In this document: positions 1 through 59,042 of the stretch, piece by piece | How the letters are laid out: each line of letters opens with the position of its first letter | Numbering within the stretch: the stretch's first letter is position 1 | Translations under genes and position numbers: made by a program | NCBI GenBank assembly: GCA_002773945.1 | Contig: PEZT01000001.1 | Coordinates: 71,565 to 130,606 of the forward strand | Source of the DNA: Candidatus Beckwithbacteria bacterium CG10_big_fil_rev_8_21_14_0_10_34_10 | GTDB lineage: Bacteria > Patescibacteriota > Microgenomatia > UBA1400 | Direction: 5' to 3' | Length of the DNA stretch: 59,042 nucleotides | Notes under the pieces: generated by a model | Told to the model about the DNA's origin: nothing | Seen by the model: only the letters and a program-made list of their open reading frames with translations | The model's database searches: none

Positions 1-23
1 TTTATTTATGTCAGTATTAAAGA

Positions 24-644
24 ATGAAACGCCTGTTCATTGTGATTGTTTGGCCCTTATTGTTTTTGCTTACTATTTTTTTAAGCTTTTCTCTACTTAA
101 TTATCGGACTAAATATATTCTAAAACAGGTGTTGGCTGAAGAAAATATCAATAATTTTATTAGTCAGTCTTCTTCAAATTCTTTAATTTCGGTTTTGGGT
201 TTAAAAACAGCCTCCGATAAAGTTTATGATCCAACTTATGAAGTAGTTAATAAATATTTAACAAGCTATAAATCACCCATGGCTGAAGAAAGTGATTATT
301 TAGTTAAATATGCTTTAGATTTTGAAATTGACCCCTACTTAATTGGAGCCATTGCCATGTGTGAGACAAATCTGGGCAAAAAGTCTCCTCCTGATTGTAA
401 TAATCCATTTGGATTGGGAGTTTATGGAAAGAAAACATTATGTTTTGATAGTTGGGCCGATAGCTTTCATTTAATGGCCAAAACATTAAGAATAAAATAT
501 TTTGATAGGGGAATGGAAACCCCTGAAGATATTATGGTGGTTTATTGCCCTCAATCCGTTCAAAAAGATGGTGCTTGGGCAAAATGTGTTAATCGGTTTA
601 GGAATGAGCTTGAAGAGTTGGAAAAGCAAATTACCAACCTATAA
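24..644 (+). CDS. Membrane-anchored lysozyme-like/glucosaminidase-type protein
   Basis: N-terminal TM helix; IDPYLIGAIAMCET, NNPFGLG, FDSWADS and YCP motifs resemble CPR glucosaminidase/lysozyme-like domains. Confidence 0.6.
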   Translation: MKRLFIVIVWPLLFLLTIFLSFSLLNYRTKYILKQVLAEENINNFISQSSSNSLISVLGLKTASDKVYDPTYEVVNKYLTSYKSPMAEESDYLVKYALDFEIDPYLIGAIAMCETNLGKKSPPDCNNPFGLGVYGKKTLCFDSWADSFHLMAKTLRIKYFDRGMETPEDIMVVYCPQSVQKDGAWAKCVNRFRNELEELEKQITNL

Positions 645-653
645 CACAGGTTC

Positions 654-682
654 TTGACATATTATAAGTTGTGTGGTATATT
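654..682 (+). promoter_or_regulatory. Sigma70-type promoter
   Basis: TTGACA (654-659), 17-bp spacer, TG-g-TATATT (-10 at 677-682). Confidence 0.55.
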
Positions 683-691
683 TTTCTCTAG

Positions 692-733
692 ATCCATTGG
701 TAAACCTCACCGGGCTTACTGATGGGTTTTTTT
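692..733 (+). terminator. Intrinsic terminator-like hairpin
   Basis: CCATTGGTAA...TTACTGATGG stem with G-U pairs, followed by a T run. Confidence 0.6.
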
Positions 734-870
734 ATGGGTTTTGTTTGGTTAAACTGGATTAATATAGGATAGTTTATTAATAGAAAAGGGCTTTTGGTCA
801 CTAATTAAGTTTGTAAAAAGCTTTGTATAATTGATTTGTCAAATTCTTTATTTAAAGATAAAATAAAGGA

Positions 871-2250
871 GTGTTTATTAGAAATTTTTTTACCATTATT
901 ATCGCTAAGCTTCTTATTTTTTTTCTTAAGTTAACAAAAACCGGGGGAACGGCTGCCCCGGGTCTTTTAGCTTTAAAATTATCGCCTAATCTTTTAAAGA
1001 AATACTTATCTCAACTTGATTATTCCATTCTTATTTCTGGCACAAATGGAAAGACCACCACTAGTCGGATGCTAAGCAATATCTTAAAAGAAGCAGAAAT
1101 AAAATTTTATCATAACCGGGCTGGTTCAAACCTCCTCCGGGGAATTCTTTCTGAATTATTAAAGAATAGTAATTTAAAAGGTAGGCTTGAAAAAAGAATT
1201 GGCCTATGGGAGATTGATGAAGCAGTTTTACCTCAAGCTATTAAAATTATTAAACCCAAAGTGGTGATCATAAACAACTTGTTTCGGGATCAGTTGGACC
1301 GGTATGGAGAAATTGATACCTTAGCTAAAAAATGGCTTGAGGCTTTAAATAAATTATCTTCTAAAACTACTTTAATTATTAATGCTGATGATCCCACTCT
1401 GGCAAATTTAGGCAAAAAGCTAAAAACCAATGTTATTTTTTATGGGATTAATGATTTAAAAATTGGTGGACAAGAATTAAGTCATGCTTCTGATGCTACT
1501 TTATGTCCTTTATGTTTATTACCCTTAAAGTATCAAGCAGTTTATTTATCTCACCTAGGTAACTACAAATGTTCTTCCTGCGGCTTAACTCAACCCCAAA
1601 AACAAATTAAAGCCTTTAATGTCAACTTTAATCAAAATAGCTATTTAGAGTTTAAAATTGTTGCTGAAAAAAAGGAGTATTTTTTAAAAACCAGGCTAAG
1701 CGGCTTATATAATGTTTATAACTTTTTGGCCGGTTTTGGTGCTAGTCTGACTTTAGGTATTACTCCTCAAATTAGTCTTTCTGCTTTAAAAAAGTTTCAG
1801 CCTGTTTTTGGCCGGACGGAAAAAATTAAAATAAAGAATAAAAGCCTTCAAATTTTGTTAGTTAAAAACCCCACTGGCTTTAATGAAATAATTAAAACTT
1901 TAAATTTATTAACTCAAAATAAAAAAGGCTCTTTACTATTAGTTTTAAATGATTTAATTGCTGACGGCCGGGATGTGTCCTGGATTTGGGATGTAGATTT
2001 TGATAATCTTAAAACAAAAAATTTAAGCAATATCTATGTTTCAGGCATAAGATCAGCTGATTTAGCTTTAAGATTAAAATATTCTTTAGATAAAAAAGTA
2101 ATAATTATTTCTGATTTAAAAAAAGCCATTAGGGGATTACTTAAAGAAAAAGATAACCACCTTTTTATTTTACCCACCTATACAGCCATGCTTAAAACAA
2201 GAAAGATCCTTAACCAAATGAAGTTAACTCATTTAAGTTGGCAAGACTAA
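871..2250 (+). CDS. murT: Lipid II isoglutaminyl synthase subunit MurT (Mur ligase + DUF1727)
   Basis: SGTNGKTTT P-loop, NLFRDQLDRYGE, CPLC..CSSC zinc finger, LVKNPTG, DGRDVSWIWD, LPTYTAML. Confidence 0.93.
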   Translation: MFIRNFFTIIIAKLLIFFLKLTKTGGTAAPGLLALKLSPNLLKKYLSQLDYSILISGTNGKTTTSRMLSNILKEAEIKFYHNRAGSNLLRGILSELLKNSNLKGRLEKRIGLWEIDEAVLPQAIKIIKPKVVIINNLFRDQLDRYGEIDTLAKKWLEALNKLSSKTTLIINADDPTLANLGKKLKTNVIFYGINDLKIGGQELSHASDATLCPLCLLPLKYQAVYLSHLGNYKCSSCGLTQPQKQIKAFNVNFNQNSYLEFKIVAEKKEYFLKTRLSGLYNVYNFLAGFGASLTLGITPQISLSALKKFQPVFGRTEKIKIKNKSLQILLVKNPTGFNEIIKTLNLLTQNKKGSLLLVLNDLIADGRDVSWIWDVDFDNLKTKNLSNIYVSGIRSADLALRLKYSLDKKVIIISDLKKAIRGLLKEKDNHLFILPTYTAMLKTRKILNQMKLTHLSWQD

Positions 2251-2276
2251 AATATTTATTTAATAAATAAAAAACA

Positions 2277-3044
2277 ATGAAAATCAAAATTGGTCATCTT
2301 TATCCAGATTTACTAAACATTTATGGTGACCGGGGAAATATTATCTGTCTAAAAAAAAGGTGTTTATTAAGAAATATAAAAGTAGAGGTTATTTCAGTTT
2401 CTCCAGGGGATTCAATTAAAGAAAAAGAGTTTGACTTGTTTTTTGGCGGCGGCGGTCAAGACAGACAACAGGAAATTGTCGCCAATGATTTACAAAAAAA
2501 AGGTGGAATTTTAAAAGCTGAAGCTAAAAGGGGAGTCCCCATGCTAACTATCTGCGGCACTTATCAGCTTTTTGGCCACTATTTTAAAACCCATGACGGT
2601 AAAAAAATTCCCGGAATATCTTTATTTGACTTAAAAACCATTGCTAGTTTTAAAAGAAAAATAGGGAATATTAGAATAAATATTAACAAAAAGGCTATAA
2701 ATATTGACCAAAATATTTCTAAAAAACTTGTTGGCTTTGAAAATCATTCAGGCAATACTTATATAACTAATATTTCTCAACAAAAGGAAAAAAATAAAAC
2801 TTTTACCTTAGGAAAGGTAGAAAAAGGTTTTGGTAATAATGGTGAAGATAAAACAGAAGGAGCAGTCTTTAAAAATGTTATTGGCTGCTATTTACATGGA
2901 CCAGTTCTACCTAAAAATCCCCATCTAGCTGATTTTCTAATTAAAAAGGCCTTAGAAATTAAATATGGAAATAAAATAAAGTTAAAGGAACTAGATGATA
3001 ATCTAGAATGGTTGACTCATCGGAAGGCTTTAAGGTTTAAATAA
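2277..3044 (+). CDS. gatD: Glutamine amidotransferase GatD (CobQ-like)
   Basis: LNIYGDRGN, GGGQD, ICGTYQL, GFENH, YLHGPVLPKNP; adjacent to murT. Confidence 0.93.
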   Translation: MKIKIGHLYPDLLNIYGDRGNIICLKKRCLLRNIKVEVISVSPGDSIKEKEFDLFFGGGGQDRQQEIVANDLQKKGGILKAEAKRGVPMLTICGTYQLFGHYFKTHDGKKIPGISLFDLKTIASFKRKIGNIRININKKAINIDQNISKKLVGFENHSGNTYITNISQQKEKNKTFTLGKVEKGFGNNGEDKTEGAVFKNVIGCYLHGPVLPKNPHLADFLIKKALEIKYGNKIKLKELDDNLEWLTHRKALRFK

Positions 3045-3116
3045 ACGTAAAAAGACTGTTTTACATTCTTTAAATATTTGGTAAAATACAATTATTAAAA
3101 ATTTATAAAAATTAAA

Positions 3117-3257
3117 ATGTCTGATTCTGAAAAAGAATTACCCAAAGGTTGTGATTTAGGTTGGTCGCTTGAGGAAACTAAAATACCTATAAAAATTGTA
3201 GGTCCACAAGAACCAAACGAACCAGTACAACCAGAACCTCTACAAGCAGAAGAATGA
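3117..3257 (+). CDS. Putative 46-aa acidic microprotein (not in ORF track)
   Basis: Read by hand: MSDSEKELPKGCDLGWSLEETKIPIKIVGPQEPNEPVQPEPLQAEE*; TG-g-TAAAAT upstream; fills the gap between gatD and the tRNA. Confidence 0.45.
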   Translation: MSDSEKELPKGCDLGWSLEETKIPIKIVGPQEPNEPVQPEPLQAEE

Positions 3258-3261
3258 TAGA

Positions 3262-3345
3262 GCCGCGGTGCTGGAATTGGTAGACAGGCACGGCTTAGAA
3301 CCGTGTGTCTTTGACGTGAGAGTTCGAGTCTCTCCCGCGGCACCA
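3262..3345 (+). tRNA. tRNA-Leu(TAG)
   Basis: GCCGCGG acceptor stem, anticodon arm CACGG-CTTAGAA-CCGTG, long variable arm, GTTCGAGTC, encoded CCA. Confidence 0.96.
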
Positions 3346-3355
3346 AGGATTAAAG

Positions 3356-4441
3356 ATGATAAAAAACACAACTAAAAAAATATTTGAATTAATAAAAAAA
3401 AGAAAAATTCTTTTTATAGCTCTGTTTTTTATAATAGGCGGAGTTTTTTTTGGGAGCCGGAGTTTAGCTTCTAAAAACGCTCCTAGCTATGACGTGGCTC
3501 CGGTTCAAAAACAAGACTTATCTTTAACTATTTCTGCTTCAGGGAAAGTTAAATCCGAAGAAGAAGTGACTTTAAAATTTCAAACTTCTGGTAGTTTATC
3601 GTGGGTAGGAGTTAAAAAAGGAGATCGGGTTACAAAATGGCAGGCAATCGCTTCTTTAGACCGTCGGGAATTGGAAAAAAAACTAAAACAAGAACTCTTA
3701 GACTATATGAACGAGAGATGGGATCATGAGCAAATTATGCTGGATGATTATCGGGATATTGCTTTAACTGAAACCATAAGAAGAGTAAAAGAAAAGTCTC
3801 AGTTTGATTTAGACAGGGTAGTTTTAGATGTAGAAATAGCGGATATTGCTTTAAAATATTCTACTCTGATCAGTCCCATTGATGGCTTGGTAATTGATAT
3901 TGATACTCCTCATCCGGGCACTAATATTACCCCTACCACTGGCCAATTTTATCTTGCTAACCCAGATAAAATGTATTTTTCAGCTAATGTGGATGAAGCT
4001 GACATTGGTTTAATTAAAGAAAATCAATTAGCAACTTTAATTTTAGATGCTTATCCTGAAGAAGAAATTACTTCTTATGTTCAAGACGTTGAATTTACTT
4101 CAACGGTTACTTCAGGCGGCGGAACCGCTTATGCAGTTAAGTTTGCCTTGCCTAACTCAACAGAAGAAGAAAAATTTAAGCTGGGAATGAATGGTGATGT
4201 AGAAATCTTTATTGAAAAAAGAGAAAATGTTTTAGCGATTCCTTTTGAAGCTGTTCAAGAAAATGAAAATGGCAAATATGTTTTTCTTAAAACTGAAAAT
4301 GGATTTGAGCAAAAAGAAATAAAAGTTGGTTTTAGTAATGATATCTATACTCAGATTTTAGAGGGTCTTAGTGAGGATGATGAAATTGCTATTTCTGGAT
4401 TCAAAGAATTGGAAAGAAAATTAGGCAAAAGTGAAAGATAA
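3356..4441 (+). CDS. MacA/HlyD-like periplasmic adaptor subunit
   Basis: N-terminal TM, VKKGDRV lipoyl motif, SPIDGLV, VDEADIG, LAIP, VGFSND, GLSEDDEI. Confidence 0.88.
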   Translation: MIKNTTKKIFELIKKRKILFIALFFIIGGVFFGSRSLASKNAPSYDVAPVQKQDLSLTISASGKVKSEEEVTLKFQTSGSLSWVGVKKGDRVTKWQAIASLDRRELEKKLKQELLDYMNERWDHEQIMLDDYRDIALTETIRRVKEKSQFDLDRVVLDVEIADIALKYSTLISPIDGLVIDIDTPHPGTNITPTTGQFYLANPDKMYFSANVDEADIGLIKENQLATLILDAYPEEEITSYVQDVEFTSTVTSGGGTAYAVKFALPNSTEEEKFKLGMNGDVEIFIEKRENVLAIPFEAVQENENGKYVFLKTENGFEQKEIKVGFSNDIYTQILEGLSEDDEIAISGFKELERKLGKSER

Positions 4442-5114
4442 AATAGTTGTCAAAGTCTCCGATGTTAAAAAGTACTTTCCTTTGGATGGGGTGACAGTTA
4501 AAGCGCTTAAATCCTGCAATCTTAATATTGCTCAAGGAGAAATGGTTAGTATTATGGGGCCTTCTGGTTCGGGCAAATCTACTTTAATGAATTTAATTGG
4601 TTGTCTGGATAAACCAACTGAAGGCAAAATATCTATAAATAAAAGAGGAACAGAAAACTTAGAGGCTGATGATTTAGCTCAAATTAGGAATGAAGAAATT
4701 GGTTTTGTTTTTCAAAACTTTAACCTGCTCCCTCGAATGACAGCTTTGGATAATGTTGAACTACCATTAATTTATGCAGGGATAAAAAGAAATAGAAGAA
4801 GAAAAATTGCTCAGGAAAAACTAGAAGCGGTTGGTTTGGCTAATCGACTTCACCATTATCCTAATCAATTATCAGGTGGTCAGCAGCAACGGGTAGCCAT
4901 AGCCAGAGCCTTAGTAAACAATCCTAAAATTATTATTGCCGACGAACCAACCGGAAACCTGGACACTAAAGCAGGAATGGAAATTATGAAAATCTTAAAA
5001 AATCTTCATCGTCAGGGAAATACCATTATTATTGTGACTCATGATCTTTATATTGCCAAGAAAAGTCAAAGAATTATTAAACTAAAAGATGGAGTCATAG
5101 ACAATGGAATTTGA
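4431..5114 (+). CDS. ABC transporter ATP-binding protein (MacB/LolD-like)
   Basis: GPSGSGKST, LSGGQQQRVAIARA, ADEPTGNLD, VTHD. Confidence 0.93.
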   Translation: MKDKIVVKVSDVKKYFPLDGVTVKALKSCNLNIAQGEMVSIMGPSGSGKSTLMNLIGCLDKPTEGKISINKRGTENLEADDLAQIRNEEIGFVFQNFNLLPRMTALDNVELPLIYAGIKRNRRRKIAQEKLEAVGLANRLHHYPNQLSGGQQQRVAIARALVNNPKIIIADEPTGNLDTKAGMEIMKILKNLHRQGNTIIIVTHDLYIAKKSQRIIKLKDGVIDNGI

Positions 5115-6309
5115 AGAAACATTTAGACTAGCTTTAAATTCATTAAAAAGCAATAAGATTCGTTCTTTATTAACTATGCTTGGTATAATTATCGGAGTAG
5201 CATCGGTAATTTTATTGGTTTCTATCGGTTCTGGCCTTCAGTCTTATATCTCTCAACAATTTGAAGAATTAGGGGCAAACTTAATTATGGTTATGCCCGG
5301 TAAGGTTCAGTTTTCTGATGAGGGAGGCAGAGAGGGTGGACCTCCTGGAGCAGTTAATAACAAGTTAACTCTAAAAACAGTTAGAACTCTAGAAAAAGAA
5401 GGCCAATATGTTAAAAGTGTTCTTCCTATTGTTACCAAGTCTTTAGTAGCAAAATTTGGCCGAGAATCTCACCAAACCGGGATTGTAGCTTCCACGGAAA
5501 AATATATTTCTATCAGAAAACAAGATCTTGCTGAAGGCAGTAATTTTACTAAGGCTGATATTTCTAGAGGAAAGAGAGTCGCTATTTTGGGTCCAACTCT
5601 AAAGGAAGAAATATTTGGTGATCAAGAATCTTTAGGAAAAAAAATAATGTTGGGAGACGCTCGCTACACGGTTATTGGTATTTTTACAGAAAAAGGGGCT
5701 GCTTTTGGCCAAGATCAAGATGACATGGCCTTAATTCCTATTACGGCTGCCAGTAAACAATTTAATATTGAAAATCTGGCATATATATATGTTGAATCAC
5801 CGACGGCTGATGACACTGTTAAAACAGCCGCTGAGGTGGAAAAAATTCTTTTAAAAGAAATGGATGAAGAAGATTTTACGGTTATGGATAGCAAGGATCT
5901 TCTCTCCAGCATTACCCAGATATTAGGGGTCTTAACGGTCGCTTTAGGTGGGATAGCAGGCATTTCTTTATTGGTTGGAGGTATTGGAATTATGAATATT
6001 ATGTTGGTTTCTGTCACCGAAAGAACCAAAGAAATTGGATTAAGAAAAGCTGTTGGCGCTAAAGAAAAGGATATTTTAACTCAGTTTATTATTGAAGCGG
6101 TTTTCTTAAGCATTACTGGTGGTCTAATCGGGATAATCATAGGCTACCTTGGCTCGGCAATATTAGGCAATTTCTTGAAAACAGCGGTTACTCCTTGGTC
6201 CATTGGTTTAGCTTTTGGAGTCTCAGCCGCTATTGGGACTGTTTTTGGAGTCGCTCCAGCTGCTAAAGCCAGTAAATTAGACCCCATTGAAGCTTTAAGA
6301 TATGAATAA
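5104..6309 (+). CDS. ABC transporter permease (MacB/FtsX-like)
   Basis: RSLLTMLGIIIGV, VGGIGIMNIMLVSVTERTKEIGLRKAVGA, LDPIEALRYE. Confidence 0.93.
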   Translation: MEFEETFRLALNSLKSNKIRSLLTMLGIIIGVASVILLVSIGSGLQSYISQQFEELGANLIMVMPGKVQFSDEGGREGGPPGAVNNKLTLKTVRTLEKEGQYVKSVLPIVTKSLVAKFGRESHQTGIVASTEKYISIRKQDLAEGSNFTKADISRGKRVAILGPTLKEEIFGDQESLGKKIMLGDARYTVIGIFTEKGAAFGQDQDDMALIPITAASKQFNIENLAYIYVESPTADDTVKTAAEVEKILLKEMDEEDFTVMDSKDLLSSITQILGVLTVALGGIAGISLLVGGIGIMNIMLVSVTERTKEIGLRKAVGAKEKDILTQFIIEAVFLSITGGLIGIIIGYLGSAILGNFLKTAVTPWSIGLAFGVSAAIGTVFGVAPAAKASKLDPIEALRYE

Positions 6310-6407
6310 AAGAAAAATGAAGAAAGTCTTTCGTTTACCTGATGTTTTCAAAAGGCGAATAAGGCACAGGATTGCAAAAATTAAAATTAATGATAAAATT
6401 GGAGAAT

Positions 6408-7337
6408 ATGGCTACAAAAACAAAAGCTAAATCAAAAAGAGCTAAAAAAAGTACTCCTAAAAACAAGTCTGAATCTTTAAAAGGTAAATTAACTTGGCTA
6501 CCTAAAAAAACTTTTGAGCTGGAGTTTACTATTCCCTGGAAAAAGGTCAGTCTCACTTATTCTAAAGTTTTAAGCGAAATCGCTAAAAAAGCAGAAATTA
6601 AAGGTTTTAGAAAGGGAAAAGCGCCAATTAAATTGGTTGAAAAAAGCCTGGATAAACAAACTTTATATCGGCAAGTTTTAGAAAAGCTATTGCCTGAAAC
6701 CTATCAGGAAGAAGTTAAAAAGCATAATTTAAGACCCATTTTAAGCCCTAAAGTTACCCCTCTTTCCTCAGATGAAAATAAAGACTGGACTTTTAAAGCT
6801 CAATCATGCGAAATGCCAGAAGTTAAACTAGGTAATTATGAAAAAGAAATTAGAGGTGTTGGCGCTAAAGCGAAAATTTGGACCCCGGACAAAGGAAAAG
6901 AAGATCTTTCGAATCAAAAGAAAAACTACGATGAACGGTTAAAACTGGTAACAAAAACTTTAATGAAAGAGGTTAAAACAGAAATCTCTAATCTTATTAT
7001 TGAAGATGAAGTCAATAGAATGCTGTCTCGGCTTTTGGATCAGGTAAATAAACTAGGAATGACAATTGATCAATACTTAACCTCTAAGGGTTCTTCAATT
7101 CAAAAATTAAGAGAAGAGTATCAGGAACAGGCCGACAAAACTCTAAAAATGGAGTTCACTCTCCAAGCAATTGTTAATGCTCGCCAAATTAAGGTCGAGT
7201 CAAAAGAAATTGAAATGATGATTCAAGCTACTCCGGATAAGAAAATCCAAGAAAAATTAAACACCCCCATGCAAAAAGCCTATATTGCTGCAATTCTCGC
7301 CAAAAGAAAAGCCCTTGACTACCTTATGAGCCTATAG
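6408..7337 (+). CDS. tig: Trigger factor, apparently lacking the PPIase domain
   Basis: GFRKGKAP ribosome-binding motif; start moved to ATG 6408 after GGAG; length too short for an FKBP domain. Confidence 0.85.
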   Translation: MATKTKAKSKRAKKSTPKNKSESLKGKLTWLPKKTFELEFTIPWKKVSLTYSKVLSEIAKKAEIKGFRKGKAPIKLVEKSLDKQTLYRQVLEKLLPETYQEEVKKHNLRPILSPKVTPLSSDENKDWTFKAQSCEMPEVKLGNYEKEIRGVGAKAKIWTPDKGKEDLSNQKKNYDERLKLVTKTLMKEVKTEISNLIIEDEVNRMLSRLLDQVNKLGMTIDQYLTSKGSSIQKLREEYQEQADKTLKMEFTLQAIVNARQIKVESKEIEMMIQATPDKKIQEKLNTPMQKAYIAAILAKRKALDYLMSL

Positions 7338-7351
7338 TAACATTAGGTTAT

Positions 7352-8002
7352 ATGGATTCAATTAATATCTTTTCTTCATCTTCTAAGAAAAAAAAAGGCT
7401 CTCACCAGCCGGTTTCTTTTATTGAGGCTTTAAAAGACATTGGCTCCTCAGTTCAAAAACAAGCTAAAGATGCAACTATTGGTACTGGTAAAGCCATGGC
7501 CGACCAGCTTCTGGGCGGAAATAAGAATTCTGACCAGGTCGGTGATTCAGGCGAACTCCAACCTGAAACACCTTTTAACTTTGAAGACTATTTAAAATCC
7601 CGAGAAAAACAAATAGAACAAGTCCAAAAGCAAAAATTTGAAAGTCGAATCCAAGAAGAAAGATTAGTCTTTCACCGAAAAGAAGAAGAAGCTAAGCTAG
7701 AGATAAAAGCGGTTCAAGAAGAATTGAAAAAACTGGCTGAATCTACCGAAGGTTTATCAGTAGAAATTAAAAAAGCCACTTTTACAGCCACTGTTAATCC
7801 TGGTACTTATCATGAAAACTTTTTTAGCCGAATTAAAAGACTGATTCAACTGGCGCGGAAAAAACTGGTTGAATCTCAAACTTGGTTAGAAAGCTTTAAT
7901 TACCGATCTCAAAGAAAATCAGCTTACTGGGGTGGAGTGAAAAAATCAGGGACTAAATTTATGCTTTCTCAAGAAAGATATACCGCCACTAAAACTGGAT
8001 AA
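7352..8002 (+). CDS. CPR conserved protein (DUF5660-like)
   Basis: NPGTYHENFF and C-terminal YW..VKKSGTKFMLSQERYTAT resemble the family as recalled. Confidence 0.6.
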   Translation: MDSINIFSSSSKKKKGSHQPVSFIEALKDIGSSVQKQAKDATIGTGKAMADQLLGGNKNSDQVGDSGELQPETPFNFEDYLKSREKQIEQVQKQKFESRIQEERLVFHRKEEEAKLEIKAVQEELKKLAESTEGLSVEIKKATFTATVNPGTYHENFFSRIKRLIQLARKKLVESQTWLESFNYRSQRKSAYWGGVKKSGTKFMLSQERYTATKTG

Positions 8003-8009
8003 TTGCCTC

Positions 8010-8038
8010 TTGACAGAAAAAGGATAAATGTCTAGTAT
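8010..8038 (+). promoter_or_regulatory. Sigma70-type promoter for leader/attenuator 1
   Basis: TTGACA (8010-8015), 17 bp, TAGTAT (8033-8038); ATG at 8048. Confidence 0.7.
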
Positions 8039-8047
8039 ATTAAAGTT

Positions 8048-8143
8048 ATGAATAACATTCTCTTATCAACCCAAATTATTAGAAACTTTCATGTCCTTTT
8101 CCTTATTTGGAAGAAAGGCAATGGTTTGGGAGGATTAAAGTAA
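8048..8143 (+). CDS. Putative attenuation leader peptide, 31 aa, Ile/Leu-rich
   Basis: MNNILLSTQIIRNFHVLFLIWKKGNGLGGLK*; its 3' part contains GTTTGGGAGG, the exact complement of 8171-8180. Confidence 0.65.
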   Translation: MNNILLSTQIIRNFHVLFLIWKKGNGLGGLK

Positions 8144-8167
8144 GTTAAAAACAAAAAAATATTTAGT

Positions 8168-8194
8168 AAACCTCCCAAACAAGGGAGGTTTTTT
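8168..8194 (+). terminator. Attenuator terminator 1
   Basis: AAACCTCCC-AAACAA-GGGAGGTTT followed by TTT. Confidence 0.8.
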
Positions 8195-8219
8195 AATGCC
8201 AAAAAGGAGGTGATAATTA

Positions 8220-8435
8220 ATGAATCCTCATGAAGACTATCCAAAAAAACAAAATAGCAACTTGTTCCCAGACATGGATGAAGTTGCTAGAAGATTAGGC
8301 TTTAGCTTAAGTGATCAAAGTCCAGTTATGTGTGGCCCTAATTGCGGCCAAGATTATGATCGAGTAAGTGTTGATGTTCAACCAAGGGGTGAACAATTTA
8401 ATTATGTTGGCAATGGAATACCAGACTTAGCTTAA
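8220..8435 (+). CDS. Hypothetical 71-aa protein
   Basis: Strong SD AAGGAGGTGA; lies between attenuator 1 and the M20 peptidase. Confidence 0.6.
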   Translation: MNPHEDYPKKQNSNLFPDMDEVARRLGFSLSDQSPVMCGPNCGQDYDRVSVDVQPRGEQFNYVGNGIPDLA

Positions 8436-8453
8436 ATATGATATTTTAAAATT

Positions 8454-9518
8454 ATGCTTAATATTACTAAAAATTTAATAAAGTTTGAGTCAGATAAAGA
8501 TCATCCTAAAGAAATTAAAAAGTGTTTTAACTATTCTATTAAACTGCTTTCAAAAAGTGGCTTAAAAGTAAAAACATATTCTTCTAAAGGAAAACTGTCT
8601 TTAGTGGCTGGGAAAAAGATTAAAAAACACTATCAGTATATTCTAAATGGCCATTTAGATGTGGTCCCTGGAGATTATAAGAATGCCTTTAAACCTTACC
8701 TTAAAGGAAGCCGGCTTTATGGTCGAGGCGCTTCTGATATGAAAGGGCCTGTTGGAGCCATGATTAAACTAATGTTAAATCCAGGTCTTAAAGATATTGA
8801 TCTGGGTTTAATCCTAAACACAGATGAAGAGGTTGGTGGATTTGATGGGGCAAACTACTTAGTTAACCAAGGCTATACAGCTGATTGTGTTATTGTTCCT
8901 GATGGGGGAGATAACTTTAATTTAACTTTAGCTGAAAAAGGAGTCCTTCATCTTAAAATTTTGGCTCAGGGAAAATCAGCTCATGCTAGCCGTCCCTGGG
9001 AAGGAGATAATAGTCTGGAAAAGTTATTTATAATATATGAAAAAATTAAAAGAAAGGTTCCTGATACTACTTCTTCTAATCGCTGGTTAGAAACGGTTAA
9101 TTTGGGAAAAATATCAGGGGGATTAGCAGCTAATGTTGTTCCTTCTAAGGCAGAAATGATTTTAGATTTTCGTTATCCTAAAAAGGTCCAAAGAAAGCAA
9201 ATTTTAAACCTATTAAAAAGTGTTTGTCAAAAAGAAACAGGAGTTACATTTAAGATTTTATCTGATGGTCAAACAATGAACACTTCTAAAAACAACAAGT
9301 ATATTAAAAAAATCATTAAGGTGGCAAAGGAAAATAAGGTAAGTTTGAAATTAAATAAAGATCACGGTGCTTCTGACGGTCGATTTTTTTCCGCTAAGGG
9401 AATACCTGTTATAATGTTTAAACCTACTTGCAGTTCAATCCATATAGACGATGAATGGATTGACTTAAAAAGCCTAGAAATATTTTATAGAATTTTAAAA
9501 AGGTTTATGTTAAAATAA
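8454..9518 (+). CDS. M20 family metallo-hydrolase (ArgE/DapE-like)
   Basis: GHLDVVP, LYGRGASDMKG, DEEVGG, GKSAHASRPWEG, GASDGR, H.DDEWI. Confidence 0.9.
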   Translation: MLNITKNLIKFESDKDHPKEIKKCFNYSIKLLSKSGLKVKTYSSKGKLSLVAGKKIKKHYQYILNGHLDVVPGDYKNAFKPYLKGSRLYGRGASDMKGPVGAMIKLMLNPGLKDIDLGLILNTDEEVGGFDGANYLVNQGYTADCVIVPDGGDNFNLTLAEKGVLHLKILAQGKSAHASRPWEGDNSLEKLFIIYEKIKRKVPDTTSSNRWLETVNLGKISGGLAANVVPSKAEMILDFRYPKKVQRKQILNLLKSVCQKETGVTFKILSDGQTMNTSKNNKYIKKIIKVAKENKVSLKLNKDHGASDGRFFSAKGIPVIMFKPTCSSIHIDDEWIDLKSLEIFYRILKRFMLK

Positions 9519-9523
9519 TTTAA

Positions 9524-9598
9524 ATGAAAATTACAAATAAAATTTTTTATAGCAAGTTTTTCTTTTTTAACTTCCAGAAAGAGGAGGTGATTTTGTAG
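9524..9598 (+). CDS. Phe-rich leader peptide (pheL-like), 24 aa
   Basis: MKITNKIFYSKFFFFNFQKEEVIL*: 6 Phe and 1 Tyr codons, then AGGAGGTG complementary to the terminator 5' arm. Confidence 0.78.
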   Translation: MKITNKIFYSKFFFFNFQKEEVIL

Positions 9599-9625
9599 TT
9601 TTTATAATTATTTAAAAATAGATAA

Positions 9626-9649
9626 CACCTCCTAACAAGGAGGTTTTTT
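9626..9649 (+). terminator. Attenuator terminator 2
   Basis: ACCTCCT-AACA-AGGAGGT followed by TTTTT. Confidence 0.8.
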
Positions 9650-9670
9650 ATTGCTTTAAAAGGAGTTTCT

Positions 9671-9859
9671 ATGAACGAAAAATCAGAAAATAATATTTGT
9701 CAGCTACCCTTAGAATCACAGATAAAAGAGATGGTCATTCTAATTGCCTCTACTATAGGAGGAAATCAAGAACTCGCCGAATCAGCCGCCAGAAATCTAG
9801 GCTGTTTACCGGGAGAAATAGAAAATAAAGAGCCTAATAATGGTCGTACCACATATTAA
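9671..9859 (+). CDS. Hypothetical 62-aa protein
   Basis: SD AAGGAG; overlaps the start of the dehydratase gene by 20 nt. Confidence 0.55.
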   Translation: MNEKSENNICQLPLESQIKEMVILIASTIGGNQELAESAARNLGCLPGEIENKEPNNGRTTY

Positions 9860-10412
9860 AGTTTGCTATCAAGGAATTCCTGGAGCTTATAGCCAGATAG
9901 CTATTGATAAATATTTTAAAAGAAAGGCTCTCGCTTATTCTAAAAAAGAGTTCAAGGATTTATTTAAATCTGTTTTAGAAAAAAAGTCTGATTATGCTAT
10001 GGTGCCGATAGTAAACTCTATTATTGGCCCAATTAAAAAGAATGTTAAACTAATGGCTAAATATTCTCTTCCCATTAAAGGAAAAGTTTCTCTTTATATT
10101 AACCACTGTCTTTTAGTAGTCCCAGCAAAAGGAGTTAATCCTAGTAAGCGTCTAAAAGAACTAAGGAAGGTTTACTCTCATCCAGCCGCTCTAGCCCAAT
10201 GTTATAAATTTTTTAAAACCCACCCTTGGCTAAAACCAATTAAAGCTAATGATACGGCCGGAAGTGCTAAAAAACTAGCCATCTCAAAAGACAAAAATAC
10301 CAGTGTCATAGCCAGTAGCAAAGCCGCTAAACTATATAAGCTTCAAATAATAAAAAAGAATTTAGCGGGGAAAAACAACTATACTCATTTCTTAGTTATT
10401 AGTAGAAAGTAA
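9840..10412 (+). CDS. pheA: Prephenate dehydratase catalytic domain only (no ACT domain)
   Basis: YQGIPGAYS, VPIVNSIIG, INHCLL, VYSHPAALAQC, DTAGSA, NYTHFLVI; ends right after the TRF-equivalent motif. Confidence 0.8.
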   Translation: MVVPHIKVCYQGIPGAYSQIAIDKYFKRKALAYSKKEFKDLFKSVLEKKSDYAMVPIVNSIIGPIKKNVKLMAKYSLPIKGKVSLYINHCLLVVPAKGVNPSKRLKELRKVYSHPAALAQCYKFFKTHPWLKPIKANDTAGSAKKLAISKDKNTSVIASSKAAKLYKLQIIKKNLAGKNNYTHFLVISRK

Positions 10413-10467
10413 CTGTAACAAATTGACACCGACAAACATAAATTGATAAAATAGGTTGTTGTTAAAA

Positions 10468-10544
10468 GGGCTCGTAGCTCAGTTGGCTAGAGCGTTCGCT
10501 TGACGTGCGAAAGGTCACAGGTTCGAGTCCTGTCGAGCCCACCA
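10468..10544 (+). tRNA. tRNA-Val(GAC)
   Basis: GGGCTCG/CGAGCCC acceptor, TTCGC-TTGACGT-GCGAA, encoded CCA; TTGACA...TG-a-TAAAAT promoter at 10423-10452. Confidence 0.96.
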
Positions 10545-10621
10545 ATAAAAATAAACAGCCTTAGAGATTCTTCTTTCTTTTTTTTGTGTTTACTGATAAA
10601 ATTTTTACAGGAATAATACAG

Positions 10622-12388
10622 ATGAATAAAGCTAAAAATAATTTACTTAAAACCATGCGGCATTCCTGCGAGCATATTCTTCACCAGGCAGTGGTTGAGC
10701 TTTTTCCGGGTTTAAAAAGAGCCATGGGACCGGCAACTGATGAAGGTTTTTATCTTGATTTTGACTATCAAGAAAAAATAGCTGAATCAGATTTTCCCAA
10801 AATTGAAAAAAGAATGAGGGAAATTATTAAAGCTGACTTGCCGATTATCAGAAAAGTTATTTCTCTTCCTGAAGCTAGAAAACTCTTTAAAAACAATCCA
10901 TATAAACAAGAATGGCTTTTGGAAATTGAAAAAAAAGGGGAAAAAGCGACTGTTTATTGGACAGGAAAACCTAATCTGCCTGGTTCTGATGTAGATCTTT
11001 GTAAAGGCCCTCACGTTCAATCAACTGGCAGAATCGGTCCTTTTAAACTTTTATCAGTCGCCGGCGCTTATTGGCATGGAGATGAAAAAAACAAAATGTT
11101 AACTCGAATTTATGGAACTTGCTTTAAAACAAAAAAAGATTTAGATAAATACTTATGGCAGATTGAAGAGGCCAAAAAACGAGATCATCGAGTTTTAGGT
11201 CAAAAATTAGAGTTATTTATGTTTGATGATGAAGTCGGCCAAGGTCTGCCTCTTTATCTTCCTAAAGGAGCCATGATCCGCCATTTATTAATGGATTTTG
11301 CCCTTAAAACCTATCTTAAAAATGGTTATGAACTGGTTTCTACTCCCCATATTGGTTCAGAAAGCCTCTGGCAGCGTTCTGGCCATTTGAAATTTTATGC
11401 TGAGAGTATGTATGGTCCTATGGAAGTTGAGGGCAAAAAATACCGCTTAAAACCAATGAACTGTCCTTTTCAAGTAAAAATGTATACGGCAAAAATTAGA
11501 AGCTACAAGGAATTGCCCATCAGGTGGACGGAAATGGGAACTGTTTACCGCTATGAAAAATCCGGTGAGCTCCATGGTTTAACTAGACCTCGGGGCTTTA
11601 CTCAAGATGATGCCCATATAATCTGCACTCCTAAACAACTCGAAGCAGAAATTAAAGCTGCTTTGGAAATTACTAGCTATATGTATAAAACTTTGAAAAT
11701 GGACAAACTTATCTATAAACTATCAGTCCGCGACCCTCAAAAACTTAGCAAATACTTTGGTCAAGCTCAAGATTGGAATCAAGCAGAAGAAACTTTAAAA
11801 AAAGTTTTAGTTGGCCTTGGCCACGAACATTATGAAGTTGATGTTGGTGGGGCTGTTTTTTACGCTCCAAAAATTGATATTGATGGCGTTGATTCCTTAG
11901 GAAGACGCTGGCAACTTTCTACCGTTCAAATAGATTTTAATCTGCCGGCTAAATTCCAAATGAAATACATTGATAAAGACGGCCAGGAGAAAACGCCTTT
12001 TATGATTCATCGGGCCTTACTGGGCTCAATTGAAAGGTTTTTGGGCGTTTACATTGAACATACTGCTGGCGCTTTTCCTTTATGGCTATCACCAGTTCAA
12101 GTAAAAATTATTCCTATTTCCCGGAAGCACTTAGCTTATTCTAAAAAACTTTCTGCTAGGTTAAAAGCAAACAGCATTAGAGTTGAAATTAATGATAAAG
12201 ATGCCACCATGCAGAAAAAGATTAAGGAAGCAGAAGAAGAAAAAATCCCCTATATGTTGGTTATTGGTGATAGGGAAGTAAAAGAGAACATCGTTTCTGT
12301 CAGAAAAAGAGGGAAAAAAGATTTGGAAACAATGAAGGTCGAAAAGTTTTTAAGTAAAATTAAAACAGAAATTGAAGAAAAGTCATAA
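10622..12388 (+). CDS. thrS: Threonine--tRNA ligase
   Basis: RHSCEH, DLCKGPHV, RDHRVLG, KPMNCP, FTQDDAH, HRALLGSIERF; start set to ATG 10622. Confidence 0.97.
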   Translation: MNKAKNNLLKTMRHSCEHILHQAVVELFPGLKRAMGPATDEGFYLDFDYQEKIAESDFPKIEKRMREIIKADLPIIRKVISLPEARKLFKNNPYKQEWLLEIEKKGEKATVYWTGKPNLPGSDVDLCKGPHVQSTGRIGPFKLLSVAGAYWHGDEKNKMLTRIYGTCFKTKKDLDKYLWQIEEAKKRDHRVLGQKLELFMFDDEVGQGLPLYLPKGAMIRHLLMDFALKTYLKNGYELVSTPHIGSESLWQRSGHLKFYAESMYGPMEVEGKKYRLKPMNCPFQVKMYTAKIRSYKELPIRWTEMGTVYRYEKSGELHGLTRPRGFTQDDAHIICTPKQLEAEIKAALEITSYMYKTLKMDKLIYKLSVRDPQKLSKYFGQAQDWNQAEETLKKVLVGLGHEHYEVDVGGAVFYAPKIDIDGVDSLGRRWQLSTVQIDFNLPAKFQMKYIDKDGQEKTPFMIHRALLGSIERFLGVYIEHTAGAFPLWLSPVQVKIIPISRKHLAYSKKLSARLKANSIRVEINDKDATMQKKIKEAEEEKIPYMLVIGDREVKENIVSVRKRGKKDLETMKVEKFLSKIKTEIEEKS

Positions 12389-12418
12389 ATTTGATAAGAT
12401 ATACAATGGAGGATAACT

Positions 12419-12964
12419 ATAAAAAGGTTTTATAGAATTAATCAATATATTCAGGCTGAGAAAGTTAGGGTTATTACAGATGAAGGAAAGCAGCTTGGAG
12501 TAATCACGCTTAATGAAGCTTTATTTCAAGCGAGACAAAAAGGATTAGACTTGGTTGAGGTGGCAGAAAAAGCCCAGCCGCCAGTTTGCAAGATAATAGA
12601 CTTTAAAAAGTTTAAGTATCAAGAGGCTAAAAAATTAAGGTCAGGCAAAAAAGGAAAAAAGCAGGATTTAAAAGAAATCCGTTTTACTCCTTTTATTGCC
12701 TCTAAGGATTACCAAACAAGAATTGAAAGAGCCAAAGAATTTTTAAATCAGGGTCATAAAGTCAGATTAAGTGTTAAGTTTGTTGGCCGGCAGATAACCA
12801 GAAAGGAATTTGGTCACAAACTTTTAACTAGAGCGGTTAAAGAATTGGAAAATATTAGTAAAGTTGAGGCTGAGCCCAAATTCCAAGGCCGGCTCTTAAT
12901 GACAGTTTTAAAAGCTAAAGGAGTTATGAAAGATGCCCAAACAAAAAACAAGAAAATCAGTTAA
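12419..12964 (+). CDS. infC: Translation initiation factor IF-3 with non-canonical ATA start
   Basis: Frame extends upstream of the track start as IKRFYRINQYIQAEKVRVI; GGAGG at 12408-12412 then ATA at 12419; position between thrS and rpmI. Confidence 0.9.
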   Translation: MKRFYRINQYIQAEKVRVITDEGKQLGVITLNEALFQARQKGLDLVEVAEKAQPPVCKIIDFKKFKYQEAKKLRSGKKGKKQDLKEIRFTPFIASKDYQTRIERAKEFLNQGHKVRLSVKFVGRQITRKEFGHKLLTRAVKELENISKVEAEPKFQGRLLMTVLKAKGVMKDAQTKNKKIS

Positions 12965-13121
12965 AAAAAGGTTTAAAGTTAGTAAAACCGGTAAACTACT
13001 TCGTCGAGGCTCATGCGGGAGGCATCTTAATGCTAAAAAAAGCCAGAAAAGAAGAAGAAGACAGAAAAAAACTAAAGTGTTTATTGGTAAAATGGCTAAA
13101 AAAATTAGAAAGGTAATTTAA
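12933..13121 (+). CDS. rpmI: 50S ribosomal protein L35
   Basis: MPKQKTRKSVKKRFKVSKTGK; synteny. Confidence 0.95.
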   Translation: MPKQKTRKSVKKRFKVSKTGKLLRRGSCGRHLNAKKSQKRRRRQKKTKVFIGKMAKKIRKVI

Positions 13122-13122
13122 A

Positions 13123-13464
13123 ATGAGAGCAAAAACTGGAACAGTTAGACGACAGGGTCATAAAAAGGTCTTAAATCGAACCAAAGGCATGAGAATGTCA
13201 AAAGGAAGGTTGTTTCGGATTTCAAAAGAAGCTGATCTTCATGCTGGCCAATACAGCTATATTGGACGGAAGTTAAAAAAAAGAAATTTTAGAAAACTGT
13301 GGATTCAAAGAATTAATGCCGCTTTAAATCCTTTAAATCTTAAATATAGTGTTTTTATTAAAAAGCTTTCGGATAATAAAATTGAACTAAATCGAAAAAT
13401 TTTAGCTGACATAGCGGTTCATGATCAAGAAGGCTTTAAGAAAATTGTTAACAAACTAAAGTAA
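13123..13464 (+). CDS. rplT: 50S ribosomal protein L20
   Basis: KKRNFRKLWIQRINAA, LNRKILADIA. Confidence 0.96.
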   Translation: MRAKTGTVRRQGHKKVLNRTKGMRMSKGRLFRISKEADLHAGQYSYIGRKLKKRNFRKLWIQRINAALNPLNLKYSVFIKKLSDNKIELNRKILADIAVHDQEGFKKIVNKLK

Positions 13465-13479
13465 ACTTCTTTTAAAATA

Positions 13480-14514
13480 ATGAAGGAATCTCTCCATAAT
13501 TTAAGAAATGAAGCCTTGGCTTTAATTCAAGAAGCTAGGGATATTAAAGAAATAAATTCTTTAAAAATTTCTTTTCTTGGAAGAAAAGGCAAACTTAATG
13601 AATATACCAAAAAATTTTCTGAACTTAAAAAAGAAGAAAAAATTGAACTGGGGCAATTGATTAATGAACTGAAAAAAGCCATTGAGGGAGCTTTAAGAAG
13701 AAAAGAAAGAAGTTTAAAAAGTGATCAGCCAAAAAAAACTGATTGGTTTGATTTTACTTTGCCGGGTAAAAGACCGGAGCAAGGTCATCTTCATTTAGTT
13801 TCTCAAGCAATTGCCGAAATTTCTGATATTTTTGAAAAAATTGGCTTTGTCAGAGTTCGTTATCCCCAAGTTGAATGGGATTGGTATGCTTTTGAAGCTT
13901 TAAATATGCCCAAAAACCACCCAGCCAGAGATGAATGGGAAACATTATTCATTAAAGCTCCTCCTCATAAAAAATACGGCCAGATGGTTTTAACCCCTCA
14001 AACTTCTTCAGGCCAAATAAGAGAAATGGAAAGACTAAAAAAACCACCCATTAAAATGATTAATATTGCCAAATGCCACCGCCGCCAACAGGATATTACT
14101 CACACAATTATGTTTCACCAGTTTGAAGGACTTTTAATTGATAAAAATATCAGTATTGCCAATCTTAAAGGAGTCCTTGACTATTTTGCTAAAAGCTTTT
14201 ATGGACCAGAAAGAAAAACCAGACTTAGACCATTTCATTTCAATTTTACTGAACCTTCTTTTGAAGTCGATATTAATTGCCCCTTTTGCTTAGGCAAAGG
14301 CTGCCGGACATGCAAAAGCGGCTGGCATGAGTTAGGCGGGGCAGGAATGGTTCATCCTAATGTTTTAAAAGCGTCTGGATTTGATAGTAAAAAATATAAT
14401 GGCTTTGCCTTTGGTTTTGGAGTAGAAAGAACTTTTATGATGAGATCAGGGATTAAAATTGATGATTTAAGACTATTTTACAGTAATGATTTAAGGTTTT
14501 TATGGCAATTTTAA
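13480..14514 (+). CDS. pheS: Phenylalanine--tRNA ligase alpha subunit
   Basis: HPARD, FHQFEGL, FNFTEPSFEVD, GAGMVHPNV, GFAFGFGVER. Confidence 0.96.
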   Translation: MKESLHNLRNEALALIQEARDIKEINSLKISFLGRKGKLNEYTKKFSELKKEEKIELGQLINELKKAIEGALRRKERSLKSDQPKKTDWFDFTLPGKRPEQGHLHLVSQAIAEISDIFEKIGFVRVRYPQVEWDWYAFEALNMPKNHPARDEWETLFIKAPPHKKYGQMVLTPQTSSGQIREMERLKKPPIKMINIAKCHRRQQDITHTIMFHQFEGLLIDKNISIANLKGVLDYFAKSFYGPERKTRLRPFHFNFTEPSFEVDINCPFCLGKGCRTCKSGWHELGGAGMVHPNVLKASGFDSKKYNGFAFGFGVERTFMMRSGIKIDDLRLFYSNDLRFLWQF

Positions 14515-14515
14515 A

Positions 14516-16567
14516 ATGAATATATTAATTCCCCATAACTGGTTAAAAGAATATTTGGAAACTAATGCTAGTCCTAAAAAAATAGCGGATTGCTTATCTT
14601 TATGTGGGGCTTCTGTTGAAAAAGTGATTAAAAAAAATAGTAACTATGTCTATGATATTGAAATCACTACCAATAGGGTAGACATGATGAGTGTTTTGGG
14701 AATTGCCCGGGAACTAAGTGTTATTTTACCCCAATTTGGAATTAAAGCCCGGCTTAAAAAAGATCCTTATAAACTTTTAGATCAAAGGCCTTCACCTAAA
14801 TATGGTCTTAAAAGAATTCTTGATTTGACAATTCAAGACTCAAAAATTTGTCCTCGATTTACAGCAGTGGTGATTAAAAACCTTAAAATAAAGCCTTCGC
14901 CTAAATTAATTCAGGAAAGGTTAATCCTGGCTGGCTTGCGGCCAATTAATAACATTGTTGACTTAACAAATTACCTTATGAGGGAGCTAGGTCAGCCATT
15001 TCATGCTTTTGATTGGAATGAAATAAAAAAACAAAAAATGGTTTTAAGATTAAGTAAAAAAGGTGAGAAAATTACCACCCTAGATGGAAAAACTTTTGAC
15101 CTACCAGGTGATGACATTATTATTGAAGATGGTGATAAAAGAATTATTGATCTTTGCGGGATTATGGGAGGAAAGAATAGTCAGATAACTTCCAAAACTA
15201 AATCAATTCTTTTGTTTGTTCAAACATATGATCCTCGTTTAATTAGAAAGAGTAGTATGAACTTAAGCCAAAGAACTGAAGCCTCCGCTTTATTTGAAAA
15301 ATCACCTGATCCAGAAATGGTGTTACCGGCTTTATATAAAGGAATTGACTTACTTAAGAAAAATGCCCAAGGAGAAATAGGGAGCAAAATTATTGATGTT
15401 TATAATAAGCCGTATAAAGTAAAAAATGTTGATTTGAATCATCTTCTAATAGAACAATACCTTAGTTTTAAAATTAAACCCATTAAGGTTATTAAGATTT
15501 TGAAGTCTCTGGGTTTTGAGACTAAATATAAACAATCTAAAAATACCTATCTTGTTTCTATTCCTTCCTGGAGAGCCAAAGATATAAATCTTCAGGAAGA
15601 TCTGATTGAGGAAATTGCCCGGATTTACGGTTATCATAACTTACCCTCCAAGCTGCCTCGAGCTGTGGTTGGATATCAAAGCCCCAATAAAAGTGATTTA
15701 GAATGGGAAAAAAAGATTAAAACCTTACTTAAGGGCTGGGGTTTAACAGAAATTATGACTTATACAATGCAGTCTCGAAAGCAAATTATCAACTTCAACT
15801 TAGATCCTACTTTTCACTTGGAAATTAAAAATCCCTTAATTCAAGATTGGCAGTATTTGAGAAAGAATCTTCTTCCTTCTATTCTCTCAGTTATTAAAGA
15901 TAATTTGGGTAAAAGTGATAATCTTAAGCTGTTTGAAATTGGAGATGTTTTTATTCCTCAGAATAATAATTTACCCTTAGAAAAAAGAAAATTAGCAATT
16001 GTCTTTAGCAAGGATAGATTTTTTGAGCTTAAAGGTATTTTAGAATCAATGTTTAAAGAAATAGGAATTTTAAAGGTAGTCTTTAAAAAAGCTAAAAATA
16101 TTAATCCTTCAACATGGCAGAGCGCTAAAACAGCGACAATTTATGCTAAAAAGAATGGTCAAGAAATTAATCTGGGAAAAATTGGTCTTTTAAGTGAAGT
16201 AAAAACTAATTTTGAGATTAAAGATGAGCTTATCCTTGCTTATCTTAATTTTGATAATCTAACTAGGTTAGCCTCTAAAAAAAAGATATATCAACCAATC
16301 CCTAAATATCCTGCCTTAATAGAGGACTTAACCTTTACTTTAGATAGATCTGTTTACTACGGTTCTTTAGAAAAATTAATCTTGAATACTAATCCTTTAG
16401 TTAAAAAAGTAGAGTTTTTAAATAAATTTAAAAGAAATTTAAGTTTACGAATTTACTATCAGGATAGCAAAAAAAACTTAACTGACAAGGAAATTGAAAA
16501 AATCAGAAAACAGATTATTCTTAAGGTTCAGCGGAAGGGCTGGGGGAGACTTCTGGGGAAGGTGTAG
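14516..16567 (+). CDS. pheT: Phenylalanine--tRNA ligase beta subunit (short form)
   Basis: ITTNRVD, INNIVDLTNY, GQPFHAFD, DLIEEIARIYGY; follows pheS. Confidence 0.94.
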   Translation: MNILIPHNWLKEYLETNASPKKIADCLSLCGASVEKVIKKNSNYVYDIEITTNRVDMMSVLGIARELSVILPQFGIKARLKKDPYKLLDQRPSPKYGLKRILDLTIQDSKICPRFTAVVIKNLKIKPSPKLIQERLILAGLRPINNIVDLTNYLMRELGQPFHAFDWNEIKKQKMVLRLSKKGEKITTLDGKTFDLPGDDIIIEDGDKRIIDLCGIMGGKNSQITSKTKSILLFVQTYDPRLIRKSSMNLSQRTEASALFEKSPDPEMVLPALYKGIDLLKKNAQGEIGSKIIDVYNKPYKVKNVDLNHLLIEQYLSFKIKPIKVIKILKSLGFETKYKQSKNTYLVSIPSWRAKDINLQEDLIEEIARIYGYHNLPSKLPRAVVGYQSPNKSDLEWEKKIKTLLKGWGLTEIMTYTMQSRKQIINFNLDPTFHLEIKNPLIQDWQYLRKNLLPSILSVIKDNLGKSDNLKLFEIGDVFIPQNNNLPLEKRKLAIVFSKDRFFELKGILESMFKEIGILKVVFKKAKNINPSTWQSAKTATIYAKKNGQEINLGKIGLLSEVKTNFEIKDELILAYLNFDNLTRLASKKKIYQPIPKYPALIEDLTFTLDRSVYYGSLEKLILNTNPLVKKVEFLNKFKRNLSLRIYYQDSKKNLTDKEIEKIRKQIILKVQRKGWGRLLGKV

Positions 16568-19145
16568 GCGTAGGACTCGGGCTGGGACTAGCCTTGGGAT
16601 CCTGGTTAACTCCAATTTCAATTGTTTTTTCACCTTCATTTGCTTTTTCGTCTTTGGCTTTCACTTTTAATTTATGAATCCCGTCTGAAGCACTTAAGCT
16701 AGTATTAAATGGCTTTTCTGTCAAAGTTTTTTTAAGCTCGTCATCCAAATATATTTTAACTTCCTTAATCTTATAATTAGAAGTAATTTCCAAATCGACT
16801 TCAAAATTACTGCTAACCTTTGACTTATCACCTGGCTTTCTAATATTTATAATTACTTCATCTGTTACCTCACAATAATCCCGAGGAAATTTATATTTCT
16901 CATCGCTTTGCTGTTCAAGCCAAGCATCAATTCCTTCCTGCCAGCGATTTTTGTCAGTATTCAAAGGATCATCTTCTTTTAAAACAATAAATTCTTTTTC
17001 TTCATATTCACCCTTAGCTACCAGGGTGTCAGGGGCAAGTTTTCCCTGATCACTCCTACAGATTTTAAGTTTAGTATGAATTGGATCAGTTCCGGTTGGT
17101 TCTGTTCCTTTAATAAAAAATTCTTTCCGGCTGGCCCAGCCATCATGAGAAGAATAACCAGAAATAACGTCCACTTCCTTTGAAACTATCCCTGAAGGAA
17201 GACTAAACTCTTGGATTGGTTCCTTTTTTAAAACTTCTAAGATAATTCTTCTCCAGATAGGAGAGGCGCCGGAAATACCTGAGGCTACCTGTTTCATTTG
17301 ACTATTATCATTGTTACCCACCCAGATGGCAACAATTTTTCCTGGAGTCCAACCAATGGCCCAGTTATCCCGCATATCATCAGTGGTTCCGGTTTTAACT
17401 GCTACTGATCTACCAGAAATATTTAAAAGGCTATTAGCTCCAAAGGTTAGAATCCGAGCTTGGTTATCTGATAGAATATCACTTATTAAAAAAGCCTCTT
17501 CTTCGCTGATTACTTGTTTACCCTTAGTATCTTTATATTCTTCAAGGGTTTTTCCCTGGGTATCTTCTATTTTCAGAATTGCCACTGGACTGACTTTTCT
17601 ACCTTTATTAGCAAAGCTAGAATAAGAGGAAATCAAATCTAAAAGTCGAACTTCACCTCCACCCAAGGTGACAGTTAAGCCAAACCTGCCTATATTAGCA
17701 TCAGTCGGCTCTAAAGTAGTTAAACCGAGATCGAAAGCTGTTTGAAGCATGTTTTTTAGTCCCGTCATTGCCAATAGTTTTACTGAAGGGATATTAAGAG
17801 AGTTACCTAAAGCATATCTTAATTGAACTGGGCCATGGGTTTTGCCATCATAATTTTTGGGAATATAGTCAGCCCGACCAGCTCCGCCAGGAAAATGAGT
17901 AATAACATCAATTAAAAGGCTGGCTGGAGTATAACCCCTTTTTAAAGCCGCTAAATAAGTGATTGGTTTTATGGCTGATCCTGGCTGGCGTAGGGATAAA
18001 CAAACATTTACCTGGCCATCATAATCTTTATCAAAATAATTTTTACTCCCCACCATGGCTAAAATTTCACCAGTATTAGGATCCATTACCATAGCCGCCC
18101 CATTAGTAATGTTTAAAACTTCTACTTTCTCTATTTCTTCACTCACTATTTCTTGAGCCTCTTTCTGCAATTCCCAATCCAAAGTCGTATGAACTTTTAA
18201 ACCCCCTTGCTCAATGACGGCTTCACCATAACGCTCTTCTAAAAGACTTTTTATATACATAACAAAGTGGGGGGCTTTAAACTGTTCTTCGGTGGGATTA
18301 AACTTAATTTTTTCTAAATCTTCTAATGCCTGTTTTTCTTGGTCTTTAGTAATATAATCATCTTCTCTCATTCTTCTTAAAACATCTTTCGTCCGGCTCT
18401 CATAGGCTTTGGGGTTAGGCCCGAAAGGGGAGAAAAAAGATGGCCTTTGCGGCAAACCAGCTAAAATAGCAGACTCAATTAAGTTTAATTCCTGAACTTC
18501 TTTAGCAAAATATGTTTCTGAAGCTGTTCCCACTCCCCAGGCTGTTCCCCCATAAGGAGCTTCATTTAAATACATTTTCAAGATTTCATCCTTGGTATAT
18601 TTCTTCTCAATTTGAATGGCTAGAGCAAATTCCTTAATTTTCCGGCTGATAACCCTTTTAGGACTTAAAAGAACATTTTTAACCAGTTGCTGGGTTAAAG
18701 TCGACCCACCTTCAATCCGGCCCTTAAAAACAATATTAAAGCCTGCCCTTATCCAACCTCGAGGATCAAAACCTTTATGTTCATAAAAGTTTTTATCTTC
18801 AATAGCAACGGTCGCATCTTTTAAATACTGGGGAATTTTATCCCACTCAACCGGGGTTCTTTGCTGGTCGGCAAAAACATCATATAAAAGAATACCTTCC
18901 CTGTCATAAATTTTAGTGGAAAAGCCTTCCTTTCTAACAATTTTATCTGGCTGAGGTAAATCTTTAGAATACCAGGCAAAAAGAAGGGTTGAAAAAAGAA
19001 AAAGAACAATTAAACCAACAAAACTTCCTAAAGTAACATATTTAAGTAATTGAGTTTTTGTCAGGTTTTTAAAAGGATTTTTTTTTCTGAAACTCTTTAG
19101 GCGACATTTCCAGGCTGGTCGCCGATATCTTCTTCTTAAAACCAT
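16521..19145 (-). CDS. Class A penicillin-binding protein (PBP1A-type) with C-terminal Ig-like domain and Ser/Pro tail
   Basis: EDKNFYEHKG, GGSTLTQQLVK, RKIKE, QPGSAIKP, SLN, KTGT. Confidence 0.94.
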   Translation of the reverse strand: MVLRRRYRRPAWKCRLKSFRKKNPFKNLTKTQLLKYVTLGSFVGLIVLFLFSTLLFAWYSKDLPQPDKIVRKEGFSTKIYDREGILLYDVFADQQRTPVEWDKIPQYLKDATVAIEDKNFYEHKGFDPRGWIRAGFNIVFKGRIEGGSTLTQQLVKNVLLSPKRVISRKIKEFALAIQIEKKYTKDEILKMYLNEAPYGGTAWGVGTASETYFAKEVQELNLIESAILAGLPQRPSFFSPFGPNPKAYESRTKDVLRRMREDDYITKDQEKQALEDLEKIKFNPTEEQFKAPHFVMYIKSLLEERYGEAVIEQGGLKVHTTLDWELQKEAQEIVSEEIEKVEVLNITNGAAMVMDPNTGEILAMVGSKNYFDKDYDGQVNVCLSLRQPGSAIKPITYLAALKRGYTPASLLIDVITHFPGGAGRADYIPKNYDGKTHGPVQLRYALGNSLNIPSVKLLAMTGLKNMLQTAFDLGLTTLEPTDANIGRFGLTVTLGGGEVRLLDLISSYSSFANKGRKVSPVAILKIEDTQGKTLEEYKDTKGKQVISEEEAFLISDILSDNQARILTFGANSLLNISGRSVAVKTGTTDDMRDNWAIGWTPGKIVAIWVGNNDNSQMKQVASGISGASPIWRRIILEVLKKEPIQEFSLPSGIVSKEVDVISGYSSHDGWASRKEFFIKGTEPTGTDPIHTKLKICRSDQGKLAPDTLVAKGEYEEKEFIVLKEDDPLNTDKNRWQEGIDAWLEQQSDEKYKFPRDYCEVTDEVIINIRKPGDKSKVSSNFEVDLEITSNYKIKEVKIYLDDELKKTLTEKPFNTSLSASDGIHKLKVKAKDEKANEGEKTIEIGVNQDPKASPSPSPTPTPSPEVSPSPSAEP

Positions 19146-19204
19146 AAATAAATTTTAGCATTAAATTAGACAAAAGCAAACTTATGGCATAAAATTAAAT
19201 TAAG

Positions 19205-19333
19205 ATGAAAAAGAAATTTAAATTAACTAGAAAAAGGAAGATAAAGCTTGTTTGGACTGTAATAATAATTTTAGTGACTTTATCTTTAATTATTAGCTCC
19301 ATGCTGCCAGCCATATCTATGTTATTTTCTTAA
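19205..19333 (+). CDS. 42-aa basic, single-TM microprotein (DUF4044/Prli42-like architecture)
   Basis: Read by hand: MKKKFKLTRKRKIKLVWTVIIILVTLSLIISSMLPAISMLFS*. Confidence 0.55.
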   Translation: MKKKFKLTRKRKIKLVWTVIIILVTLSLIISSMLPAISMLFS

Positions 19334-19378
19334 AGCTAAACCCTTGTTAATATTTATCTTTTTAAAAAGGGTAAATAG

Positions 19379-21427
19379 ATGAAATACAAAAAATTAAACC
19401 TTAAAACTCCAGTTGAAGATCTATATATGGTGGGTGAGGCTTATGCTCAGAGATTAAAACGACTAGGAATTAATAATGTTTGGGATTTTTTATATCACTT
19501 TCCTTTTCGTTACAATGACTATTCATTAGTTAGTCCAATTGCATCTTTACAAAGAGGGGAAACAGTGACTCTTAAGGGAACCATTGTAACTTGCCAAAAT
19601 AGCTACACTAAGTCTGGTAAAAGAATCCAAAAAGCAGTTTTAAAAGATTCTTCAGGCCAAATTGAAGCTATCTGGTTTAACCAGCCTTTTATAGTTAACA
19701 TTCTTAGACCAGGCGTGGAAATATTTTTAGCTGGTAAAGTTGACTATTTTGGATCCCGTCTAACCTTTGTTTCTCCAGAATATGAATTATTAAAAGCTAA
19801 AGGTTCACCCTTGCATGCCGGCCGCTTAGTGCCAGTATATAGAGAAACAGCTAAGCTTAGTTCTAAGTGGCTTAGGTCTAGAATTTCTCCTTTAATAAAA
19901 CTTTCTATTCCTGACTTTTTACCTGAAGGGGTGAGAAAAAAGGAGAATTTAATTGATTTAAGCAGAGCTTTAAAACAAATCCATTTTCCCCAAAATAGGG
20001 AAGAAATATTATCTGCCAGAAAAAGGCTTTCATTTGATGAGCTTTTTTTAGTTCAATTAAATGTGGCCCAAAGAAAGAAAAAATGGCAACATAATCAACT
20101 AACCTATCCTTTAAAAGGATATTATAAGGAAATAAAGGGTTTTATTAGTGCTTTACCTTTTAAATTAACGACGGCTCAAAATAGAGTGGTTAAAGAAATT
20201 CTTAGTGATCTTAGGAAGGAAAAACCAATGAACCGCTTATTGGAGGGAGACGTAGGATCAGGTAAAACAGTGGTCGCTGCCATTGGAGTTTATCTTTGTT
20301 TTTTAAATGGCTGGCAGGCAATTCTAATGGCTCCCACGGAAATACTGGCTCAGCAACATCTTAAAACTTTAAAAAGTTTATTTAAAGACAAAGTCTTTAG
20401 GGGAAGAAAACTTAGAATAGGTTTTCAAAGCGGAAGAAAGAAGAAAATTCCTAGAGGTGATCAGTTTGACCTTTTAATTGGCACTCATGCCTTAATCTAC
20501 GAGTCTAAAGTTTTAAAAAAGCTTTCTTTAGCCATTATTGATGAACAACACCGCTTTGGAGTCGAACAAAGAACTAAATTAATTAAGAGGGGACTAACTC
20601 CTCATATTTTAACCATGACTGCCACCCCAATTCCTAGAACAATTGCTTTAACTTTATATGGTGATTTAAAGCTATCAGTAATTGATGAAATGCCGCCTCA
20701 GCGTAAAAAAGTTAAGACTTGGGTAGTGCCAGTAGAAAAAAGAATGGACGCGTATATTTGGATTGAAAAACTTCTTAAAAAAGAAAAGGCTCAAGCTTTT
20801 ATTGTTTGTCCTTTAATAGATGAGTCAGAAAGCGAAGTTCTAAAACTAGTTAAGTCAGTTAAGATCGAGTTTAAAAGACTATCAAAAGATGTTTTTCCAG
20901 ACTTAAAGTTAGGTTTACTCCATGGTCAATTAAAAGGGAATAAAAAAGACCAGATTATTAAAAAATTTAGTCAGGGAAAATTAGATATTTTGGTTTCCAC
21001 GCCGGTGGTTGAAGTCGGGATTGATATCCCCAGGGCAATTCTAATGGTAATTGAAGCTTCAGATCGATTTGGCTTAGCTCAACTTCATCAGTTAAGGGGC
21101 AGGGTGGGAAGGTCCAAAAAGCAGTCTTATTGTCTTCTTTTTGCCTCACAAAAGGATAAAGAAAGCTTAAAAAGACTTAATGCCATGCAAAAATATAATT
21201 CCGGATTTAAACTAGCGGAAATTGACCTTAAAATCAGAGGACCAGGGGAGGTTTATGGTTTAAAACAGCATGGTTTTGGCCAATTAAAAATTGCTTCTTT
21301 AATGGATATTGATACAATTAAAAAAGCTAAAGTTTGGGCCGAAAAACTTATTAATAGAATATCAAAGTATCCTACCTTGCAAAGAGAGTTAAAAAATTAT
21401 AAAATCAAATTTGTTGAATCTAATTAG
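19379..21427 (+). CDS. recG: ATP-dependent DNA helicase RecG
   Basis: MNRLLEGDVGSGKT, DEQHRFGV, MTATPIPRT, QLHQLRGRVGR. Confidence 0.97.
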   Translation: MKYKKLNLKTPVEDLYMVGEAYAQRLKRLGINNVWDFLYHFPFRYNDYSLVSPIASLQRGETVTLKGTIVTCQNSYTKSGKRIQKAVLKDSSGQIEAIWFNQPFIVNILRPGVEIFLAGKVDYFGSRLTFVSPEYELLKAKGSPLHAGRLVPVYRETAKLSSKWLRSRISPLIKLSIPDFLPEGVRKKENLIDLSRALKQIHFPQNREEILSARKRLSFDELFLVQLNVAQRKKKWQHNQLTYPLKGYYKEIKGFISALPFKLTTAQNRVVKEILSDLRKEKPMNRLLEGDVGSGKTVVAAIGVYLCFLNGWQAILMAPTEILAQQHLKTLKSLFKDKVFRGRKLRIGFQSGRKKKIPRGDQFDLLIGTHALIYESKVLKKLSLAIIDEQHRFGVEQRTKLIKRGLTPHILTMTATPIPRTIALTLYGDLKLSVIDEMPPQRKKVKTWVVPVEKRMDAYIWIEKLLKKEKAQAFIVCPLIDESESEVLKLVKSVKIEFKRLSKDVFPDLKLGLLHGQLKGNKKDQIIKKFSQGKLDILVSTPVVEVGIDIPRAILMVIEASDRFGLAQLHQLRGRVGRSKKQSYCLLFASQKDKESLKRLNAMQKYNSGFKLAEIDLKIRGPGEVYGLKQHGFGQLKIASLMDIDTIKKAKVWAEKLINRISKYPTLQRELKNYKIKFVESN

Positions 21428-21438
21428 AAAGTTATAAT

Positions 21439-21591
21439 ATGGGCGCTTTACCTAAAAGAAGAATCTCTACCAGAAGAAAAGGAAAAAGAAGGGCTAATAT
21501 AAAAGTTAAGCTTAAACTTTTAAGTTCATGTTCCCGTTGCGGTAATAAAAAGGTTTATCGCCAGGTTTGTCCTTCCTGTGGTCAAGAATGA
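21439..21591 (+). CDS. rpmF: 50S ribosomal protein L32 (not in ORF track)
   Basis: MGALPKRRISTRRKGKRRA...CSRCG...VCPSCG; ATGA overlap with nusB. Confidence 0.92.
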   Translation: MGALPKRRISTRRKGKRRANIKVKLKLLSSCSRCGNKKVYRQVCPSCGQE

Positions 21592-21959
21592 AAACTGCCA
21601 AAGATCCTAGACATAAAAAAAGAAAAGACATTATTAAAAAACTGTTCAGCTTCAGTTTTGATCAGCATATAACTTCAAGCGAGGATCCTTTAATTAAGCC
21701 TATTTTAAAAAGCCTTAAACAAATTGATCCCTTAATTGCAAAGTCAGCCCCTGAATGGCCGGTTAACAAGTTAAACAAGGTGGACTTAGCCGTTCTCCGA
21801 TTAGCTATTTTTGAGCTCCTGCAAAAAAAAACGCCAGAAAAAGTAATTATTGATGAAGCAATTGAACTAGCTAAAGAATTTGGGGCCGACAGTTCACCTA
21901 GATTTGTTAACGGTGTCTTAGGAACAGTTTTATTAAAAATTAAAGGAAAAAATGAGTAA
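21588..21959 (+). CDS. nusB: Transcription antitermination factor NusB
   Basis: VDLAVLRLAIFEL, IDEAIELAKEFG, FVNGVL; start at MKTAKDPRH. Confidence 0.93.
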   Translation: MKTAKDPRHKKRKDIIKKLFSFSFDQHITSSEDPLIKPILKSLKQIDPLIAKSAPEWPVNKLNKVDLAVLRLAIFELLQKKTPEKVIIDEAIELAKEFGADSSPRFVNGVLGTVLLKIKGKNE

Positions 21960-22200
21960 AGATAGTTTTAAAATTAAAGTTATTGATTTAATTGGAGAAA
22001 TATTAGAAATTGAAAAAGAAGAAATTGAAGAAGATGCAGATTTTTTTATTGACTTTAATCTATCTTCCTTAGAAATGACTGACTTAGTCCTAAGGTTAAA
22101 TCAAGCTTTAAAAATTAACCTACCCCAAGAAGAGGTGGAAAAAATAAAAACAGTTGGTGATTTACTGAATCTTATTGAAGTTCAATCAGATGAAATCTAA
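21952..22200 (+). CDS. acpP: Acyl carrier protein-like
   Basis: Acidic 82 aa; DFNLSSLE in place of DLGxDSLD; IKTVGDL; upstream of rnc. Confidence 0.8.
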   Translation: MSKDSFKIKVIDLIGEILEIEKEEIEEDADFFIDFNLSSLEMTDLVLRLNQALKINLPQEEVEKIKTVGDLLNLIEVQSDEI

Positions 22201-22882
22201 ATTCGTTAAACTAAATCTTAAAAAATTATTTAAAAATAAAGACATTTTGGAACTGGCTTTAACCCACCGGTCTTACCTTAATGAACATAAAGGAGAAAAG
22301 TTAGCCTCCAATGAGAGATTAGAGTTTTTGGGCGATGCGGTTCTGGAATTAATTGTTTCTTCATATTTGTACCAAAAGTACCCTCACTTACCTGAGGGTA
22401 AACTAACATCAATGAGAGCCAGACTAGTTCAAACTAAAACTCTGGGATTAGCCGCTCAGAAACTTAAATTAGGATCTGCTTTAAAACTATCCCGCGGGGA
22501 GAAGGAATCTGGCGGAGAAAACAATCCTTCAATTATGGCTAATACTTTTGAAGCTGTTATTGGCGGCATTTATCAAGATTCTGGTTTTGAAAAGGCTTGT
22601 AACTTTGTCCAAAAGAATCTTTTAGACCCCTCAGAAAACCTGTTCTCCAATAAAATTCCCTTAGACCATAAAAGTAGTTTTCAAGAACTAGTTCAGGCTA
22701 AGGGTTTAAAAACTCCCGAATACGTCTTGGTTTCTGAAAAAGGACCTGATCATAAAAAAGTATTTATGTCAGCTGTTTTAATCAACAACAAAAGGGTTGC
22801 CCTAGGACAAGGATACTCAAAACAGGAAGCTGAACAAGAAGCAGCCAGGCTTGCTTGCCAAAAATTTGGGAAAAAGACATAA
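22190..22882 (+). CDS. rnc: Ribonuclease III
   Basis: ALTHRS, NERLEFLGDAVL, C-terminal dsRBD (GPDHKK, SKQEAEQEAA). Confidence 0.96.
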   Translation: MKSKFVKLNLKKLFKNKDILELALTHRSYLNEHKGEKLASNERLEFLGDAVLELIVSSYLYQKYPHLPEGKLTSMRARLVQTKTLGLAAQKLKLGSALKLSRGEKESGGENNPSIMANTFEAVIGGIYQDSGFEKACNFVQKNLLDPSENLFSNKIPLDHKSSFQELVQAKGLKTPEYVLVSEKGPDHKKVFMSAVLINNKRVALGQGYSKQEAEQEAARLACQKFGKKT

Positions 22883-22924
22883 TTTCTGGTAAAATACATT
22901 GTTTGTAAAGAAAGGAATAATTTT

Positions 22925-23179
22925 ATGTTAAAAGTTAAGTTAAGACGACAGGGTAAAAGACACCAGCCCTATTATCGGATTATTATTGCTGAAGCAAAAT
23001 CTAAAAGGGATGGTAAATATATTGAATCTTTAGGCACTTATTATCCTTTAGGAGAAAAAAAGGTTTTTGCTTTAAACCAGAAAAAGTATCAGTCCTGGAT
23101 AAAAAAAGGAGCCCAGCCAACCGAAACAGTAAAAAAGTTAGTTGAAAGATACTCAATAAAAAAAGACCCGATTATATAA
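22925..23179 (+). CDS. rpsP: 30S ribosomal protein S16
   Basis: PYYRIIIA, RDGKYIE, GAQPTETV. Confidence 0.96.
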   Translation: MLKVKLRRQGKRHQPYYRIIIAEAKSKRDGKYIESLGTYYPLGEKKVFALNQKKYQSWIKKGAQPTETVKKLVERYSIKKDPII

Positions 23180-23206
23180 AGACTTAAAGAAAAGAGGTTA
23201 ATTTTA

Positions 23207-23458
23207 GTGAAAACCCTAATTACTTTTATTATTACTGCAATAATTGATAAGCCTAAAGAATTTAAATTAAAAGAAGAAACCACTGAGTCAGGTTTTAAAA
23301 ACTATCTTATTAGTGTTGCTGAAGAAGACATGGGAAAAGTAATTGGAAAAAGAGGCCAAATTATTAAAGCAATTAGGACCTTAGTTAGAACCAAAGCTAT
23401 TAAAGAAAATAAAAAAGTTATTCTTACCCTGGAAGAAAAAGATAATCCACCTGCTTAA
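23207..23458 (+). CDS. khpA: KH-domain RNA-binding protein
   Basis: DMGKVIGKRGQIIKAIRT; follows rpsP. Confidence 0.9.
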   Translation: MKTLITFIITAIIDKPKEFKLKEETTESGFKNYLISVAEEDMGKVIGKRGQIIKAIRTLVRTKAIKENKKVILTLEEKDNPPA

Positions 23459-23510
23459 TCACTTCTTTTTCCTATTTACTATATAAACTAAATCAGGTAA
23501 AATACTAAAA

Positions 23511-23729
23511 ATGAGTGAAAATGAAAAACAGTTACCTGATGAAATATATGGAATACCCATAGAGACTTGGTATAGTCTTTCTGAAAAGCAAAGAACGGGG
23601 ATAGTTACAATTGCAGTTTTAGGAAATCCTTTATTACTTTTAGAAAATGGGTTGCTAGAAATTCTTGCGAAAGGCAATTTCACTAAGCCTGAATTTACTA
23701 TGTACACCAATATACCCGAAGAACAATAA
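23511..23729 (+). CDS. Hypothetical 72-aa protein
   Basis: TAAAAT 7 nt before the ATG; fills an intergenic gap. Confidence 0.5.
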   Translation: MSENEKQLPDEIYGIPIETWYSLSEKQRTGIVTIAVLGNPLLLLENGLLEILAKGNFTKPEFTMYTNIPEEQ

Positions 23730-23824
23730 TCTTCTATTTAAATTTCCAAAGTACTAGAAAAATTATTTAAATTAGCATTTATCTTTATTTTTTAACAGGA
23801 ATTCTTCAGAAGAAAAATTTTATC

Positions 23825-24562
23825 TTAAGGAAGACTAAAAAAGTCTTGTTTACCCACCGGTGAAGAAGCAGTAATTTCTTCTACGGTCCGATAAAGACTA
23901 ATTTCATCCAAGATTTCTCTTTCTTGAGCACTTAAAAGGGGGACTGGTTGAGTTATTGGACCTAAAGTAGCAGGCGGGGATTGATAATAAACAGTCACCG
24001 TTAGGCTGGTGTTTAAGTTTGCTCCTAAACTAAGACTCAAACTTTCAATTTTCATTAAAGGCCCTGTCTGCTCCAGCTTTTTAATAAAAGAGTTAATCGC
24101 TTCTGACTTACCAATTATTTCAAACTGAATTTCAAACTGACTAAGGGCTTTTCCCTTTTCTTCTTCTTCTGTTTCCACTCTTTTTACTTCTACCTGGCCC
24201 TTGTTATCTATTTGACCAGGATTAAGTTCAATTCCGCCAAACCTCACCCCTTCCTGCCGGGAAAGACTAAGTAAAGAGGCTAGAAGATTTAAAACTGGCT
24301 TTTCTGAGGGAAAGACTTTCTCCAACTGAAGAACTCTATCACTGACTTCAGTCTCATCTAAACTTTTTAACGTCTGGCTTTTCTTTTCTAATTGGCTTAA
24401 TTCATTCCGAGCTTCTTTATTCATCTTGAATAGTTTTTTAACACTCATAAAAGAGGTTCTGAAAACTGTCATAGTTAAAACAATTACAGTTAGAACCGCA
24501 AATGTAGGAGCGAGGTTTTTTCTTAATTTGTCAGGGTTTTTAATTTCTTCCAATAACTTCAT
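23825..24562 (-). CDS. pilO: Type IV pilus assembly PilO-like protein
   Basis: TM plus coiled coil plus ferredoxin-like C-terminus; pilM-N-O order. Confidence 0.7.
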   Translation of the reverse strand: MKLLEEIKNPDKLRKNLAPTFAVLTVIVLTMTVFRTSFMSVKKLFKMNKEARNELSQLEKKSQTLKSLDETEVSDRVLQLEKVFPSEKPVLNLLASLLSLSRQEGVRFGGIELNPGQIDNKGQVEVKRVETEEEEKGKALSQFEIQFEIIGKSEAINSFIKKLEQTGPLMKIESLSLSLGANLNTSLTVTVYYQSPPATLGPITQPVPLLSAQEREILDEISLYRTVEEITASSPVGKQDFFSLP

Positions 24563-25116
24563 TGTTTTTCACCTAAATAAAAAAGAATAGTAGCAGAAAA
24601 ACTATAACCATCTCCAAAACCATAGTTAATATTATTAATATTTGATTCTTTAATTGCCAAAGGTAAATCTTCAACCTCATCGCTTAAAACAGCTAAAAAA
24701 TGCTTTAAGGTATAAAAACTCTGGCAGTGGCCGGAAAAACTAATCCGGCCTTGTTCATCAATATTAAAGTTACTAACCGAAATACCTTCTGGTAAAAGAG
24801 AAATAAAAGTTTCCACAATTTCCTGATTTTGTCTTTTAGAACTTAATATTTGAGCCAAAGATTGAGTTTTGTGGCTTAAATATACTTGTTTGGTTTCAAT
24901 TGATTTTAATTCTTCTATCGCTGCTTTTTCTTTAATAATCTTTTCTCCCAGAACTTTACTCTGTCTTTTCATTAATAAATTGTAGGAAAAAAGAGATAGA
25001 ACTAGTAAGCCATAAATTCCCAAGGCACCAAAAGACCAAATTCTAATAATTAAGAGTCGCTTTTCTTTTTTAGCTAAAGCGTCTAAGCGGTCTTTTAAAA
25101 AGTTTATTTCCTTCAT
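24559..25116 (-). CDS. pilN: Type IV pilus assembly PilN-like protein
   Basis: EINFL N-terminal motif, TM helix, LPEGISV. Confidence 0.75.
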   Translation of the reverse strand: MKEINFLKDRLDALAKKEKRLLIIRIWSFGALGIYGLLVLSLFSYNLLMKRQSKVLGEKIIKEKAAIEELKSIETKQVYLSHKTQSLAQILSSKRQNQEIVETFISLLPEGISVSNFNIDEQGRISFSGHCQSFYTLKHFLAVLSDEVEDLPLAIKESNINNINYGFGDGYSFSATILFYLGEKQ

Positions 25117-26135
25117 TCTTCTGCTTCTCTTAATGAAAGACCAACAGCAGTGGCAAATTTAGGGTGGTGAGTGATCTTTTTTAAAGCGCCATCTTCAATA
25201 TAGCCTTTAAAAGGGTTAAAAGTCACTATTTCTAAACCTAAACTTCGGGCTAAATATTGGTCTAATCCGGGCATTAGAGCCCCGCCGCCCGAAAGAATAA
25301 GAGTATTAATTTCTACTCCCTTTTCTCGTTGGAGGAAAAAGTTAAGGCCTTTTTTTATTTCTGACAAAATAACCCCGAAAATCGGAATAATAGTTTTAGC
25401 TACTTTACCTTCTAGGACAGTTGGCAGTAAACCATAGTTAATTTTATATTGTTCTGCCTGAAGAACTTCCATATTTAACTCTTGGGCCACCGCTCTGGTT
25501 AAAGCTTCTCCGGCAGTATTTAAACTCCGGGTTAATTTTAATTTTTGATTAACTAAAATAAAAATGTTGGTACTCATGTGCCCCAAATCTAAAACAATTG
25601 AATTAGCTTCAAATAAACTATTAATTGATCTTGTTAAACTAAGAATTTCTGTTTCTAAAGCCACTGGGGTGATTTCCGCTAATTCAGCCACCTCTGCTAT
25701 CTTGTCAATGGCGTGTTTTTGGGCGGCCACCAGTAAGACTTCCATTCTTTTTCCTTGAGCCCCTTGAATTGATTCAGATAAAACTATATATTCTAATTTA
25801 ACTTCATCTAAAGGAACAGGGATATACTGTTCGGCTTCAAAACTTATGGCTGAAGCCAATTCAGTCTCAGATAAATAGGGGAGATTAATCACTTGAGAGT
25901 AAATCATTGATTCTGATAAGGAAAGATTAACCTTTTTAACATTAATCCCCGTATCTTTAAGGAGTTTTTTAATGGCTGAAGCTAAAGCCCTTTTATCTAC
26001 TTCTGACTGAGAATTTAAACTAACTGGAGTTTTAATTTCACCCAGAGCAATCAGCTTGTTTTGAGCCCCTCTTTTCTCTGATTGAACCGCTTTAATAGTA
26101 TCTGAACCTATATCTAGGCCAAAATGGACAGGCAT
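25113..26135 (-). CDS. pilM: Type IV pilus assembly protein PilM
   Basis: GLDIGS, EAEQYIP, LDLG, LSGGGA, AVGLSLR (actin-like fold). Confidence 0.93.
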   Translation of the reverse strand: MPVHFGLDIGSDTIKAVQSEKRGAQNKLIALGEIKTPVSLNSQSEVDKRALASAIKKLLKDTGINVKKVNLSLSESMIYSQVINLPYLSETELASAISFEAEQYIPVPLDEVKLEYIVLSESIQGAQGKRMEVLLVAAQKHAIDKIAEVAELAEITPVALETEILSLTRSINSLFEANSIVLDLGHMSTNIFILVNQKLKLTRSLNTAGEALTRAVAQELNMEVLQAEQYKINYGLLPTVLEGKVAKTIIPIFGVILSEIKKGLNFFLQREKGVEINTLILSGGGALMPGLDQYLARSLGLEIVTFNPFKGYIEDGALKKITHHPKFATAVGLSLREAEE

Positions 26136-26138
26136 TAA

Positions 26139-26864
26139 TTATTCAATCCCTCCTTTAGAAAACAAAACATAGTCAAAAACCGGAGGCAAAGCTTCTATAC
26201 TCTTAGTAACCTGAATAGCACTGCTTTTCCCTTTTTCTTGACCAATAGTAGCTCGAGATTCTATTTCATATTGTTGAACAGCTAGATCTATACCACCAGA
26301 ACCAATAATAGTTACATCAGTAGGACTACACAAAGCTCTTATTCTCAAGAGGATATTATTAGGCGCAACTCCAATAGAATAGCTATTGCTTGGTACGTCA
26401 GTAAAATTTTCAGCACAAGTAGCTACACTGGGAGACCTTATTGCCCAGCGCTGAGTGGAGATTGCTCCAGCATTATCAATATAAAGAATTAACTCTAAAG
26501 CGGCATTTGTTGACCAGCTAATATCAAGAGTTCCAATTCCAGACAAACCACTAAGGTTAATATTAATAAATTCATTTTGGTCAATCATTTTATTGGTTAT
26601 TTCATTCAGGCCTACTACTTCTACAGTCACCCCTTCCAGATCAGGCAGGCTATCTGCTGGAATCCAAGTTCCTAAATCTGATTGTCTTAAAGCTTCTTCA
26701 ATCCCTGCTTCAGCTGCAGAAAAAGCCCTTTTAGCCTCTTCTTCATCTTTAGAAACAGAAACATCAGTCACTGAATGGGAAATAAGATAAAGCCCAATAG
26801 TTAAAACCACCACCATTATTAAAAGAACAATTAAAGCAATCTGGCCTGATTTACCATTTTTCAT
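26139..26864 (-). CDS. PilX-like minor pilin
   Basis: SG/QIALIVLLIM class III-like signal lacking E5; AFSAAEAGIEEAL. Confidence 0.78.
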   Translation of the reverse strand: MKNGKSGQIALIVLLIMVVVLTIGLYLISHSVTDVSVSKDEEEAKRAFSAAEAGIEEALRQSDLGTWIPADSLPDLEGVTVEVVGLNEITNKMIDQNEFININLSGLSGIGTLDISWSTNAALELILYIDNAGAISTQRWAIRSPSVATCAENFTDVPSNSYSIGVAPNNILLRIRALCSPTDVTIIGSGGIDLAVQQYEIESRATIGQEKGKSSAIQVTKSIEALPPVFDYVLFSKGGIE

Positions 26865-26918
26865 CTTAAATTTAATTATTACATTTAAAAGAGAATAATT
26901 GCAAGTCAAATAGAAAAA

Positions 26919-27452
26919 TTAATAGTTTCTTAAGGAAACACTGGTACTGAAGTTTAATTCTGATGATCCAGTTTTATCATTGACTGGATCACCGACGCCC
27001 AGGGTAAACTTAATTGTAACTATTTCTGGTTCTAAATCCTGACAAGAAAAAAAGCAGTCAGAAACTAATAATCTGTCGTCAGAAATAACTTGAGGAGTAG
27101 ACAAAACATCATGAATTAATTGCCCATTAGCACAGGCAAAAGTTTCTAAAGAGGCATCGCTGTTAACAATCGTAATACTGCTGTTATCAGTAAAAGGACA
27201 ACCTGAAATAGAAGCCGCTAACCTGCCTTTCTGGGAAATTAAATTAATTATTTGATCTCCGTTTTGTTTAACTAATAGAAGGGCTTTAGTTTTTCGATTA
27301 CTTCTAACAATGGAGATAAAAAGGCCGGTACTAGAAACAGTCACTAAAATAATGATTGAAACTACCACTAAAACTTCTATTAAAGTAAAGGCTGTTTTTG
27401 TTTTAATAAACTTTTTAATTGAGTTTTGTATTTTCATTTCTATTTTGACCAT
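26919..27452 (-). CDS. Minor pilin (PilW-like)
   Basis: AFTLIEVLVV; C-terminal TSVSLRNY. Confidence 0.8.
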   Translation of the reverse strand: MVKIEMKIQNSIKKFIKTKTAFTLIEVLVVVSIIILVTVSSTGLFISIVRSNRKTKALLLVKQNGDQIINLISQKGRLAASISGCPFTDNSSITIVNSDASLETFACANGQLIHDVLSTPQVISDDRLLVSDCFFSCQDLEPEIVTIKFTLGVGDPVNDKTGSSELNFSTSVSLRNY

Positions 27453-27952
27453 TTAGTCAAATATGTTGTTACTTCAGCCTGACGGCAGTATTCTCCTGGA
27501 TCACAATTATCATCAGTCCAGTAAACAGTGGCAGTAATTTTAGCTCTGTCTTCTATAGTAGGATCAGGATCAACTTCAAAATTAACGCATCTAAGAAACC
27601 GGCTATAAATATTACCAAGGCTATCAGTATTATCAATATTAGAAGTGACAGGCGGACTAGTTGGGTCTTTACATGGTGCCGGATCACTCCAGGTGTTGTC
27701 TTTTGCCAATCCCCAGTTATTACCAATAAAATCAGTTTCAAATTCCTCCCAAGTTCGACTATCTCTTTCTTTTCTGGCAAATTCTATCCCTTCTTGAGCA
27801 TACTGAGATCCTAAAATTAAATTTTGAGAAAGCCTCACATTTCTAATGGCCATAACTGCTCCGCTGGCTAGAGTAATTAAAACTACTAAAACCACTGTTA
27901 AGGCAAACAAAGCCTCAATCATCATTTGACCAGATTTATTTGATTTAATCAT
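27440..27952 (-). CDS. Minor pilin (PilV-like)
   Basis: SGQMMIEALFAL; AQEGIE. Confidence 0.78.
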   Translation of the reverse strand: MIKSNKSGQMMIEALFALTVVLVVLITLASGAVMAIRNVRLSQNLILGSQYAQEGIEFARKERDSRTWEEFETDFIGNNWGLAKDNTWSDPAPCKDPTSPPVTSNIDNTDSLGNIYSRFLRCVNFEVDPDPTIEDRAKITATVYWTDDNCDPGEYCRQAEVTTYLTKWSK

Positions 27953-27969
27953 TTTAATTGGTGTTTATT

Positions 27970-28524
27970 TTATGATCTTTTAATTAAACCACTACTCCTA
28001 ATTTGTAAAGATGAGCTATCAGCTGGATTAGAGCCATTAATAGTAATAGTCGCCGCAGTAACTGTCCCACCTAGAGTTTGAAACTCAACTGGGTCAGGGA
28101 TACTAACAATTGTTACTGAAGCAGGAATTTCACTGCTAAATGATTTTATATTATCTGTCTGATCAATTCCACCACAACGCCAATAAATTGTCCGATTATT
28201 TATATTCACAATCCAAGCGTCTAAACCATTAACTTCCGGACTATCATCAGCTGTATCACAAAGAAGATCAGTGCCCCCACACAAAGAATCAGTACAATCC
28301 TTAACATTGTTATTGGCATTAGCTGACGCCTGATGGAGATAGTTTGTAAGTACCTCAACTACTTTTTCCACCTCTCTTTTTTCATTAAAACGTTTGTAAT
28401 AATTTGTTCCAATAGTAAAAACAACTGCCATTAAGCTAATCACTACTAAAATTTCTACTAAAGAAAAGCCGGCTGAACCTATTAAAAATAAAGGTATTCT
28501 TTTTCTAAAGAAGGTAACTTTCAT
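27970..28524 (-). CDS. Minor pilin (FimT/GspH-like)
   Basis: GFSLVEILVV. Confidence 0.8.
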   Translation of the reverse strand: MKVTFFRKRIPLFLIGSAGFSLVEILVVISLMAVVFTIGTNYYKRFNEKREVEKVVEVLTNYLHQASANANNNVKDCTDSLCGGTDLLCDTADDSPEVNGLDAWIVNINNRTIYWRCGGIDQTDNIKSFSSEIPASVTIVSIPDPVEFQTLGGTVTAATITINGSNPADSSSLQIRSSGLIKRS

Positions 28525-28964
28525 GGGCTTGAAATTTCATAATTACAGCTTGCTCCTGCGACAGTATCACAATTTCCAGGCGAACAATCACATTCATTTA
28601 CAGTAGCACTTGATTCTACATGGGCACAAATACAATAAGAATAAACATTAGTACTAGTATACTCATAGTTATATTCGCTTGGCTTTGGATCAGCTGGCGT
28701 TGTTTTAAGGTAGTTAGCAGTAATTAAGTTATTAATCATAGCAGCATAAGTAACCCCGCTAGGATAGCTCCCAACATCAACTCGGTACATTTCTAAAGCC
28801 GATCTAACTGTTTCTAAGTCAGCTTTTCTTTTACCGTCTCTAGACTTTTTTTGAGCTGAAGCATAAGAATTAACGGCAATAGCGGTTAAAATAGCAATAA
28901 TTGTAGTCGCCACTAAAACCTCTATTAAGGTAAAAGCCTTTTTTGTCTTATTTAGTGTTTTCAT
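28521..28964 (-). CDS. Pilin, GspG-like
   Basis: AFTLIEVLV, SRDGKRKADL, ALEMY, YP, DP. Confidence 0.88.
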   Translation of the reverse strand: MKTLNKTKKAFTLIEVLVATTIIAILTAIAVNSYASAQKKSRDGKRKADLETVRSALEMYRVDVGSYPSGVTYAAMINNLITANYLKTTPADPKPSEYNYEYTSTNVYSYCICAHVESSATVNECDCSPGNCDTVAGASCNYEISSP

Positions 28965-28965
28965 T

Positions 28966-29376
28966 TTATTCCTGTAATTGCATCACACAAATATCATCAA
29001 TATCTCCATCAGCATCACTAGCCCCCCTACCATCTTGCGCGAGATCAGCACAAATTGTGTAAGCTGAAGAACTATATGTGGTAGCATTATATACACTTCC
29101 ATCTTTTGGATCAGTTGGAACAATACCACCGGAAATATAAGTAGCAAATTCTCCATCACCATAAGTTAATGAAGGATATGCTGTATTATCAGCATAATAT
29201 TGTTCTAAGGCATTTTGAATAGCTTTTAAATCACCTCTTCTTCGAGAATCTCTGGCTTTTTTTTGAGCACTAGAATAAGCAACAGTCCCCACCGCAATTA
29301 GAATTCCAATAATAGAAATTGTCACTAGAAGTTCTATAAGAGTAAAGGCTATTTTTTTCTTTTTCTTTTGAACCAC
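28966..29376 (-). CDS. Pilin, GspG-like
   Basis: AFTLIELLV, ARDSRRRGDL, ALEQYY, PTDP. Confidence 0.88.
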   Translation of the reverse strand: MVQKKKKKIAFTLIELLVTISIIGILIAVGTVAYSSAQKKARDSRRRGDLKAIQNALEQYYADNTAYPSLTYGDGEFATYISGGIVPTDPKDGSVYNATTYSSSAYTICADLAQDGRGASDADGDIDDICVMQLQE

Positions 29377-29425
29377 TTTATACCTCCTGATTTAATTCTT
29401 TTTGAATTGATTATTAACTAATTAT

Positions 29426-29926
29426 TTATTCTGCGGTAACTTTATAACAATTAGTAACGCTACAAGTTAAAGTCCCAGCAGGGCAGGGAATTGCTTCAGT
29501 ATCTGAATCATTTTCCAAACAAGCATAAAGATTAAATCCTTCTCCAATTCCATTAGTATCATCACTCTCATAAAAATAAACCCAGCTTGGGTCCACTCCG
29601 GAAAAAGGGTCTTCTGGCAATTGAGTCATATAAGTGGTAGCTCTGTCTATAAGAGGACCTCCCCAGGTACAACTTCCTCCCACCCAACCTGAACAATCTA
29701 AGTTCCCAACTCCATCATCAGCTGGATATTGTTGATTATCATTATAGTAAATTCTTAGGGCGTTTTTAACTTGGATTAGCTGAGTTTTTCTTTTTGTATC
29801 TCTACCCCTAGACCTAACATCTTGAAAATTAGCTAAAAGCATAGCAGTTAAAACACCCATAATAAAAATGGCCACTAAAAGTTCTAAAAGGGTGAAACCT
29901 TGTTTATTTGTTTGTTCTAATTTCAT
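29426..29926 (-). CDS. Pilin, GspG-like
   Basis: GFTLLELLV, RDTKRK, LPEDP, LYACLEN. Confidence 0.88.
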   Translation of the reverse strand: MKLEQTNKQGFTLLELLVAIFIMGVLTAMLLANFQDVRSRGRDTKRKTQLIQVKNALRIYYNDNQQYPADDGVGNLDCSGWVGGSCTWGGPLIDRATTYMTQLPEDPFSGVDPSWVYFYESDDTNGIGEGFNLYACLENDSDTEAIPCPAGTLTCSVTNCYKVTAE

Positions 29927-29949
29927 ATTTCGTCTTTTTAATTAGTATT

Positions 29950-30750
29950 TTATATCTGGCAACGACAATAAGTCCATTTAGCGTGTTTTCCCGAACACCA
30001 ATAGTTCTGTAATGACATATTAGTGCCACAAGTCGCAGCTAAGTTATATTGACAACTACTATAATATGCTTGATGTTCTCCATTAGTTCCCTCATCAACA
30101 TTGTCTCCAACACTTAAACATGTGCCTCCGGCCGAAGAACAAACATTACTACATGTTTTATACGAGGCAGAATTAAGAATTACTTGAATTGTTGGTGAAG
30201 GACTAGGAGAAGGTGAAGGACTAGGAGAAGGTGAAGGACTAGGAGAAGGTGAAGGCAGAAGTAAATCCTGGTTTGAACTAGAAACAACATAATTACAGCC
30301 AGTTGTTCCACTACAGTTTGCTTCACCGCTAAAATCTCCAATAATCTGAGGATCATTTTCATTTTCTAGTAAAGCATAAAGTTTGTAACTTTGACCTGGA
30401 CCATCAGTGCTTAACTGAGTATAAACATAGGTTAAACCATCTTTAGAATCCTGGGGAACTTCCACCATATAGTTACCAAATGAACTTCCAAAAGAAAGGC
30501 TGGGAGGATAAGTACCATTATCATTATAATATTGTTCTAAAGCATTCTGGATTTGTCTTAAATCAGATTTTCTTAGGGCATCTCTAGCCTTGGCTCTAGT
30601 TTTAGTATAGCTGGTCATACTAATAACAGAAAGGATCCCTAGCACCCCAATTGCCACCAAAAGTTCAATTAAAGTAAAGCCAAATTTTGAGGCAGAAAAC
30701 GAAGTTTTAAAGACTAATCTTTTAAAAAGGGCAGTGGTTTTAAAATTCAT
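29950..30750 (-). CDS. Pilin with (SP)n linker and Cys-rich C-terminal domain
   Basis: GFTLIELLV, ARDALRKSDL, PSPS run, 8 Cys in the last ~70 aa. Confidence 0.85.
   Translation of the reverse strand: MNFKTTALFKRLVFKTSFSASKFGFTLIELLVAIGVLGILSVISMTSYTKTRAKARDALRKSDLRQIQNALEQYYNDNGTYPPSLSFGSSFGNYMVEVPQDSKDGLTYVYTQLSTDGPGQSYKLYALLENENDPQIIGDFSGEANCSGTTGCNYVVSSSNQDLLLPSPSPSPSPSPSPSPSPSPSPTIQVILNSASYKTCSNVCSSAGGTCLSVGDNVDEGTNGEHQAYYSSCQYNLAATCGTNMSLQNYWCSGKHAKWTYCRCQI
30194..30255. repeat. Perfect 18-bp tandem repeat, about 3.4 copies
   Basis: GGTGAAGGACTAGGAGAA at 30194, 30212 and 30230, partial copy at 30248; encodes the SP linker. Confidence 0.95.
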
Positions 30751-30761
30751 TGTCTTTATTT

Positions 30762-31625
30762 TTAAAAATAACTAAATCCTAAGTTTTTTATTATCCAATC
30801 TGCTAAAAAAAGAGCAGTTATTGTGCCAGCTATCATAAACGGCCCAAAAGCAATCTTGCTTTTTAGGCTTTTTTCCTTTGTAAGAACCAGTATGACACCC
30901 ACTATTGCCCCTGTCAAGAAAGCAAAAAGCAAAGCCATAATGATCTTTGGATAGCCTAAAATCAGGCCCATTAAAAAAGCCAATTTAATATCGCCTATAC
31001 CCATGCCTTTTCCTTTAGTAATTAAAACTAAACTTAAAAAAAATAAAGTTGCTCCTAAAGCTGAAGAAAAAAGAGAAATATCCAACATCCCAGTAAAGCG
31101 ATAGTCAGAAAAGATTTTTAAAAAACCCAAAATAATTCCTCCAAACACAGCTGAATCAGGAATAATTTGGTATTTAATATCAGCCATAAATATGGCTAAA
31201 AAACAAGCCCCTAAAAGAAGATAGATTCCCAGAGTTAAAAAACTGTAAAAACCTTCAAAACGGGAAAAAAAATTTAAATTGCTTTTTAAAAGAAAGTAAA
31301 TCCAAGTAAACTGAAGACCGGTTAAAAATTCAACTAGGGGATACTGGAAGGGAATTTTCTTATGACAAGACCGACATTTACCTTTTAAAGCTATGTATGA
31401 GAGAAGGGGAATATTATCATACCAACTAAGCTTCTTATGGCAGTGATCACAATATGATCTGCCTTGAGCCCAGGAAGGCAGATGCTGGTTTAAGTTTTTG
31501 AATCTATTTTTTTTAGACTTACTTTTTTTTGTCTTAGAAGCTTCTTCATGAGACTCCCGGTAAATCAAAACATTTAAAAAACTACCAATACAAAGACCTA
31601 AAATAAAAAGAATAAAATATATCAT
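30762..31625 (-). CDS. pilD: Prepilin peptidase
   Basis: GSFLNVLIYR, RSYCDHC, NIPLLSY, GKCRSC, GMGIGDIKL, IAFGPF. Confidence 0.95.
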   Translation of the reverse strand: MIYFILFILGLCIGSFLNVLIYRESHEEASKTKKSKSKKNRFKNLNQHLPSWAQGRSYCDHCHKKLSWYDNIPLLSYIALKGKCRSCHKKIPFQYPLVEFLTGLQFTWIYFLLKSNLNFFSRFEGFYSFLTLGIYLLLGACFLAIFMADIKYQIIPDSAVFGGIILGFLKIFSDYRFTGMLDISLFSSALGATLFFLSLVLITKGKGMGIGDIKLAFLMGLILGYPKIIMALLFAFLTGAIVGVILVLTKEKSLKSKIAFGPFMIAGTITALFLADWIIKNLGFSYF

Positions 31626-31676
31626 AGATTTAATTATAGTTATCTATCTTCCTAGTGACAACTTCCAATTTATAGT

Positions 31677-32582
31677 CTATTTTTTACAAGCTATTAAAAG
31701 TAATACTTCTCCTTTTTTAGAAAAGTAGAGAAAAAGATTAATAAAAAAACAAATTGGAGTAAGAAGAATAAAAAGGAAAAGATGAAAAACTATTGCCGGT
31801 TGAAATTTTTTATCTTGAAGCCAATTGAAAACAAGTTGATCAGTTCTGGTTATTCTACTCACTAAACTCTGAACTGATATAAAAGTAGAATATTCTAAAG
31901 AAAAGGTATGAATTCTTTTAATGTTAAATCCATTATTGGAAATAATTTTTGACAGTGAACTCGGGGTAAAAAAATTTAAGTGATAATCCAAATCCAAACC
32001 CAACCAATATCCTTTTGATATATAACTAGTCCACGAATTAAAATTTGGAACTTCTATAACCAAAAAACCATTTTTATTTAAAAGGAAGTTAATTTTTTTT
32101 AGATAATGCTGGGGGGTTTTAATATGTTCTAGTACATGCCAAAGGCTAACAACATCAAAGGACTTTTTTTTAAAACCAATTTTTAAAAGATCTTTGTTGA
32201 ATATTTTTAGGCCTAGTTTTTTTCTAGCATAGTCTAGTGCCCGTTGATCAAGCTGAGTTCCAACGGTGCCATAATGATAATATTTTTTTAGATAATAGAG
32301 CATCTGTCCTCTACCACAACCAATATCCAGAATTGATTTTGCCCGAGGATAAATAGTAAAGATTTTAAAAGCTCTAAAAAATCTAAATATTTTAATAATA
32401 TCCTCTAAAAAGAATTTAAATCTTCCCTGAGATTCAGTTTTGTAGTAGTTTCGATAAAGAAGTCTGGGATCAAACTTTTTTTTATATTTATTCGAATAAA
32501 TAAGATTGCAACTGCAACACTGAAAAAGACTAGTTTTACCGTATTGGGCAACTTTTGTTTTAAGTTTGTGAGAACAAATCAT
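31677..32582 (-). CDS. Class I SAM-dependent methyltransferase
   Basis: ILDIGCGRG, FDVVSLWHVLEHI, IEVPN. Confidence 0.88.
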   Translation of the reverse strand: MICSHKLKTKVAQYGKTSLFQCCSCNLIYSNKYKKKFDPRLLYRNYYKTESQGRFKFFLEDIIKIFRFFRAFKIFTIYPRAKSILDIGCGRGQMLYYLKKYYHYGTVGTQLDQRALDYARKKLGLKIFNKDLLKIGFKKKSFDVVSLWHVLEHIKTPQHYLKKINFLLNKNGFLVIEVPNFNSWTSYISKGYWLGLDLDYHLNFFTPSSLSKIISNNGFNIKRIHTFSLEYSTFISVQSLVSRITRTDQLVFNWLQDKKFQPAIVFHLFLFILLTPICFFINLFLYFSKKGEVLLLIACKK

Positions 32583-32587
32583 AATTT

Positions 32588-33202
32588 CTATCTCTTTTGA
32601 CCCAGATAAAAAAGTTCCATGGCTAAAACTCTGTTTTTAGAATAGATTTGCTTAAAATATTTATTGGACTGTTTTAAAAGAAGTTTTTCAGTATAACGGG
32701 TTGGGTGAACATCATGAGAATATGTTTTGCAGTTCCCTCCAAAAAATCGGTGCCAGGTGTTTTCTAAAATGAACCAAAGAGGGTTAGCATAGTTTATAGT
32801 ACAAATTAGAATTTTCCCTTTTTGTTTCAAAACTCTAGCCAGTTCCTTAAGAACTCTTTCTGGATTTTTCAAATGTTCAATTGTGTCTAAAAACAAAATT
32901 AAATTAAACTTATTTTTCGGGAAAGGTAAATTCTCCAAATTGGCTTTAATATATTTTCCTTGATAATTCTCTCGACAGTATTTAATAGCTGATTTCTCTT
33001 TATCCACTCCAAAAATAGAATAGTCTTTATCATACCTTCCACTAATATTACCCAAACCACAGCCTGCATCAAGGATATAAAACCCCGACAAACACTGACT
33101 AACCGCTTGATCAACTAAATAATGTTTGGCTTGATGATATAAGTTTCGGGGAAACTTTTCTGTATTTTTTAAATAATCAAAATAATACTGTTTCTTTTTC
33201 AT
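32588..33202 (-). CDS. Class I SAM-dependent methyltransferase
   Basis: ILDAGCGLG, LPF, DTIEHL, ELARVLK. Confidence 0.88.
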   Translation of the reverse strand: MKKKQYYFDYLKNTEKFPRNLYHQAKHYLVDQAVSQCLSGFYILDAGCGLGNISGRYDKDYSIFGVDKEKSAIKYCRENYQGKYIKANLENLPFPKNKFNLILFLDTIEHLKNPERVLKELARVLKQKGKILICTINYANPLWFILENTWHRFFGGNCKTYSHDVHPTRYTEKLLLKQSNKYFKQIYSKNRVLAMELFYLGQKR

Positions 33203-33216
33203 CTTTTTATTTAAAA

Positions 33217-34533
33217 TTATTTCAAGAGTATTTTATTTTCTACTTGGTAAATCTGAATATAAATAGACAGTAGAATTAGGTTTGAGACTAAATAATAATA
33301 ATTCACATAGCCCCACTTATTAAAATAAAAGAAGGCTCCTAAAAAAATAGCTAGCTTTATAATAAAATTATTTTTAAACTCTTTACTTGATTTAGTCAAA
33401 CAAAAGAAAGTTATTATCCAAACTCCTAAAGCTAATATTTTAGAATAAGGAATCTTAGTTAACTGATATGCTGTGGAAAAAAAAGTTAAACCATCATATC
33501 TGGGAGGAGTAACTTCCATAATTAAAAAAGTATCATAAATAAAATCCTTTGGACTAATTAAAAAAAAAGGTCCAACTATAAATAAGGTAGTAATAATAGT
33601 TACTAATAGTTCTTTATTATTAAATAGTCTTTTTTTTAAAAATAAGGCCACCAGAACAAAATATTGTTTAGTCGCTAAACCCATTCCCAAAACAAAAGCC
33701 GCTAATTTCTTTTGTTTAAATAAAAAATATAACAGAAGGGTTAGTTGAAGTAAAATCAGTGGTTCAGTATAAGATTGCTCAGTTAGATAAAGAGCTAAGG
33801 GTTGGAAAAGAATCAGAAGGCCCATTAGGAAGGAAAATTTCCCTCCAAAATCCTTATTTTTCCAGGAAAATTTAAAAGCTATTATAATAAATGTTAGGGC
33901 CTGGGCTAAAACAAAACCAAAGCGAGGATCGTTAAATAGAAAAACAAAAGGAGCACTAAACAAAAACATAAAAGGAAAGTAGGAAAAGAAATTTGGCCTA
34001 ACATTAAAGTACATTTGCTTATAATCAATGCTATAGGGATTTAAGCCATGAAAAAGTGCTTCTGGGGCCCGCTTCAAAATCTCATATACATCAATCCAGG
34101 GCCTAGGAGATGAACTAATCATTAATAAATGAAGGCTTAGCCAAAAAACAAAAAAAATACCGGTCATAACTTTTAAAAACTTTCTCGTGGTGGCTAAAAA
34201 TAAAAAAAAGGACAGAAAAACTAAAATTCGTAATAAAGAATAGCTTATATTCAAAGCAGGTTGAAAGCTTTGATAAAGACCACCATAAAGAAACCAGGTT
34301 AAATTAAGATTTAAAAAAAGACTGACTGAAAGAAGCTGGATAAATCTTTTTCTGGATAGATTTACTTTGACTAAATTTGGTTTAATAAGAAAAACTATCA
34401 GTAAAACAATTGAAGCTAGAAACATTACACTTCCTGATAAAGTAAAAAAACCACGGCTAAAAATAAAGCTAAAAGAAAATAAAAAATACAATCCTAAAAG
34501 GATTGTCATTTTACCAAAAATGTTGGATTTCAT
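33217..34533 (-). CDS. Polytopic membrane protein, GT-C (GT87-like) glycosyltransferase candidate
   Basis: Many TM helices; IDV, GLNPY, FSYFP, DPRF, LATKQY motifs. Confidence 0.6.
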   Translation of the reverse strand: MKSNIFGKMTILLGLYFLFSFSFIFSRGFFTLSGSVMFLASIVLLIVFLIKPNLVKVNLSRKRFIQLLSVSLFLNLNLTWFLYGGLYQSFQPALNISYSLLRILVFLSFFLFLATTRKFLKVMTGIFFVFWLSLHLLMISSSPRPWIDVYEILKRAPEALFHGLNPYSIDYKQMYFNVRPNFFSYFPFMFLFSAPFVFLFNDPRFGFVLAQALTFIIIAFKFSWKNKDFGGKFSFLMGLLILFQPLALYLTEQSYTEPLILLQLTLLLYFLFKQKKLAAFVLGMGLATKQYFVLVALFLKKRLFNNKELLVTIITTLFIVGPFFLISPKDFIYDTFLIMEVTPPRYDGLTFFSTAYQLTKIPYSKILALGVWIITFFCLTKSSKEFKNNFIIKLAIFLGAFFYFNKWGYVNYYYLVSNLILLSIYIQIYQVENKILLK

Positions 34534-34572
34534 AAAAATAAGATAGCATTTTGTTATATAATAAGCAATAAA

Positions 34573-36750
34573 ATGAAAGTAAACTTATTGAGTTTTTTTA
34601 AAGAAAAATGGCCTTATTTATTAATAATAATTTTGGCGTTATTTTTTTTCTCTTCTCTTTTTTTACCCAATCTTAAACTTTTCTATACTCCAGACTTTGG
34701 TCAATCAGACATTTGGAATTTTAACTATCCTCTTAAGGATTTTCTATCTAAAAGCATAAAAAGCGGCCAGTTGCCTTTTTGGAGTAAGAATATTGGTGGG
34801 GGATTTCCTCTCTTAGCTGAAGGTCAAATTGGAGCTTTAAATATTATTAATTTGCTTTTATTTGGTTTTTTTCCTATTCCTTTGGCTTGGAATTTAAGCT
34901 TTGTCTGGATATTTTTCTTTTCTTTTTTGGGCTCTTATTTGTTTTTGAGAAAGCTTCAGTTTAGTAGAATTTCTTCGACATTTGGAGGCATTATTTTTAG
35001 TTTTGGAGGTTTTTTTGTATGTCACCTTAGTCACTTTAACTTAATCCAAGCGTCTTCTTTTTTACCCTGGTTATTTTATTTTTCCTTTAAAATTATTAAT
35101 AACAAAAAAGTGGCTTTAAATATTCTATTCTTTGCTTTTATCCTAGCTCAGCAATTTTTTGCTGGTCACCCTCAAATGACTTTTATTTGCCTTTTAGGAT
35201 TATTTTTTTTCTATTTAATCTATCTTCCTCAAAATTACAAGACAAAGAAAAATCTTTTTAAGAAATTTTTTCTTTTAGGATTGGCAGTTGTTTTTGGTTT
35301 TATTCTTGCAGCTCCTCAATTACTACCAACATTAGAACTATCTAAAATATCTATGAGAAAGGGGGGAATATCAACAAAAACTATTTTTCAGTTTCCTTAT
35401 CCACCACAGCACTTAATTACTTTTCTTATTCCCAATTATTTTGGGACTCCAAAAGAAGGAACTTATCCAGCTTTTAAAAATGGCCAGTGGGGGATTTATT
35501 GGGAAAATACAGCTTACTTAGGAATTCTACCTTTATTATTATTACTATTTTTATTTGTTTCTAAAAAGAATTGGCAGATTAAAAAAACTCTGCTTGGTAT
35601 TTTCTTTATTTCTTTACTTTTAGTTTTAGGTAATGGTTCTCCTTTATATTTTGTCTTTAGTTTTCCTCCGTTTAACTTTTTTAGAGTTCCATCTCGATTC
35701 TTACTTCTAGTAGCCTTCTCCCTTTCAATTATGGCAAGCCAAGGATTAGATAACTTACAAGAATTAGTAAAAAAGAGTAAGAAAATTAAGATTTACCCCC
35801 AGTTTTTAGCTTTAATAATAATAGGGATAGCTATTTTTGATTTATTTAGTTTTGGTATAAATTACCATCCGCTTATCGATAAAGATAAAGCTTTAGCTCC
35901 TCCTCTAATAACCAATTATTTAACTCTTGGTCAAAGGGTGTTTAACCATAGTTCTCAGTTAAAGAGCTGGAATGATGAATTTTTAGAATTTGGGTGGCAA
36001 AATATTGATAATTATTTATTTTTTAAGAACGGCCTTCGGGCAAATCTGAACTTACTTTTTAATATTCCAAATATAGAAGCCTTTTATGGATTACCACCTT
36101 TAAGACAATTTTTATATCAGCAAGGATTAAACCAGAAATTATTAAATGCTGGCGCGGTTAAGTATGTCACTTCTACTAAACTTTTAGAAGGTGATTACCA
36201 TTTAAACCTATTAAAAACAATTGAAACAACTAAAAAAAAGTCGGCTAAATATTATCTTTATGAAAATCCCGAAGCTTTAGAAAGATTTAGATTTGCCAAT
36301 AAATATCTCATTGTTTCATCCTTAAATGGCTTTTTTAACCTTATTAAAAAAGAAGATTTTTCTTTTCAAAACTCAGTTATTTTAGAAAAAGATCCTAATA
36401 TTAAATTAGAAAGCAATGGGAATTCTTTATCCCAACTAGAACTTCTTGAAGATAAGGATCAAAAAATTAGCTTAAAAATCTATACTAATGAGGATTTAAT
36501 CTTGGTTATAGCTGATAGTTTTTATCCCGGCTGGGAAGCAAAGATAGATGGTCAGAAAACTGAAATCATGCCGGCTAATTTAAATCAAAGAGCGATAATT
36601 ATTCCCAAAGGTGAACACTTAATAGAAATGAATTATTTTCCAAAATCTTTTTATCTGGGTTTATTGATGAGTTTAACTTCTTTAATATTATTCCTACTTA
36701 TTTATTTAAAATTCTGTTCCTCAAAATCTTTTAAGTCTGAAAGCTCATAA
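34573..36750 (+). CDS. YfhO-family membrane protein (GT-C)
   Basis: LPFW..GGFPLLA, AGHPQ, FRVPSRF, DSFYPGWEAKIDG, IPKGEH. Confidence 0.85.
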   Translation: MKVNLLSFFKEKWPYLLIIILALFFFSSLFLPNLKLFYTPDFGQSDIWNFNYPLKDFLSKSIKSGQLPFWSKNIGGGFPLLAEGQIGALNIINLLLFGFFPIPLAWNLSFVWIFFFSFLGSYLFLRKLQFSRISSTFGGIIFSFGGFFVCHLSHFNLIQASSFLPWLFYFSFKIINNKKVALNILFFAFILAQQFFAGHPQMTFICLLGLFFFYLIYLPQNYKTKKNLFKKFFLLGLAVVFGFILAAPQLLPTLELSKISMRKGGISTKTIFQFPYPPQHLITFLIPNYFGTPKEGTYPAFKNGQWGIYWENTAYLGILPLLLLLFLFVSKKNWQIKKTLLGIFFISLLLVLGNGSPLYFVFSFPPFNFFRVPSRFLLLVAFSLSIMASQGLDNLQELVKKSKKIKIYPQFLALIIIGIAIFDLFSFGINYHPLIDKDKALAPPLITNYLTLGQRVFNHSSQLKSWNDEFLEFGWQNIDNYLFFKNGLRANLNLLFNIPNIEAFYGLPPLRQFLYQQGLNQKLLNAGAVKYVTSTKLLEGDYHLNLLKTIETTKKKSAKYYLYENPEALERFRFANKYLIVSSLNGFFNLIKKEDFSFQNSVILEKDPNIKLESNGNSLSQLELLEDKDQKISLKIYTNEDLILVIADSFYPGWEAKIDGQKTEIMPANLNQRAIIIPKGEHLIEMNYFPKSFYLGLLMSLTSLILFLLIYLKFCSSKSFKSESS

Positions 36751-38726
36751 TCATCCTGTTTCTTAAGATCCAAGCATTTATTTTCAAATTTCTTTGCTTC
36801 CTCTTCATCACCAAAACAATCTAGGGCTGTTTTTCTAAGATAACCTAAGGCAGTGGCATTTTTATCATTAAGCTCTACTACCTTAGTAAAATAGGCCTTG
36901 GCTTCATTACACTCCATTTTCTTTAAATGAATTGCTCCTAAACCAATTAAAACATCTTGATTATTAGGATCTTTTTCTTCATTCTTGGTAAATATTTCCT
37001 GGGCTTCATTTAAATAGTCATTTAAAAGTAAATAGCTGGCAAAATCCAGCTCTCTGTCTTGATAAACTCTTAATATATCAGCCAAGAATAGGTTTTTATA
37101 CTTTCCCAAGCTGCCGCTTAAAGGATCATTAAAACCAGCCCAGATTTTTGTGTTCATTTTAATAATTTCCTTTTTTTCTGGCTGTTTTTCTTTGGGTAAA
37201 TACTGCCAGGCCAAACCATAAGGCAGCCAGTTTTTTTCAGGTTCAAATATATGGGCATCAGAAAAAACCAGGTAATTGGCTTCATTGCCTTTAATAAATT
37301 CTTCTAAAGCTATCTTATAATCTAGGGTTTCTGGTAATACTAAATCAGGGAAGTGTTTGTTTAACAGCTTTTGATAATAATTTAAGGGAAGGTGAGGATA
37401 ATCTACCACAATTACATCCTGTCTGTAATTTAAAACATAACGAACATAGTTAGAATTAAAAACAGTTGTATCCGAAGAAACTAAAATAATACTATTTTCT
37501 GGCAAAGGTCTTAAAAGGTCTTCAACCATTTTTTCGGCACTTAAATCATTTTTTAAAATTGATATTTTTTTAAAATTAGATATTAAAAATGATAGGGGAA
37601 TAATAAAAAGAATTATTTTAATTCCTATTGTTAGAACTTCTTTACTAGGTTTACTTAAGGAAAACTTTTTAGCTAATGTTTGGCTTGCTTCAAAAACATC
37701 TTCAACTCCAAAACCAAAACAAAAAGCTAGAAAAAGATAAGGAAAAATTAGAAATCTTTCAAAAGTACCCACCATAAAGTCATTAACTAAAACAAAGCTA
37801 GCATAAAAAATAAAGAAGAGAGATAGAAAAAGAGTTATTATTAAAAACCTGAATAATTCTTTATACTTTTTAAAAGCCGCGTATAGACCTGATAGAATAA
37901 GAAGAATTCCAGGAAAAGTGAAATCTTTATAAATCATTTTAAGGCCGGATAAAAAAGAATAAACTCTTAATATGGGCGCATTGCCAAGCTGGGAATTTGA
38001 CTTAAAAATACCATAATCAGCCCTGGTTATTAAACGAATAAAGTTTTTAATATTGGTCGGATCATCCCAACAAACTAAAGGGCTTTTCTGACAAGCCAAA
38101 GGAGGATAAAGATAAAAAAGCGAGCCTAATAAAAAGAAAAGTCCAAATTTTAGGAAATCTTTTTTTCGAAATTTAAATTCTTTTTTATGTTTTTTCTGCC
38201 ACCATAAAATAAAAAAAGCGGGTAAAAGCAAAACAACCGTATGGTGATGGGAAAAACTTAAACCAAGGACTAAAAAGAATAGCGAAAAAGACTTGGAAAA
38301 AAATAAATAAGTTAAAAGAATGACAAATAGATTATTTAAAGCAAATACCTCGGCTACTTCTGAATAAAGCCAAAACGGATAAATAAAAGCTAAGGTTAAA
38401 GTGGCAATTAAAGAACTTAGTTTGTTTTTAGTGAATTTTTTTAAAAGCAGATAGAAAAAACTTAAGGTTAAAGCTGAAGAAATTGAGGAAATTAAACCTA
38501 CTCGCCAGGCTGGGGTATTAATAGGAATCAAATGAACTAATATACCTGATAAAAGAGTATATAGGGGGTAACCTGGGGCATGAGGTGATCCCCAAAGCCA
38601 GGCGGCGGTGACAAAATCGCCGCTATCACCACCATAAATGCTTTTTAATTGGAAAAAAATATAAAATAAAACAAACAAGAGAAAAAGGAGACCTGCCTCT
38701 CCTTTTTTCTTCAATACCTTACACAT
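36702..38726 (-). CDS. DUF2723/TMEM260-like GT-C protein with C-terminal TPR
   Basis: GDSGDF, HAPGYPLY, AEVFAL, SHHHT, W.DP; TPR-like DPNNQDVLIGLG. Confidence 0.82.
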   Translation of the reverse strand: MCKVLKKKGEAGLLFLLFVLFYIFFQLKSIYGGDSGDFVTAAWLWGSPHAPGYPLYTLLSGILVHLIPINTPAWRVGLISSISSALTLSFFYLLLKKFTKNKLSSLIATLTLAFIYPFWLYSEVAEVFALNNLFVILLTYLFFSKSFSLFFLVLGLSFSHHHTVVLLLPAFFILWWQKKHKKEFKFRKKDFLKFGLFFLLGSLFYLYPPLACQKSPLVCWDDPTNIKNFIRLITRADYGIFKSNSQLGNAPILRVYSFLSGLKMIYKDFTFPGILLILSGLYAAFKKYKELFRFLIITLFLSLFFIFYASFVLVNDFMVGTFERFLIFPYLFLAFCFGFGVEDVFEASQTLAKKFSLSKPSKEVLTIGIKIILFIIPLSFLISNFKKISILKNDLSAEKMVEDLLRPLPENSIILVSSDTTVFNSNYVRYVLNYRQDVIVVDYPHLPLNYYQKLLNKHFPDLVLPETLDYKIALEEFIKGNEANYLVFSDAHIFEPEKNWLPYGLAWQYLPKEKQPEKKEIIKMNTKIWAGFNDPLSGSLGKYKNLFLADILRVYQDRELDFASYLLLNDYLNEAQEIFTKNEEKDPNNQDVLIGLGAIHLKKMECNEAKAYFTKVVELNDKNATALGYLRKTALDCFGDEEEAKKFENKCLDLKKQDDYELSDLKDFEEQNFK

Positions 38727-38752
38727 TAAAAAGTTAACTTTCTAATAAATTT

Positions 38753-39262
38753 TTATTTCACGCACCAATAACAAGTAACTGAACTATAATCATTTGTCGG
38801 ACAACTGGCAGCATTCACAACTCCCGCGTTTGTGTACTTACTATTATCATCTCCTTTTATGGATTTAGATTCGGGCGCAAAACAAACAGCAATATCATCC
38901 ATGTTATCTGATAAATCGGGGTTAGTAGATGTTATCCAAACTTTATTTAGTTTGCTTGTATCATCAGTAAATATAGCTTTAAGTTCACCAGCATCAATTA
39001 AATCCTGAACATAGGTCCCAGTAATATCTAATAGGGTTGTTGATGTTACCGCATTAACTGTCCAGGGAAACTCCTCTTGAATAGCATAATACCTTAAAGC
39101 GGCGTTATAAAAATCTTCAACTGCATTCCTGGTGGAGGTGTCTCTGGCTTTTCTCATCTGCTCCAGGGGGTCTAGGGCGGCAATTAAACCAATGGCTAAA
39201 ATACCCAAGATCCCAATTACAATTAAAAGTTCAATTAAGGTGAAACCTCTTTTAATTTTCAT
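38753..39262 (-). CDS. Probable major type IV pilin
   Basis: RGFTLIELLIVI, DPLEQ; very strong SD AAGGGGGTGA; directly after pilC. Confidence 0.85.
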   Translation of the reverse strand: MKIKRGFTLIELLIVIGILGILAIGLIAALDPLEQMRKARDTSTRNAVEDFYNAALRYYAIQEEFPWTVNAVTSTTLLDITGTYVQDLIDAGELKAIFTDDTSKLNKVWITSTNPDLSDNMDDIAVCFAPESKSIKGDDNSKYTNAGVVNAASCPTNDYSSVTCYWCVK

Positions 39263-39329
39263 TTTTTCACCCCCTTTCTGGCAGGCTTTTGTTTGCCTCT
39301 AAAAAAATTCTTTAATAAATATTATGTTT

Positions 39330-40532
39330 TTAAAACTGACTGGTCAGCTTATAGATCGGCGTTATTATTGATATCACAATAAAAGCTACTCCAATGCCTA
39401 ATATAACCATCATAAGAGGCTCTAAAGCGCTTGTCAAGCCTTTAATTGTTTCTTCGGCTTCTTGGTCAAATTGATTAGCCACTCTGGCTAAGACCTCACC
39501 CAGTTTTCCTGTTTGTTCTCCAACTGATACCATTTGAATTACAAAAGACGGGTATTCTTCAAACTTTTCTAAAGCCGTGGTTAAAGGAACTCCTTTTTCA
39601 ACATCTTTAGCAGATTGTTTAATTGAGTTTTCAAAAATACTATTGTTAGCCGCCTGAGAAACTATACCTAAAGCTTCGATGATGGGAACGCCAGCTGATA
39701 TAAGCATGGCTAAGGTTCTAGTTATTTGAGTTAGGCTAATCTTTTTTACTAGCTTGCCGGCTACCGGCAGTTTTAAAATAAGGGTATCGGTTTTTTCTCT
39801 CCCAAACTTAGTTTTCCGCCATCGCTTAAAAGCAATCAGGCCTCCAAAAACAGCCACTAAAATTATATACCAAAATTTGGCGGTAAACTCAGAAGTAGAA
39901 ATTAATATTTTAGTAGTAAAAGGCAGATCAGCGCTGAATTCCTCATACATTGAGGTTAATTGAGGAATAACAAAAATCATCATTATAAAAACCACCACAA
40001 TCATCCCAATCATAATGATAGCCGGATAAATCATGGCTCCTTTTATTTTCCGAGTAAACATTTGGTTTTTTTCCAGTGAGTCAGCCATTTGGGCTAGAAC
40101 TTTATCCAAATTACCAGCGGCTTCGCCACTTTTAATTAAAGATAAATAAATCTGGGTAAAGGTTTTAGGGTGTTCAGCTAAGGCCTCATAAAATGATGAA
40201 CCACCCTCAACTTGTTTAATAATTTCATTTAAAATGGTCACCACCGCTGGTTTAGATTGATCCCTAATATTACTTAAAGAGGCTGTCAGGGTTAATCCAG
40301 CATTTATCATCGTCGCTAACTGCCGAGTCATGGCGGCCACATCTTTCTGGCTTACTTTTTGAAAAACACTTAAATAGGCTAAAGCAAATTTTTGATTTTT
40401 GGAATGAAGGTTGAAGACTATTAGTTTTTTTTCATGAAGCAGTTTTAAAGCTTCTTTTGAAGATCTAGCTTCAACTAACCCAGTAATTTCTTTTCCAGTT
40501 AGGCTTTTGGCTTTGTAAGAATACTTATCCAT
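39330..40532 (-). CDS. pilC: Type IV pilus platform protein PilC (GspF family)
   Basis: RQLATMINAG, GEAAGNL, AMIYP, GEQTGKL, LEP. Confidence 0.94.
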   Translation of the reverse strand: MDKYSYKAKSLTGKEITGLVEARSSKEALKLLHEKKLIVFNLHSKNQKFALAYLSVFQKVSQKDVAAMTRQLATMINAGLTLTASLSNIRDQSKPAVVTILNEIIKQVEGGSSFYEALAEHPKTFTQIYLSLIKSGEAAGNLDKVLAQMADSLEKNQMFTRKIKGAMIYPAIIMIGMIVVVFIMMIFVIPQLTSMYEEFSADLPFTTKILISTSEFTAKFWYIILVAVFGGLIAFKRWRKTKFGREKTDTLILKLPVAGKLVKKISLTQITRTLAMLISAGVPIIEALGIVSQAANNSIFENSIKQSAKDVEKGVPLTTALEKFEEYPSFVIQMVSVGEQTGKLGEVLARVANQFDQEAEETIKGLTSALEPLMMVILGIGVAFIVISIITPIYKLTSQF

Positions 40533-40533
40533 T

Positions 40534-41598
40534 TTAGGTTTTTCCTTCGCCTAAAAGACGGGCCAATTCTTTTGGTCTTAAGCTCCAAGCTAAAGCAATT
40601 TCTCTGGAAATCCGACCTATTTTAACCAATTCTGCCAAGCTGGATTCTAAACTAATCATTCCCATTCCTTGGGATGTTTGGATCACATTATCAATTAAGT
40701 GGGTTTTACCTTCTCTAATGGTCGCTTTTACCGCTGAGGTGGCCAGCAAGACTTCACAAGCAGGAATTCGGCCACCACCCAAGGCGGGGAGAAGACGTTG
40801 GGAAAAAACTGCTTCTAAAGAGTTGGATAACTGCATTCTAATTTGAGCTTGCTGGTGTTCTGGAAAAACATCAACAATCCGGTCAATTGTCTGGGAAGCA
40901 CTATTCGTATGGAGAGTGGCAAAGACTAAATGGCCAGTTTCCGCAATCGTTAAAGCAGCCGCAATAGTTTCATAATCTCTCATTTCTCCCACTAAAACCA
41001 CATCTGGATCTTCTCTTAGGGCTGACCTTAAAGAAATAGTCCAGGAATAAGTATCATGATTAAGTTCTCTTTGAGAAATAATACTTTCTTTGTTTTCATA
41101 AACATATTCTATCGGGTCTTCAATGGTAATTATATGTTCTTTTCTCTTAGTGTTAATTTCATCAATAATAGCCGCTAAAGTACTGGACTTACCGTGCCCT
41201 GTTGGACCAGTCACTAAAATAAAACCAGATTTAAGTTGGGTAAAACGGTGACAGATTTTAGGTAAATTTAATTCTTCTATTCCTTTTATCTTATTAGGAA
41301 TAAGCCTAAGAGCCGCTCCCATCCGGCCTCTTTCAAAATAGGCGTTAACCCTAAAACGACCCCTGTCACCAAAGTTAAAGGAAAAATCAATTTCTTTGTT
41401 AGTTAAAAGAAGATTTTTTTGGGTCGGGCTTAACAATGACAAAACTAAATCTCTGGATGTCTCCGGAGTCAACTTGGTTTCCTGCTTAACCGGATAAAGA
41501 GCTCCGTCAACTCTTATCATTGGGGCTGACCCAGCTAAAAGATGAAGGTCTGACGCTTTTGATTCAACCGTAATCGCTAATAATTCTCTAATATCCAT
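40534..41598 (-). CDS. pilT: Retraction ATPase PilT
   Basis: ASDLHL, GPTGHGKSST, EDPIE, ALREDPD, AETGHLV, IREGKTH. Confidence 0.95.
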   Translation of the reverse strand: MDIRELLAITVESKASDLHLLAGSAPMIRVDGALYPVKQETKLTPETSRDLVLSLLSPTQKNLLLTNKEIDFSFNFGDRGRFRVNAYFERGRMGAALRLIPNKIKGIEELNLPKICHRFTQLKSGFILVTGPTGHGKSSTLAAIIDEINTKRKEHIITIEDPIEYVYENKESIISQRELNHDTYSWTISLRSALREDPDVVLVGEMRDYETIAAALTIAETGHLVFATLHTNSASQTIDRIVDVFPEHQQAQIRMQLSNSLEAVFSQRLLPALGGGRIPACEVLLATSAVKATIREGKTHLIDNVIQTSQGMGMISLESSLAELVKIGRISREIALAWSLRPKELARLLGEGKT

Positions 41599-41599
41599 A

Positions 41600-43318
41600 T
41601 TAAGTCCTGCAAACTCTTAAAACTTCTTCAATTGTTGTTAAACCCTCCAGGGCTTTTAAATAACCATCTTCTGTCATGGTTACCATCCCGTCCTGCTTGG
41701 CCTGGGCTTCTAACTTAGAAGCGGGTGATCTTTCCAGAATCAAACGACTAATTACTTGATTTACTGGTAAAACTTCAAAAATGCCAATTCTACCAGAATA
41801 GCCGGTTTCATTACATTCCGGGCATTTTCTGCCCCGGTAAAGCTTATTTCCATCCTTATTGCTGGGAAATAAAGGACCCAAATACTTTTTAATGTCTTCC
41901 ATTACTTCTGGCGGAGGAATATATTCCTCTTTACAACTAGTACAAATTTTTCTGACCACTCTTTGACCAACCACAGCTAACATGGATGAAGCCAGAAGAT
42001 AATTTTCTACTTTCATATCTAAAAGCCGAGGCAAAGCTCCAGCCGCACTATTAGTATGCAGAGTAGAGAAGACTAGATGACCTGTTAGAGCAGCCTGAAT
42101 AGCTAAAGCAGCTGTTTCCTGGTCTCTGATTTCACCAACCATAATAATATCTGGATCCTGTCTTAAAAAAGATCTTAAGCCCGAAGCAAAGGTTAAACCG
42201 GCCGCAGGATTAATCTGAACCTGATTCACTCCCTTAATCTCATATTCAACTGGATCCTCTAGAGTAATAATGTTAACCCTGGAAGTGTTAATTTTAGAAA
42301 TAGCTGAATATAGAGTGGTAGTTTTACCAGAACCAGTCGGCCCAGTCACTAAAAAAATACCATTGGGTAAATAGATTGACTCATTAATTATCTTTAAAGC
42401 CCTGCCTCTTAAACCTAAATCAGATAAGCTGACAACCCCACCGCTTTTCTTTAAAAGCCTCATCACAATCTTTTCTCCGTTAACTGAAGGAAGAGAAGAA
42501 ACCCTCAAATCTATTTCTTCATTACCTGTCCGAAAACTGAACCGGCCGTCTTGAGGGATTCTTTTTTCATCAATTTTCATCCGGGATAAGATTTTAATCC
42601 TCGATACAACCGCATCATGAACGGCTTTAGGCAAAACCAGTTTTTCATGAAGAATACCATCAATTCTGTATCTAATTCTGGTTTTATCTTCCTGGGGCTC
42701 AATATGAATATCTGAGGCTTTGGCTTTAATGGCAAACTCCAAAAGAGTAGAGACAATTTTGGCAATCGGCGCTTCTCTAATAATTTTACCCAACCCATTA
42801 ATATCAATTACCGGTGACTTAATTCCACCATTATCTGTTTCTTTTAAAGCTTTAGTAACTTCAAAGGAAAGGCTTTGAGCATAATATCTTTTAATTGCCT
42901 GAATGATATCTTCTTCCGGAGCAATCATTGGCGCAATTTTCTTCTTGGTTTTTAGTTCAATAAATTCAATTACATTTAAGTCTCCAGGGTCTTTCATTAC
43001 TAAACTCAATTCGTTTTTTTCTTTATCAATTTTTATGGGAAAACAAAGGTATCTTTTAGCCACTTCCTCAGGAACAAGATTTAAAGCCTCAGGAGAAACA
43101 CTGGTTTCCTTAAGATCAACATAAGGGATTTTAAATATTTCTGCCTTAGCTTGAGCAATATCTTTAGAAGAAGCAAAGTTATGCTCTTTAATAATATCCT
43201 CAACATTTTTACCTGTATTAAGGTTTTCTAGCTTAACTCGCTCATAAACCTGAGGATTTAATATTTTGTTTCTGAAAAGAATATCAGCAACAGACTCGTT
43301 ACTATTTTGGACAGGCAT
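41600..43318 (-). CDS. pilB: Assembly ATPase PilB (GspE family)
   Basis: ASDIHIEP, PQDGRF, GPTGSGKTTT, LRQDPD, two CxxC motifs, GYSGR. Confidence 0.95.
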   Translation of the reverse strand: MPVQNSNESVADILFRNKILNPQVYERVKLENLNTGKNVEDIIKEHNFASSKDIAQAKAEIFKIPYVDLKETSVSPEALNLVPEEVAKRYLCFPIKIDKEKNELSLVMKDPGDLNVIEFIELKTKKKIAPMIAPEEDIIQAIKRYYAQSLSFEVTKALKETDNGGIKSPVIDINGLGKIIREAPIAKIVSTLLEFAIKAKASDIHIEPQEDKTRIRYRIDGILHEKLVLPKAVHDAVVSRIKILSRMKIDEKRIPQDGRFSFRTGNEEIDLRVSSLPSVNGEKIVMRLLKKSGGVVSLSDLGLRGRALKIINESIYLPNGIFLVTGPTGSGKTTTLYSAISKINTSRVNIITLEDPVEYEIKGVNQVQINPAAGLTFASGLRSFLRQDPDIIMVGEIRDQETAALAIQAALTGHLVFSTLHTNSAAGALPRLLDMKVENYLLASSMLAVVGQRVVRKICTSCKEEYIPPPEVMEDIKKYLGPLFPSNKDGNKLYRGRKCPECNETGYSGRIGIFEVLPVNQVISRLILERSPASKLEAQAKQDGMVTMTEDGYLKALEGLTTIEEVLRVCRT

Positions 43319-43334
43319 TAATAAACTCCACTAT

Positions 43335-43362
43335 TTACAAACAGACTATAGTCTGTTTGTAA
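43335..43362. repeat. Perfect 28-bp palindrome between divergent pilB and holB-like genes
   Basis: TTACAAACAGACTATAGTCTGTTTGTAA equals its own reverse complement. Confidence 0.95.
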
Positions 43363-43409
43363 GTTTAAAACTTATTATCTACCTTCAATTATTTTAGAAA
43401 TTAGGTATA

Positions 43410-44081
43410 ATGTCAAGACAAGAAATGAATTCCATCCTAATTACAGGTTCCAGTTTAGAAACAAGACTTGAAAAGGCCAGTCAAATTGTTAAAAAATATA
43501 AACTGGATATTAATAAATTCTCTCCTGACATCTTAATAGTTAAAAGTGAAAAGTTAGTCGGCATAGAAGAAATTAGAAAAATTAAAAGCTATATTTTCAA
43601 AAAAGCCTTTCAGTCTAAAATCAAAGTCGTTATTCTTCTCCAGGCAGAAACCATGACTCTGCAGGCTCAAAATAGTTTTTTGAAAACCTTAGAAGAACCA
43701 GCTGCTAATTCCTTAATCATTCTTTTAAGTCCAGGCAAAGACTTACTTTTAGAAACTATTCAATCTAGGTGCCAACTGATTAACTTGAAACCCAAAAAAA
43801 TAGAACCAAAAAAAGACAATCAACCAATGGGTAAAATTTTTAAAAACATTATTAAGGCCAAACTAGGAGAAAGGTTAAAATTAATTGAACCTCATAGTTT
43901 AAATCGAGAAGAGGGAATTAGTTTTTGTTTAAACATGATCAATTATTTAAGAAATAATAAAAATGATTTTTCTAATAGGAAAAGGTTAAAATATTTAAAG
44001 GAATTTGAGAAAAGCTTAAAATTTTTAAATTACAATCTTAATGTTAAGTTGGTTTTAGATAATTTAGTTATTAGCCTTTAA
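43410..44081 (+). CDS. holB: DNA polymerase III delta-prime-like protein (short)
   Basis: IEEIRKI, AQNSFLKTLEEP, LLETIQSRCQ. Confidence 0.82.
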   Translation: MSRQEMNSILITGSSLETRLEKASQIVKKYKLDINKFSPDILIVKSEKLVGIEEIRKIKSYIFKKAFQSKIKVVILLQAETMTLQAQNSFLKTLEEPAANSLIILLSPGKDLLLETIQSRCQLINLKPKKIEPKKDNQPMGKIFKNIIKAKLGERLKLIEPHSLNREEGISFCLNMINYLRNNKNDFSNRKRLKYLKEFEKSLKFLNYNLNVKLVLDNLVISL

Positions 44082-44167
44082 AGTATTGACTTTTTGAATT
44101 AGGTAAAAAAATATCCTTACAATTAATCTTACAATTTACTTTACAATTATTTAGGTAATTATTTTTT

Positions 44168-46258
44168 CTATTTTACTTTCAAGCTTGAATGTCTTAAAAA
44201 AGATAAGATATAAAGCAAAAGGCTTATTCCGAGCAAAATCTTAATCCCCCAGGCATAAGAAAGAAAGCTTAAAATTCCTCCTACAGCTGAACCAATTAAA
44301 TTGCTGGCAAAAAAAGTTTTTTTATCTTTGGCTTTAACAAAGAAATTAATAAAAATTAGGCTGGCAAAAAACAAAGGTAGATTCATTATTATTGGCGCCA
44401 CAATTAGCTTAAAACCAAGAGGCAGTAGGTTTAAAGAAGACAGCGGCAAAACTATTTGAAGAAAAAAAGAGATAAAAAGAAAAATATAGGAAATTTTCTC
44501 TGGGACTCGATATTTTAAAGACATCAAATTGGCTAAAAGAATAAAAATTAAAATTGCCGAGACAGTCAATAAATTAATAATCCAAGTGTTGCCAAACAAC
44601 AAAGCGCTTTTACTAATATTTTGAAACTCATACAGCAAAAAACCGGCTCCTAAGAAAAAAGAGGGTCGGGAAAAACTACCCTTTTTGGATAACAGTTTAA
44701 TTAAACTGACAAAAATAGTCAGCAGAATTAAGGAAATAATAAGATGAATTTTAGGGACCCTGGCTTTATCTAAATATAAATAAGGCCAATCATCAGTTAA
44801 TTCTTTTTCAAAAGGCTCATATTTTAACCGGCGCGAATTAATAAAATTAGCCAGATCTTTATCTTGAGATAAAACATTTTCTAATTGGTTTATTTTCTGG
44901 CTTTGGGCAAAAACAACTCCCCCCCACCCATAAAATGGAAGTTCGTTCTGCAAACTGAAAATTAAAGGCTGATGACCAAAAACAGAAGCCAAGTTATTTT
45001 GAATTTTACTCCCTATCCAAGGCCGTTGAACATCAAAAGAAATAAAAAGCAGGCCCTCGGGTTTTAGGATTTTTTTAATTTCCATCATACTTTCCTTGGT
45101 ATACAAAAAATTATCCAGCTGAAGATTGGAAAGCGAAGAATTCAAAGTATGAGAATCAGCTAAACCCATAATAACAAGGTCATACTTCCTGGTAGTTTTT
45201 TTAAAAAAAGACCGGCCGTCATCAATTATCACTTTAACCTTGCTGGAAGCATACGGATTTTCAGGATGATATTTTTTACCCAATTTAACAATCTCTGGAT
45301 CAATTTCCACCGCCTCAATCTTTAAAACTCCCGCCCTTAAAGCTCCGGCAATATCATTGCCACCACCGGCTCCAATAATACAAACGTCTTTAGCCTCAGG
45401 CTTAAGTAAAAAGGGCCAGTCATACTGATTACTAAAACGGAGGTTAAAATTTTCCAAAGCCGACTGTTTATCCAGGGTTTTTTCCAAATTATTTCTATGC
45501 TCCTTTGACAAATCCAAAAGCCCCATATAACCAACATTATTAACTTGAATCTGGTAACCAGTCATTTGATAAATGTTTGGGGGATATTCGAAAAAAGCCA
45601 GTTTTTGGTAAGGTGACCAAATAGTATTTTTTAAATTAGTCAGAAAAATAACAATCAAAACAAAGTTAAAAATAAAAATTAAAAAAGATAAGTTTCTCTC
45701 CTTTTCAGTTACAAGACAAGAAAGAATTAGCTGACTGATAATAATTCCAATAAAGGGCGAAATTCTTAAAAAAGATAAAAGATAAAACAACCACATTCCC
45801 AGCAAGGAAAATAAAATATTTATGGTATAAAACCAAATAATCTTCTTAGATTCCTTAAAAATATTGCCCAAATGCTGGCCTAAGGGAACAAAAGTTAAAA
45901 CTAAAAGGAAAAATAAAATTATCGTTAAGCCAAGTCCAAAAAAGACTTTTAAGCTTGAGCTCCAAAAAGTTTGAAACCAAATAAAACTCTCGCTTAGGGG
46001 TGAAATTAAATTAGTAATCCCTTTAAATAAGCCGGAAATAACAATCAGACTTAGAATTAAAATTAAGCTGGAGGAAACCATTAAAGACAACTTTTTTTTA
46101 ATAAACATTCCCAAACCCGACCCCAGAAAAATAGCCAGCAAAACTAAGTTAGAAAGATAGGCAAAAATTCTTATTTCTGTTCCGATAAGACGAATAAAAA
46201 GAAGTTCTAAAAAAAGAATTAAAAAACTTATTAAAGCCAGCTTAAGGGTTATTTTCAT
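44168..46258 (-). CDS. Membrane-fused spermidine synthase-like SAM-binding protein
   Basis: TM blocks flank WSPYQK, IIGAGGGND, AVEIDP, DDGRSF, LYTKE, TDDWPY. Confidence 0.8.
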   Translation of the reverse strand: MKITLKLALISFLILFLELLFIRLIGTEIRIFAYLSNLVLLAIFLGSGLGMFIKKKLSLMVSSSLILILSLIVISGLFKGITNLISPLSESFIWFQTFWSSSLKVFFGLGLTIILFFLLVLTFVPLGQHLGNIFKESKKIIWFYTINILFSLLGMWLFYLLSFLRISPFIGIIISQLILSCLVTEKERNLSFLIFIFNFVLIVIFLTNLKNTIWSPYQKLAFFEYPPNIYQMTGYQIQVNNVGYMGLLDLSKEHRNNLEKTLDKQSALENFNLRFSNQYDWPFLLKPEAKDVCIIGAGGGNDIAGALRAGVLKIEAVEIDPEIVKLGKKYHPENPYASSKVKVIIDDGRSFFKKTTRKYDLVIMGLADSHTLNSSLSNLQLDNFLYTKESMMEIKKILKPEGLLFISFDVQRPWIGSKIQNNLASVFGHQPLIFSLQNELPFYGWGGVVFAQSQKINQLENVLSQDKDLANFINSRRLKYEPFEKELTDDWPYLYLDKARVPKIHLIISLILLTIFVSLIKLLSKKGSFSRPSFFLGAGFLLYEFQNISKSALLFGNTWIINLLTVSAILIFILLANLMSLKYRVPEKISYIFLFISFFLQIVLPLSSLNLLPLGFKLIVAPIIMNLPLFFASLIFINFFVKAKDKKTFFASNLIGSAVGGILSFLSYAWGIKILLGISLLLYILSFLRHSSLKVK

Positions 46259-46334
46259 TTTAAACTACCAATTTATTTTAATTAAAAAAGGAGAGAAATA
46301 AAAGAAGTAACCATCTTTGTTAATAAATTATTCC

Positions 46335-47042
46335 CTACATTTGCAAAAATTGTTGTTTTAGCTGAGCCATTATTATTTTTCTTTGTCGAGAGCGAAGGGT
46401 TTCACCCCCTAGATCAAAATCTATTGGCTTACCAAATGTAACAGAGATTAATCTTTGGCCTTTATTATCGCGTACTAATGAATTAAAAGAAAAGTTAGAA
46501 CCTTTAGGCATGGCATCTTCTAAGCCCCTTAGTCTTACCGGAATTACCGGCCTACCAGTTCTTAAAATTAATTCTGCCATACCGGTTCTAAGATTTCTTT
46601 CACTTAAGGGAAGAGAAGATCGAGTTCCTTCAGGAGAAATAACAATTGAAAAACCTTCCTCTAAATATCGGATTGCTGATTTTAGACCTGATTCTATTCC
46701 TTTCAAATGATCATCTCTACTAACAGGAAAGCTGTTAACTGCCATTGAACTTAAGACTGATCTTGCTTTTCCTTTAATACCGTTGTGCCAGTAATCAGCT
46801 GCCGCCGGATAAATTAATTTTTTTCTTAATTCTTGGGGAAAAGCCCTTCTAACTGCCAAGGAATCTGGATGACCGCTGTGAGGAAAAAAAGCGATTATAA
46901 CTGGCTCTCCATCTCTCATTAACTCTAGATTATTTAGTCCCTCGACTTCAAACCTCGTCAACTCGAAAAATGAGGCCGTCAAGTCTCTTATTTTTTCCAT
47001 AAATGGTTCACTTCCCGGACAAGACAAAGATTCTCTTGACAT
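46335..47042 (-). CDS. PlsC-like lysophospholipid acyltransferase
   Basis: HSGHPD (HX4D), AAADYW, SPEGTRS, VIPV, VTFGKPI. Confidence 0.85.
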   Translation of the reverse strand: MSRESLSCPGSEPFMEKIRDLTASFFELTRFEVEGLNNLELMRDGEPVIIAFFPHSGHPDSLAVRRAFPQELRKKLIYPAAADYWHNGIKGKARSVLSSMAVNSFPVSRDDHLKGIESGLKSAIRYLEEGFSIVISPEGTRSSLPLSERNLRTGMAELILRTGRPVIPVRLRGLEDAMPKGSNFSFNSLVRDNKGQRLISVTFGKPIDFDLGGETLRSRQRKIIMAQLKQQFLQM

Positions 47043-47104
47043 AAGCCTATATTGTACATTATTAAACCTTTTTTATAAATTTTTTTAGTTCTGGATAAAA
47101 AAAC

Positions 47105-47857
47105 CTAACAAGCTTTTCTTTTAACCCAATCCACAGAAGTTAAAAGGGGACCAAAAACATCATCTTTGGGAGAAACCTTTAAATCTTCTAATTCTTTTTT
47201 AGTTGGTGGTCTATTTTGGAATTTAATTCTTTTAATATTTTGAACTAAACATAAAGGGTTTTTTTCAGCCACTTCACCCATTTCTAAGACCGCTGAAACA
47301 GCTATGCCTTCAACCACATTTGCCTGAGACATTTTTACTTTTCTGCCAAATAAATCTTCTTTACCCCGATAGTCATATAAAGCTTTAAAGCCACAGTGGG
47401 AGATAGCAGTTCCAATTACCCCCCATCTTAAAGGAATTGTCTTGCTGTCAGTAATAATAACGCCTACTTTTTTCAAATGATAATTCTTTTTTAAAAAACG
47501 CCAAATTTTATTAGTTGTTTTCTGAATCCTATTTGGCCACAAAACATAACCATCATCGGCATTTGATTCATCAATGCCAGCATTAACTGCTAGGGTAGAA
47601 TTTTTAATAGTTAACATCATCTTATACTGAGAATAAGAAGGTTCAAGATAAAGGTCTGCTTCTTGACGGACTAATGAATGTTTCTCATTTCTCCCACCTA
47701 AAGCCTTCTTTACTATTCTTCCCTGACAGTAACTTATAATTTTGGAGGTTATTACTAAAACACTATTTTCAGGAATTGTCTTAATAGAATCTCTAATAAT
47801 ATCAAGAAGATTATCATTTTTTTTAACTATTGGTGTTTTAATAGCCGTCACTTTCAT
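47105..47857 (-). CDS. CofE-like gamma-glutamyl ligase
   Basis: TSKIISYCQGR, NAGIDESNA, IITDS..PLRWG, DYRGKEDLFGR. Confidence 0.82.
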   Translation of the reverse strand: MKVTAIKTPIVKKNDNLLDIIRDSIKTIPENSVLVITSKIISYCQGRIVKKALGGRNEKHSLVRQEADLYLEPSYSQYKMMLTIKNSTLAVNAGIDESNADDGYVLWPNRIQKTTNKIWRFLKKNYHLKKVGVIITDSKTIPLRWGVIGTAISHCGFKALYDYRGKEDLFGRKVKMSQANVVEGIAVSAVLEMGEVAEKNPLCLVQNIKRIKFQNRPPTKKELEDLKVSPKDDVFGPLLTSVDWVKRKAC

Positions 47858-48192
47858 AAATATTTCATTATTCTACCATCATCCTCTTCTTGGATAAAAT
47901 TTAATCGTCCTCTATAAGCGTTTATTATATAAACCATTAAATAAAAAAACCAGCCTCTGGGCTAAACTACCTAGTAAATAATTCTAGAGATTAAAACATA
48001 TATTAGCCCAATATATCAATCCAATTTATACTTTGTTAAACATAAAGTCACTGTAATATATCAGGAAGAAGAAGGTTTTGTTAAACAATTTGAGTCTGTG
48101 ATGTTTTTAAGATTGAACCAATTAATAAAGACCTTCAATAAAATTCTACGAGACATTGAACTAAACTATAAAAATGTTAAAATATCCTTATT

Positions 48193-48438
48193 ATGAGTAA
48201 AGAACAGTATGTTTGTAGAAATTGTGGCTATATTGGAGTTCCTAAAAAAGTAACTCCAGGCAGTATAATTATTGAACTTGGTTTATGGATTATAATGATT
48301 CTTCCTGGAGTTATCTATTCTATTTGGAGATCAGCTAATAAAAAAACTGTTTGTAAACAATGTAAAAGTGAAGATATTATTCCTATTAATACTCCAAAAG
48401 GCCAGGAATTGCTCAAACTCCAAACTAAAAAGAAATAA
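48193..48438 (+). CDS. Small zinc-ribbon membrane protein (CxxC-hydrophobic-CxxC)
   Basis: CRNC, hydrophobic segment, CKQC (LITAF-like topology). Confidence 0.7.
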   Translation: MSKEQYVCRNCGYIGVPKKVTPGSIIIELGLWIIMILPGVIYSIWRSANKKTVCKQCKSEDIIPINTPKGQELLKLQTKKK

Positions 48439-48637
48439 CCCTTTTTAAATATATAATTACTACAGTGTATATCAAGAAGAATGTAGCCTTGTTAAGCAGT
48501 TTGGCTAGAATAAGGGACTTTGTTAGAAACCTTTTTATCTTGAATTATTCTTACAGTTTTATGGTCAAAAAGAATCAAAATTTGTTTTAATATAAGACCT
48601 GAAATTTCTAACTATTACTAAAACTAGTTTTTGCAAA

Positions 48638-49681
48638 TTAAGCTGTTTTTAATTTTTGCTCCACATACAGTTTTATCAATGGTGCAAATTTTTGAATATT
48701 ATAAACACCTAGAATCAATTTTGTATTAGTATCTTGGTGTTTATCTGGATCAAAATCAGAAATAGTTGACCAGTCTCTATCAGGATTTGCAAATTCCAAT
48801 GTTCCAGAATATTGTCCATCTCTGTTAAATCCCCCTGTTTTATCAATGGTAAAACCTGTAGCTTCTTCAAGCTGTTTAAAATTATCTATTAAAGCCATAA
48901 TATTTTCTTTGAATAATAATTTAATTTTCCCAAAATCATCAATATCAACTTCAATAATATTACCATATCTATTATTAAATTTTTGCACTTTAGCTAAAAA
49001 TACGTCTTTATCTAACAAGTCAACACTTATTTCTGGTAATTCTGGTTTATGATGATTAACGTGGTCATTGATGGCACTAGCGACATCTTCTGCAGTAACT
49101 GTTTTCACCTGCAATATATTTCTGTGAGTTTGAGCAAAAATGCGAATACTTGATAGTTTTCCACTTTCATCATATGCTCTATGAAATAAGTCTCCTTCAT
49201 CACCTGGATATCCTTCAACTCTTCTTTTATGATCAAATATATTATTTAAAGCCCCCCCATATATTTTGTCATCAGAATATCTGTCTATTTGTGTTGAAGT
49301 TGGCTCTTGAGCTAATCTGTCCTCGTTATCTGTATTGTAATGATAGCCTCTAATTTGACTCTCTTGGCGAGCCATTCTATTTATTACTCTTTTATATCTT
49401 TCATAGACTTCTGGAGTGATACCGTCTTTAATCTGTTAGTTTAACTCTACTATCTGATCATAGATTTCCTTTTGGAAATCATATTCTCTCTGATTTTGCC
49501 TACGGATTTCTGGTAAAATCTCATTAGCATTTAAAGGGGTTACATCTTTACCTTTTATCTGCGTCACTTGCGTAAAAATATCTATTAATAAAGCGGTATT
49601 AAACAATTCATCTTCGTATTTTTTTTCATGCTGAAGTCCACCTATTTTAGTTAATTGATTATTCATTTGTTCATCAGACAT
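48638..49681 (-). pseudogene. Hypothetical ~347-aa gene interrupted by one in-frame TAA
   Basis: The 81-aa and 245-aa ORFs share a frame; the 60 nt between them are open (QIKDGITPEVYERYKRVINR); TTGACA-17-TATTAT promoter at 49756-49728. Confidence 0.65.
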
Positions 49682-50109
49682 TTTTTGACCTCTATGTTAT
49701 ACAAGCAAGTGATTATCAGTAAAAACTATAATAGTAAATTGCGGTTTTTCTGTCAACACTTTTTTCTCAACTAAATATTTTGTTTGTAATAACATTTGAG
49801 CCGACTTTAAAAATGTATTTATAGTTAGTTTTGTTGAAAAACCTCATTAAGCTAAGCCTTCCACTTGTTTTGATCAATCATTTGAATCTCAAAGTCTGAA
49901 TCAGTAAATCCGAAATCAAGTTTTTGCAAATCTGTTTCGACTGCTAATTCATTACATAGATCAAGAATGACTCGCTTGTAAATACTATTTAAAATATCTG
50001 ATAATTCAGCACAATTTAAACTTTATTTGTCTGAAAAACAAACAATGGATAAACTAGTGAATAAGGTTCGAAGTTATTATTATAAATTATTAGTGATTGA
50101 TTTTAATAA

Positions 50110-50373
50110 TTACTCTCTTGGTTTTATTGATAATTCTTGCAGCCCCTCTTTATTAAATGTCTGAATTATATCGACAGAGATACAAGGTTCACATTTCATG
50201 CACTGTACATTCTCCCAAGCTCCTTGAGGAGGATGCAACGGACAGCATAAAGGAGTACTGACCGCAAACTCAGGCAAAAAAGAATAATTCATTTTAACTG
50301 GATCACTACCTTTTTTTTCACATCTAACTTCAGTTGGAACAATATCTCCAAATTTATAACCATGTTCATTCAT
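50110..50373 (-). CDS. Hypothetical Cys-rich 87-aa protein
   Basis: Start moved to MNEHG to avoid the tRNA; TATAAT 9 nt upstream; LCCPLH and CMKCEPC. Confidence 0.5.
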   Translation of the reverse strand: MNEHGYKFGDIVPTEVRCEKKGSDPVKMNYSFLPEFAVSTPLCCPLHPPQGAWENVQCMKCEPCISVDIIQTFNKEGLQELSIKPRE

Positions 50374-50401
50374 ATTAGATCTATTATATACTATAGGATT
50401 C

Positions 50402-50477
50402 TGGGTGGATGAGGGGAATCGCACCCCCGGCCTCTAATTCCACAGATTAGCGCTCTAACTACTGAGCTACATCCACC
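50402..50477 (-). tRNA. tRNA-His(GTG)
   Basis: G-1, GTGGATG/CATCCAC acceptor, CTAAT-CTGTGGA-ATTAG; T-loop TGCGATT. Confidence 0.93.
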
Positions 50478-50491
50478 ATAAAGGTATTTTA

Positions 50492-51154
50492 TCAGATCCG
50501 CGCGATTAAACAAAGATTGTAGCCTATTAAAAAGTTAGTTTTTTTCCCTTTTTTAGTGTAGTAGATATCTTTTATTTTAAAATTCTGTTTTTTAATAAGG
50601 TCTTTTAGTTCTTTTTTAGTATAAGAATAAAGAATTCTATCTATTTTTCTAGTTGGTTTTATTCCATCAGACAGAAAGTAGGGGATTGAAATAATTTTAT
50701 TTTTTCTCTGTTTAAAGTGGGTTTTTAGATATTTTGCTTGCCAGAGGTTCCAGGTGGTTAGAAAAAGAGTTCCATTTTTCTTAAGATGTTTTTTAATCTG
50801 TTTAATAGTGTTTTCCTGGTCTTTTTTAGAAGTTAAGTGGTGGAAAACAGCTAAGCAAAATATATAGTCAAATTTACCTATATTTTTATAAGTACTATCT
50901 TTGGTTATATCAGCCAGAAAAAATTTACTATTGGGGTGGTTTTTTTTAGCAATTTCTAAAAGTTTTTCGGAGTTATCTATTCCAAAATAATTTATTTGCT
51001 TGCCTTTTAAAAGGTTTAAAAGCCTACCATTGCCGCAACCTAAATCTAAAACCCTGGTTCCTTTTTTAACCCTATCAGTAAAGTCTTTAAATTCTGGCCA
51101 GTTTTTATTTCTGGTCTCTGAGAAATGAGAGGCAATAATGTTATAATTAGTCAT
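50492..51154 (-). CDS. Trm9/ALKBH8-like SAM methyltransferase (putative tRNA cm5U methyltransferase)
   Basis: YNIIASHFSETR..WP, LDLGCGNGR, GIDNS..LLEIA, FD..FCLAVFHHL, ..TTW. Confidence 0.72.
   Translation of the reverse strand: MTNYNIIASHFSETRNKNWPEFKDFTDRVKKGTRVLDLGCGNGRLLNLLKGKQINYFGIDNSEKLLEIAKKNHPNSKFFLADITKDSTYKNIGKFDYIFCLAVFHHLTSKKDQENTIKQIKKHLKKNGTLFLTTWNLWQAKYLKTHFKQRKNKIISIPYFLSDGIKPTRKIDRILYSYTKKELKDLIKKQNFKIKDIYYTKKGKKTNFLIGYNLCLIARI
51139..51147 (+). promoter_or_regulatory. Extended -10 promoter giving a leaderless elp3 transcript
   Basis: TG-t-TATAAT, 7 nt before ATG 51155, inside the divergent methyltransferase ORF. Confidence 0.7.
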
Positions 51155-52729
51155 ATGAAAAAGCTTGTTTTAGATCTTTTATCTCAATCATATTTAAATG
51201 CTAAGATTTTAGCAAGTTTTAAGCGAAAATTTGCCAAAAAAACCGGTCTTTTCCCTAAAAACAGTCTCCTTTTAGCTCAATACTGGCAAATGGTAAAAAT
51301 GGGAGAAATCAAGCCTAAAGCCTCCTTTGAAAAAGCTTTGCGCCTAAAAAAAGTTAGGTCTTTATCCGGCATTATTCCAGTGGCGGTTTTAACCAAACCT
51401 TACCCTTGCCCAGGCAGGTGTGTCTATTGTCCGACTCAGGTCAATATGCCAAAAAGCTACTTAGATGATGAACCAGCCGTTATGAGGGCTAAGCAAGCTT
51501 CCTTTAATCCCTCCTTACAGATGAAAAGAAGATTAAGACAACTTAAAGAAACTGGTCATAGTCTGGAAAAAATTGAATTAATTGTCATGGGAGGTACTTT
51601 TACCGCCTTGCCACATTCATATCAAAAATCTTTTATTAAAAAGTGTTTTGAAGCCGCTAATGGGGAAAAAAGTAAAACCCTGGCTGAGGCTCAAAAAACT
51701 AATCAAACTGCTAAAAATAGAATTATTGGTTTAACTTTGGAAACTAGACCTGATGAAATTAATATCAGTGAAATAAAAAGGATGAGAATTTTGGGTTGTA
51801 CCCGGGTGGAAATTGGAGTTCAAACTATTTATGATTCTATTTTAAAAAAAGTTAACCGAGGTCATTTAACCAAGGCAACTATTAAAGCCACCAAACTTTT
51901 AAAAGACGCGGGCATAAAAGTTTGTTATCACTTAATGCCTAATTTACCCGGAAGTCGCCTTTCCTTGGATTTTAAAATGTTTAAAGAAATATTTTCTAAT
52001 GAAAAATATATGCCTGATATGATAAAAATTTATCCCTGTGTGGTTTGTTACCAAGCCAAGCTTTACCAGTGGTTTAAAAAAGGGAAGTATAAACCATATA
52101 AAGATGAGGAATTAATTAAACTTCTTTTAAAAATTAAAAAGATTGTGCCTGCCTGGGTGAGGATAAACCGGTTAGGCCGGGATATACCGGTTAATAATAT
52201 TGCCGCTGGGAATAAATTATCTAATATTAGACAAGTCTTGGAAAAGAGAAAAGATTTTCAGTGTCAGTGCATTAGATGCCGGGAAATAAAGGAAAAGGGG
52301 AGTTTAAATAGTAAAAGAGTTAAGTTTAATCAAATAAAGTATTCTAGCTCTGGTGGAGAGGAATATTTCTTAGAATATACTGATAAAGAAAACCATCTTT
52401 TTGCATTACTCCGATTAAGAATTCCCAGCCAGATTTTTTCTAAGAAAAACCATTTTATCCCAGAACTTGAAAATAGCTCTATTATAAGAGAGCTTCATAC
52501 TTATGGAGAGTCTTTGCCTTTGGGGAAAAAAGGGCAAGCGAGTCAACACTTAGGTTTAGGAAAAAAACTTTTAAAAAAGGCTGAGGAAATTACTAAAAAT
52601 CTGGGGATTAAAAAAATAGCGGTCATCTCTGGTATTGGAGTTAGAGAATATTACCAAAAAATGTGGTATAAACTTCAAAACACCTATATGATAAAAAACC
52701 TTAATCTAAAAAATTTGACAAAGAAGTAA
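51155..52729 (+). CDS. elp3: Elp3-type tRNA U34 carboxymethyltransferase (radical SAM + KAT domains)
   Basis: CPGRCVYCP, GGTF, LETRPD, RVEIGVQ, KIYP, RDIP, CQCIRCRE, IRELHTYG, QHLGLG, ISGIGVREYY. Confidence 0.92.
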   Translation: MKKLVLDLLSQSYLNAKILASFKRKFAKKTGLFPKNSLLLAQYWQMVKMGEIKPKASFEKALRLKKVRSLSGIIPVAVLTKPYPCPGRCVYCPTQVNMPKSYLDDEPAVMRAKQASFNPSLQMKRRLRQLKETGHSLEKIELIVMGGTFTALPHSYQKSFIKKCFEAANGEKSKTLAEAQKTNQTAKNRIIGLTLETRPDEINISEIKRMRILGCTRVEIGVQTIYDSILKKVNRGHLTKATIKATKLLKDAGIKVCYHLMPNLPGSRLSLDFKMFKEIFSNEKYMPDMIKIYPCVVCYQAKLYQWFKKGKYKPYKDEELIKLLLKIKKIVPAWVRINRLGRDIPVNNIAAGNKLSNIRQVLEKRKDFQCQCIRCREIKEKGSLNSKRVKFNQIKYSSSGGEEYFLEYTDKENHLFALLRLRIPSQIFSKKNHFIPELENSSIIRELHTYGESLPLGKKGQASQHLGLGKKLLKKAEEITKNLGIKKIAVISGIGVREYYQKMWYKLQNTYMIKNLNLKNLTKK

Positions 52730-52777
52730 TTTAGTTAAATAATTGAATAAATAGTTATTCAGATTAAAGAAGGAAAG

Positions 52778-53125
52778 ATGACAGTTATATACGGAGTTAA
52801 TCCAAAAAAACCATATACTTGCCAAGATGTCCTTGGGGCAATTGAAAGATGCTTTGTTAAAGCCCACGATGATGTTCTTAATAAAGAAATGACTAGCGAA
52901 GCTCAACAATTTAATCCTCAAGAATTAGAGAATCTAAAAAAATTAAGTGTGCTTCAATTAATAAAGGATATTTTTAAAGAAATTGGGGGTAACTATGAAA
53001 ACCCAACTAAAGAAAATTTAATCGGAGTTTGTGACAAACTAGCAGAATACTCTAAAATGTATCGTTTTCCTGAAGCAATTAAAAAGCATTATGAAGAAAT
53101 AATGCAGCTAGTAGACGGACTTTAA
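52778..53125 (+). CDS. Conserved-looking hypothetical helical protein
   Basis: 115-aa ORF with AAGGA SD. Confidence 0.65.
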   Translation: MTVIYGVNPKKPYTCQDVLGAIERCFVKAHDDVLNKEMTSEAQQFNPQELENLKKLSVLQLIKDIFKEIGGNYENPTKENLIGVCDKLAEYSKMYRFPEAIKKHYEEIMQLVDGL

Positions 53126-53207
53126 AAACAGCTAATCAAGATCACTCTTTTAAGTTAAAAATTCTAGACCACACACACAAAAACTAAAAAATTAAAATTT
53201 TTTTTAG

Positions 53208-53291
53208 TGGCCAGAGAGAGATTTGAACTCTCACCTCAGTTAAGAGATACGGTTCTGAACCGTACGCGTCTGCCAATTCCGCCATCTGGCC
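53208..53291 (-). tRNA. tRNA-Leu(CAG)
   Basis: GGCCAGA/TCTGGCC, TACGG-TTCAGAA-CCGTA, long variable arm. Confidence 0.94.
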
Positions 53292-53395
53292 AAAAATAAC
53301 CTTTTATTTCAGTATTCTTTCCTGATTAACTATTAAATTTTACCATAAAATTGCTTGGTTTTCCTGTAAATTTCTGATAAAATCAGTTAAGTTTT

Positions 53396-53469
53396 GGGTG
53401 AGTAGCTCAGTTGGCTAGAGCATCCGGTTTACATCCGGAAGGTCACAGGTTCGAGTCCTGTCTCACCCA
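53396..53469 (+). tRNA. tRNA-Val(TAC)
   Basis: GGGTGAG/CTCACCC, TCCGG-TTTACAT-CCGGA. Confidence 0.96.
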
Positions 53470-53496
53470 CAAAAAACACTAAACATATTTATATAT

Positions 53497-53569
53497 GTCC
53501 CAGTAGCTCAGGGGACAGAGCAACTGTCTTCTAAACAGTAGGCCGGAGGTTCGAATCCTCCCTGGGACA
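53497..53569 (+). tRNA. tRNA-Arg(TCT)
   Basis: GTCCCAG/CTGGGAC, ACTGT-CTTCTAA-ACAGT. Confidence 0.95.
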
Positions 53570-53574
53570 CAAAT

Positions 53575-53656
53575 GCCGAGGTGGTGGAACTGGTAGACAC
53601 GCAGTCTTGAGGAGGCTGTGCTTTCGGGCATGGAGGTTCGAGTCCTCTCCTCGGCA
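53575..53656 (+). tRNA. tRNA-Leu(GAG)
   Basis: GCCGAGG/CCTCGGC, CAGTC-TTGAGGA-GGCTG, variable arm. Confidence 0.95.
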
Positions 53657-53683
53657 CAAAATATGATAGAATAGTTTTTGAAT

Positions 53684-53756
53684 GCCGGAGTAGCCAAGGC
53701 AGTCAAGGCACGAGTCTGAAAAACTTGGGATACAGGTGCAATTCCTGTCTCCGGCA
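53684..53756 (+). tRNA. tRNA-Phe(GAA), non-canonical D and T loops
   Basis: GCCGGAG/CTCCGGC, CGAGT-CTGAAAA-ACTTG, T-loop TGCAATT. Confidence 0.88.
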
Positions 53757-53764
53757 CTATTATT

Positions 53765-53836
53765 GCGGGTGTAGTTCAGTAGTAGAACGTTTCCTTGCCA
53801 AGGAAAAGGTCGTGGGTGCGAATCCCATCACCCGCT
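53765..53836 (+). tRNA. tRNA-Gly(GCC)
   Basis: GCGGGTG/CACCCGC, TTTCC-TTGCCAA-GGAAA, T-loop TGCGAAT. Confidence 0.93.
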
Positions 53837-53858
53837 CATTTAAGGTAAAATACTCTCC

Positions 53859-54431
53859 ATGAACTCATTTCTAAATGAAAAGAAATTTTTATTTATTGGT
53901 TTAATATCTGGTTCTTTCTTAGGCTGCTTACTAATTTTTAAGCTTCAAAAGAATATTAAGGTTTTAGAAAAACAGGAACAAAAAGGAATAGAAATCAGCT
54001 ATAATCAACTTCCTAATCCTTCAGTTTTAATTCCTCCAAGTCCTTCTCCTAGTCCTTCGCCAATACCAACACCAAAACCAAGTCCTTCTCCCTTGCCATC
54101 ACCATCTCCCTCTCCTGAGCCTAAAATATATCCTACCAGCCAGGAGTTGGATTCTAGTTTTGCTAAATACGCTACTGAATATAGGCTTGATTTAAATATC
54201 TTAAGACAATTAGCTTCCTGTGAATCTGGTTTTAATACTTATGCTGTTAATAATCCTTATGCTGGACTTTATCAATTTAATTCTACTTCATGGATTAACA
54301 CCAGAAAAAGAATGGGCCTAAACCCTGATCCTGACTTAAGATTTAACTGGGAGGAATCAATTAAAACAGCTGCTTTTAAAATATCCCAAGATGGTTTAGG
54401 ATCTTGGCCTAGTTGTCAAAATAAACTTTGA
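53859..54431 (+). CDS. Rpf/SLT-like lytic transglycosylase with Pro/Ser linker
   Basis: TM, PSPSPSP linker, LASCESG, YAGLYQF..TSW, SWPSC. Confidence 0.82.
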   Translation: MNSFLNEKKFLFIGLISGSFLGCLLIFKLQKNIKVLEKQEQKGIEISYNQLPNPSVLIPPSPSPSPSPIPTPKPSPSPLPSPSPSPEPKIYPTSQELDSSFAKYATEYRLDLNILRQLASCESGFNTYAVNNPYAGLYQFNSTSWINTRKRMGLNPDPDLRFNWEESIKTAAFKISQDGLGSWPSCQNKL

Positions 54432-54581
54432 AAAACACCTTAATTTAAGGTAAAATTCTTAATTAGATAAAAAAACTGTTTAAGGCTTTACCCTTTTAGA
54501 AAATATAGAAATATTAAAACTCTTAATCTCTTTAGCACTTTGATAAATAGACTACCATAATATATACTAGAAACAATATTT

Positions 54582-55283
54582 ATGGTTCATTATACAGAAG
54601 AAAAAACAAAAGCTATAAAGTTGAGAAAAAACGGATTAAGTTACAGCGAAATAATAAAAAAAGTTAAAGTCTCAAAGTCAACGCTATCTTATTGGTTATC
54701 TAATATTAAATTAAATAAAAAACAACAAAACAGAATTAATAAGAAAAAAACCCTAGGAAGACTTAAGGCTTTAGAAAGAATTAAACAAAAAAGAAAAAAA
54801 ATTACCAATTTTCTTCTTAAAAAAGGAAAAACAGATATTGGTAAAATAAGTCAAAGAGATCTATTTATTTTGGGAATAGCTCTTTATTGGGCAGAAGGAG
54901 CTAAACAAAAAGCGTCTGATATCTCTCATAGGGTATCATTTAGTAATTCTGATCCCAAAATGATAAAAACATTTTTAATATGGTTAATAAATAGCTGCAA
55001 AATAACCAAAGAACAACTTTCTTTTGAACTCTATATCCATAAAGAAATAGATAAAAAAACTGTTAAGCTTATTAAAAATTTTTGGCTAAAAACACTTAAA
55101 ATTAATGGAAATTTCCTAAAAATCCGTTATAAGAAACACCAAATTAACAAACTGAAAAATTTAAAAACTTATTATGGATTAATAAGAATTGATGTCCAAA
55201 AAAGTACCAATTTTAACAGATTAATAAAAGGTTGGATTTTGGGAATAGCCAATAATCTAAATAATAATTGGGGAGTGGTGTAG
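54582..55283 (+). CDS. HTH + LAGLIDADG-like protein overlapping the tRNA-Gln 5' end
   Basis: LRKNGLSYSEI..VSKSTLSYW HTH; GIALYWAEG; FSNSDPKMI; ends NWGVV* inside the tRNA. Confidence 0.72.
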   Translation: MVHYTEEKTKAIKLRKNGLSYSEIIKKVKVSKSTLSYWLSNIKLNKKQQNRINKKKTLGRLKALERIKQKRKKITNFLLKKGKTDIGKISQRDLFILGIALYWAEGAKQKASDISHRVSFSNSDPKMIKTFLIWLINSCKITKEQLSFELYIHKEIDKKTVKLIKNFWLKTLKINGNFLKIRYKKHQINKLKNLKTYYGLIRIDVQKSTNFNRLIKGWILGIANNLNNNWGVV

Positions 55284-55340
55284 CGGTAGCACGTCTGCCT
55301 TTGAAGCAGAAGATCCTAGGTTCGAATCCTAGCTCCCCAG
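55269..55340 (+). tRNA. tRNA-Gln(TTG)
   Basis: TGGGGAG/CTCCCCA, TCTGC-CTTTGAA-GCAGA, GTTCGAATC. Confidence 0.95.
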
Positions 55341-55369
55341 CATTATAATAAAATTGCCATAATTCAACT

Positions 55370-55648
55370 ATGTTATTTCCAAAAGGTGAATTTACAATAG
55401 GTCAAAAAGAAAAACATAAAGTCAGTTTCAGTACGGATTTTTGGTGGGGTAGATTTAATGTGTTCGTTGATGGTTCTCCAACATCAATTAATGGTAAAAG
55501 TATGATAAGTGGTCCCTTTACACTTGAAGTAGGAGATAAAGAAAAGCATACATTAACCTTCCAGTTAATATTTTCTGCAATATTTGCTGCTTTTAGAGAT
55601 AAAGAGGTTCAAGTACTCGTTGATGGGAAGCTATTCAAAACTTTTTAA
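55370..55648 (+). CDS. Hypothetical beta-rich protein with an internal duplication
   Basis: FTIGQKEKHKVSF..VFVDG versus LEVGDKEKHTLTF..VLVDG; TG-c-CATAAT 6 nt before the ATG. Confidence 0.7.
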   Translation: MLFPKGEFTIGQKEKHKVSFSTDFWWGRFNVFVDGSPTSINGKSMISGPFTLEVGDKEKHTLTFQLIFSAIFAAFRDKEVQVLVDGKLFKTF

Positions 55649-55869
55649 TTTATTTAACAAACTCTTCTTTTCGGCATTTAACATTTAACAAAAAACAGGG
55701 ATATAAATTGCTTTGTCTGTGCTAAAATAAGTTCGAATAGCGTCTATATTCGCCAGCTAGTAAGAATTGTCAAGAATAAAAAATTAGGTATTCAAAGTCC
55801 TCATATTTTTCTGAATGAAAAAAATTCTTTAAAAAAACTTTAGAAATCTGTATAATTTATATTGTAAGT

Positions 55870-56754
55870 ATGAAAAACTCAACAAAAGGGGCTTTGATTG
55901 TTGCTTTATCAGCATTGTTTTTCGGTTCTTATGGTATTTGGGCAAAATTAATTGGAATTCAGATTGATAATTTTTTCCAAGTATATGTTAGAAGTCTGAT
56001 TATTTTACTAATACTAGTTCCCTTGGGGATTATTACCCACAGTATTAAAAAAATAGATAAAAAAGACTGGAAATGGATTTTAATTTATACTTTTGCTGGT
56101 TCATTAACAGTTGCCCCAATTTTTTACGCATTTAATAAAATTGGGATAGGTTCTGCTACTCTACTTTTTTATGCTTCATTCACAATTATTTCTTTTATCT
56201 TAGGATTTATTTTATTCGGGGAAAAGATTACTATCGATAAAATAGTTGGCTTAATCCTTGCATTGATTGGGCTATATCTGATTTTTAATTTATCGTTTCA
56301 GCAAAATTCTTTACTTGCTGCCCTAGCCGCAATCCTAGCAGGGTCTGCAGCAGGATTTGAAATTGTTTTTACTAAAAAAATTTCTCACAAATATTCTGCT
56401 TTACAACTTAATCTTTTTGTTTGGTTAGTTATTTTTATTTTTCATTTAATAGGCTCTTTGTTAATAGAAGAAAAACAGTTATTGCCAGAATTGTCAATTG
56501 CTTGGTTTGGAGTATTTGCTTATGCAATTGCTTCTCTGAGCGCATTTTCGCTTGTCGTAATTGGCTATAGATATGTTCAGCCCGGAATTGGTGCCTTGAC
56601 TGGTTTATTAGAGATAATATTTGGAATAATATTTGGAATAATATTTTTCTCTGAAATATTAACTTCTCAAATAGTATTAGGTGGAACTTTAATTTTTATA
56701 GCAGCAGCTTTACCAAATTTTGTAAGTTTAGTTAGAAAAGACAATAAGGCTTAA
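55870..56754 (+). CDS. DMT/EamA family transporter
   Basis: About 10 TM helices in two repeats; FGEKIT, LLEIIFG. Confidence 0.88.
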   Translation: MKNSTKGALIVALSALFFGSYGIWAKLIGIQIDNFFQVYVRSLIILLILVPLGIITHSIKKIDKKDWKWILIYTFAGSLTVAPIFYAFNKIGIGSATLLFYASFTIISFILGFILFGEKITIDKIVGLILALIGLYLIFNLSFQQNSLLAALAAILAGSAAGFEIVFTKKISHKYSALQLNLFVWLVIFIFHLIGSLLIEEKQLLPELSIAWFGVFAYAIASLSAFSLVVIGYRYVQPGIGALTGLLEIIFGIIFGIIFFSEILTSQIVLGGTLIFIAAALPNFVSLVRKDNKA

Positions 56755-56820
56755 TTTGCATAATAGTTAGAAAATTACTCCCTAAATACGAACCAGCTTA
56801 TTTATCGCTGCTTCAACAAA

Positions 56821-57045
56821 ATGAAAATATTTATTAAAGTTAAACCTAATTCAAAAAATGAGAAAATTGAGAAAATTGATGAAAATCATTTTAATGTTTG
56901 GCTTAAAGTCCCTGCTAGGGAAGGGAAGGCCAATAAAAGGCTGGTTGAGTTATTATCTAAATATTTTAATCTTTCCAAATCAAAAATATTAATTATTTCT
57001 GGATTTAAATCTAAAAATAAAATTGTATCTTTAAACTTATCTTAA
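56821..57045 (+). CDS. DUF167 (YggU-like) protein
   Basis: VKPNSK, PAREGKAN, SGFKSKNK. Confidence 0.9.
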   Translation: MKIFIKVKPNSKNEKIEKIDENHFNVWLKVPAREGKANKRLVELLSKYFNLSKSKILIISGFKSKNKIVSLNLS

Positions 57046-57186
57046 AACTCAATTTATTCTCAGTAAAATCTCATTTATATGTAAAATAATATAGCATCTT
57101 CCTATTAGAGAATTTTATTTAGCTTTCTGTTAGAATATTTAAATGGCCTTTTATGGCGATTTTTGTTTTTAATTATTTTTGTTTAA

Positions 57187-58374
57187 ATGAAACTAGACAA
57201 AAGATTTATTATTATTTTTATTATTTTAGTCACTGAGGTTTTGGGTTTTTCCCTGGTTCTACCTTTTCTACCTTTTATGGCTCAGGATTTAGGAGCTAGT
57301 CCTTTTCAGGTAGGTTTGATCTTGTCTGTTTTTTCTGTTTTCCAGTTTGTTTCCGCCCCCATTATGGGAAAGTTAAGTGATTCTTATGGTAGGCGGCCGT
57401 TATTATTGTTTTCCCAACTTTCTACTTTTATTGGTTTTATTATTCTCGGCTTTTCTAAATCTTTATGGATGATTATTTTATCCCGGATTGTTGATGGCTT
57501 ACTAGGAAGTAATTTTTCTATTGCCCAAGCATATTTAAGTGATATTTCTTCAAAAAAAAACAGGAGCAAGACTTTTGGTTTAAGCGGGGCCGCTTTTGGA
57601 TTTGGCTTTATGATTGGTCCGGCTATCGGGGGATTATTATCTCGGTTTGGTTATGGTCTGCCTTCTTTTGTCGCCGCTCTGATGGCTTTAATAACAATTT
57701 TAACTACTTTCTTTTTCTTGCCAGAAACAATTAAAAGAAAAAGGAAAATGAATTTAAAAATAGAAATATTAAAATTTAGTGATTTTAAAAGCTATCTTCT
57801 GGATTCTAAGGTGGCTGGAAAATTAAGATTATTTTTTTCCTATGTTTTAAGTCACGCTATCTGGGTCAGTAGTTTTGCTATGTTTGCGGAAAGACAATTA
57901 GGTTTTAATGCCGTTCAAGTTGGTTATCTTCTGACCTTTATTGGTTTAGTCAGTATTATTCTTCGGGGCTTTTTACTCGGAAAAATAATCGATCTTATAG
58001 GAGAAAGGAATTCTCAGATAACTGGCCTGGCGATGGTAGTTTTAAGCATGCTGGGAGTTAGTTTTGCCAAAGATTTTTATTCTGCTTTGTTTTTTATTGG
58101 TTTTTTTGCTCTGGGTTCTGGTCTTTTAAGACCTTTATTAATGGCCAGCATTTCTAAAAGTGTTTCCCCTAAAAAACAGGGAGAAGTTATGGGCTTTACT
58201 AATTCCTTAGGCAGTTTATCTCAAATTATTGGCCCTTTGCTGGGCGGATATTTAATTGCTAATTTTTTCCCCGGCAGTTTGGGTTTAGCGGCTGGTTTAG
58301 TTATGATTATTGGTATTTTAACCACTCTTAAAGGGAAAAAAATATCTTTAAGTGGTAAAATTAACCCAAGATGA
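57187..58374 (+). CDS. MFS transporter (DHA1/TetA-like)
   Basis: GKLSDSYGRRP motif A, SRIVDG, GFMIGPAIGG motif C. Confidence 0.92.
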   Translation: MKLDKRFIIIFIILVTEVLGFSLVLPFLPFMAQDLGASPFQVGLILSVFSVFQFVSAPIMGKLSDSYGRRPLLLFSQLSTFIGFIILGFSKSLWMIILSRIVDGLLGSNFSIAQAYLSDISSKKNRSKTFGLSGAAFGFGFMIGPAIGGLLSRFGYGLPSFVAALMALITILTTFFFLPETIKRKRKMNLKIEILKFSDFKSYLLDSKVAGKLRLFFSYVLSHAIWVSSFAMFAERQLGFNAVQVGYLLTFIGLVSIILRGFLLGKIIDLIGERNSQITGLAMVVLSMLGVSFAKDFYSALFFIGFFALGSGLLRPLLMASISKSVSPKKQGEVMGFTNSLGSLSQIIGPLLGGYLIANFFPGSLGLAAGLVMIIGILTTLKGKKISLSGKINPR

Positions 58375-58838
58375 TTACTTGCTTCTGGGAAGATAAAAAC
58401 AAAGCCTTCCTAAGACATGTCACGGTTACCGCTTTAGTAATAAAAAAGAATAAAATTCTTCTGGTTAAAAGAAGTTCTTCTGTTCCTAATCCGAAAAAGT
58501 ATTGCATTCCTGGTGGGTTTTTAGAAAGAGATGAAACTGCCAGAAATGGGATTTTAAGAGAAATAAAAGAAGAAACTGGATATCAGGCTAAAGTTATTTC
58601 TCTTTTTAGAGTTAACGATAATCCTAAAAGACGAAAAGAAGATAGACAGAATGTAGATCTAGTCTTTTTAGTTAAACCTTTAAAAATAGTCCAAAAACCG
58701 GATAAAGAAGTTAAAAAAACTCAGTGGTTTGATTTAAATATGATTCCTTTAGAAAAAGATTTTGCTTTTGATCATCGAGACAATATTTTGCTTTACAGGA
58801 AGTATTTGAAAAAAAAGTTTGTTTTACCTATCTTTTAA
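58371..58838 (+). CDS. NUDIX hydrolase
   Basis: PGGFLERDET...REIKEETG Nudix box, AFDH. Confidence 0.92.
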   Translation: MITCFWEDKNKAFLRHVTVTALVIKKNKILLVKRSSSVPNPKKYCIPGGFLERDETARNGILREIKEETGYQAKVISLFRVNDNPKRRKEDRQNVDLVFLVKPLKIVQKPDKEVKKTQWFDLNMIPLEKDFAFDHRDNILLYRKYLKKKFVLPIF

Positions 58839-58885
58839 TAAAAGGGGTCTTTTTGAAAACTGAAATATTAAAAAGATGCTGGCAG

Positions 58886-59041
58886 ATGGAAAATTTGATT
58901 AATCCTACCCCTTGTTTTAATCAAATGGGGGGGCCTTGCATAGAATCTGAATGTCTTGTCAAAAAAAGAATAGAAGAATTAACAAATTCTGGCGTTGAGA
59001 TAGATGAATGGTGGCAATGGATTTTACCTCATAGTGCCTGT
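58886..59041 (+). CDS. Partial hypothetical ORF running off the window
   Basis: MENLINPTPCFNQMGGPCIESECLV... stays open to the window end. Confidence 0.35.
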   Translation, partial: MENLINPTPCFNQMGGPCIESECLVKKRIEELTNSGVEIDEWWQWILPHSAC

Positions 59042-59042
59042 A

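Follow-up and report, generated by a model that had tools for sequence, protein, structure and literature searches.

A putative leader-peptide attenuator on a leaderless transcript ahead of an orphan small ORF and an M20-family hydrolase gene in a Patescibacteria genome

Leader-peptide attenuators are well known from the branched-chain operons of enterobacteria, with ilvL ahead of ilvGMEDA, ivbL ahead of ilvBN and leuL ahead of leu. The element at positions 8010 to 8219 of the window, by which we mean the whole 59,042-nt stretch of DNA that was analyzed, from a groundwater bacterium of the CPR type with a tiny genome, resembles these attenuators in having a short leader ORF lying over segment 1, predicted 1:2, 2:3 and 3:4 helices that would exclude one another, a U-tailed terminator before the genes, and mixed hydrophobic codons as its likely regulatory codons (multivalent attenuation). 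Unlike them, its leader appears to lie at or next to the 5′ end of the transcript and lacks a Shine-Dalgarno (SD) sequence; it has no run of identical codons; the 3′ arm of its terminator seems to be a ribosome-binding site whose start codon follows after 7 nt; and in place of a biosynthetic operon the element has behind it a 71-aa orphan ORF and the gene for an M20 hydrolase. The E. coli pheL-pheA attenuator (Phe_leader, RF01859) was the best Rfam match to the region, which reflects a resemblance of hairpins and not family membership; its logic is followed by the neighboring unit at 9524–9649, in which an FFFF leader precedes a prephenate dehydratase gene. The Phe_leader match scored 28.3 bits (gathering score, 55) and was confined to the terminator stem and U-tract, His_leader (RF00514) reached 18.4 against a gathering score of 49 in the window, and at gathering thresholds tRNAs were the sole Rfam matches in the whole window. 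T-box leaders (RF00230) are a functional analogue in that they sense tRNA charging, regulate aminoacyl-tRNA synthetase and amino-acid genes, and choose between terminator and antiterminator; unlike them, the 8010–8219 element has neither a specifier nor a T-box sequence, and sensing would be by the translating ribosome. According to the title and abstract of a study of mycobacteria, leaderless polycysteine short ORFs attenuate the downstream operon (bioRxiv 10.1101/834739). As far as that title and abstract describe them, these ORFs share with our element a leaderless short ORF heading a polycistronic transcript and amino-acid-specific codons, whereas the element differs in having a clear terminator/antiterminator pair. 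A literature search on leader peptides, attenuators and riboswitches in CPR bacteria (Patescibacteria, Microgenomates) found no such attenuator, and the excerpt of PMC11665869 that came up mentions only synthetic riboswitches.

Table 1. Positions in the window of the 8010–8219 element, the genes behind it and the neighboring Phe unit.
Feature	Position	Strand	Details
Sigma-70-type promoter	8010–8038	+	−35 TTGACA, 8010–8015; spacer 17 nt; −10 TAGTAT, 8033–8038
Leader ORF, near-leaderless, 31 codons	8048–8143	+	Peptide MNNILLSTQIIRNFHVLFLIWKKGNGLGGLK; stop codon 8141–8143
Segment 1	8070–8079	+	CCCAAAUUAU; within codons 8–11 (Thr-Gln-Ile-Ile); partner 8121–8130
Segment 2, antiterminator 5′ strand	8121–8133	+	AUGGUUUGGGAGG; encodes Gly-Leu-Gly-Gly
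Segment 3	8171–8180	+	CCUCCCAAAC; common to antiterminator and terminator
Intrinsic terminator (predicted)	8168–8194	+	9-bp stem, 8168–8176 with 8183–8191; ACCTCCC (8170–8176), loop AAACAA, GGGAGGT (8183–8189); six U, 8189–8194
Segment 4 as candidate SD	8183–8213	+	GGGAGG, 8183–8188; U-rich spacer of 7 nt, then mini-ORF
Mini-ORF MPKRR*	8196–8213	+	ATG CCA AAA AGG AGG TGA, read from sequence
71-aa ORF	8220–8435	+	First gene past the switch; family-less
M20-family ArgE/DapE-type deacylase or peptidase, 354 aa	8454–9518	+	Assigned with Pfam
Phe unit, same design	9508–9653	+	Extended −10 TGTTAAAAT, 9508–9516
Phe leader	9524–9598	+	MKITNKIFYSKFFFFNFQKEEVIL; FFFF run
Phe unit segment 2	9582–9589	+	AGGAGGTG; pairs with CACCTCCT, 9626–9633
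Phe unit terminator (predicted)	9627–9649	+	TTG start at 9651, 7 nt past GGAGG

The original prediction had placed a consensus promoter, a 31-aa ORF, a 10-bp antiterminator and a U-tailed terminator in this region, and each was found where it had been placed. The promoter matched 10 of 12 consensus positions, and its −10 box ended 9 nt before the leader ATG, upstream of which neither a GGAG-like motif nor a Shine-Dalgarno sequence was present. The antiterminator, formed by GTTTGGGAGG (8124–8133) and CCTCCCAAAC (8171–8180), was a perfect 10-bp duplex that extended to 14 nt at 93%, and the leader stop codon lay 8 nt past segment 2. Predicted fold energies by region were −18.6 kcal/mol for 1:2, −17.4 for 2:3 and −14.5 for the 3:4 terminator. 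With the whole leader untranslated the predicted fold combined 1:2 with 3:4 at −38.2 kcal/mol, and with segment 2 masked it was the terminator; with a ribosome stalled near codons 17–19, the RNA on its 3′ side was predicted to fold as 2:3. The 161-nt leader folded at −38.8 kcal/mol, whereas 200 dinucleotide shuffles gave −26.95 ± 3.35 (z = −3.54) and none of them was as good. When the 60 nt upstream were shuffled 5000 times, the antiterminator duplex score of 26 was reached 25 times. The 1:2 helix (8070–8079 with 8121–8130), which encloses the tandem Ile codons 10 and 11, was seen in minimum-free-energy folds; taken alone in this unit it was not significant, its score being equalled in 214 of 3000 shuffles. 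It was stronger in two orthologs (L063 and L066), and across the family its mean score was 16.1 versus 14.0 for shuffled sequences. The terminator agreed with that of the Phe unit at 79% in an ungapped comparison. A genome-wide search for the CCTCC/GGAGG core, as had been proposed with the original prediction, returned three matches to CCTCC-N3-9-GGAGGTTTT across the genome of 1.03 Mb, each lying 5′ of a gene, compared to none for the reversed control. Four units of this design were present in the genome, the 8010–8219 element among them; in the other three an FFFF leader preceded the prephenate dehydratase gene (PDT), a YYWHY leader preceded hisC, and a WW..W leader preceded a TrpB-like gene.

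The leader ORF, the antiterminator and the terminator were kept in synteny in a genome of the same family but another genus (G003), and also in other families. In G003, tig and DUF5660 were followed by a pair of units, whose leaders are MNQKTFQIIINLPISNLIIGKENGLGGVLKI and MSTKNSQTISKIYWVLFIRHQNGLGGRAV; further downstream, PDT was preceded by a Phe unit and thrS by a Thr unit. Its orthologous leader ORFs, of 31 and 29 codons, kept the frame and had the C-terminal NGLGG in common. The absence of a conserved leader ORF in relatives had been named as an outcome that would speak against the original prediction; the syntenic ORF in G003 therefore supports its interpretation of a reusable attenuator chassis in which only the sensing codons change. 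The same interpretation gains from G008, where segments 2 and 3 were identical to those of the 8010–8219 element and the leader was different, being rich in Phe and Tyr. Segment 2 encoded G-L/F-G-G/E in all seven units having its sequence, and conservation of the peptide among orthologs was limited to the NGLGG that it encodes, the remainder being variable. The RNA between the segments was A-rich and not conserved. The exact sequence of segments 2 and 3 (GGTTTGGGRGG..CCYCCCAAAC) occurred in only 5 of the 286 genomes of the order, so that there are few orthologs at the sequence level; three-way complementarity was nevertheless kept in stems of differing sequence in L157 (CCCCGC/GCGGGG), L172, L161 and G019. 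A MAFFT alignment of 19 units placed segment 2 in shifting registers and was judged unfit for the formal counting of pairs; shuffle and permutation tests were used instead.

The design was common in the order. For these tests the family sample consisted of 124 CCTCC..GGAGGTTTT sites from the order, which come from related genomes and are not independent. An ATG ORF of 13–45 codons ending 15–45 nt before the hairpin was found at 88 of the 124 sites compared to 18.8 ± 3.8 in shuffles, a count that is an upper bound because some of these leaders are evidently C-terminal ends of longer upstream genes (e.g., L089, L117, L118/121/127); with downstream DNA as the anchor, this test gave 35 of 354. The antiterminator duplex had a mean score of 19.0 across the family versus 12.9 when shuffled, and pairing with the unit's own terminator arm scored 20.05 versus 16.9 for foreign arms, a value that none of 2000 permutations reached. 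Among family leaders with a good promoter, the −10 box ended 6–12 nt before the ATG in 36 of 49, and an SD-like motif ahead of the ATG was present in just 4 of the 88. The leader mRNAs of this device appear to be leaderless, a feature that goes beyond the original prediction. Tabulation of leader codons against downstream function, which had also been suggested, showed that codon runs matched genes across the order sample, with matching runs in relatives preceding ThrRS, HisRS, MetRS, PheRS, LeuRS and IleRS genes. Leaders with at least four Thr in seven codons had ThrRS behind them in eight of eight cases, those with at least three His had HisRS in five of seven, and two Met-rich leaders stood ahead of MetRS. 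All four PALP genes (cysteine-synthase-like) in the sample lay behind CC or CCC leaders, an LLL leader preceded LeuRS in 4 of 24 loci, and in G005 an NNIIIT leader preceded IleRS. The device thus served many amino acids in the order sample; hydrolases and many small ORFs of no known family were also found behind it.

The 3′ arm of the terminator has a second likely role. A start codon, ATG or GTG, occurred exactly 7 nt past GGAGG in 43 of the 88 family members, whereas each other offset from 9 to 24 accounted for at most six, and at 15 sites the start at the 7-nt offset opened an ORF that ran for 60 codons or more. In the 8010–8219 element this start opens the mini-ORF MPKRR*, whose stop codon lies inside the strong SD AAAGGAGGTGA (8203–8213) of the following ORF; the equivalent mini-ORF of the second G003 unit (unit B) is MPKERR*. 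These observations suggest that GGAGG doubles as an SD for the start codon 7 nt downstream. The CCUCC/GGAGG core would then be common to the units because its 3′ arm also serves as a ribosome-binding site, and function seems a better explanation than copying for the near-identity of the terminator cores. One might go further and regard the hairpin as mainly a translational gate, in which segment 3 masks the SD in segment 4, the U-tract is a mere spacer to the AUG, and leader stalling opens the ribosome-binding site while transcript length is unchanged. The fixed offset and the 15 longer ORFs speak for such a gate; against it are the canonical terminator shape, with six to seven U behind a G+C-rich stem of 9 bp, and the fact that the start opens only a five-codon mini-ORF here, whereas the real ORF is served by a separate, unmasked SD. 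We regard gating of translation as the main role as unlikely. The two functions are mutually compatible, and the best explanation takes in both.

Other explanations do without a sensing leader peptide. The hairpin might simply end the upstream tig-DUF5660 operon as an ordinary terminator, beside an independent promoter, with ORF and complementarity arising by chance in AT-rich DNA. It does lie 168 nt past the DUF5660 stop codon, it would stop read-through from upstream as well, since translation from an AUG that is internal and has no SD would be poor, and the 1:2 helix is not significant by itself. However, the promoter sits between the DUF5660 stop codon and the hairpin, the frame, length and geometry of the ORF are kept in G003 and in other families, and neither the antiterminator score nor the excess of leader ORFs over shuffles would be expected of chance, which makes this explanation quite improbable. 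A ligand-, tRNA- or protein-binding RNA (a riboswitch, a T-box or a PyrR/TRAP-like target) with an incidental ORF seems to us more improbable still. T-box-like leaders do occur before IleRS in relatives, at three of the five loci covered by a sub-threshold search admitting E values up to 0.01 (47–50 bits versus a gathering score of 93, E ~1e-8), and a search of 15 such loci at gathering thresholds gave no T-box match. Against an RNA-binding switch here, every Rfam family scored below gathering, the sub-threshold matches fell on the terminator only, conservation falls on the reading frame and the complementarity rather than on the A-rich RNA between the segments, and across the family the leader codons track the downstream gene. 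It is also hard to credit that the 31-aa product is a functional hydrophobic micro-protein whose gene the hairpins merely end: its VLFLIW core would suit such a role, but the ORF has no SD and overlaps every switch element, and orthologs conserve only the NGLGG of segment 2.

We conclude, with a probability of roughly 0.8, that the 8010–8219 element is a ribosome-mediated (leader-peptide) transcription attenuator acting on a leaderless transcript, as judged from its sequence and that of its relatives. This interpretation, the one originally proposed, is strengthened by the synteny in G003 and in other families and by the match between the codon runs of same-design leaders and the genes behind them; we infer from it termination, stalling, the amino acid sensed and a scavenging role for the M20 protein. 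In the attenuation model, transcription would start 2–3 nt before the AUG at 8048, and we propose that the emerging 5′ end could therefore take up a ribosome at once. With ample charged tRNA, the ribosome would reach the stop codon and cover segment 2, so that segments 3 and 4 would pair into the U-tailed terminator and transcription would end at about 8192–8196. If the leader were untranslated, segment 1 could hold segment 2, again giving termination. A ribosome stalled for want of charged tRNA before it reached the last third of the leader, the candidate codons being the tandem Ile codons 10–11 inside segment 1 and the Leu/Phe/Ile/Trp codons 17–21, would instead mask segment 1 and leave segment 2 free; the more stable 2:3 helix would form first and polymerase would read on. 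Such read-through would also free segment 4, with its SD and the AUG of MPKRR* 7 nt downstream, and we propose that ribosomes would thereby load right before the 71-aa ORF and the M20 gene. A shortage of hydrophobic amino acids would thus probably let transcription into these two genes.

For the amino acid sensed, our best guess, at about even odds, is Ile and/or Leu. The leader peptide contains four Ile and six Leu in 31 residues, little above the proteome background (I, 8.2%; L, 11.6%), with Arg, His, Val and Trp occurring once each; it has no single-codon run, and the candidate sensing stretch is NFHVLFLIWKKG. Clearer codon clusters were seen in orthologs and neighbors, QIIINLPISNLII in G003 and LILSLILIL in L157. 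KARI_N was not found in the 96.7%-complete genome, and Ile and Leu must therefore come from outside.

The first gene behind the switch, the 71-aa ORF, had no match in Pfam or NCBIfam, and a protein search gave back only the ORF itself. A DRVxVxV motif that by eye it appeared to share with the 84-aa ORF behind G003 unit B was unsupported (BLASTP E = 2). The M20 protein combines Peptidase_M20 (PF01546, 3.5e-25) with an inserted M20_dimer domain (PF07687, 6.3e-17), and its best solved relative is 2rb7, an uncharacterized M20 peptidase. Identification as succinyl-diaminopimelate desuccinylase (DapE) was rejected: the NCBIfam DapE/ArgE models all scored below cut-off on this protein (the best DapE model gave 195 bits versus 381), and genes for DHDPS and DAP-epimerase were not found in the genome, so that it is not the DapE of a DAP pathway. 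Attenuators preceded M20 homologs in seven genomes. A His-specific M20 enzyme was also considered: in four genomes M20 followed hisS behind His-type leaders, but the leaders ahead of M20 in the 8010–8219 element, G019 and G005 were not His-rich. No M20 match was found in the three genomes of the same family, and for five of the eight closest M20 homologs no attenuator was seen by eye within 600 nt upstream. The M20 gene is not consistently tied to such switches. A shortage of branched-chain amino acids, or of amino acids in general, may plausibly induce the M20 protein as a scavenging peptidase or deacylase, as first suggested for this locus.

Bacteria of the CPR (Patescibacteria) have few recognizable regulators and cannot make most amino acids, which raises the question how they sense starvation. 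With somewhat less than an even chance, one modular RNA device, in which a leaderless leader peptide with interchangeable sensing codons is joined to a terminator that provides the next ribosome-binding site with its 3′ arm, may run much of this order's response to amino-acid shortage, with the 8010–8219 element as its multivalent Ile/Leu (hydrophobic) sensor. If so, its targets would be aminoacyl-tRNA synthetases, last-step salvage genes (PDT, hisC, TrpB-like), scavenging hydrolases and many small proteins of no known family, and CPR bacteria would be reusing textbook attenuation in compact form, aimed at synthetases, salvage steps and scavenging hydrolases. Because the 3′ arm of the terminator would be the ribosome-binding site of the next frame, a single ribosome stall would gate transcription and translation together. 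The device would further allow cues to be assigned from sequence to the M20 protein, the 71-aa ORF and Pfam-less proteins of roughly 500 aa, and would offer portable amino-acid-specific switches for the CPR genetic tools under construction. The 8010–8219 element appears to be a clear, conserved member of this attenuator family; the value of the single unit is more modest.

A terminator was looked for between 8196 and 9627 and not found, and the Phe leader ATG lies 5 nt past the M20 stop codon. Double gating of the Phe unit by the tandem attenuators, which had also been suggested, is possible. The extended −10 of the Phe unit is plausible and ends 7 nt before the ATG of its own leader; the genes behind this unit are a conserved 62-aa ORF (9671–9859) and then the prephenate dehydratase gene (9840–10412).

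In classical attenuation of enterobacterial amino-acid operons, four RNA segments pair alternately under the control of a translated leader peptide, and the unit at 8010-8219 would share this mechanism. The promoter, near-leaderless 31-aa ORF, 10-bp antiterminator, and U-tailed terminator of the original prediction were all present in their predicted places, and its attenuator reading was supported. The 161-nt leader was predicted to fold far better than shuffled sequences (z = -3.54; 0 of 200 equally good), and the antiterminator duplex (2:3) was equalled in 25 of 5000 shuffles. Left untranslated, the leader folded into two hairpins, the 1:2 anti-antiterminator and the 3:4 terminator; folded separately, regions 1:2, 2:3, and 3:4 gave -18.6, -17.4, and -14.5 kcal/mol. 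With a ribosome stalled at about codons 17-19, the free RNA 3' of it formed the 2:3 antiterminator in folding; when segment 2 was hidden, as it would be under a ribosome that has reached the stop codon, the terminator alone formed. As modeled, the unit follows the classical four-segment logic. The 1:2 helix alone fell short of significance, 214 of 3000 shuffles being as good; the orthologous units of two relatives, G003 (same family, another genus) and G056, have stronger 1:2 helices.

Features of the unit at 8010-8219, its neighbors, and related attenuators
Feature	Position	Description
DUF5660 gene	7352-8002	stop codon just upstream of 8010 promoter
Promoter of 8048 leader	TTGACA 8010-8015; TAGTAT 8033-8038	17-nt spacer; 10/12 consensus positions
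Leader ORF	8048-8143	31 codons, MNNILLSTQIIRNFHVLFLIWKKGNGLGGLK; ATG 9 nt after -10 box
Segment 1	8070-8079	inside codons Thr8-Gln9-Ile10-Ile11; partner 8121-8130 of segment 2
Segment 2 core	8124-8133	GTTTGGGAGG; perfect complement of CCTCCCAAAC (8171-8180)
Leader stop codon	8141-8143	
Terminator hairpin	5' arm and loop 8171-8180	ACCTCCC-AAACAA-GGGAGGT, then six T; 5' arm and loop = CCTCCCAAAC
Segment 4	8183-8188	GGGAGG, then UUUUUUA, then AUG 8196 opening mini-ORF MPKRR
SD of 71-aa ORF	8203-8213	strong; contains MPKRR stop codon
Pattern site 1	8010-8219	unit under study
Pattern site 2 (Phe unit)	9524-9649	leader MKITNKIFYSKFFFFNFQKEEVIL; before conserved 62-aa ORF and ACT-less prephenate dehydratase (PDT)
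62-aa ORF	9671-9859	no Pfam family; overlaps PDT start by 20 nt
PDT	9840-10412	190 aa; PDT domain only, without usual ACT regulatory domain
Pattern site 3	contig C27	leader MKQITISAYYWHYTSLRGAGSFVV; before hisC (TIGR01141 289.8 bits vs cut-off 276.55)
Fourth attenuator	contig C1 ~62361, minus; L173:2362-2443 (leader and terminator)	leader MKNLNLINQIIWWTRSFW, three Trp codons
ORFs behind fourth attenuator	L173:1566-2288, 978-1532, 580-978	all minus
G003 unit A		leader MNQKTFQIIINLPISNLIIGKENGLGGVLKI; after DUF5660, before 91-aa ORF
G003 unit B		leader MSTKNSQTISKIYWVLFIRHQNGLGGRAV; then mini-ORF MPKERR with its stop, and 84-aa ORF
G003 Phe unit		then 70-aa ORF and PDT, then a tRNA
G003 Thr unit		leader ...TITTTT...; then 60-aa ORF and thrS; 3' of the tRNA
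L157		stem CCCCGC/GCGGGG; segment 2 GGGGGTTGG
L172		CCCGCC stem
L161		CCCTCC stem
G019		segment 2 GGAGGTGTGTGTT pairs with segment 3 AACACACACCTCC

A genome-wide search for the terminator pattern, proposed as a check with the original prediction, found CCTCC-N3-9-GGAGGTTTT three times in this genome (1.03 Mb, 96.7% complete; CPR/Patescibacteria type, judging by its DUF5660 gene and small size) and not at all in the reversed control. A de novo whole-genome scan gave just 48 hairpin-plus-T-run sites; it recovered the three pattern sites and added the fourth attenuator, whose stem differs (GCCTCTGTTT...AAACAGGGGC, with a U-tract). Leader ORFs were also kept in G003, which goes against the refuting case named beforehand, that relatives would lack such an ORF. 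The syntenic region of G003 runs tig, DUF5660, unit A, 91-aa ORF, unit B, and then the Phe unit; its 70-aa ORF is 49% identical to the 62-aa ORF of the window (E = 3e-10). Segment 2 GGUUUGGG[A/G]GG recurs in units of G003, G013, G056, G008, and G025 and is read in the same frame, G-L/F-G-G/E, in 7 of 7 units. The predicted reusable chassis with changing sensing codons was borne out by G008, in which segments 2 and 3 are the same as here yet the leader is MLLQTNSFQAFFYFYYFSPSCGLGGKAYTEN. Attenuators directly after DUF5660 in other assemblies have other stems, with the three-way complementarity kept.

Across the order, the terminator pattern was found in 169 of 286 genomes (a tally that takes in the unpublished G164, contributing nothing else) and was nearly absent from the reversed control. 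Thirty loci, 80 further sites, and a few others yielded 124 distinct sites with enough upstream DNA, all picked by the CCTCC/GGAGG pattern, so that the sample is biased towards that stem. At 88 of them an ATG ORF 13-45 codons long ended 15-45 nt upstream of the hairpin, an upper bound since a few clearly represent the C-terminal portions of longer genes upstream (L089, L117, L118/121/127); dinucleotide shuffles gave 18.8 +/- 3.8 (at most 29), and with the test anchored in downstream DNA the count was 35 of 354. The mean best antiterminator duplex score was 19.0 (12.9 in shuffled upstream DNA, 14.7 at leader-free sites), and a site's own terminator arm paired better than the arms of other sites (20.05 versus 16.9; none of 2000 permutations reached the true value), although these order-wide significance figures are overstated because related genomes are not independent. 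Sequence comparison supports the unit as a conserved representative of a classical attenuator family spread across the CPR, and likewise supports its compact variant form, in which the leader is leaderless and the terminator serves also as ribosome-binding site. A comparative genomics report (PMC1262725) places leader-peptide attenuation in Actinobacteria upstream of trp, ilvB, trpS, and leuS, and in gamma-proteobacteria upstream of pheST, and a preprint (bioRxiv 10.1101/834739) describes leaderless amino-acid-specific short ORFs that attenuate operons in mycobacteria; literature searches aimed at CPR/Patescibacteria gave no account of attenuators there.

An SD-like motif precedes the ATG in 4 of 88 leaders, versus 56 of 111 downstream ORFs, and no Shine-Dalgarno sequence lies upstream of the 8048 ATG. 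Where a good promoter lies within 40 nt (49 leaders), the -10 box ends 6-12 nt before the ATG in 36. Judged by both counts, attenuator leaders are leaderless mRNAs, unlike the textbook device. At the other end, GGAGG is followed by an ATG or GTG at exactly 7 nt in 43 of 88 sites and at 6-8 nt in 48, each offset from 9 to 24 nt being represented by at most 6 sites; with starts at 5-9 nt, TTG included, the ORF has at most 12 codons at 37 sites, 13-59 at 15, and at least 60 at 15. The terminator 3' arm is, by position, a ribosome-binding site, which again differs from the textbook device, and therefore in many units segment 4 is GGAGG, segment 3 CCUCC-like, and segment 2 GGAGG-like. Of the near-identical terminator cores, taken originally as a common chassis, the shared core stands, its explanation now being functional constraint (GGAGG with a start 7 nt on). 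Read-through and ribosome loading would be switched together. Large Pfam-less proteins (~500 aa or cut by the locus end) at L051, L063, L079, L081, L082, and L087 start 7 nt after the terminator arm, right past the U-tract, behind Ile/Leu-type or Phe-type leaders. At the IleRS gene of this genome (contig C11 474; L175/L180), TGATATAAT ends 7 nt before the ATG and there is no Shine-Dalgarno sequence; ordinary genes here may therefore be leaderless too.

Tabulation of leader codons against downstream function, also suggested beforehand, showed the two to agree. ThrRS lies behind 8 of 8 leaders with at least four Thr in 7 codons (five more ThrRS-upstream sites, L041, L085, L145, L146, and L148, have no Thr run), HisRS behind 5 of 7 with at least three His, and MetRS behind 2 of 3 with Met as commonest residue (the third, L098, precedes HisRS, and its Met count includes the initiator); CC or CCC leaders precede 4 of 4 cysteine-synthase-like PALP genes. 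Leaders with at least four Phe (n = 16) precede PheS/PheT, PDT, a RelA/SpoT homolog, ArgRS (after a small ORF), and many Pfam-less proteins, and Tyr/aromatic leaders precede DAHP synthase with prephenate dehydrogenase and hisC-like aminotransferases. As calibration for the 8010-8219 unit, LLL leaders preceded LeuRS at 4 of 24 loci examined, and an NNIIIT leader preceded IleRS at 1 of 29 (G005); IleRS, LeuRS, and a third class-I synthetase (probably ValRS) of this genome have no attenuator upstream.

Behind the switch are an orphan 71-aa ORF and the M20 gene, encoding an ArgE/DapE-type deacylase or peptidase that scores below every equivalog cut-off and whose closest solved relative is 2rb7, an uncharacterised M20 protein. 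M20 homologs lie behind attenuators in seven genomes, with hydrophobic leaders in three (this window; G019, MTHKHTLLINLVINL; G005, MKSSQSLIKFAILFVGDGKGGCCC) and following hisS behind His-type leaders in four; the three same-family genomes lack an M20 match, and five of the eight closest homologs had, by eye, no attenuator within 600 nt upstream. The 8048 leader has no homopolymeric codon run; between 6 and 42 nt ahead of segment 2 it reads NFHVLFLIWKKG. Because segment 1 contains the leader's tandem Ile codons 10-11, and because 8 of 13 leaders directly after DUF5660 are Ile/Leu-rich (4 Phe/Tyr-rich, 1 neither; classified by eye after seeing the sequences), limitation for Ile and/or Leu is the likeliest cue (probability about 50%), ahead of a broader hydrophobic or general translation-speed signal. 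KARI_N, CM_2, DAHP_synth_1, DHDPS, and DAP_epimerase were undetectable in this 96.7% complete genome, the last two being those looked for in the DAP pathway, of which none was found; the enzymes under attenuator control thus seem to serve last-step or salvage roles, and Ile and Leu must come from outside. The scavenging role originally suggested for the M20 enzyme would fit these data, and would fit the AstE/AspA-type deacylases behind other attenuators (L037, L073) as well. There, the leaders contain His (..AYHHNPH.. and ..NHHHN..), and the genes behind them encode a GNAT-like protein and the deacylase, a second deacylase kind parallel to M20.

No terminator was found between the 71-aa ORF and M20 genes and the Phe unit, and the Phe-leader ATG at 9524 follows the M20 stop codon (9516-9518) by 5 nt. 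Transcripts from 8045-8048 that passed the first switch would meet the second, where the Phe leader would be either translated, by re-initiation, or untranslated, with default termination; it is possible that the Phe unit is gated twice. A plausible extended -10, TGTTAAAAT (9508-9516), also belongs to the Phe unit itself; it stops 7 nt short of the ATG and was missed by the simple promoter scan for want of a -35 box. Farther downstream, thrS (10586) is directly preceded by a TTGACA-18-TAAAAT promoter and a tRNA gene at 10468-10541 (region 10423-10585), and the thrS switch seems absent from this genome, unlike syntenic G003.

T-box-like short leaders precede IleRS of relatives at L197:2264-2409 (-), L202:2406-2539 (-), and L204:1238-1400 (+), sub-threshold at 47-50 bits (gathering score 93; E ~1e-8), and the GGTGGTACC motif was seen by eye at several more IleRS loci; synthetase genes in the order thus seem to be governed by switches of both kinds, T-box-like and leader-peptide. 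Among loci L097 (G064:C94), L103, and L104 (G070, G071), a Phe-rich leader, MVNVLSFSFFFSFPNRGGSRL, precedes a RelA/SpoT-type gene (HD_4 plus RelA_SpoT), and poly-Phe leaders lie ahead of an 82-85-aa ORF and then ArgRS, with codons that do not match the synthetase. The first 11 codons of the fourth attenuator's leader resemble the 8048 leader, with Q-I-I in both. Behind it the TrpB-like PLP enzyme is split into two ORFs of 241 and 185 aa, which cover 2-237 and 249-429 of the 441 model positions; a ParB_N-like protein (L173:580-978) comes next. There and at L056 and L057, attenuated PALP genes are found together with a small ParB_N-like protein (116-133 aa), its ORF preceding cysteine-synthase-like genes in two relatives and following the TrpB-like gene in this genome.

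Follow-up and report, generated by a model that had tools for sequence, protein, structure and literature searches.

A predicted phenylalanine-sensing leader-peptide attenuator upstream of an ACT-less prephenate dehydratase gene in Patescibacteria, and a putative order-wide family of such switches

INTRODUCTION

The trp, his, thr, and ilv operons of enteric bacteria are controlled by leader-peptide attenuation. The closest described counterparts of the locus analyzed here are the E. coli pheL-pheA and pheM-pheST systems (RF01859, Phe_leader). The E. coli P-protein carries chorismate mutase and ACT domains. The ermC and cat leaders sense antibiotics through the nascent peptide.

Enteric leader-peptide attenuators are treated in PMC1183508. 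The passages on pheL in Gurvich et al. (PMC3082878) place it in the gamma subdivision, and possible examples beyond the proteobacteria are few (Bacteroides, Desulfobacterium autotrophicum). According to the relevant sections of PMC9723704, amino-acid operons of Flavobacteriaceae are preceded by structured 5′ regions of the leader-peptide type, and conserved elements that match no Rfam family lie upstream of pheA and hisG. Patescibacteria are portrayed, in the portion of PMC11665869 that concerns them, as having minimal biosynthesis and virtually unknown self-regulation, and we found no paper that connects this group, under any of its names, with both leader peptides and attenuation.

Here, we analyzed a 59,042-nt stretch of patescibacterial DNA (the window) from a genome designated G000. 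As in the pheL system, a short open reading frame (ORF) with a Phe run lies upstream of a prephenate dehydratase (PDT) gene, in a four-segment RNA with an exclusive antiterminator and U-tailed terminator and with a stop codon at which a terminating ribosome would block the antiterminator. The window differs from pheL in that its leader has no Shine-Dalgarno sequence (SD) and probably has a leaderless start, in that its stems come from a GGAGG/CCUCC module common to attenuators for other amino acids, and in that its enzyme lacks the chorismate mutase and ACT domains of the E. coli P-protein. On sequence grounds, the locus is very probably a ribosome-mediated transcription attenuator that senses charged tRNA-Phe and controls an operon of a 62-amino-acid (aa) ORF and the ACT-less PDT.

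RESULTS

Leader ORF and RNA switch

An earlier note on this DNA reported a Phe-rich leader ORF, complementarity between AGGAGGTG and CACCTCCT, and a U-tailed terminator. All three are present at the positions it gave, in the following arrangement.

9508 to 9516, plus strand: promoter-like extended -10 (TGT-TAAAAT), 7 nt 5′ of the leader ATG
9524 to 9598, plus strand: leader peptide ORF of 24 codons, MKITNKIFYSKFFFFNFQKEEVIL; ATG at 9524, stop codon TAG at 9596 to 9598
9557 to 9574, plus strand: putative regulatory Phe run F12 to F15, N16, F17 (TTT TTC TTT TTT AAC TTC)
9570 to 9575, plus strand: element 1 (ACTTCC), overlapping codons N16 to Q18; anti-antiterminator with GGAGGT at 9583 to 9588
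9582 to 9589, plus strand: element 2 (AGGAGGTG), 5′ strand of the antiterminator, 7 to 14 nt before the leader stop codon
9626 to 9633, plus strand: element 3 (CACCTCCT), partner of element 2 (antiterminator) or element 4 (terminator)
9638 to 9650, plus strand: element 4 (AGGAGGT at 9638 to 9644) and U-tract
9671 to 9859, plus strand: conserved 62-aa ORF with no Pfam family and its own SD (AAAGGAG), overlapping the PDT start by 20 nt
9840 to 10412, plus strand: ACT-less protein of 190 aa with a prephenate dehydratase domain (PF00800, E value of 8.8e-49)

Phe accounts for 6 of the 24 leader codons (8, 12, 13, 14, 15, and 17), five of them within codons 12 to 17, and each C in the run at 9557 to 9574 occupies a third codon position. 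No SD was found before the leader ATG; the position of the -10-like hexamer implies that the predicted transcript is leaderless or nearly so, and the -35 region matches at 3 of 6 positions. The earlier caution that T runs are common in AT-rich DNA was fair, since G000 as a whole holds 25 ATG-initiated ORFs of 10 to 45 aa with at least 5 Phe in 7 residues, but it is outweighed by context and conservation. A terminator-like hairpin lies near only 4 of these 25 ORFs. The three besides the window leader are unrelated to Phe and were rejected: they are antisense to genes, next to a convergent gene, or within a pyrimidine tract that adjoins a tRNA and a recombinase 5′ of greA.

The antiterminator (9582-9589 with 9626-9633) has 8 bp and, for 9580-9635, a free energy of -17.1 kcal/mol, versus -10.4 kcal/mol for the terminator hairpin (ACCTCCT-AACA-AGGAGGT, 9627-9644), which has 7 bp with 4 GC pairs and is followed by T6. 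The two are mutually exclusive, and both use the 5′ arm of the terminator. Pairing of element 1 with element 2 is weak in the window (-6.7 kcal/mol) but is helped by an AU-rich helix (9524-9537/9592-9605), within which element 2 is likewise enclosed. If the leader were untranslated, these two structures would hold element 2, and the default state would therefore be off.

We then folded the RNA with ribosome positions masked. For a ribosome with its A site at F12 to F15, the RNA 3′ of it folded into the 2:3 antiterminator (-17.1 to -22.4 kcal/mol), without a terminator; the terminator formed when the ribosome was placed at F17 or at the stop codon. The terminator persisted in a naive masked fold that permitted pairs across the ribosome. 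The flip between the two structures supports the pheL-like logic proposed in the earlier note.

In the mechanism that follows, we infer that the leader is translated, where transcription starts, and how the switch responds to Phe. Transcription probably starts at or beside the leader AUG. When Phe is scarce, a ribosome would stall on codons 12 to 17 and cover element 1; element 2 (AGGAGGUG) would be left free to pair with element 3 (CACCUCCU), no terminator would form, and RNA polymerase would read on. When Phe is plentiful, a ribosome at the UAG stop would sit on element 2, so that the 3:4 U-tailed hairpin could form and transcription would stop. Most likely, then, the switch turns on a Phe-related enzyme in this ultra-small bacterium only when Phe runs short.

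Protein, uncharged tRNA (as in a T-box), or a small-molecule riboswitch could instead switch these structures, with the leader ORF incidental. The missing SD and the only predicted translation of the leader are compatible with this reading. Against it, tRNA was the only Rfam family to reach threshold in 8000-12000, and 9480-9680 gave neither a T-box nor any riboswitch even at an E value of ≤10; a ligand or protein sensor would also leave unexplained why short ORFs with cognate runs end at or just past element 2, locus after locus. We regard a non-ribosomal sensor as very improbable.

Compared with the Phe_leader model, the proposed ribosome-dependent switch scored 23.3 bits in the window (9539-9653) and 41.0 bits in its counterpart in genome G003 (L004 1180-1297; model positions 1-125); both are below the gathering score of 55, and so the loci are not RF01859 members by the Rfam criterion.

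Downstream operon

The start of the 62-aa ORF is 20 nt 3′ of the U-tract, and its SD lies outside the hairpin. Only 3 relatives of the 62-aa protein turned up among 1.84 billion representatives. Searching genome contigs for related loci with this protein recovered G003 alone (L007 is identical to L004), a search for homologous proteins recovered only the query, and the exhaustive profile search added one further relative, P0003 (65 aa). The Atlas had no feature match for the protein, and a low-confidence model of it yielded no more than weak helical look-alikes. We considered whether this ORF and the PDT gene might be one frameshifted gene and rejected this, as their overlap in different frames is conserved in both the window and G003.

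The PDT matches PF00800 with 166.2 bits against a cutoff of 25.2, over profile positions 1 to 179 of 181, and its closest solved relative is 2qmx_A (E value of 1.6e-35). The description of the enzyme as ACT-less was confirmed: neither the window PDT nor that of G003 matches the ACT domain (PF01842) at an E value of ≤0.1, and the window ORF ends 10 residues past the PDT domain, with a tRNA gene next. It is the sole PDT match in its genome.

Residues of the E-N-S/T and T-R-F motifs have a role in PDT catalysis. In the window, the motifs read PIVNS, SHPAAL, and YTHF, which are the substitutions noted earlier (ENS to VNS, HPQ to HPA, and TRF to THF); the Asn and Thr of the ENS and TRF motifs are retained, with Val in place of Glu and His in place of Arg. 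In our PDT alignment, all three ACT-bearing PDTs keep the acidic position of ENS and the TRF Arg, both of which are changed in all four ACT-less ones, and the doubt raised about the enzyme's activity stands. The search for chorismate mutase and shikimate genes suggested in the note came back empty for CM_2, chorismate synthase, and DAHP synthase I in G000 and G003.

Counterparts in relatives

A Phe-run leader and switch precede each of the three ACT-less PDTs with a readable upstream region (the window, G003, and G176). The G003 PDT is 54% identical to that of the window, and the order of features is the same: leader, elements 1 to 4, a small ORF homologous to the 62-aa ORF, ACT-less PDT, and tRNA-Val. 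The G003 leader (MLNKNQNYQTFSPFYFFFFFIKRRFGSVV) is homologous to the window's in position and Phe run. In this genome, element 2 (GGAGGTTTGGT) matches element 3 of the same locus (ACCAAACCTCC), which is mimicked by element 1 (CTACCAAACC). The 1:2 pairing is strong in G003 (-24.4 kcal/mol). The apical terminator pair is C-G in G003 and T-A in the window. Masked folds of G003 gave the antiterminator with the A site at F14 to F19 and the terminator at F20 and at the stop codon. In G176, an FFFFFF leader (MTNHKTNNNFFFFFFNSSLKEVVGI) and switch lie directly 5′ of a 245-aa ACT-less PDT.

These comparisons bear on a simpler reading, in which the hairpin is a plain intrinsic terminator of the upstream M20 peptidase gene and the Phe-rich ORF and AGGAGG arose by chance in AT-rich, SD-like DNA. 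The leader ORF does open 5 nt after the peptidase stop codon, small Phe-rich ORFs are common in the genome (the 25 above), and AGGAGG is a generic ribosome-binding motif. Yet in G003 the block of leader, switch, small ORF, and PDT stands behind another gene, and only about 20 nt separate the U-tract from the ribosome-binding site of the next ORF, too little for a separate promoter. The 1.03-Mb genome contains just four CCTCC...GGAGG...TTTT hairpins, and the two with an upstream complement of at least 8 nt are both at this locus. Codon runs also fit the downstream genes across 83 loci (see below). This reading, already disfavored, is extremely improbable.

The earlier note had further supposed that attenuation may stand in for allosteric control that was lost. 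In G002, a member of the same family, a Trp/Phe/Tyr leader and a switch of this kind open the operon of an ACT-bearing PDT, and replacement of ACT feedback is therefore not supported. No aromatic leader was found in the stretches read upstream of the ACT-bearing PDTs of G049, G063, and G008; the operons of G063 and G008 start further upstream.

A metagenome scan with an alignment of the ACT-less PDTs yielded 15 loci (≤41% identical), none with the small ORF and two with a Phe-rich ORF. In those two (L017 and L022), MKNITFYFSFFYFWNATK lies about 340 nt upstream of a PDT match. These two loci and the Flavobacteriaceae elements differ from the window in that they belong to another phylum, have no GGAGG/CCUCC core as far as inspected, and have a PDT C terminus of ACT length.

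An order-wide family

A MAFFT alignment of the window and G003, only two sequences, misaligned the hairpins; a pattern search was chosen over a covariance model. The core pattern, GGAGGT-N25-55-CCTCC-N4-10-GGAGGTTTTT, itself demands a U-tract of at least 5. It occurred at 83 places in 65 of the 286 genomes of the order, against 1 match for the reversed control, and matched 10 of 401 genomes in a phylum sample. A first automatic pass, which took an ATG start and a leader stop codon between 0 and +32 nt relative to the initial G in element 2, found a candidate leader at 72 of the 83 places and none at 11; at several of these, the leader ends shortly before element 2 or has a GTG start. The choice of leader and downstream ORF was automatic and noisy, and 45 of the 73 downstream ORFs scanned had no Pfam family.

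The codon runs of these leaders track the genes that follow. Thr runs precede ThrRS (3 of 3), HHH(N)H runs precede HisG (2 cases), and CC/CCC runs lie upstream of PALP (3 cases), CysRS, and PIG-L, targets that include cysteine-synthase-type enzymes. An MMEMMM leader lies upstream of SAM hydroxide adenosyltransferase (SAM hydrolase), F/Y runs lie upstream of DAHP synthase and PfkB, and Phe runs lie upstream of PDT (3 cases). A subfamily of aminotransferase leaders has about 15 members. Runs of at least 3 in 6 residues were found in leaders versus random anchors at 12/83 versus 7/1660 for His, 7/83 versus 12/1660 for Thr, 14/83 versus 50/1660 for Phe, and 3/83 versus 4/1660 for Cys.

In a cross-locus test, the duplex of element 2 was more stable with its own element 3 (-18.6 kcal/mol) than with those of other loci (-15.7 kcal/mol), a difference reached by none of 5,000 permutations. 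Contiguous extension of the 2:3 helix 3′ of GGAGG was only slightly longer for own than for other-locus partners (means of 2.2 bp and 1.8 bp), and the duplex-energy test was clearer. The window antiterminator, essentially the 8-bp core common to the family, ranked its own partner 21st of 80, and that of G176 ranked 61st of 80. Because sister loci are related, these counts and permutation tests overstate independence, and the Phe-PDT examples number only three.

A hexamer matching TATAAT at 5 or more of 6 positions ends 4 to 14 nt (mode, 7) before the leader ATG at 57 of 83 loci, compared with 133 of 2,448 random ATGs. Leader ATGs usually lie 6 to 10 nt past this -10 box and, with starts so predicted, are therefore probably leaderless.

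At 24 of the 83 elements, an ORF of at least 45 aa has its ATG or GTG 1 to 6 nt past GGAGGTTTTT, 19 of them at +2, so that in about a quarter of the elements (the window not among them) element 4 also serves the next gene as its SD. This raises the prospect of a real switch that acts mainly on translation, in which CCUCC hides a GGAGG SD that leader stalling frees, as in erm and cat; in G003, too, the ATG of the small ORF lies 7 nt past the hairpin. In the window, by contrast, the small ORF has its own SD outside the hairpin and starts 20 nt past the U-tract, and the U-tract of at least 5 in every element fits termination, though the pattern demanded it. A mainly translational mode is very unlikely for the window, and the transcriptional and translational modes are not mutually exclusive.

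Second attenuator upstream

A second putative attenuator of the same design as the Phe one lies further 5′ in the window, with the following features.

8010 to 8038, plus strand: promoter-like TTGACA-17-TAGTAT, 9 nt before the leader ATG
8048 to 8194, plus strand: second attenuator, with leader ORF at 8048 to 8143 (MNNILLSTQIIRNFHVLFLIWKKGNGLGGLK)
8124 to 8133, plus strand: element 2, GTTTGGGAGG
8171 to 8180, plus strand: element 3, CCTCCCAAAC
8168 to 8191, plus strand: terminator and Us
8220 to 8435, plus strand: 71-aa ORF with no Pfam family, behind the attenuator
8454 to 9518, plus strand: M20 peptidase, behind the attenuator; stop codon 5 nt before the Phe leader ATG

Its leader has a homologue in G003 (L004 679-865), and His/aromatic-rich leaders precede M20 peptidases in five relatives. 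The earlier note contained neither this attenuator nor element 1 nor the 62-aa ORF.

DISCUSSION

The Phe attenuator reading is built on sequence elements, exclusive pairings with their energies, conservation, and an order-wide correspondence between leader codons and downstream genes, all of which the analysis shows. As judged from sequence, the GGAGG/CCUCC/GGAGG core is a module common to an order-wide attenuator family. We consider it likely that one modular and probably leaderless type of leader-peptide attenuator runs the amino-acid economy of the whole order, in which a shared switch of SD mimic, anti-SD, and SD (GGAGG-CCUCC-GGAGG-U-tract) is combined with swappable codon sensors (Phe, Tyr/Trp, His, Cys, Thr, Met, and hydrophobic) and governs tRNA synthetases, salvage enzymes, and many small family-less proteins. 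The earlier proposal that a regulator-poor lineage senses Phe-tRNA by attenuation thus gains support and appears to apply more widely than was claimed. Across the order, attenuation would be the general means of controlling many unrelated amino-acid genes, which also argues against a role as a substitute for ACT.

The family resembles the enteric trp, his, thr, and ilv attenuators in its codons cognate to the end product and in its 1:2, 2:3, and 3:4 pairings, and the order has His-, Thr-, Cys-, Met-, and aromatic-codon counterparts. It differs in its targets, which include ThrRS, CysRS, SAM hydroxide adenosyltransferase, M20 peptidases, and many family-less small ORFs, and in the one core module common to all attenuators of the order. 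With the ermC and cat leaders it shares a stalled ribosome in a short leader ORF that would reshape an SD-hiding hairpin, the 3′ arm of the terminator being the SD in the 24 sister elements described above. It differs from them in that stalling is proposed to depend on codon supply and in that a U-tract follows the hairpin; in the window, moreover, the SD lies outside the hairpin.

If this reading is correct, these cells monitor individual charged tRNAs by a cheap, protein-free, cis-acting device that is widely used, and this would be a first general regulatory principle for Patescibacteria. Leader sequence alone could then assign amino-acid specificity to orphan genes, as a built-in annotation; in the window, the 62-aa protein and the motif-altered ACT-less PDT would be assigned to Phe, and the 71-aa protein and the M20 peptidase to hydrophobic or aromatic amino acids. 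It would then be a puzzle that a Phe-regulated, ACT-less PDT-like enzyme and a putative dedicated small partner are kept in a genome without chorismate mutase, chorismate synthase, or DAHP synthase. The attenuators could also supply the genetic systems in development for Patescibacteria with portable switches of native origin that respond to amino acids.

A probable Phe attenuator upstream of the window's prephenate dehydratase

The earlier note had described a Phe-rich leader ORF, an antiterminator segment, and a U-tailed terminator upstream of a prephenate dehydratase (PDT) without the Phe feedback domain ACT, and every one of these features was found in its place. We also identified two components missing from that description, a 62-amino-acid ORF and element 1, ACTTCC. 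The latter pairs with GGAGGT at 9583-9588 and thereby completes a four-element RNA layout (1:2, anti-antiterminator; 2:3, antiterminator; 3:4, terminator).

Features of the probable Phe attenuator locus (window coordinates)
9508-9516: TGT-TAAAAT, ending 7 nt 5′ of the leader ATG
9524-9598: leader ORF MKITNKIFYSKFFFFNFQKEEVIL, 24 codons, ATG at 9524, stop codon TAG at 9596-9598
9570-9575: element 1, ACTTCC
9582-9589: element 2, AGGAGGTG, exact complement of element 3
9626-9633: element 3, CACCTCCT, 5′ arm of the U-tailed terminator
9627-9644: terminator hairpin ACCTCCT-AACA-AGGAGGT, followed by six Ts
9671-9859: 62-amino-acid ORF with its own ribosome binding site, between the terminator and the PDT, overlapping the PDT start by 20 nt
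9840-10412: PDT, 190 amino acids (PF00800, 166 bits, profile positions 1 to 179 of 181)

Phe occupies leader codons 8, 12, 13, 14, 15, and 17. The unconstrained fold of 9500-9675 contained the 1:2 hairpin, the terminator, and an AU-rich helix (9524-9537/9592-9605) enclosing element 2. When folding was restricted to the RNA downstream of the ribosome, a ribosome with its A site on F12 to F15 left the antiterminator and no terminator, while an A site on F17 or the stop codon gave the terminator, reproducing the alternative structures proposed in the earlier note. The terminator persisted under cruder masking in which RNA may pair across the ribosome, a pairing we regard as sterically unrealistic.

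Because the genome is only 33.5% G+C, T runs are common in it. Genome-wide, 25 ATG ORFs of 10 to 45 amino acids contain five or more Phe within 7 residues, and 4 of these, the window leader among them, lie near a terminator-like hairpin. The other three were rejected: one is antisense to genes, one lies beside a convergent gene, and one is in a pyrimidine tract near a tRNA and a recombinase. This last tract (C18:4300-4560 in the window's genome; fetched locus L032, 1800-2060) is long, adjoins the tRNA gene after a large serine recombinase, upstream of greA, and looks like a mobile-element integration site. Only four CCTCC...GGAGG...TTTT hairpins occur in the genome, and an upstream complement of at least 8 nt that includes GGAGG accompanies only two of them, both within the window locus.

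Conservation of the Phe leader and switch

PDTs are rare in the order (9/286 genomes match at E ≤ 1e-10). Phe-codon leaders, whose conservation the earlier note had made a point to check, precede related PDTs in two other genomes. In G003, a member of the same family with a PDT 54% identical to the window's, the block is arranged as in the window, with leader, switch, small ORF, ACT-less PDT, and tRNA-Val in succession, behind a different upstream gene. Its leader is MLNKNQNYQTFSPFYFFFFFIKRRFGSVV, and complementarity between element 2, GGAGGTTTGGT, and element 3, ACCAAACCTCC, extends across 11 bp. Element 1 of G003, CTACCAAACC, resembles its own element 3, just as ACTTCC resembles ACCTCC in the window, and the apical pair of the terminator differs between the two, being T-A in the window but C-G in G003. 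Taken alone, the terminator, antiterminator, and anti-antiterminator had energies of -10.4, -17.1 (9580-9635), and -6.7 kcal/mol in the window and -15.4, -21.2, and -24.4 kcal/mol in G003, and the ribosome-masked folds of G003 switched like those of the window. In G176, from another family, MTNHKTNNNFFFFFFNSSLKEVVGI and a switch stand immediately 5′ of a 245-amino-acid PDT without ACT. The window feature is real and very probably acts as an attenuator that senses Phe-tRNA, as one member of an order-wide family.

In the region 10423-10544, directly 3′ of the window PDT, the tRNA-Val(GAC) gene comes with a strong promoter-like site (TTGACA-18-TAAAAT with TG); the G003 PDT is followed by the same tRNA.

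An order-wide family of probable attenuators

The pattern GGAGGT-N25-55-CCTCC-N4-10-GGAGGTTTTT matched 83 places in 65/286 genomes of the order (reversed control, 1). In a sample spread evenly over the phylum it matched 10/401 genomes, of which 8 were among the 395 from outside the order. The DNA of all 83 places was fetched. At most of them a short ORF enters the first GGAGGT or stops just 5′ of it, and its codon runs correspond to the downstream gene. At E ≤ 1e-6, a Pfam scan of 73 downstream ORFs assigned a family to 28 and none to the other 45.

Leader runs and downstream genes
Thr run (MRLKNQITATTTNS, ...SLTTTTTTSS, ...SATTTTQLC): ThrRS, 3/3
Cys run (CC or CCC): PALP (cysteine-synthase-type) enzymes (n = 3), CysRS, PIG-L deacetylase
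His run (...HHHNH...): HisG (n = 2)
His/Trp/Tyr run (...HHxAWYY...): class I/II aminotransferases, 7 scanned and 7 near-identical neighbours outside the scan
Met run (...MMEMMM...): SAM hydroxide adenosyltransferase
Phe/Tyr run: DAHP synthase and PfkB kinase
His/aromatic-rich leader: M20 peptidases (n = 5)
Phe run: PDT (n = 3)

Clusters of three or more identical residues within 6 were far commoner in leaders than in frames found likewise at random anchors (His, 12/83 versus 7/1660; Thr, 7/83 versus 12/1660; Phe, 14/83 versus 50/1660; Cys, 3/83 versus 4/1660). The 2:3 helix was contiguous over at least 8 bp at 60/83 loci, while the pattern requires only a 5-bp core. Element 2 paired with its own element 3 at -18.6 kcal/mol versus -15.7 kcal/mol with those of other loci (0/5000 permutations equal), statistics that overstate independence because the loci are related to each other; the own pair ranked 21/80 for the window and 61/80 for G176.

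At 24/83 loci, a long ORF starts (ATG or GTG) 1 to 6 nt 3′ of GGAGGTTTTT. There, element 4 serves the following gene as ribosome binding site, with element 3 as its anti-Shine-Dalgarno (anti-SD) sequence and element 2 as an SD mimic, which explains the GGAGG/CCUCC core. The next ORF after the window switch has a separate SD, and the effect there should therefore be mainly on transcription.

No SD was found upstream of the window leader ATG, the chief reason to question its translation. A hexamer matching at least 5/6 of TATAAT ends 4 to 14 nt (mode, 7) 5′ of the leader ATG at 57/83 loci versus 133/2448 random ATGs; the G003 Phe leader is an exception, with TATAAT 16 nt upstream. Because this -10-like hexamer lies just 5′ of the leader ATGs, translation of the family leaders probably begins at or very near the transcript 5′ end, in a leaderless or nearly leaderless mode.

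Individual loci include the Met leader MMEMMM before SAM hydroxide adenosyltransferase (L054 in genome G019), whose enzyme family takes its name from SAM splitting, the Cys leader before CysRS (L110, G028), and the ThrRS leaders, with up to six consecutive Thr (L071, L072, and L078; G146, G148, and G172). These loci suggest cognate-codon control of amino-acid salvage and charging genes. Window thrS, next after tRNA-Val, has no Thr leader, while the ThrRS genes of these three relatives have one. By automatic ORF calls, ORFs of 50 to 180 amino acids without a Pfam family follow many attenuators (L043, L045, L050, L070, L093, L096, L104 to L106, L108, L111, and others), like the 62- and 71-amino-acid ORFs of the window; at L105, L106, and L108, similar leaders (...W-I/M-I/L...GG...) precede ORFs of about 61 amino acids.

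A second predicted attenuator of the same design, absent from the earlier note, lies 5′ of a 71-amino-acid orphan ORF and an M20 peptidase (8220-9518). Its leader, MNNILLSTQIIRNFHVLFLIWKKGNGLGGLK, is rich in Ile, Leu, Phe, His, and Trp and is homologous to a G003 leader (L004, 679-865).

Features of the second predicted attenuator (window coordinates)
8010-8194: whole region, including a promoter-like TTGACA-17-TAGTAT whose last base lies 9 nt 5′ of the leader ATG
8048-8194: attenuator
8124-8133: element 2
8171-8180: element 3
8168-8191: U-tailed hairpin
8141-8197: weak Rfam Phe_leader match, corresponding to the terminator

The PDT, its pathway, and the loss of ACT

The window PDT has a full-length prephenate dehydratase domain, and a Pfam scan found no ACT domain in it. 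No other PDT match occurs in the genome (1.03 Mb, 31 contigs). The motif substitutions that the earlier note had listed are real (PIVNS, SHPAAL, and YTHF). In an alignment of window 9840-10409, L004, L081, and L006 with L003, L005, and L008, neither the acidic residue of the E-N-S/T motif nor the Arg of T-R-F is present in any of the four ACT-less PDTs (window, G003, G176, and G008), while 3/3 ACT-bearing PDTs keep both; the best solved relative, 2qmx_A (E = 1.6e-35), shows the same two differences from the window PDT. These changes track ACT loss and may mark a functionally distinct PDT subtype.

The earlier note had suggested that attenuation might replace the lost allosteric control. This was not borne out in G002, of the same family, whose operon encodes PfkB kinase, DAHP synthase, PDT, chorismate mutase, and aminotransferase. 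At its head is a Trp/Phe/Tyr leader, MQKSLSLGWFYSYFFNLAAEGSDGVVKS, with a switch (L112, 1321-1452) in which GGAGGGT (element 2) has ACCCTCC as its complement and the U-tailed hairpin abuts the first ATG, and its PDT has an ACT-length C terminus (ACT match of 20.8 bits, below the cutoff). Attenuation and ACT thus coexist in G002, and attenuation is a general device of the lineage rather than compensation. It is plausible that, in the lines of the window's genome and G003, an attenuated aromatic operon shrank until only a PDT remnant with a Phe-specific leader was left. A PfkB-family kinase also comes first in an aromatic operon behind an F/Y leader in G176 (L080).

The genome check for chorismate mutase and shikimate genes came out negative for chorismate mutase (CM_2), chorismate synthase, and DAHP synthase I, with no match in the window's genome or G003. 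Each has a single EPSP-family match, most simply MurA, and both have class I/II aminotransferases. The Phe specificity of the leader argues that the predicted PDT serves Phe supply.

A search of 1.84 billion representatives yielded just three relatives of the 62-amino-acid protein, and neither a Pfam scan nor a structural look-up assigned this protein a family. Its predicted complex with the PDT scored 0.51 (runs of 0.15, 0.53, and 0.51; best control, 0.00), in a range (≤0.60) where only 7/80 solved complexes, but both passing mismatches, pass the mark reached overall by 58/80 solved complexes and 2/110 mismatched pairs. Contact agreement between runs was at least 71%, and partner pLDDT was at least 59. 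The model is weakly consistent with a possible partnership with the PDT.

Relation to known attenuators

The window element is predicted to work like pheL-pheA but falls short of Rfam membership: the Phe_leader model gave 23.3 bits for the window and 41.0 bits for G003, both below the gathering score of 55, and no other family in the Rfam scan fit the window element. A passage in Gurvich et al. (PMC3082878) places pheL in the gamma subdivision, with few possible cases elsewhere, and a passage in PMC9723704 reports similar unnamed elements in Flavobacteriaceae. In our literature search, no paper linked leader peptides and attenuation with the phylum under any of its names.

Two metagenome contigs (L017, 1603-1659; L022, 1540-1596) carry a small ORF, MKNITFYFSFFYFWNATK, some 340 nt 5′ of a PDT match that is 41% identical to the window's and has an ACT-length C terminus; this ORF may be a Phe leader from a different phylum. 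L017 also has a weak Rfam Phe_leader match at 1833-1898 (26.3 bits).

The mechanism itself is classical. What is new is the phylum, a common SD/anti-SD module reused across many amino acids, the probable leaderless start of the leaders, and the range of targets (synthetases, salvage enzymes, and small orphan proteins) in genomes without the pathways.

Follow-up and report, generated by a model that had tools for sequence, protein, structure and literature searches.

Head-to-head genes for Elp3 and a Trm9-family methyltransferase in Patescibacteria: a candidate two-gene pathway for wobble-uridine modification

A 59,042-nt stretch of genomic DNA from a member of the Patescibacteria (the window; the stretch as a whole) carries divergent, directly abutting genes for Elp3 and for a class I SAM methyltransferase of the Trm9 family. 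We propose, with a probability that we put at about two in three, that the two genes constitute a self-contained wobble-uridine modification pathway of the archaeal and eukaryotic type, which would lead from cm5U34 to mcm5U or mcm5s2U, would stand in for MnmE-MnmG and would here operate without Trm112. The initial annotation of the window had suggested an interpretation of this kind, and the family relationships, residue conservation, gene order and phyletic distribution described below support it.

In the proposed scheme, Elp3 would use radical SAM chemistry and acetyl-CoA to put a carboxymethyl group on C5 of U34, yielding cm5U; its targets would be tRNAs for purine-ending codons (in this genome Glu UUC, Lys UUU, Gln UUG, Arg UCU and Leu UAA, possibly with further ones). 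The methyltransferase from the divergent gene would esterify the carboxyl group with SAM, converting cm5U34 to mcm5U34, and thiolation of the Glu, Gln and Lys tRNAs by the bacterial enzyme MnmA would introduce s2 to give mcm5s2U.

Organisation of the gene pair

The methyltransferase gene (50492..51154, minus strand) is an open reading frame of 220 aa, a predicted tRNA cm5U34 carboxyl-methyltransferase. The Elp3 gene (51155..52729, plus strand) encodes 524 aa with the radical SAM and KAT parts of the enzyme, and another in-frame ATG lies upstream at 51125. At the head-to-head junction (51118..51157) there is no intergenic DNA at all: the CAT of the methyltransferase (51152-51154) directly abuts the ATG of Elp3 (51155-51157), exactly as first annotated. 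The methyltransferase motifs quoted at that time and a complete Elp3 were both found as well, which confirms the original observation on the two genes. A promoter-like TG-TATAAT ends at 51147, the Elp3 ATG following 7 nt further on; we treat it as a pattern match only, because the promoter scan gave 12 sites versus 9.9 ± 3.4 in shuffled sequences, and the promoter/terminator scan did not rise above shuffles. The host is a tiny groundwater bacterium represented by a genome that is 96.7% complete. Sequencing runs listed as containing the locus are of groundwater DNA only, none of them being RNA, and one contains all sampled words.

The Elp3 protein scores 556.8 bits against TIGR01211, for which the cut-off is 350, and the match covers positions 7-522 of a model 522 positions long. 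Its relatives in the PDB include the single-subunit Elp3 proteins of M. infernus (6iaz, 6.9e-131) and D. mccartyi (5l7j, 9.3e-121), which it resembles in being a single subunit, and the alignments extend to residue 515-516 of 524. Pfam recognises Radical_SAM and Radical_SAM_C in the protein and gives no GNAT match at E ≤ 0.01. The motifs CxxxCxxC (residues 85-92, radical SAM), CxCxxC (370-375) and QxxGxG (464, acetyl-CoA, KAT) are all present. A cysteine triad between the domains, forming a zinc site, is typical of bacterial and archaeal Elp3 (PMC6367351), and CxCxxC may represent this site, judging by its position rather than by alignment. The N-terminus of the window Elp3 is long and basic, as in the archaeal type, with 17 K/R versus 3 D/E in the first 75 residues; DmcElp3 is without such an extension (PMC6367351).

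Assignment of the methyltransferase to the Trm9 family

Searches against solved structures gave the Trm9 of Yarrowia (5cm2_Z) as the top relative of the window methyltransferase, at 55.2 bits versus 35.1 for the next match, and the family profile gave the same result (99.4 versus 82.6 bits); in this comparison among solved structures the margin of Trm9 over other methyltransferases is a modest 17-20 bits. A haloarchaeal member matched the family profile with a probability of 99.8% (E 2.4e-30), and Halobacteriales is the order in which mcm5U has been shown to need Trm9 (PMC6144793). Judged by sequence, the window methyltransferase is a Trm9-family protein with Trm9 as its closest solved relative. 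The Trm9-like identity proposed at the outset has thus held up, with most of the mapped residues kept (see below) and no clustering with small-molecule methyltransferases. The methyltransferase domain of ALKBH8 is probably a similar system, judging by JGI labels.

The name-based resources were less specific. Only generic methyltransferase families matched in Pfam, no NCBIfam model scored above its cut-off (weak sub-cut-off matches were to UbiG, BioC and CmoB), the JGI labels of family members are in some cases TRM9 or ALKBH8 and in others 'UbiE', and the clusters obtained from the ESM Atlas, which come from CPR, Chloroflexota and Thermoplasmatota, bear nothing more specific than generic methyltransferase names. 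The generic Pfam families, the sub-cut-off matches and the 'UbiE' labels would suit a CmoM-like or small-molecule (UbiE/UbiG-like) enzyme lying beside elp3 by accident. We regard this as highly improbable, given that in two phyla the gene keeps both its synteny and its co-occurrence with Elp3 and that neither CmoA nor CmoB was found in the genome (no match to TIGR00740; for TIGR00452, with its cut-off of 275, the best score was 34.6 bits, on the methyltransferase itself). Moreover, the outlying relatives L075, L080 and L090, which have no flanks and do not carry the family signature, are likewise without Elp3.

The protein carries YNIIASHFSETRNKNWP at residues 4-20, DLGCGNG at 37-43 and AVFHH at 102-106, followed by TTWNLWQ. 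With yeast Trm9-Trm112 (5CM2 from Yarrowia lipolytica; S. cerevisiae) it has in common that it is a class I SAM methyltransferase; the two share the Y..IA..FS.TR...WP helix at the N-terminus, the motifs HH, W..Q, PW/PY and R.., and a C-terminal N, and the predicted reaction would be the same. Alanine mutants of ScTrm9 at R29, D72, H116, W145, W168, R241, Y243 and N271 are inactive (PMC4678810). Direct alignment equates R15, D60, H106, W135 and R173 of the window protein with R29, D72, H116, W145 and R241, and the family alignment places N213 at N271. Of the other two residues, W168 is replaced conservatively by Y159, the aromatic ring being kept, and Y243 is lost (L175). Among 72 relatives from the related loci the yeast residues are retained at R29 in 68, D72 in 71, H116 in 68, W145 in 69, R241 in 70 and N271 in 64; at the Y243 position, Y is found in no more than 35 of the 72, and a minority, the window protein among them, has Y or F in place of W168.

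The drift at the Y243 and W168 positions could mean that the methyltransferase acts with Elp3 on U34 at a different step, modifying another atom or another Elp3-derived intermediate, so that the product would not be mcm5U; several cm5U derivatives are reported from archaea (PMC5372719). However, R29, H116, W145, R241 and N271, which in the model surround the methyl group of SAM and the carboxyl group of cm5U, are conserved, and we consider such a shift in chemistry distinctly unlikely.

Conservation of the linkage with Elp3

When the flanks of 80 loci encoding relatives of the methyltransferase were checked for Elp3, it was present in 53, and in 50 of these it was divergent and upstream; close divergent spacing is the rule among the relatives. 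Co-occurrence was determined in 151 genomes of the window's phylum, where methyltransferase orthologues were called at E ≤ 1e-31 and near full length, a threshold set after viewing the score distribution. Elp3 was detected in 66 of these genomes and the methyltransferase in 55: 53 have both, 2 the methyltransferase alone, 13 Elp3 alone and 83 neither, and in 41 of the 53 the two genes lie head to head on a single contig. In a sample of 121 Chloroflexota genomes, both genes occur in the same 23 with zero discordant cases, and the arrangement is head to head in 20 of them. The pair is therefore present in about a third of the sampled genomes of the phylum and about a fifth of the sampled Chloroflexota. 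Such pairing is far beyond chance, and the conserved linkage that the first reading had anticipated extends over two bacterial phyla and some archaea. The 13 genomes with Elp3 and no methyltransferase indicate that Elp3 can function without this partner. One Chloroflexota genome encodes an Elp3 that matches residues 1-459 of 5l7j at 1062 bits, with a divergent Trm9-like neighbour 43 nt away.

Gene coupling this tight and this old might also reflect a physical complex of the two proteins, or mean that the methyltransferase acts on Elp3, as a modifier or regulator, instead of on tRNA. The genes are divergent, not operonic, and the residues with which Trm9 binds its substrate are conserved. Among longer proteins a search, which is weak evidence, found two, both fusions with PF03808, and neither an Elp3 fusion nor an ALKBH8. 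On these grounds we judge either possibility to be very unlikely, and we retain tRNA as the probable substrate.

Other U34 enzymes and the Trm112 question

MnmE, MnmG and a free-standing Trm112 were not found in the window's genome (96.7% complete), in line with the interpretation first put forward; MnmA is present. MnmG occurs in 11 of the 151 phylum genomes and 61 of the 121 Chloroflexota, and in none of the 89 genomes with Elp3, so that MnmG and Elp3 are mutually exclusive in both samples. MnmA was detected in 65 of the 66 Elp3 genomes of the phylum sample. MnmE-MnmG likewise acts on C5 of U34 in split codon boxes, and thiolation by MnmA is common to both routes, whereas the enzymes themselves are unrelated and lead to cmnm5/nm5 rather than cm5/mcm5. 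A link of Elp3 to TilS loss or to tRNA-Ile(UAU) use was considered and rejected, TilS being found in 31 of 66 Elp3 genomes and in 39 of 85 others.

The suggestion that the methyltransferase might work independently of Trm112 fared differently in the two phyla. The sole PF03966 match in the window's genome is the N-terminus of another methyltransferase, of 298 aa. Across the 151 phylum genomes PF03966 occurs in 11, each time within an open frame of 286-758 aa, that is, in fused form, and no free-standing Trm112 frame was detected; the same search found Trm112 in E. coli and four archaea used as controls. The suggestion stands, in this sense, for the window's phylum. It cannot be extended to a general rule, because in 17 of the 23 Chloroflexota genomes that carry both genes PF03966 was matched in an open frame no longer than 165 aa.

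Eukaryotic and archaeal Trm9 depend on Trm112 for solubility and activity and are insoluble or inactive otherwise (PMC6144793 for archaea). Together with the small Chloroflexota frames, this dependence makes an unrecognised activator in the window's phylum possible: the pathway would be the same, and the methyltransferase would be assisted by the fused Trm112-methyltransferase acting in trans, one such domain being encoded in the window's genome, or by an analogue. Against this, even the fused form occurs in no more than 7 of the 55 genomes of the phylum that have the methyltransferase, and PF03966 likewise finds no match in the genome whose Elp3 is (near-)identical to DmcElp3. In addition, at two Trm112-contact positions that are hydrophobic in Y. 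lipolytica Trm9 (V59 and F78) most bacterial members have K/R or a polar residue, a result of alignment only in which no difference was seen between CPR-type and Chloroflexi-type clades. We consider a required activator unlikely, and infer that the methyltransferase of the window's phylum would act without a free-standing Trm112. As no obligate Trm112 partner gene accompanies it, we class the protein as a Trm9-family homologue that would work like Trm9, and not as a Trm9-Trm112 holoenzyme.

Neighbouring tRNA genes

ARAGORN and Rfam confirmed the annotated position of the pair between tRNA-His and a tRNA cluster containing Arg(UCU), with Gln(UUG) nearby. The tRNA-His(GUG) gene (50403..50476, minus strand) begins 15 nt past the methyltransferase stop on the same strand; it is probably co-transcribed with the methyltransferase and is probably not a substrate, since it has no U34. 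On the Elp3 side there are tRNA-Leu(CAG) at 53207, a group comprising Val(TAC), Arg(TCT), Leu(GAG), Phe and Gly at 53396-53837, in which tRNA-Arg(UCU) occupies 53497..53570 (plus strand), and tRNA-Gln(UUG) at 55269..55341 (plus strand). Judged by their anticodons, tRNA-Arg(UCU) and tRNA-Gln(UUG) are likely substrates. Their proximity is not conserved, and they do not count as a conserved part of the unit, a point on which the first reading is not borne out: the recurrent neighbour is tRNA-Arg(CCG or UCG), which takes the place of tRNA-His in 14 of the 80 related loci. The idea that neighbouring tRNAs indicate the substrates was rejected, as just 18 of the 80 loci have a tRNA gene, mostly Arg(CCG).

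Discussion

Prokaryotic precedents for a stand-alone Elp3 combined with a Trm9 homologue, as in the window, come from archaea. In H. volcanii mcm5U depends on Trm9 (HVO_1032) and Trm112 (PMC6144793), and in S. solfataricus the genes for Elp3 and Trm9 are clustered (PMC2584109); a review describes Trm9 as limited to Sulfolobales and Halobacteriales (PMC5372719). Both archaea have Trm112, whereas no free-standing one was found in the window's genome, and the haloarchaeal methyltransferase gene that we examined is not beside elp3. Relative to yeast Trm9, the window protein is shorter and has no Trm112 partner gene, in addition to the substitutions at ScY243 and ScW168, and its gene is bacterial and head to head with elp3.

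For bacteria, the same review states that no homologues of Trm112-dependent methyltransferases are detectable (PMC5372719), and another review confines bacterial Elp3 to Dehalococcoides, with no evidence there for xcm5U derivatives (PMC7663514). A broader reading, to which we give somewhat less than an even chance, is that MnmEG has given way, in much of the Patescibacteria and Chloroflexota, Dehalococcoides included, to an Elp3/Trm9 module of two genes that needs no Trm112 and that together with MnmA produces mcm5s2U34.

If that reading is correct, the wobble pathway would be a hybrid one and would provide the first modification of the mcm5U type in Bacteria, as well as the first natural Trm9 active without Trm112. 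The pair predicts an in vivo role for bacterial Elp3 and names a candidate partner gene beside the crystallised DmcElp3. A natural Trm9 that may act without Trm112 would help to explain why Trm112 is needed elsewhere, and the pathway would bear on how split codon boxes are decoded in reduced genomes.

Organization of the gene pair

The Trm9-like methyltransferase ORF (220 aa; 50492-51154, minus strand) and the Elp3 ORF (524 aa; 51155-52729, plus strand) lie back to back. The initial annotation claimed that their starts abut and quoted motifs for the methyltransferase; the junction CAT|ATG was read from the sequence at 51152-51157, and all the motifs were found. An alternative in-frame Elp3 ATG at 51125 would add 10 residues and overlap the methyltransferase gene. 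We consider 51155 the simpler start, because in the shorter form the match to the Elp3 model TIGR01211 starts as early as residue 9. A TG-TATAAT sequence that ends 7 nt 5′ of the Elp3 start codon may point to a leaderless elp3 mRNA; in a promoter scan, matches were not above those in shuffled sequences. An essentially zero-length divergent control region common to both genes would couple their expression.

Judged by its sequence, the plus-strand ORF encodes a complete Elp3. The protein matches TIGR01211 end to end with 556.8 bits (cut-off 350) and, among solved structures, the Elp3 proteins of M. infernus (6.9e-131) and D. mccartyi (9.3e-121); it carries CxxxCxxC at 85-92, the CxCxxC triad at 370-375 and QxxGxG at 464. 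Its first 75 residues are basic (17 K/R versus 3 D/E) and form the archaeal-type N-terminal extension that Lin et al. tied to tRNA binding (PMC6367351).

The methyltransferase belongs with Trm9

In Pfam the methyltransferase matched 13 families, all of them generic methyltransferases (top: Methyltransf_23, 6.8e-22), and no NCBIfam model passed its cut-off (top 56.3 bits versus 155). The closest solved structure is Yarrowia lipolytica Trm9 (5CM2 chain Z; 55.2 bits, E 6.6e-14; runner-up 35.1 bits). A profile built from 56 family members (A1) also ranked this chain first, with 99.4 bits (1.9e-27), followed by 82.6, 81.8 and 80.2 bits for the next three. The lead in score of Trm9 over other structures is real but modest. 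The Trm9 alignment takes in the C-terminal half of the protein, and most other structures align over the SAM-binding half only.

Eight alanine mutants of yeast Trm9 have been reported to lose activity or to have it strongly lowered: R29, D72, H116, W145, W168, R241, Y243 and N271 (Letoquart et al., PMC4678810). We mapped these residues onto the window protein from HMMER alignments and scored conservation in 72 relatives of 150-330 aa, an ORF having been obtained at 73 of 80 related loci. Five residues are kept: R29 as R15 (68/72 relatives), D72 as D60 (71/72), H116 as H106 (68/72), W145 as W135 (69/72) and R241 as R173 (70/72). W168 is replaced by Y159, which keeps the aromatic character, and Y243 is lost (L175; Y in 35/72). 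N271 corresponds to N213 (64/72) through the family alignment, the pairwise alignment ending at residue 201. At the place of W168, 33 of 73 sequences fit a strict [IVLFMA]-P-[WYF] pattern (25 with W, 5 with F and 3 with Y); the remaining sequences mostly have W after a different residue, as judged by eye and uncounted. The family signature is missing at three loci (L075, L080 and L090), and the same three are without Elp3.

In a tree omitting these three loci and the truncated L062 and L066, two paralogues that the window's genome encodes are separated from the family (SH-aLRT 92%). A haloarchaeal member (L095:6156-6869) matches the family profile with a probability of 99.8% (E 2.4e-30), and we infer it to be the orthologue of HVO_1032; in the order Halobacteriales, HvoTrm9 and Trm112 are required for mcm5U (PMC6144793). 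Database labels of family members are TRM9, 'alkB family protein 8' or 'UbiE' at JGI, and class I SAM-dependent methyltransferase at NCBI.

Linkage to Elp3 and the phyletic pattern

The 80 related loci came from a pattern scan of species-representative genomes, and their flanks were searched by tblastn with the window Elp3. A flanking Elp3 was found at 53 loci, at 50 of them upstream on the opposite strand, with match ends at most 500 nt apart at 38. At L018 and L067 it is adjacent and co-directional, and at L039 it lies 3.8 kb off. At five of the 27 loci lacking Elp3, the available sequence extends less than 1.2 kb upstream. By submitter label, the 53 linked loci come from many lineages of Patescibacteria, from Chloroflexota, Acidobacteriota and Fermentibacteria, and from DPANN and Crenarchaeota archaea. 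Ten metagenome-assembled genomes (L026, L028, L029, L031, L039, L042, L047, L049, L054 and L071) are labelled Gammaproteobacteria or Bdellovibrionales; their family members cluster with CPR in the tree, and the labels may be wrong.

We sampled 151 genomes of the window's phylum, its own included, and called methyltransferase orthologues at E <= 1e-31 over near full length, a threshold fixed after viewing the score distribution. Elp3 is present in 66 genomes and the methyltransferase in 55; both occur in 53, the methyltransferase alone in 2 (G068 and G069), Elp3 alone in 13 and neither in 83. The two genes are divergent on one contig in 41 of the 53 pairs (match ends at most 252 nt apart in 40 and 569 nt in one); two further pairs are 1.1 and 3.5 kb apart, and ten are split between contigs. 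MnmG was found in 11 genomes, none of them with Elp3.

The 13 genomes with Elp3 alone include all five of family f22. At the 11 of these 13 loci that were fetched (L098-L108), there was no family ORF within 3.5 kb; at four f22 loci elp3 stands beside a gene whose product, by eye, starts like nucleoside diphosphate kinase. MnmA is present in 136/151 genomes, including 65 of the 66 with Elp3, though 74/151 have neither Elp3 nor MnmG.

For 121 Chloroflexota genomes the family threshold (E <= 1e-25) was fixed before the search. Elp3 was found in 23 genomes and the methyltransferase family in exactly those 23, with 20 pairs divergent on one contig; MnmG occurs in 61 genomes and in none with Elp3. 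These 61 include the unpublished genome G193, without which the result is unchanged. In one small genome Elp3 matches DmcElp3 (5l7j_A, residues 1-459, 1062 bits), and its divergent neighbour, 43 nt off, encodes a family protein of 224 aa that has HH, VWN, VPW, RYY and N. Comparative genomics thus supports the Elp3-Trm9 interpretation of the initial annotation.

U34 enzymes and Trm112

The window's genome (1.03 Mb, 31 contigs, 96.7% complete) gave no MnmE (top 35.6 bits versus cut-off 252.6), MnmG (16.9 versus 524.85), CmoA or CmoB. MnmA was found (322 bits). Of its 44 tRNA genes, those with U34 cover Glu, Lys, Gln, Arg(UCU) and Leu(UAA), among others.

Its sole PF03966 (Trm112 zinc-ribbon) match is the N-terminus of another methyltransferase of 298 aa (G000:C1:71491-72387, equivalent to L012:1486-2382), which has a glycosyltransferase on one side and B12/radical-SAM-like genes on the other. 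Across the phylum PF03966 occurs in 11/151 genomes, every time fused within an open frame of 286-758 aa, and in just 7 of the 55 methyltransferase-bearing genomes; as a positive control, the search found Trm112 in E. coli and four archaea. In Chloroflexota 71/121 genomes have PF03966, among them 19 of the 23 with the pair (17 in an open frame of at most 165 aa); the genome with the DmcElp3-like protein gave no match. For the window's phylum, gene content thus gives good support to the suggestion that the module works independently of Trm112; this cannot be extended to the whole family, since Chloroflexota genomes with the pair mostly have PF03966. By alignment only, most bacterial members have K/R or a polar residue in place of V59 and F78, the hydrophobic Trm112-contact positions of Y. 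lipolytica Trm9, with no difference between CPR-type and Chloroflexi-type members.

Neighbouring tRNA genes and other features

ARAGORN and Rfam both located the neighbouring tRNA genes noted earlier: tRNA-His(GUG), which follows the methyltransferase after 15 nt in the same orientation, a cluster with Arg(UCU) at 53207-53837, and Gln(UUG) at 55269. These genes fall outside the conserved Elp3-methyltransferase unit. At 14/80 related loci (L016, L020, L022, L025-L027, L030, L032-L034, L041, L045, L050 and L063) a tRNA-Arg gene (CCG at 10, UCG at 4) directly follows the Trm9-like gene in the same orientation, a place held by tRNA-His(GUG) in the window.

Outside the window, the genome has tRNA-Ile(UAU) at G000:C1:65470-65543; a single tRNA has a CAT anticodon, and TilS was not found. 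An association of TilS with Elp3 was rejected: TilS is present in 70/151 phylum genomes, 31/66 with Elp3 and 39/85 without.

Flanking ORFs at 48638-49375 (245 aa), 49436-49681 (81 aa) and 52778-53125 (115 aa) matched no Pfam family. In the ORF at 53859-54431 an SLT transglycosylase domain follows a proline-rich linker, and an HTH domain was found in the ORF at 54582-55283.

Predicted pathway and significance

The best reading of the pair, from sequence comparison, is a two-step pathway in which Elp3 would make cm5U34 and the Trm9-like enzyme would methyl-esterify it to mcm5U34, with MnmA predicted to supply the 2-thio group in the tRNAs for Glu, Gln and Lys. The pair would substitute for MnmEG.

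Earlier work reported that the Elp3 and Trm9 genes of S. solfataricus are clustered and that some archaea have Trm9 homologues (PMC2584109), and showed that archaeal mcm5U depends on Trm9 and Trm112 (PMC6144793). Some family members already carry a TRM9 label from annotation pipelines. DmcElp3 has been called 'a rare example of bacterial Elp3s' (PMC6367351), and a newer statement has Elp3 conserved in 'numerous bacteria' (PMC13315578). Full-text searches did not find Elp3 together with 'Candidate Phyla Radiation', returned nothing relevant for Elp3 and Patescibacteria among the matches listed, and gave no account of a bacterial Trm9 partner, which supplements or Glatt et al. 2016 might mention. 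What is apparently new is a predicted bacterial Trm9-family enzyme, encoded head to head with Elp3, mutually exclusive with MnmG and apparently Trm112-free. The finding reduces the question of the in vivo role of bacterial Elp3 to a simple two-gene experiment.
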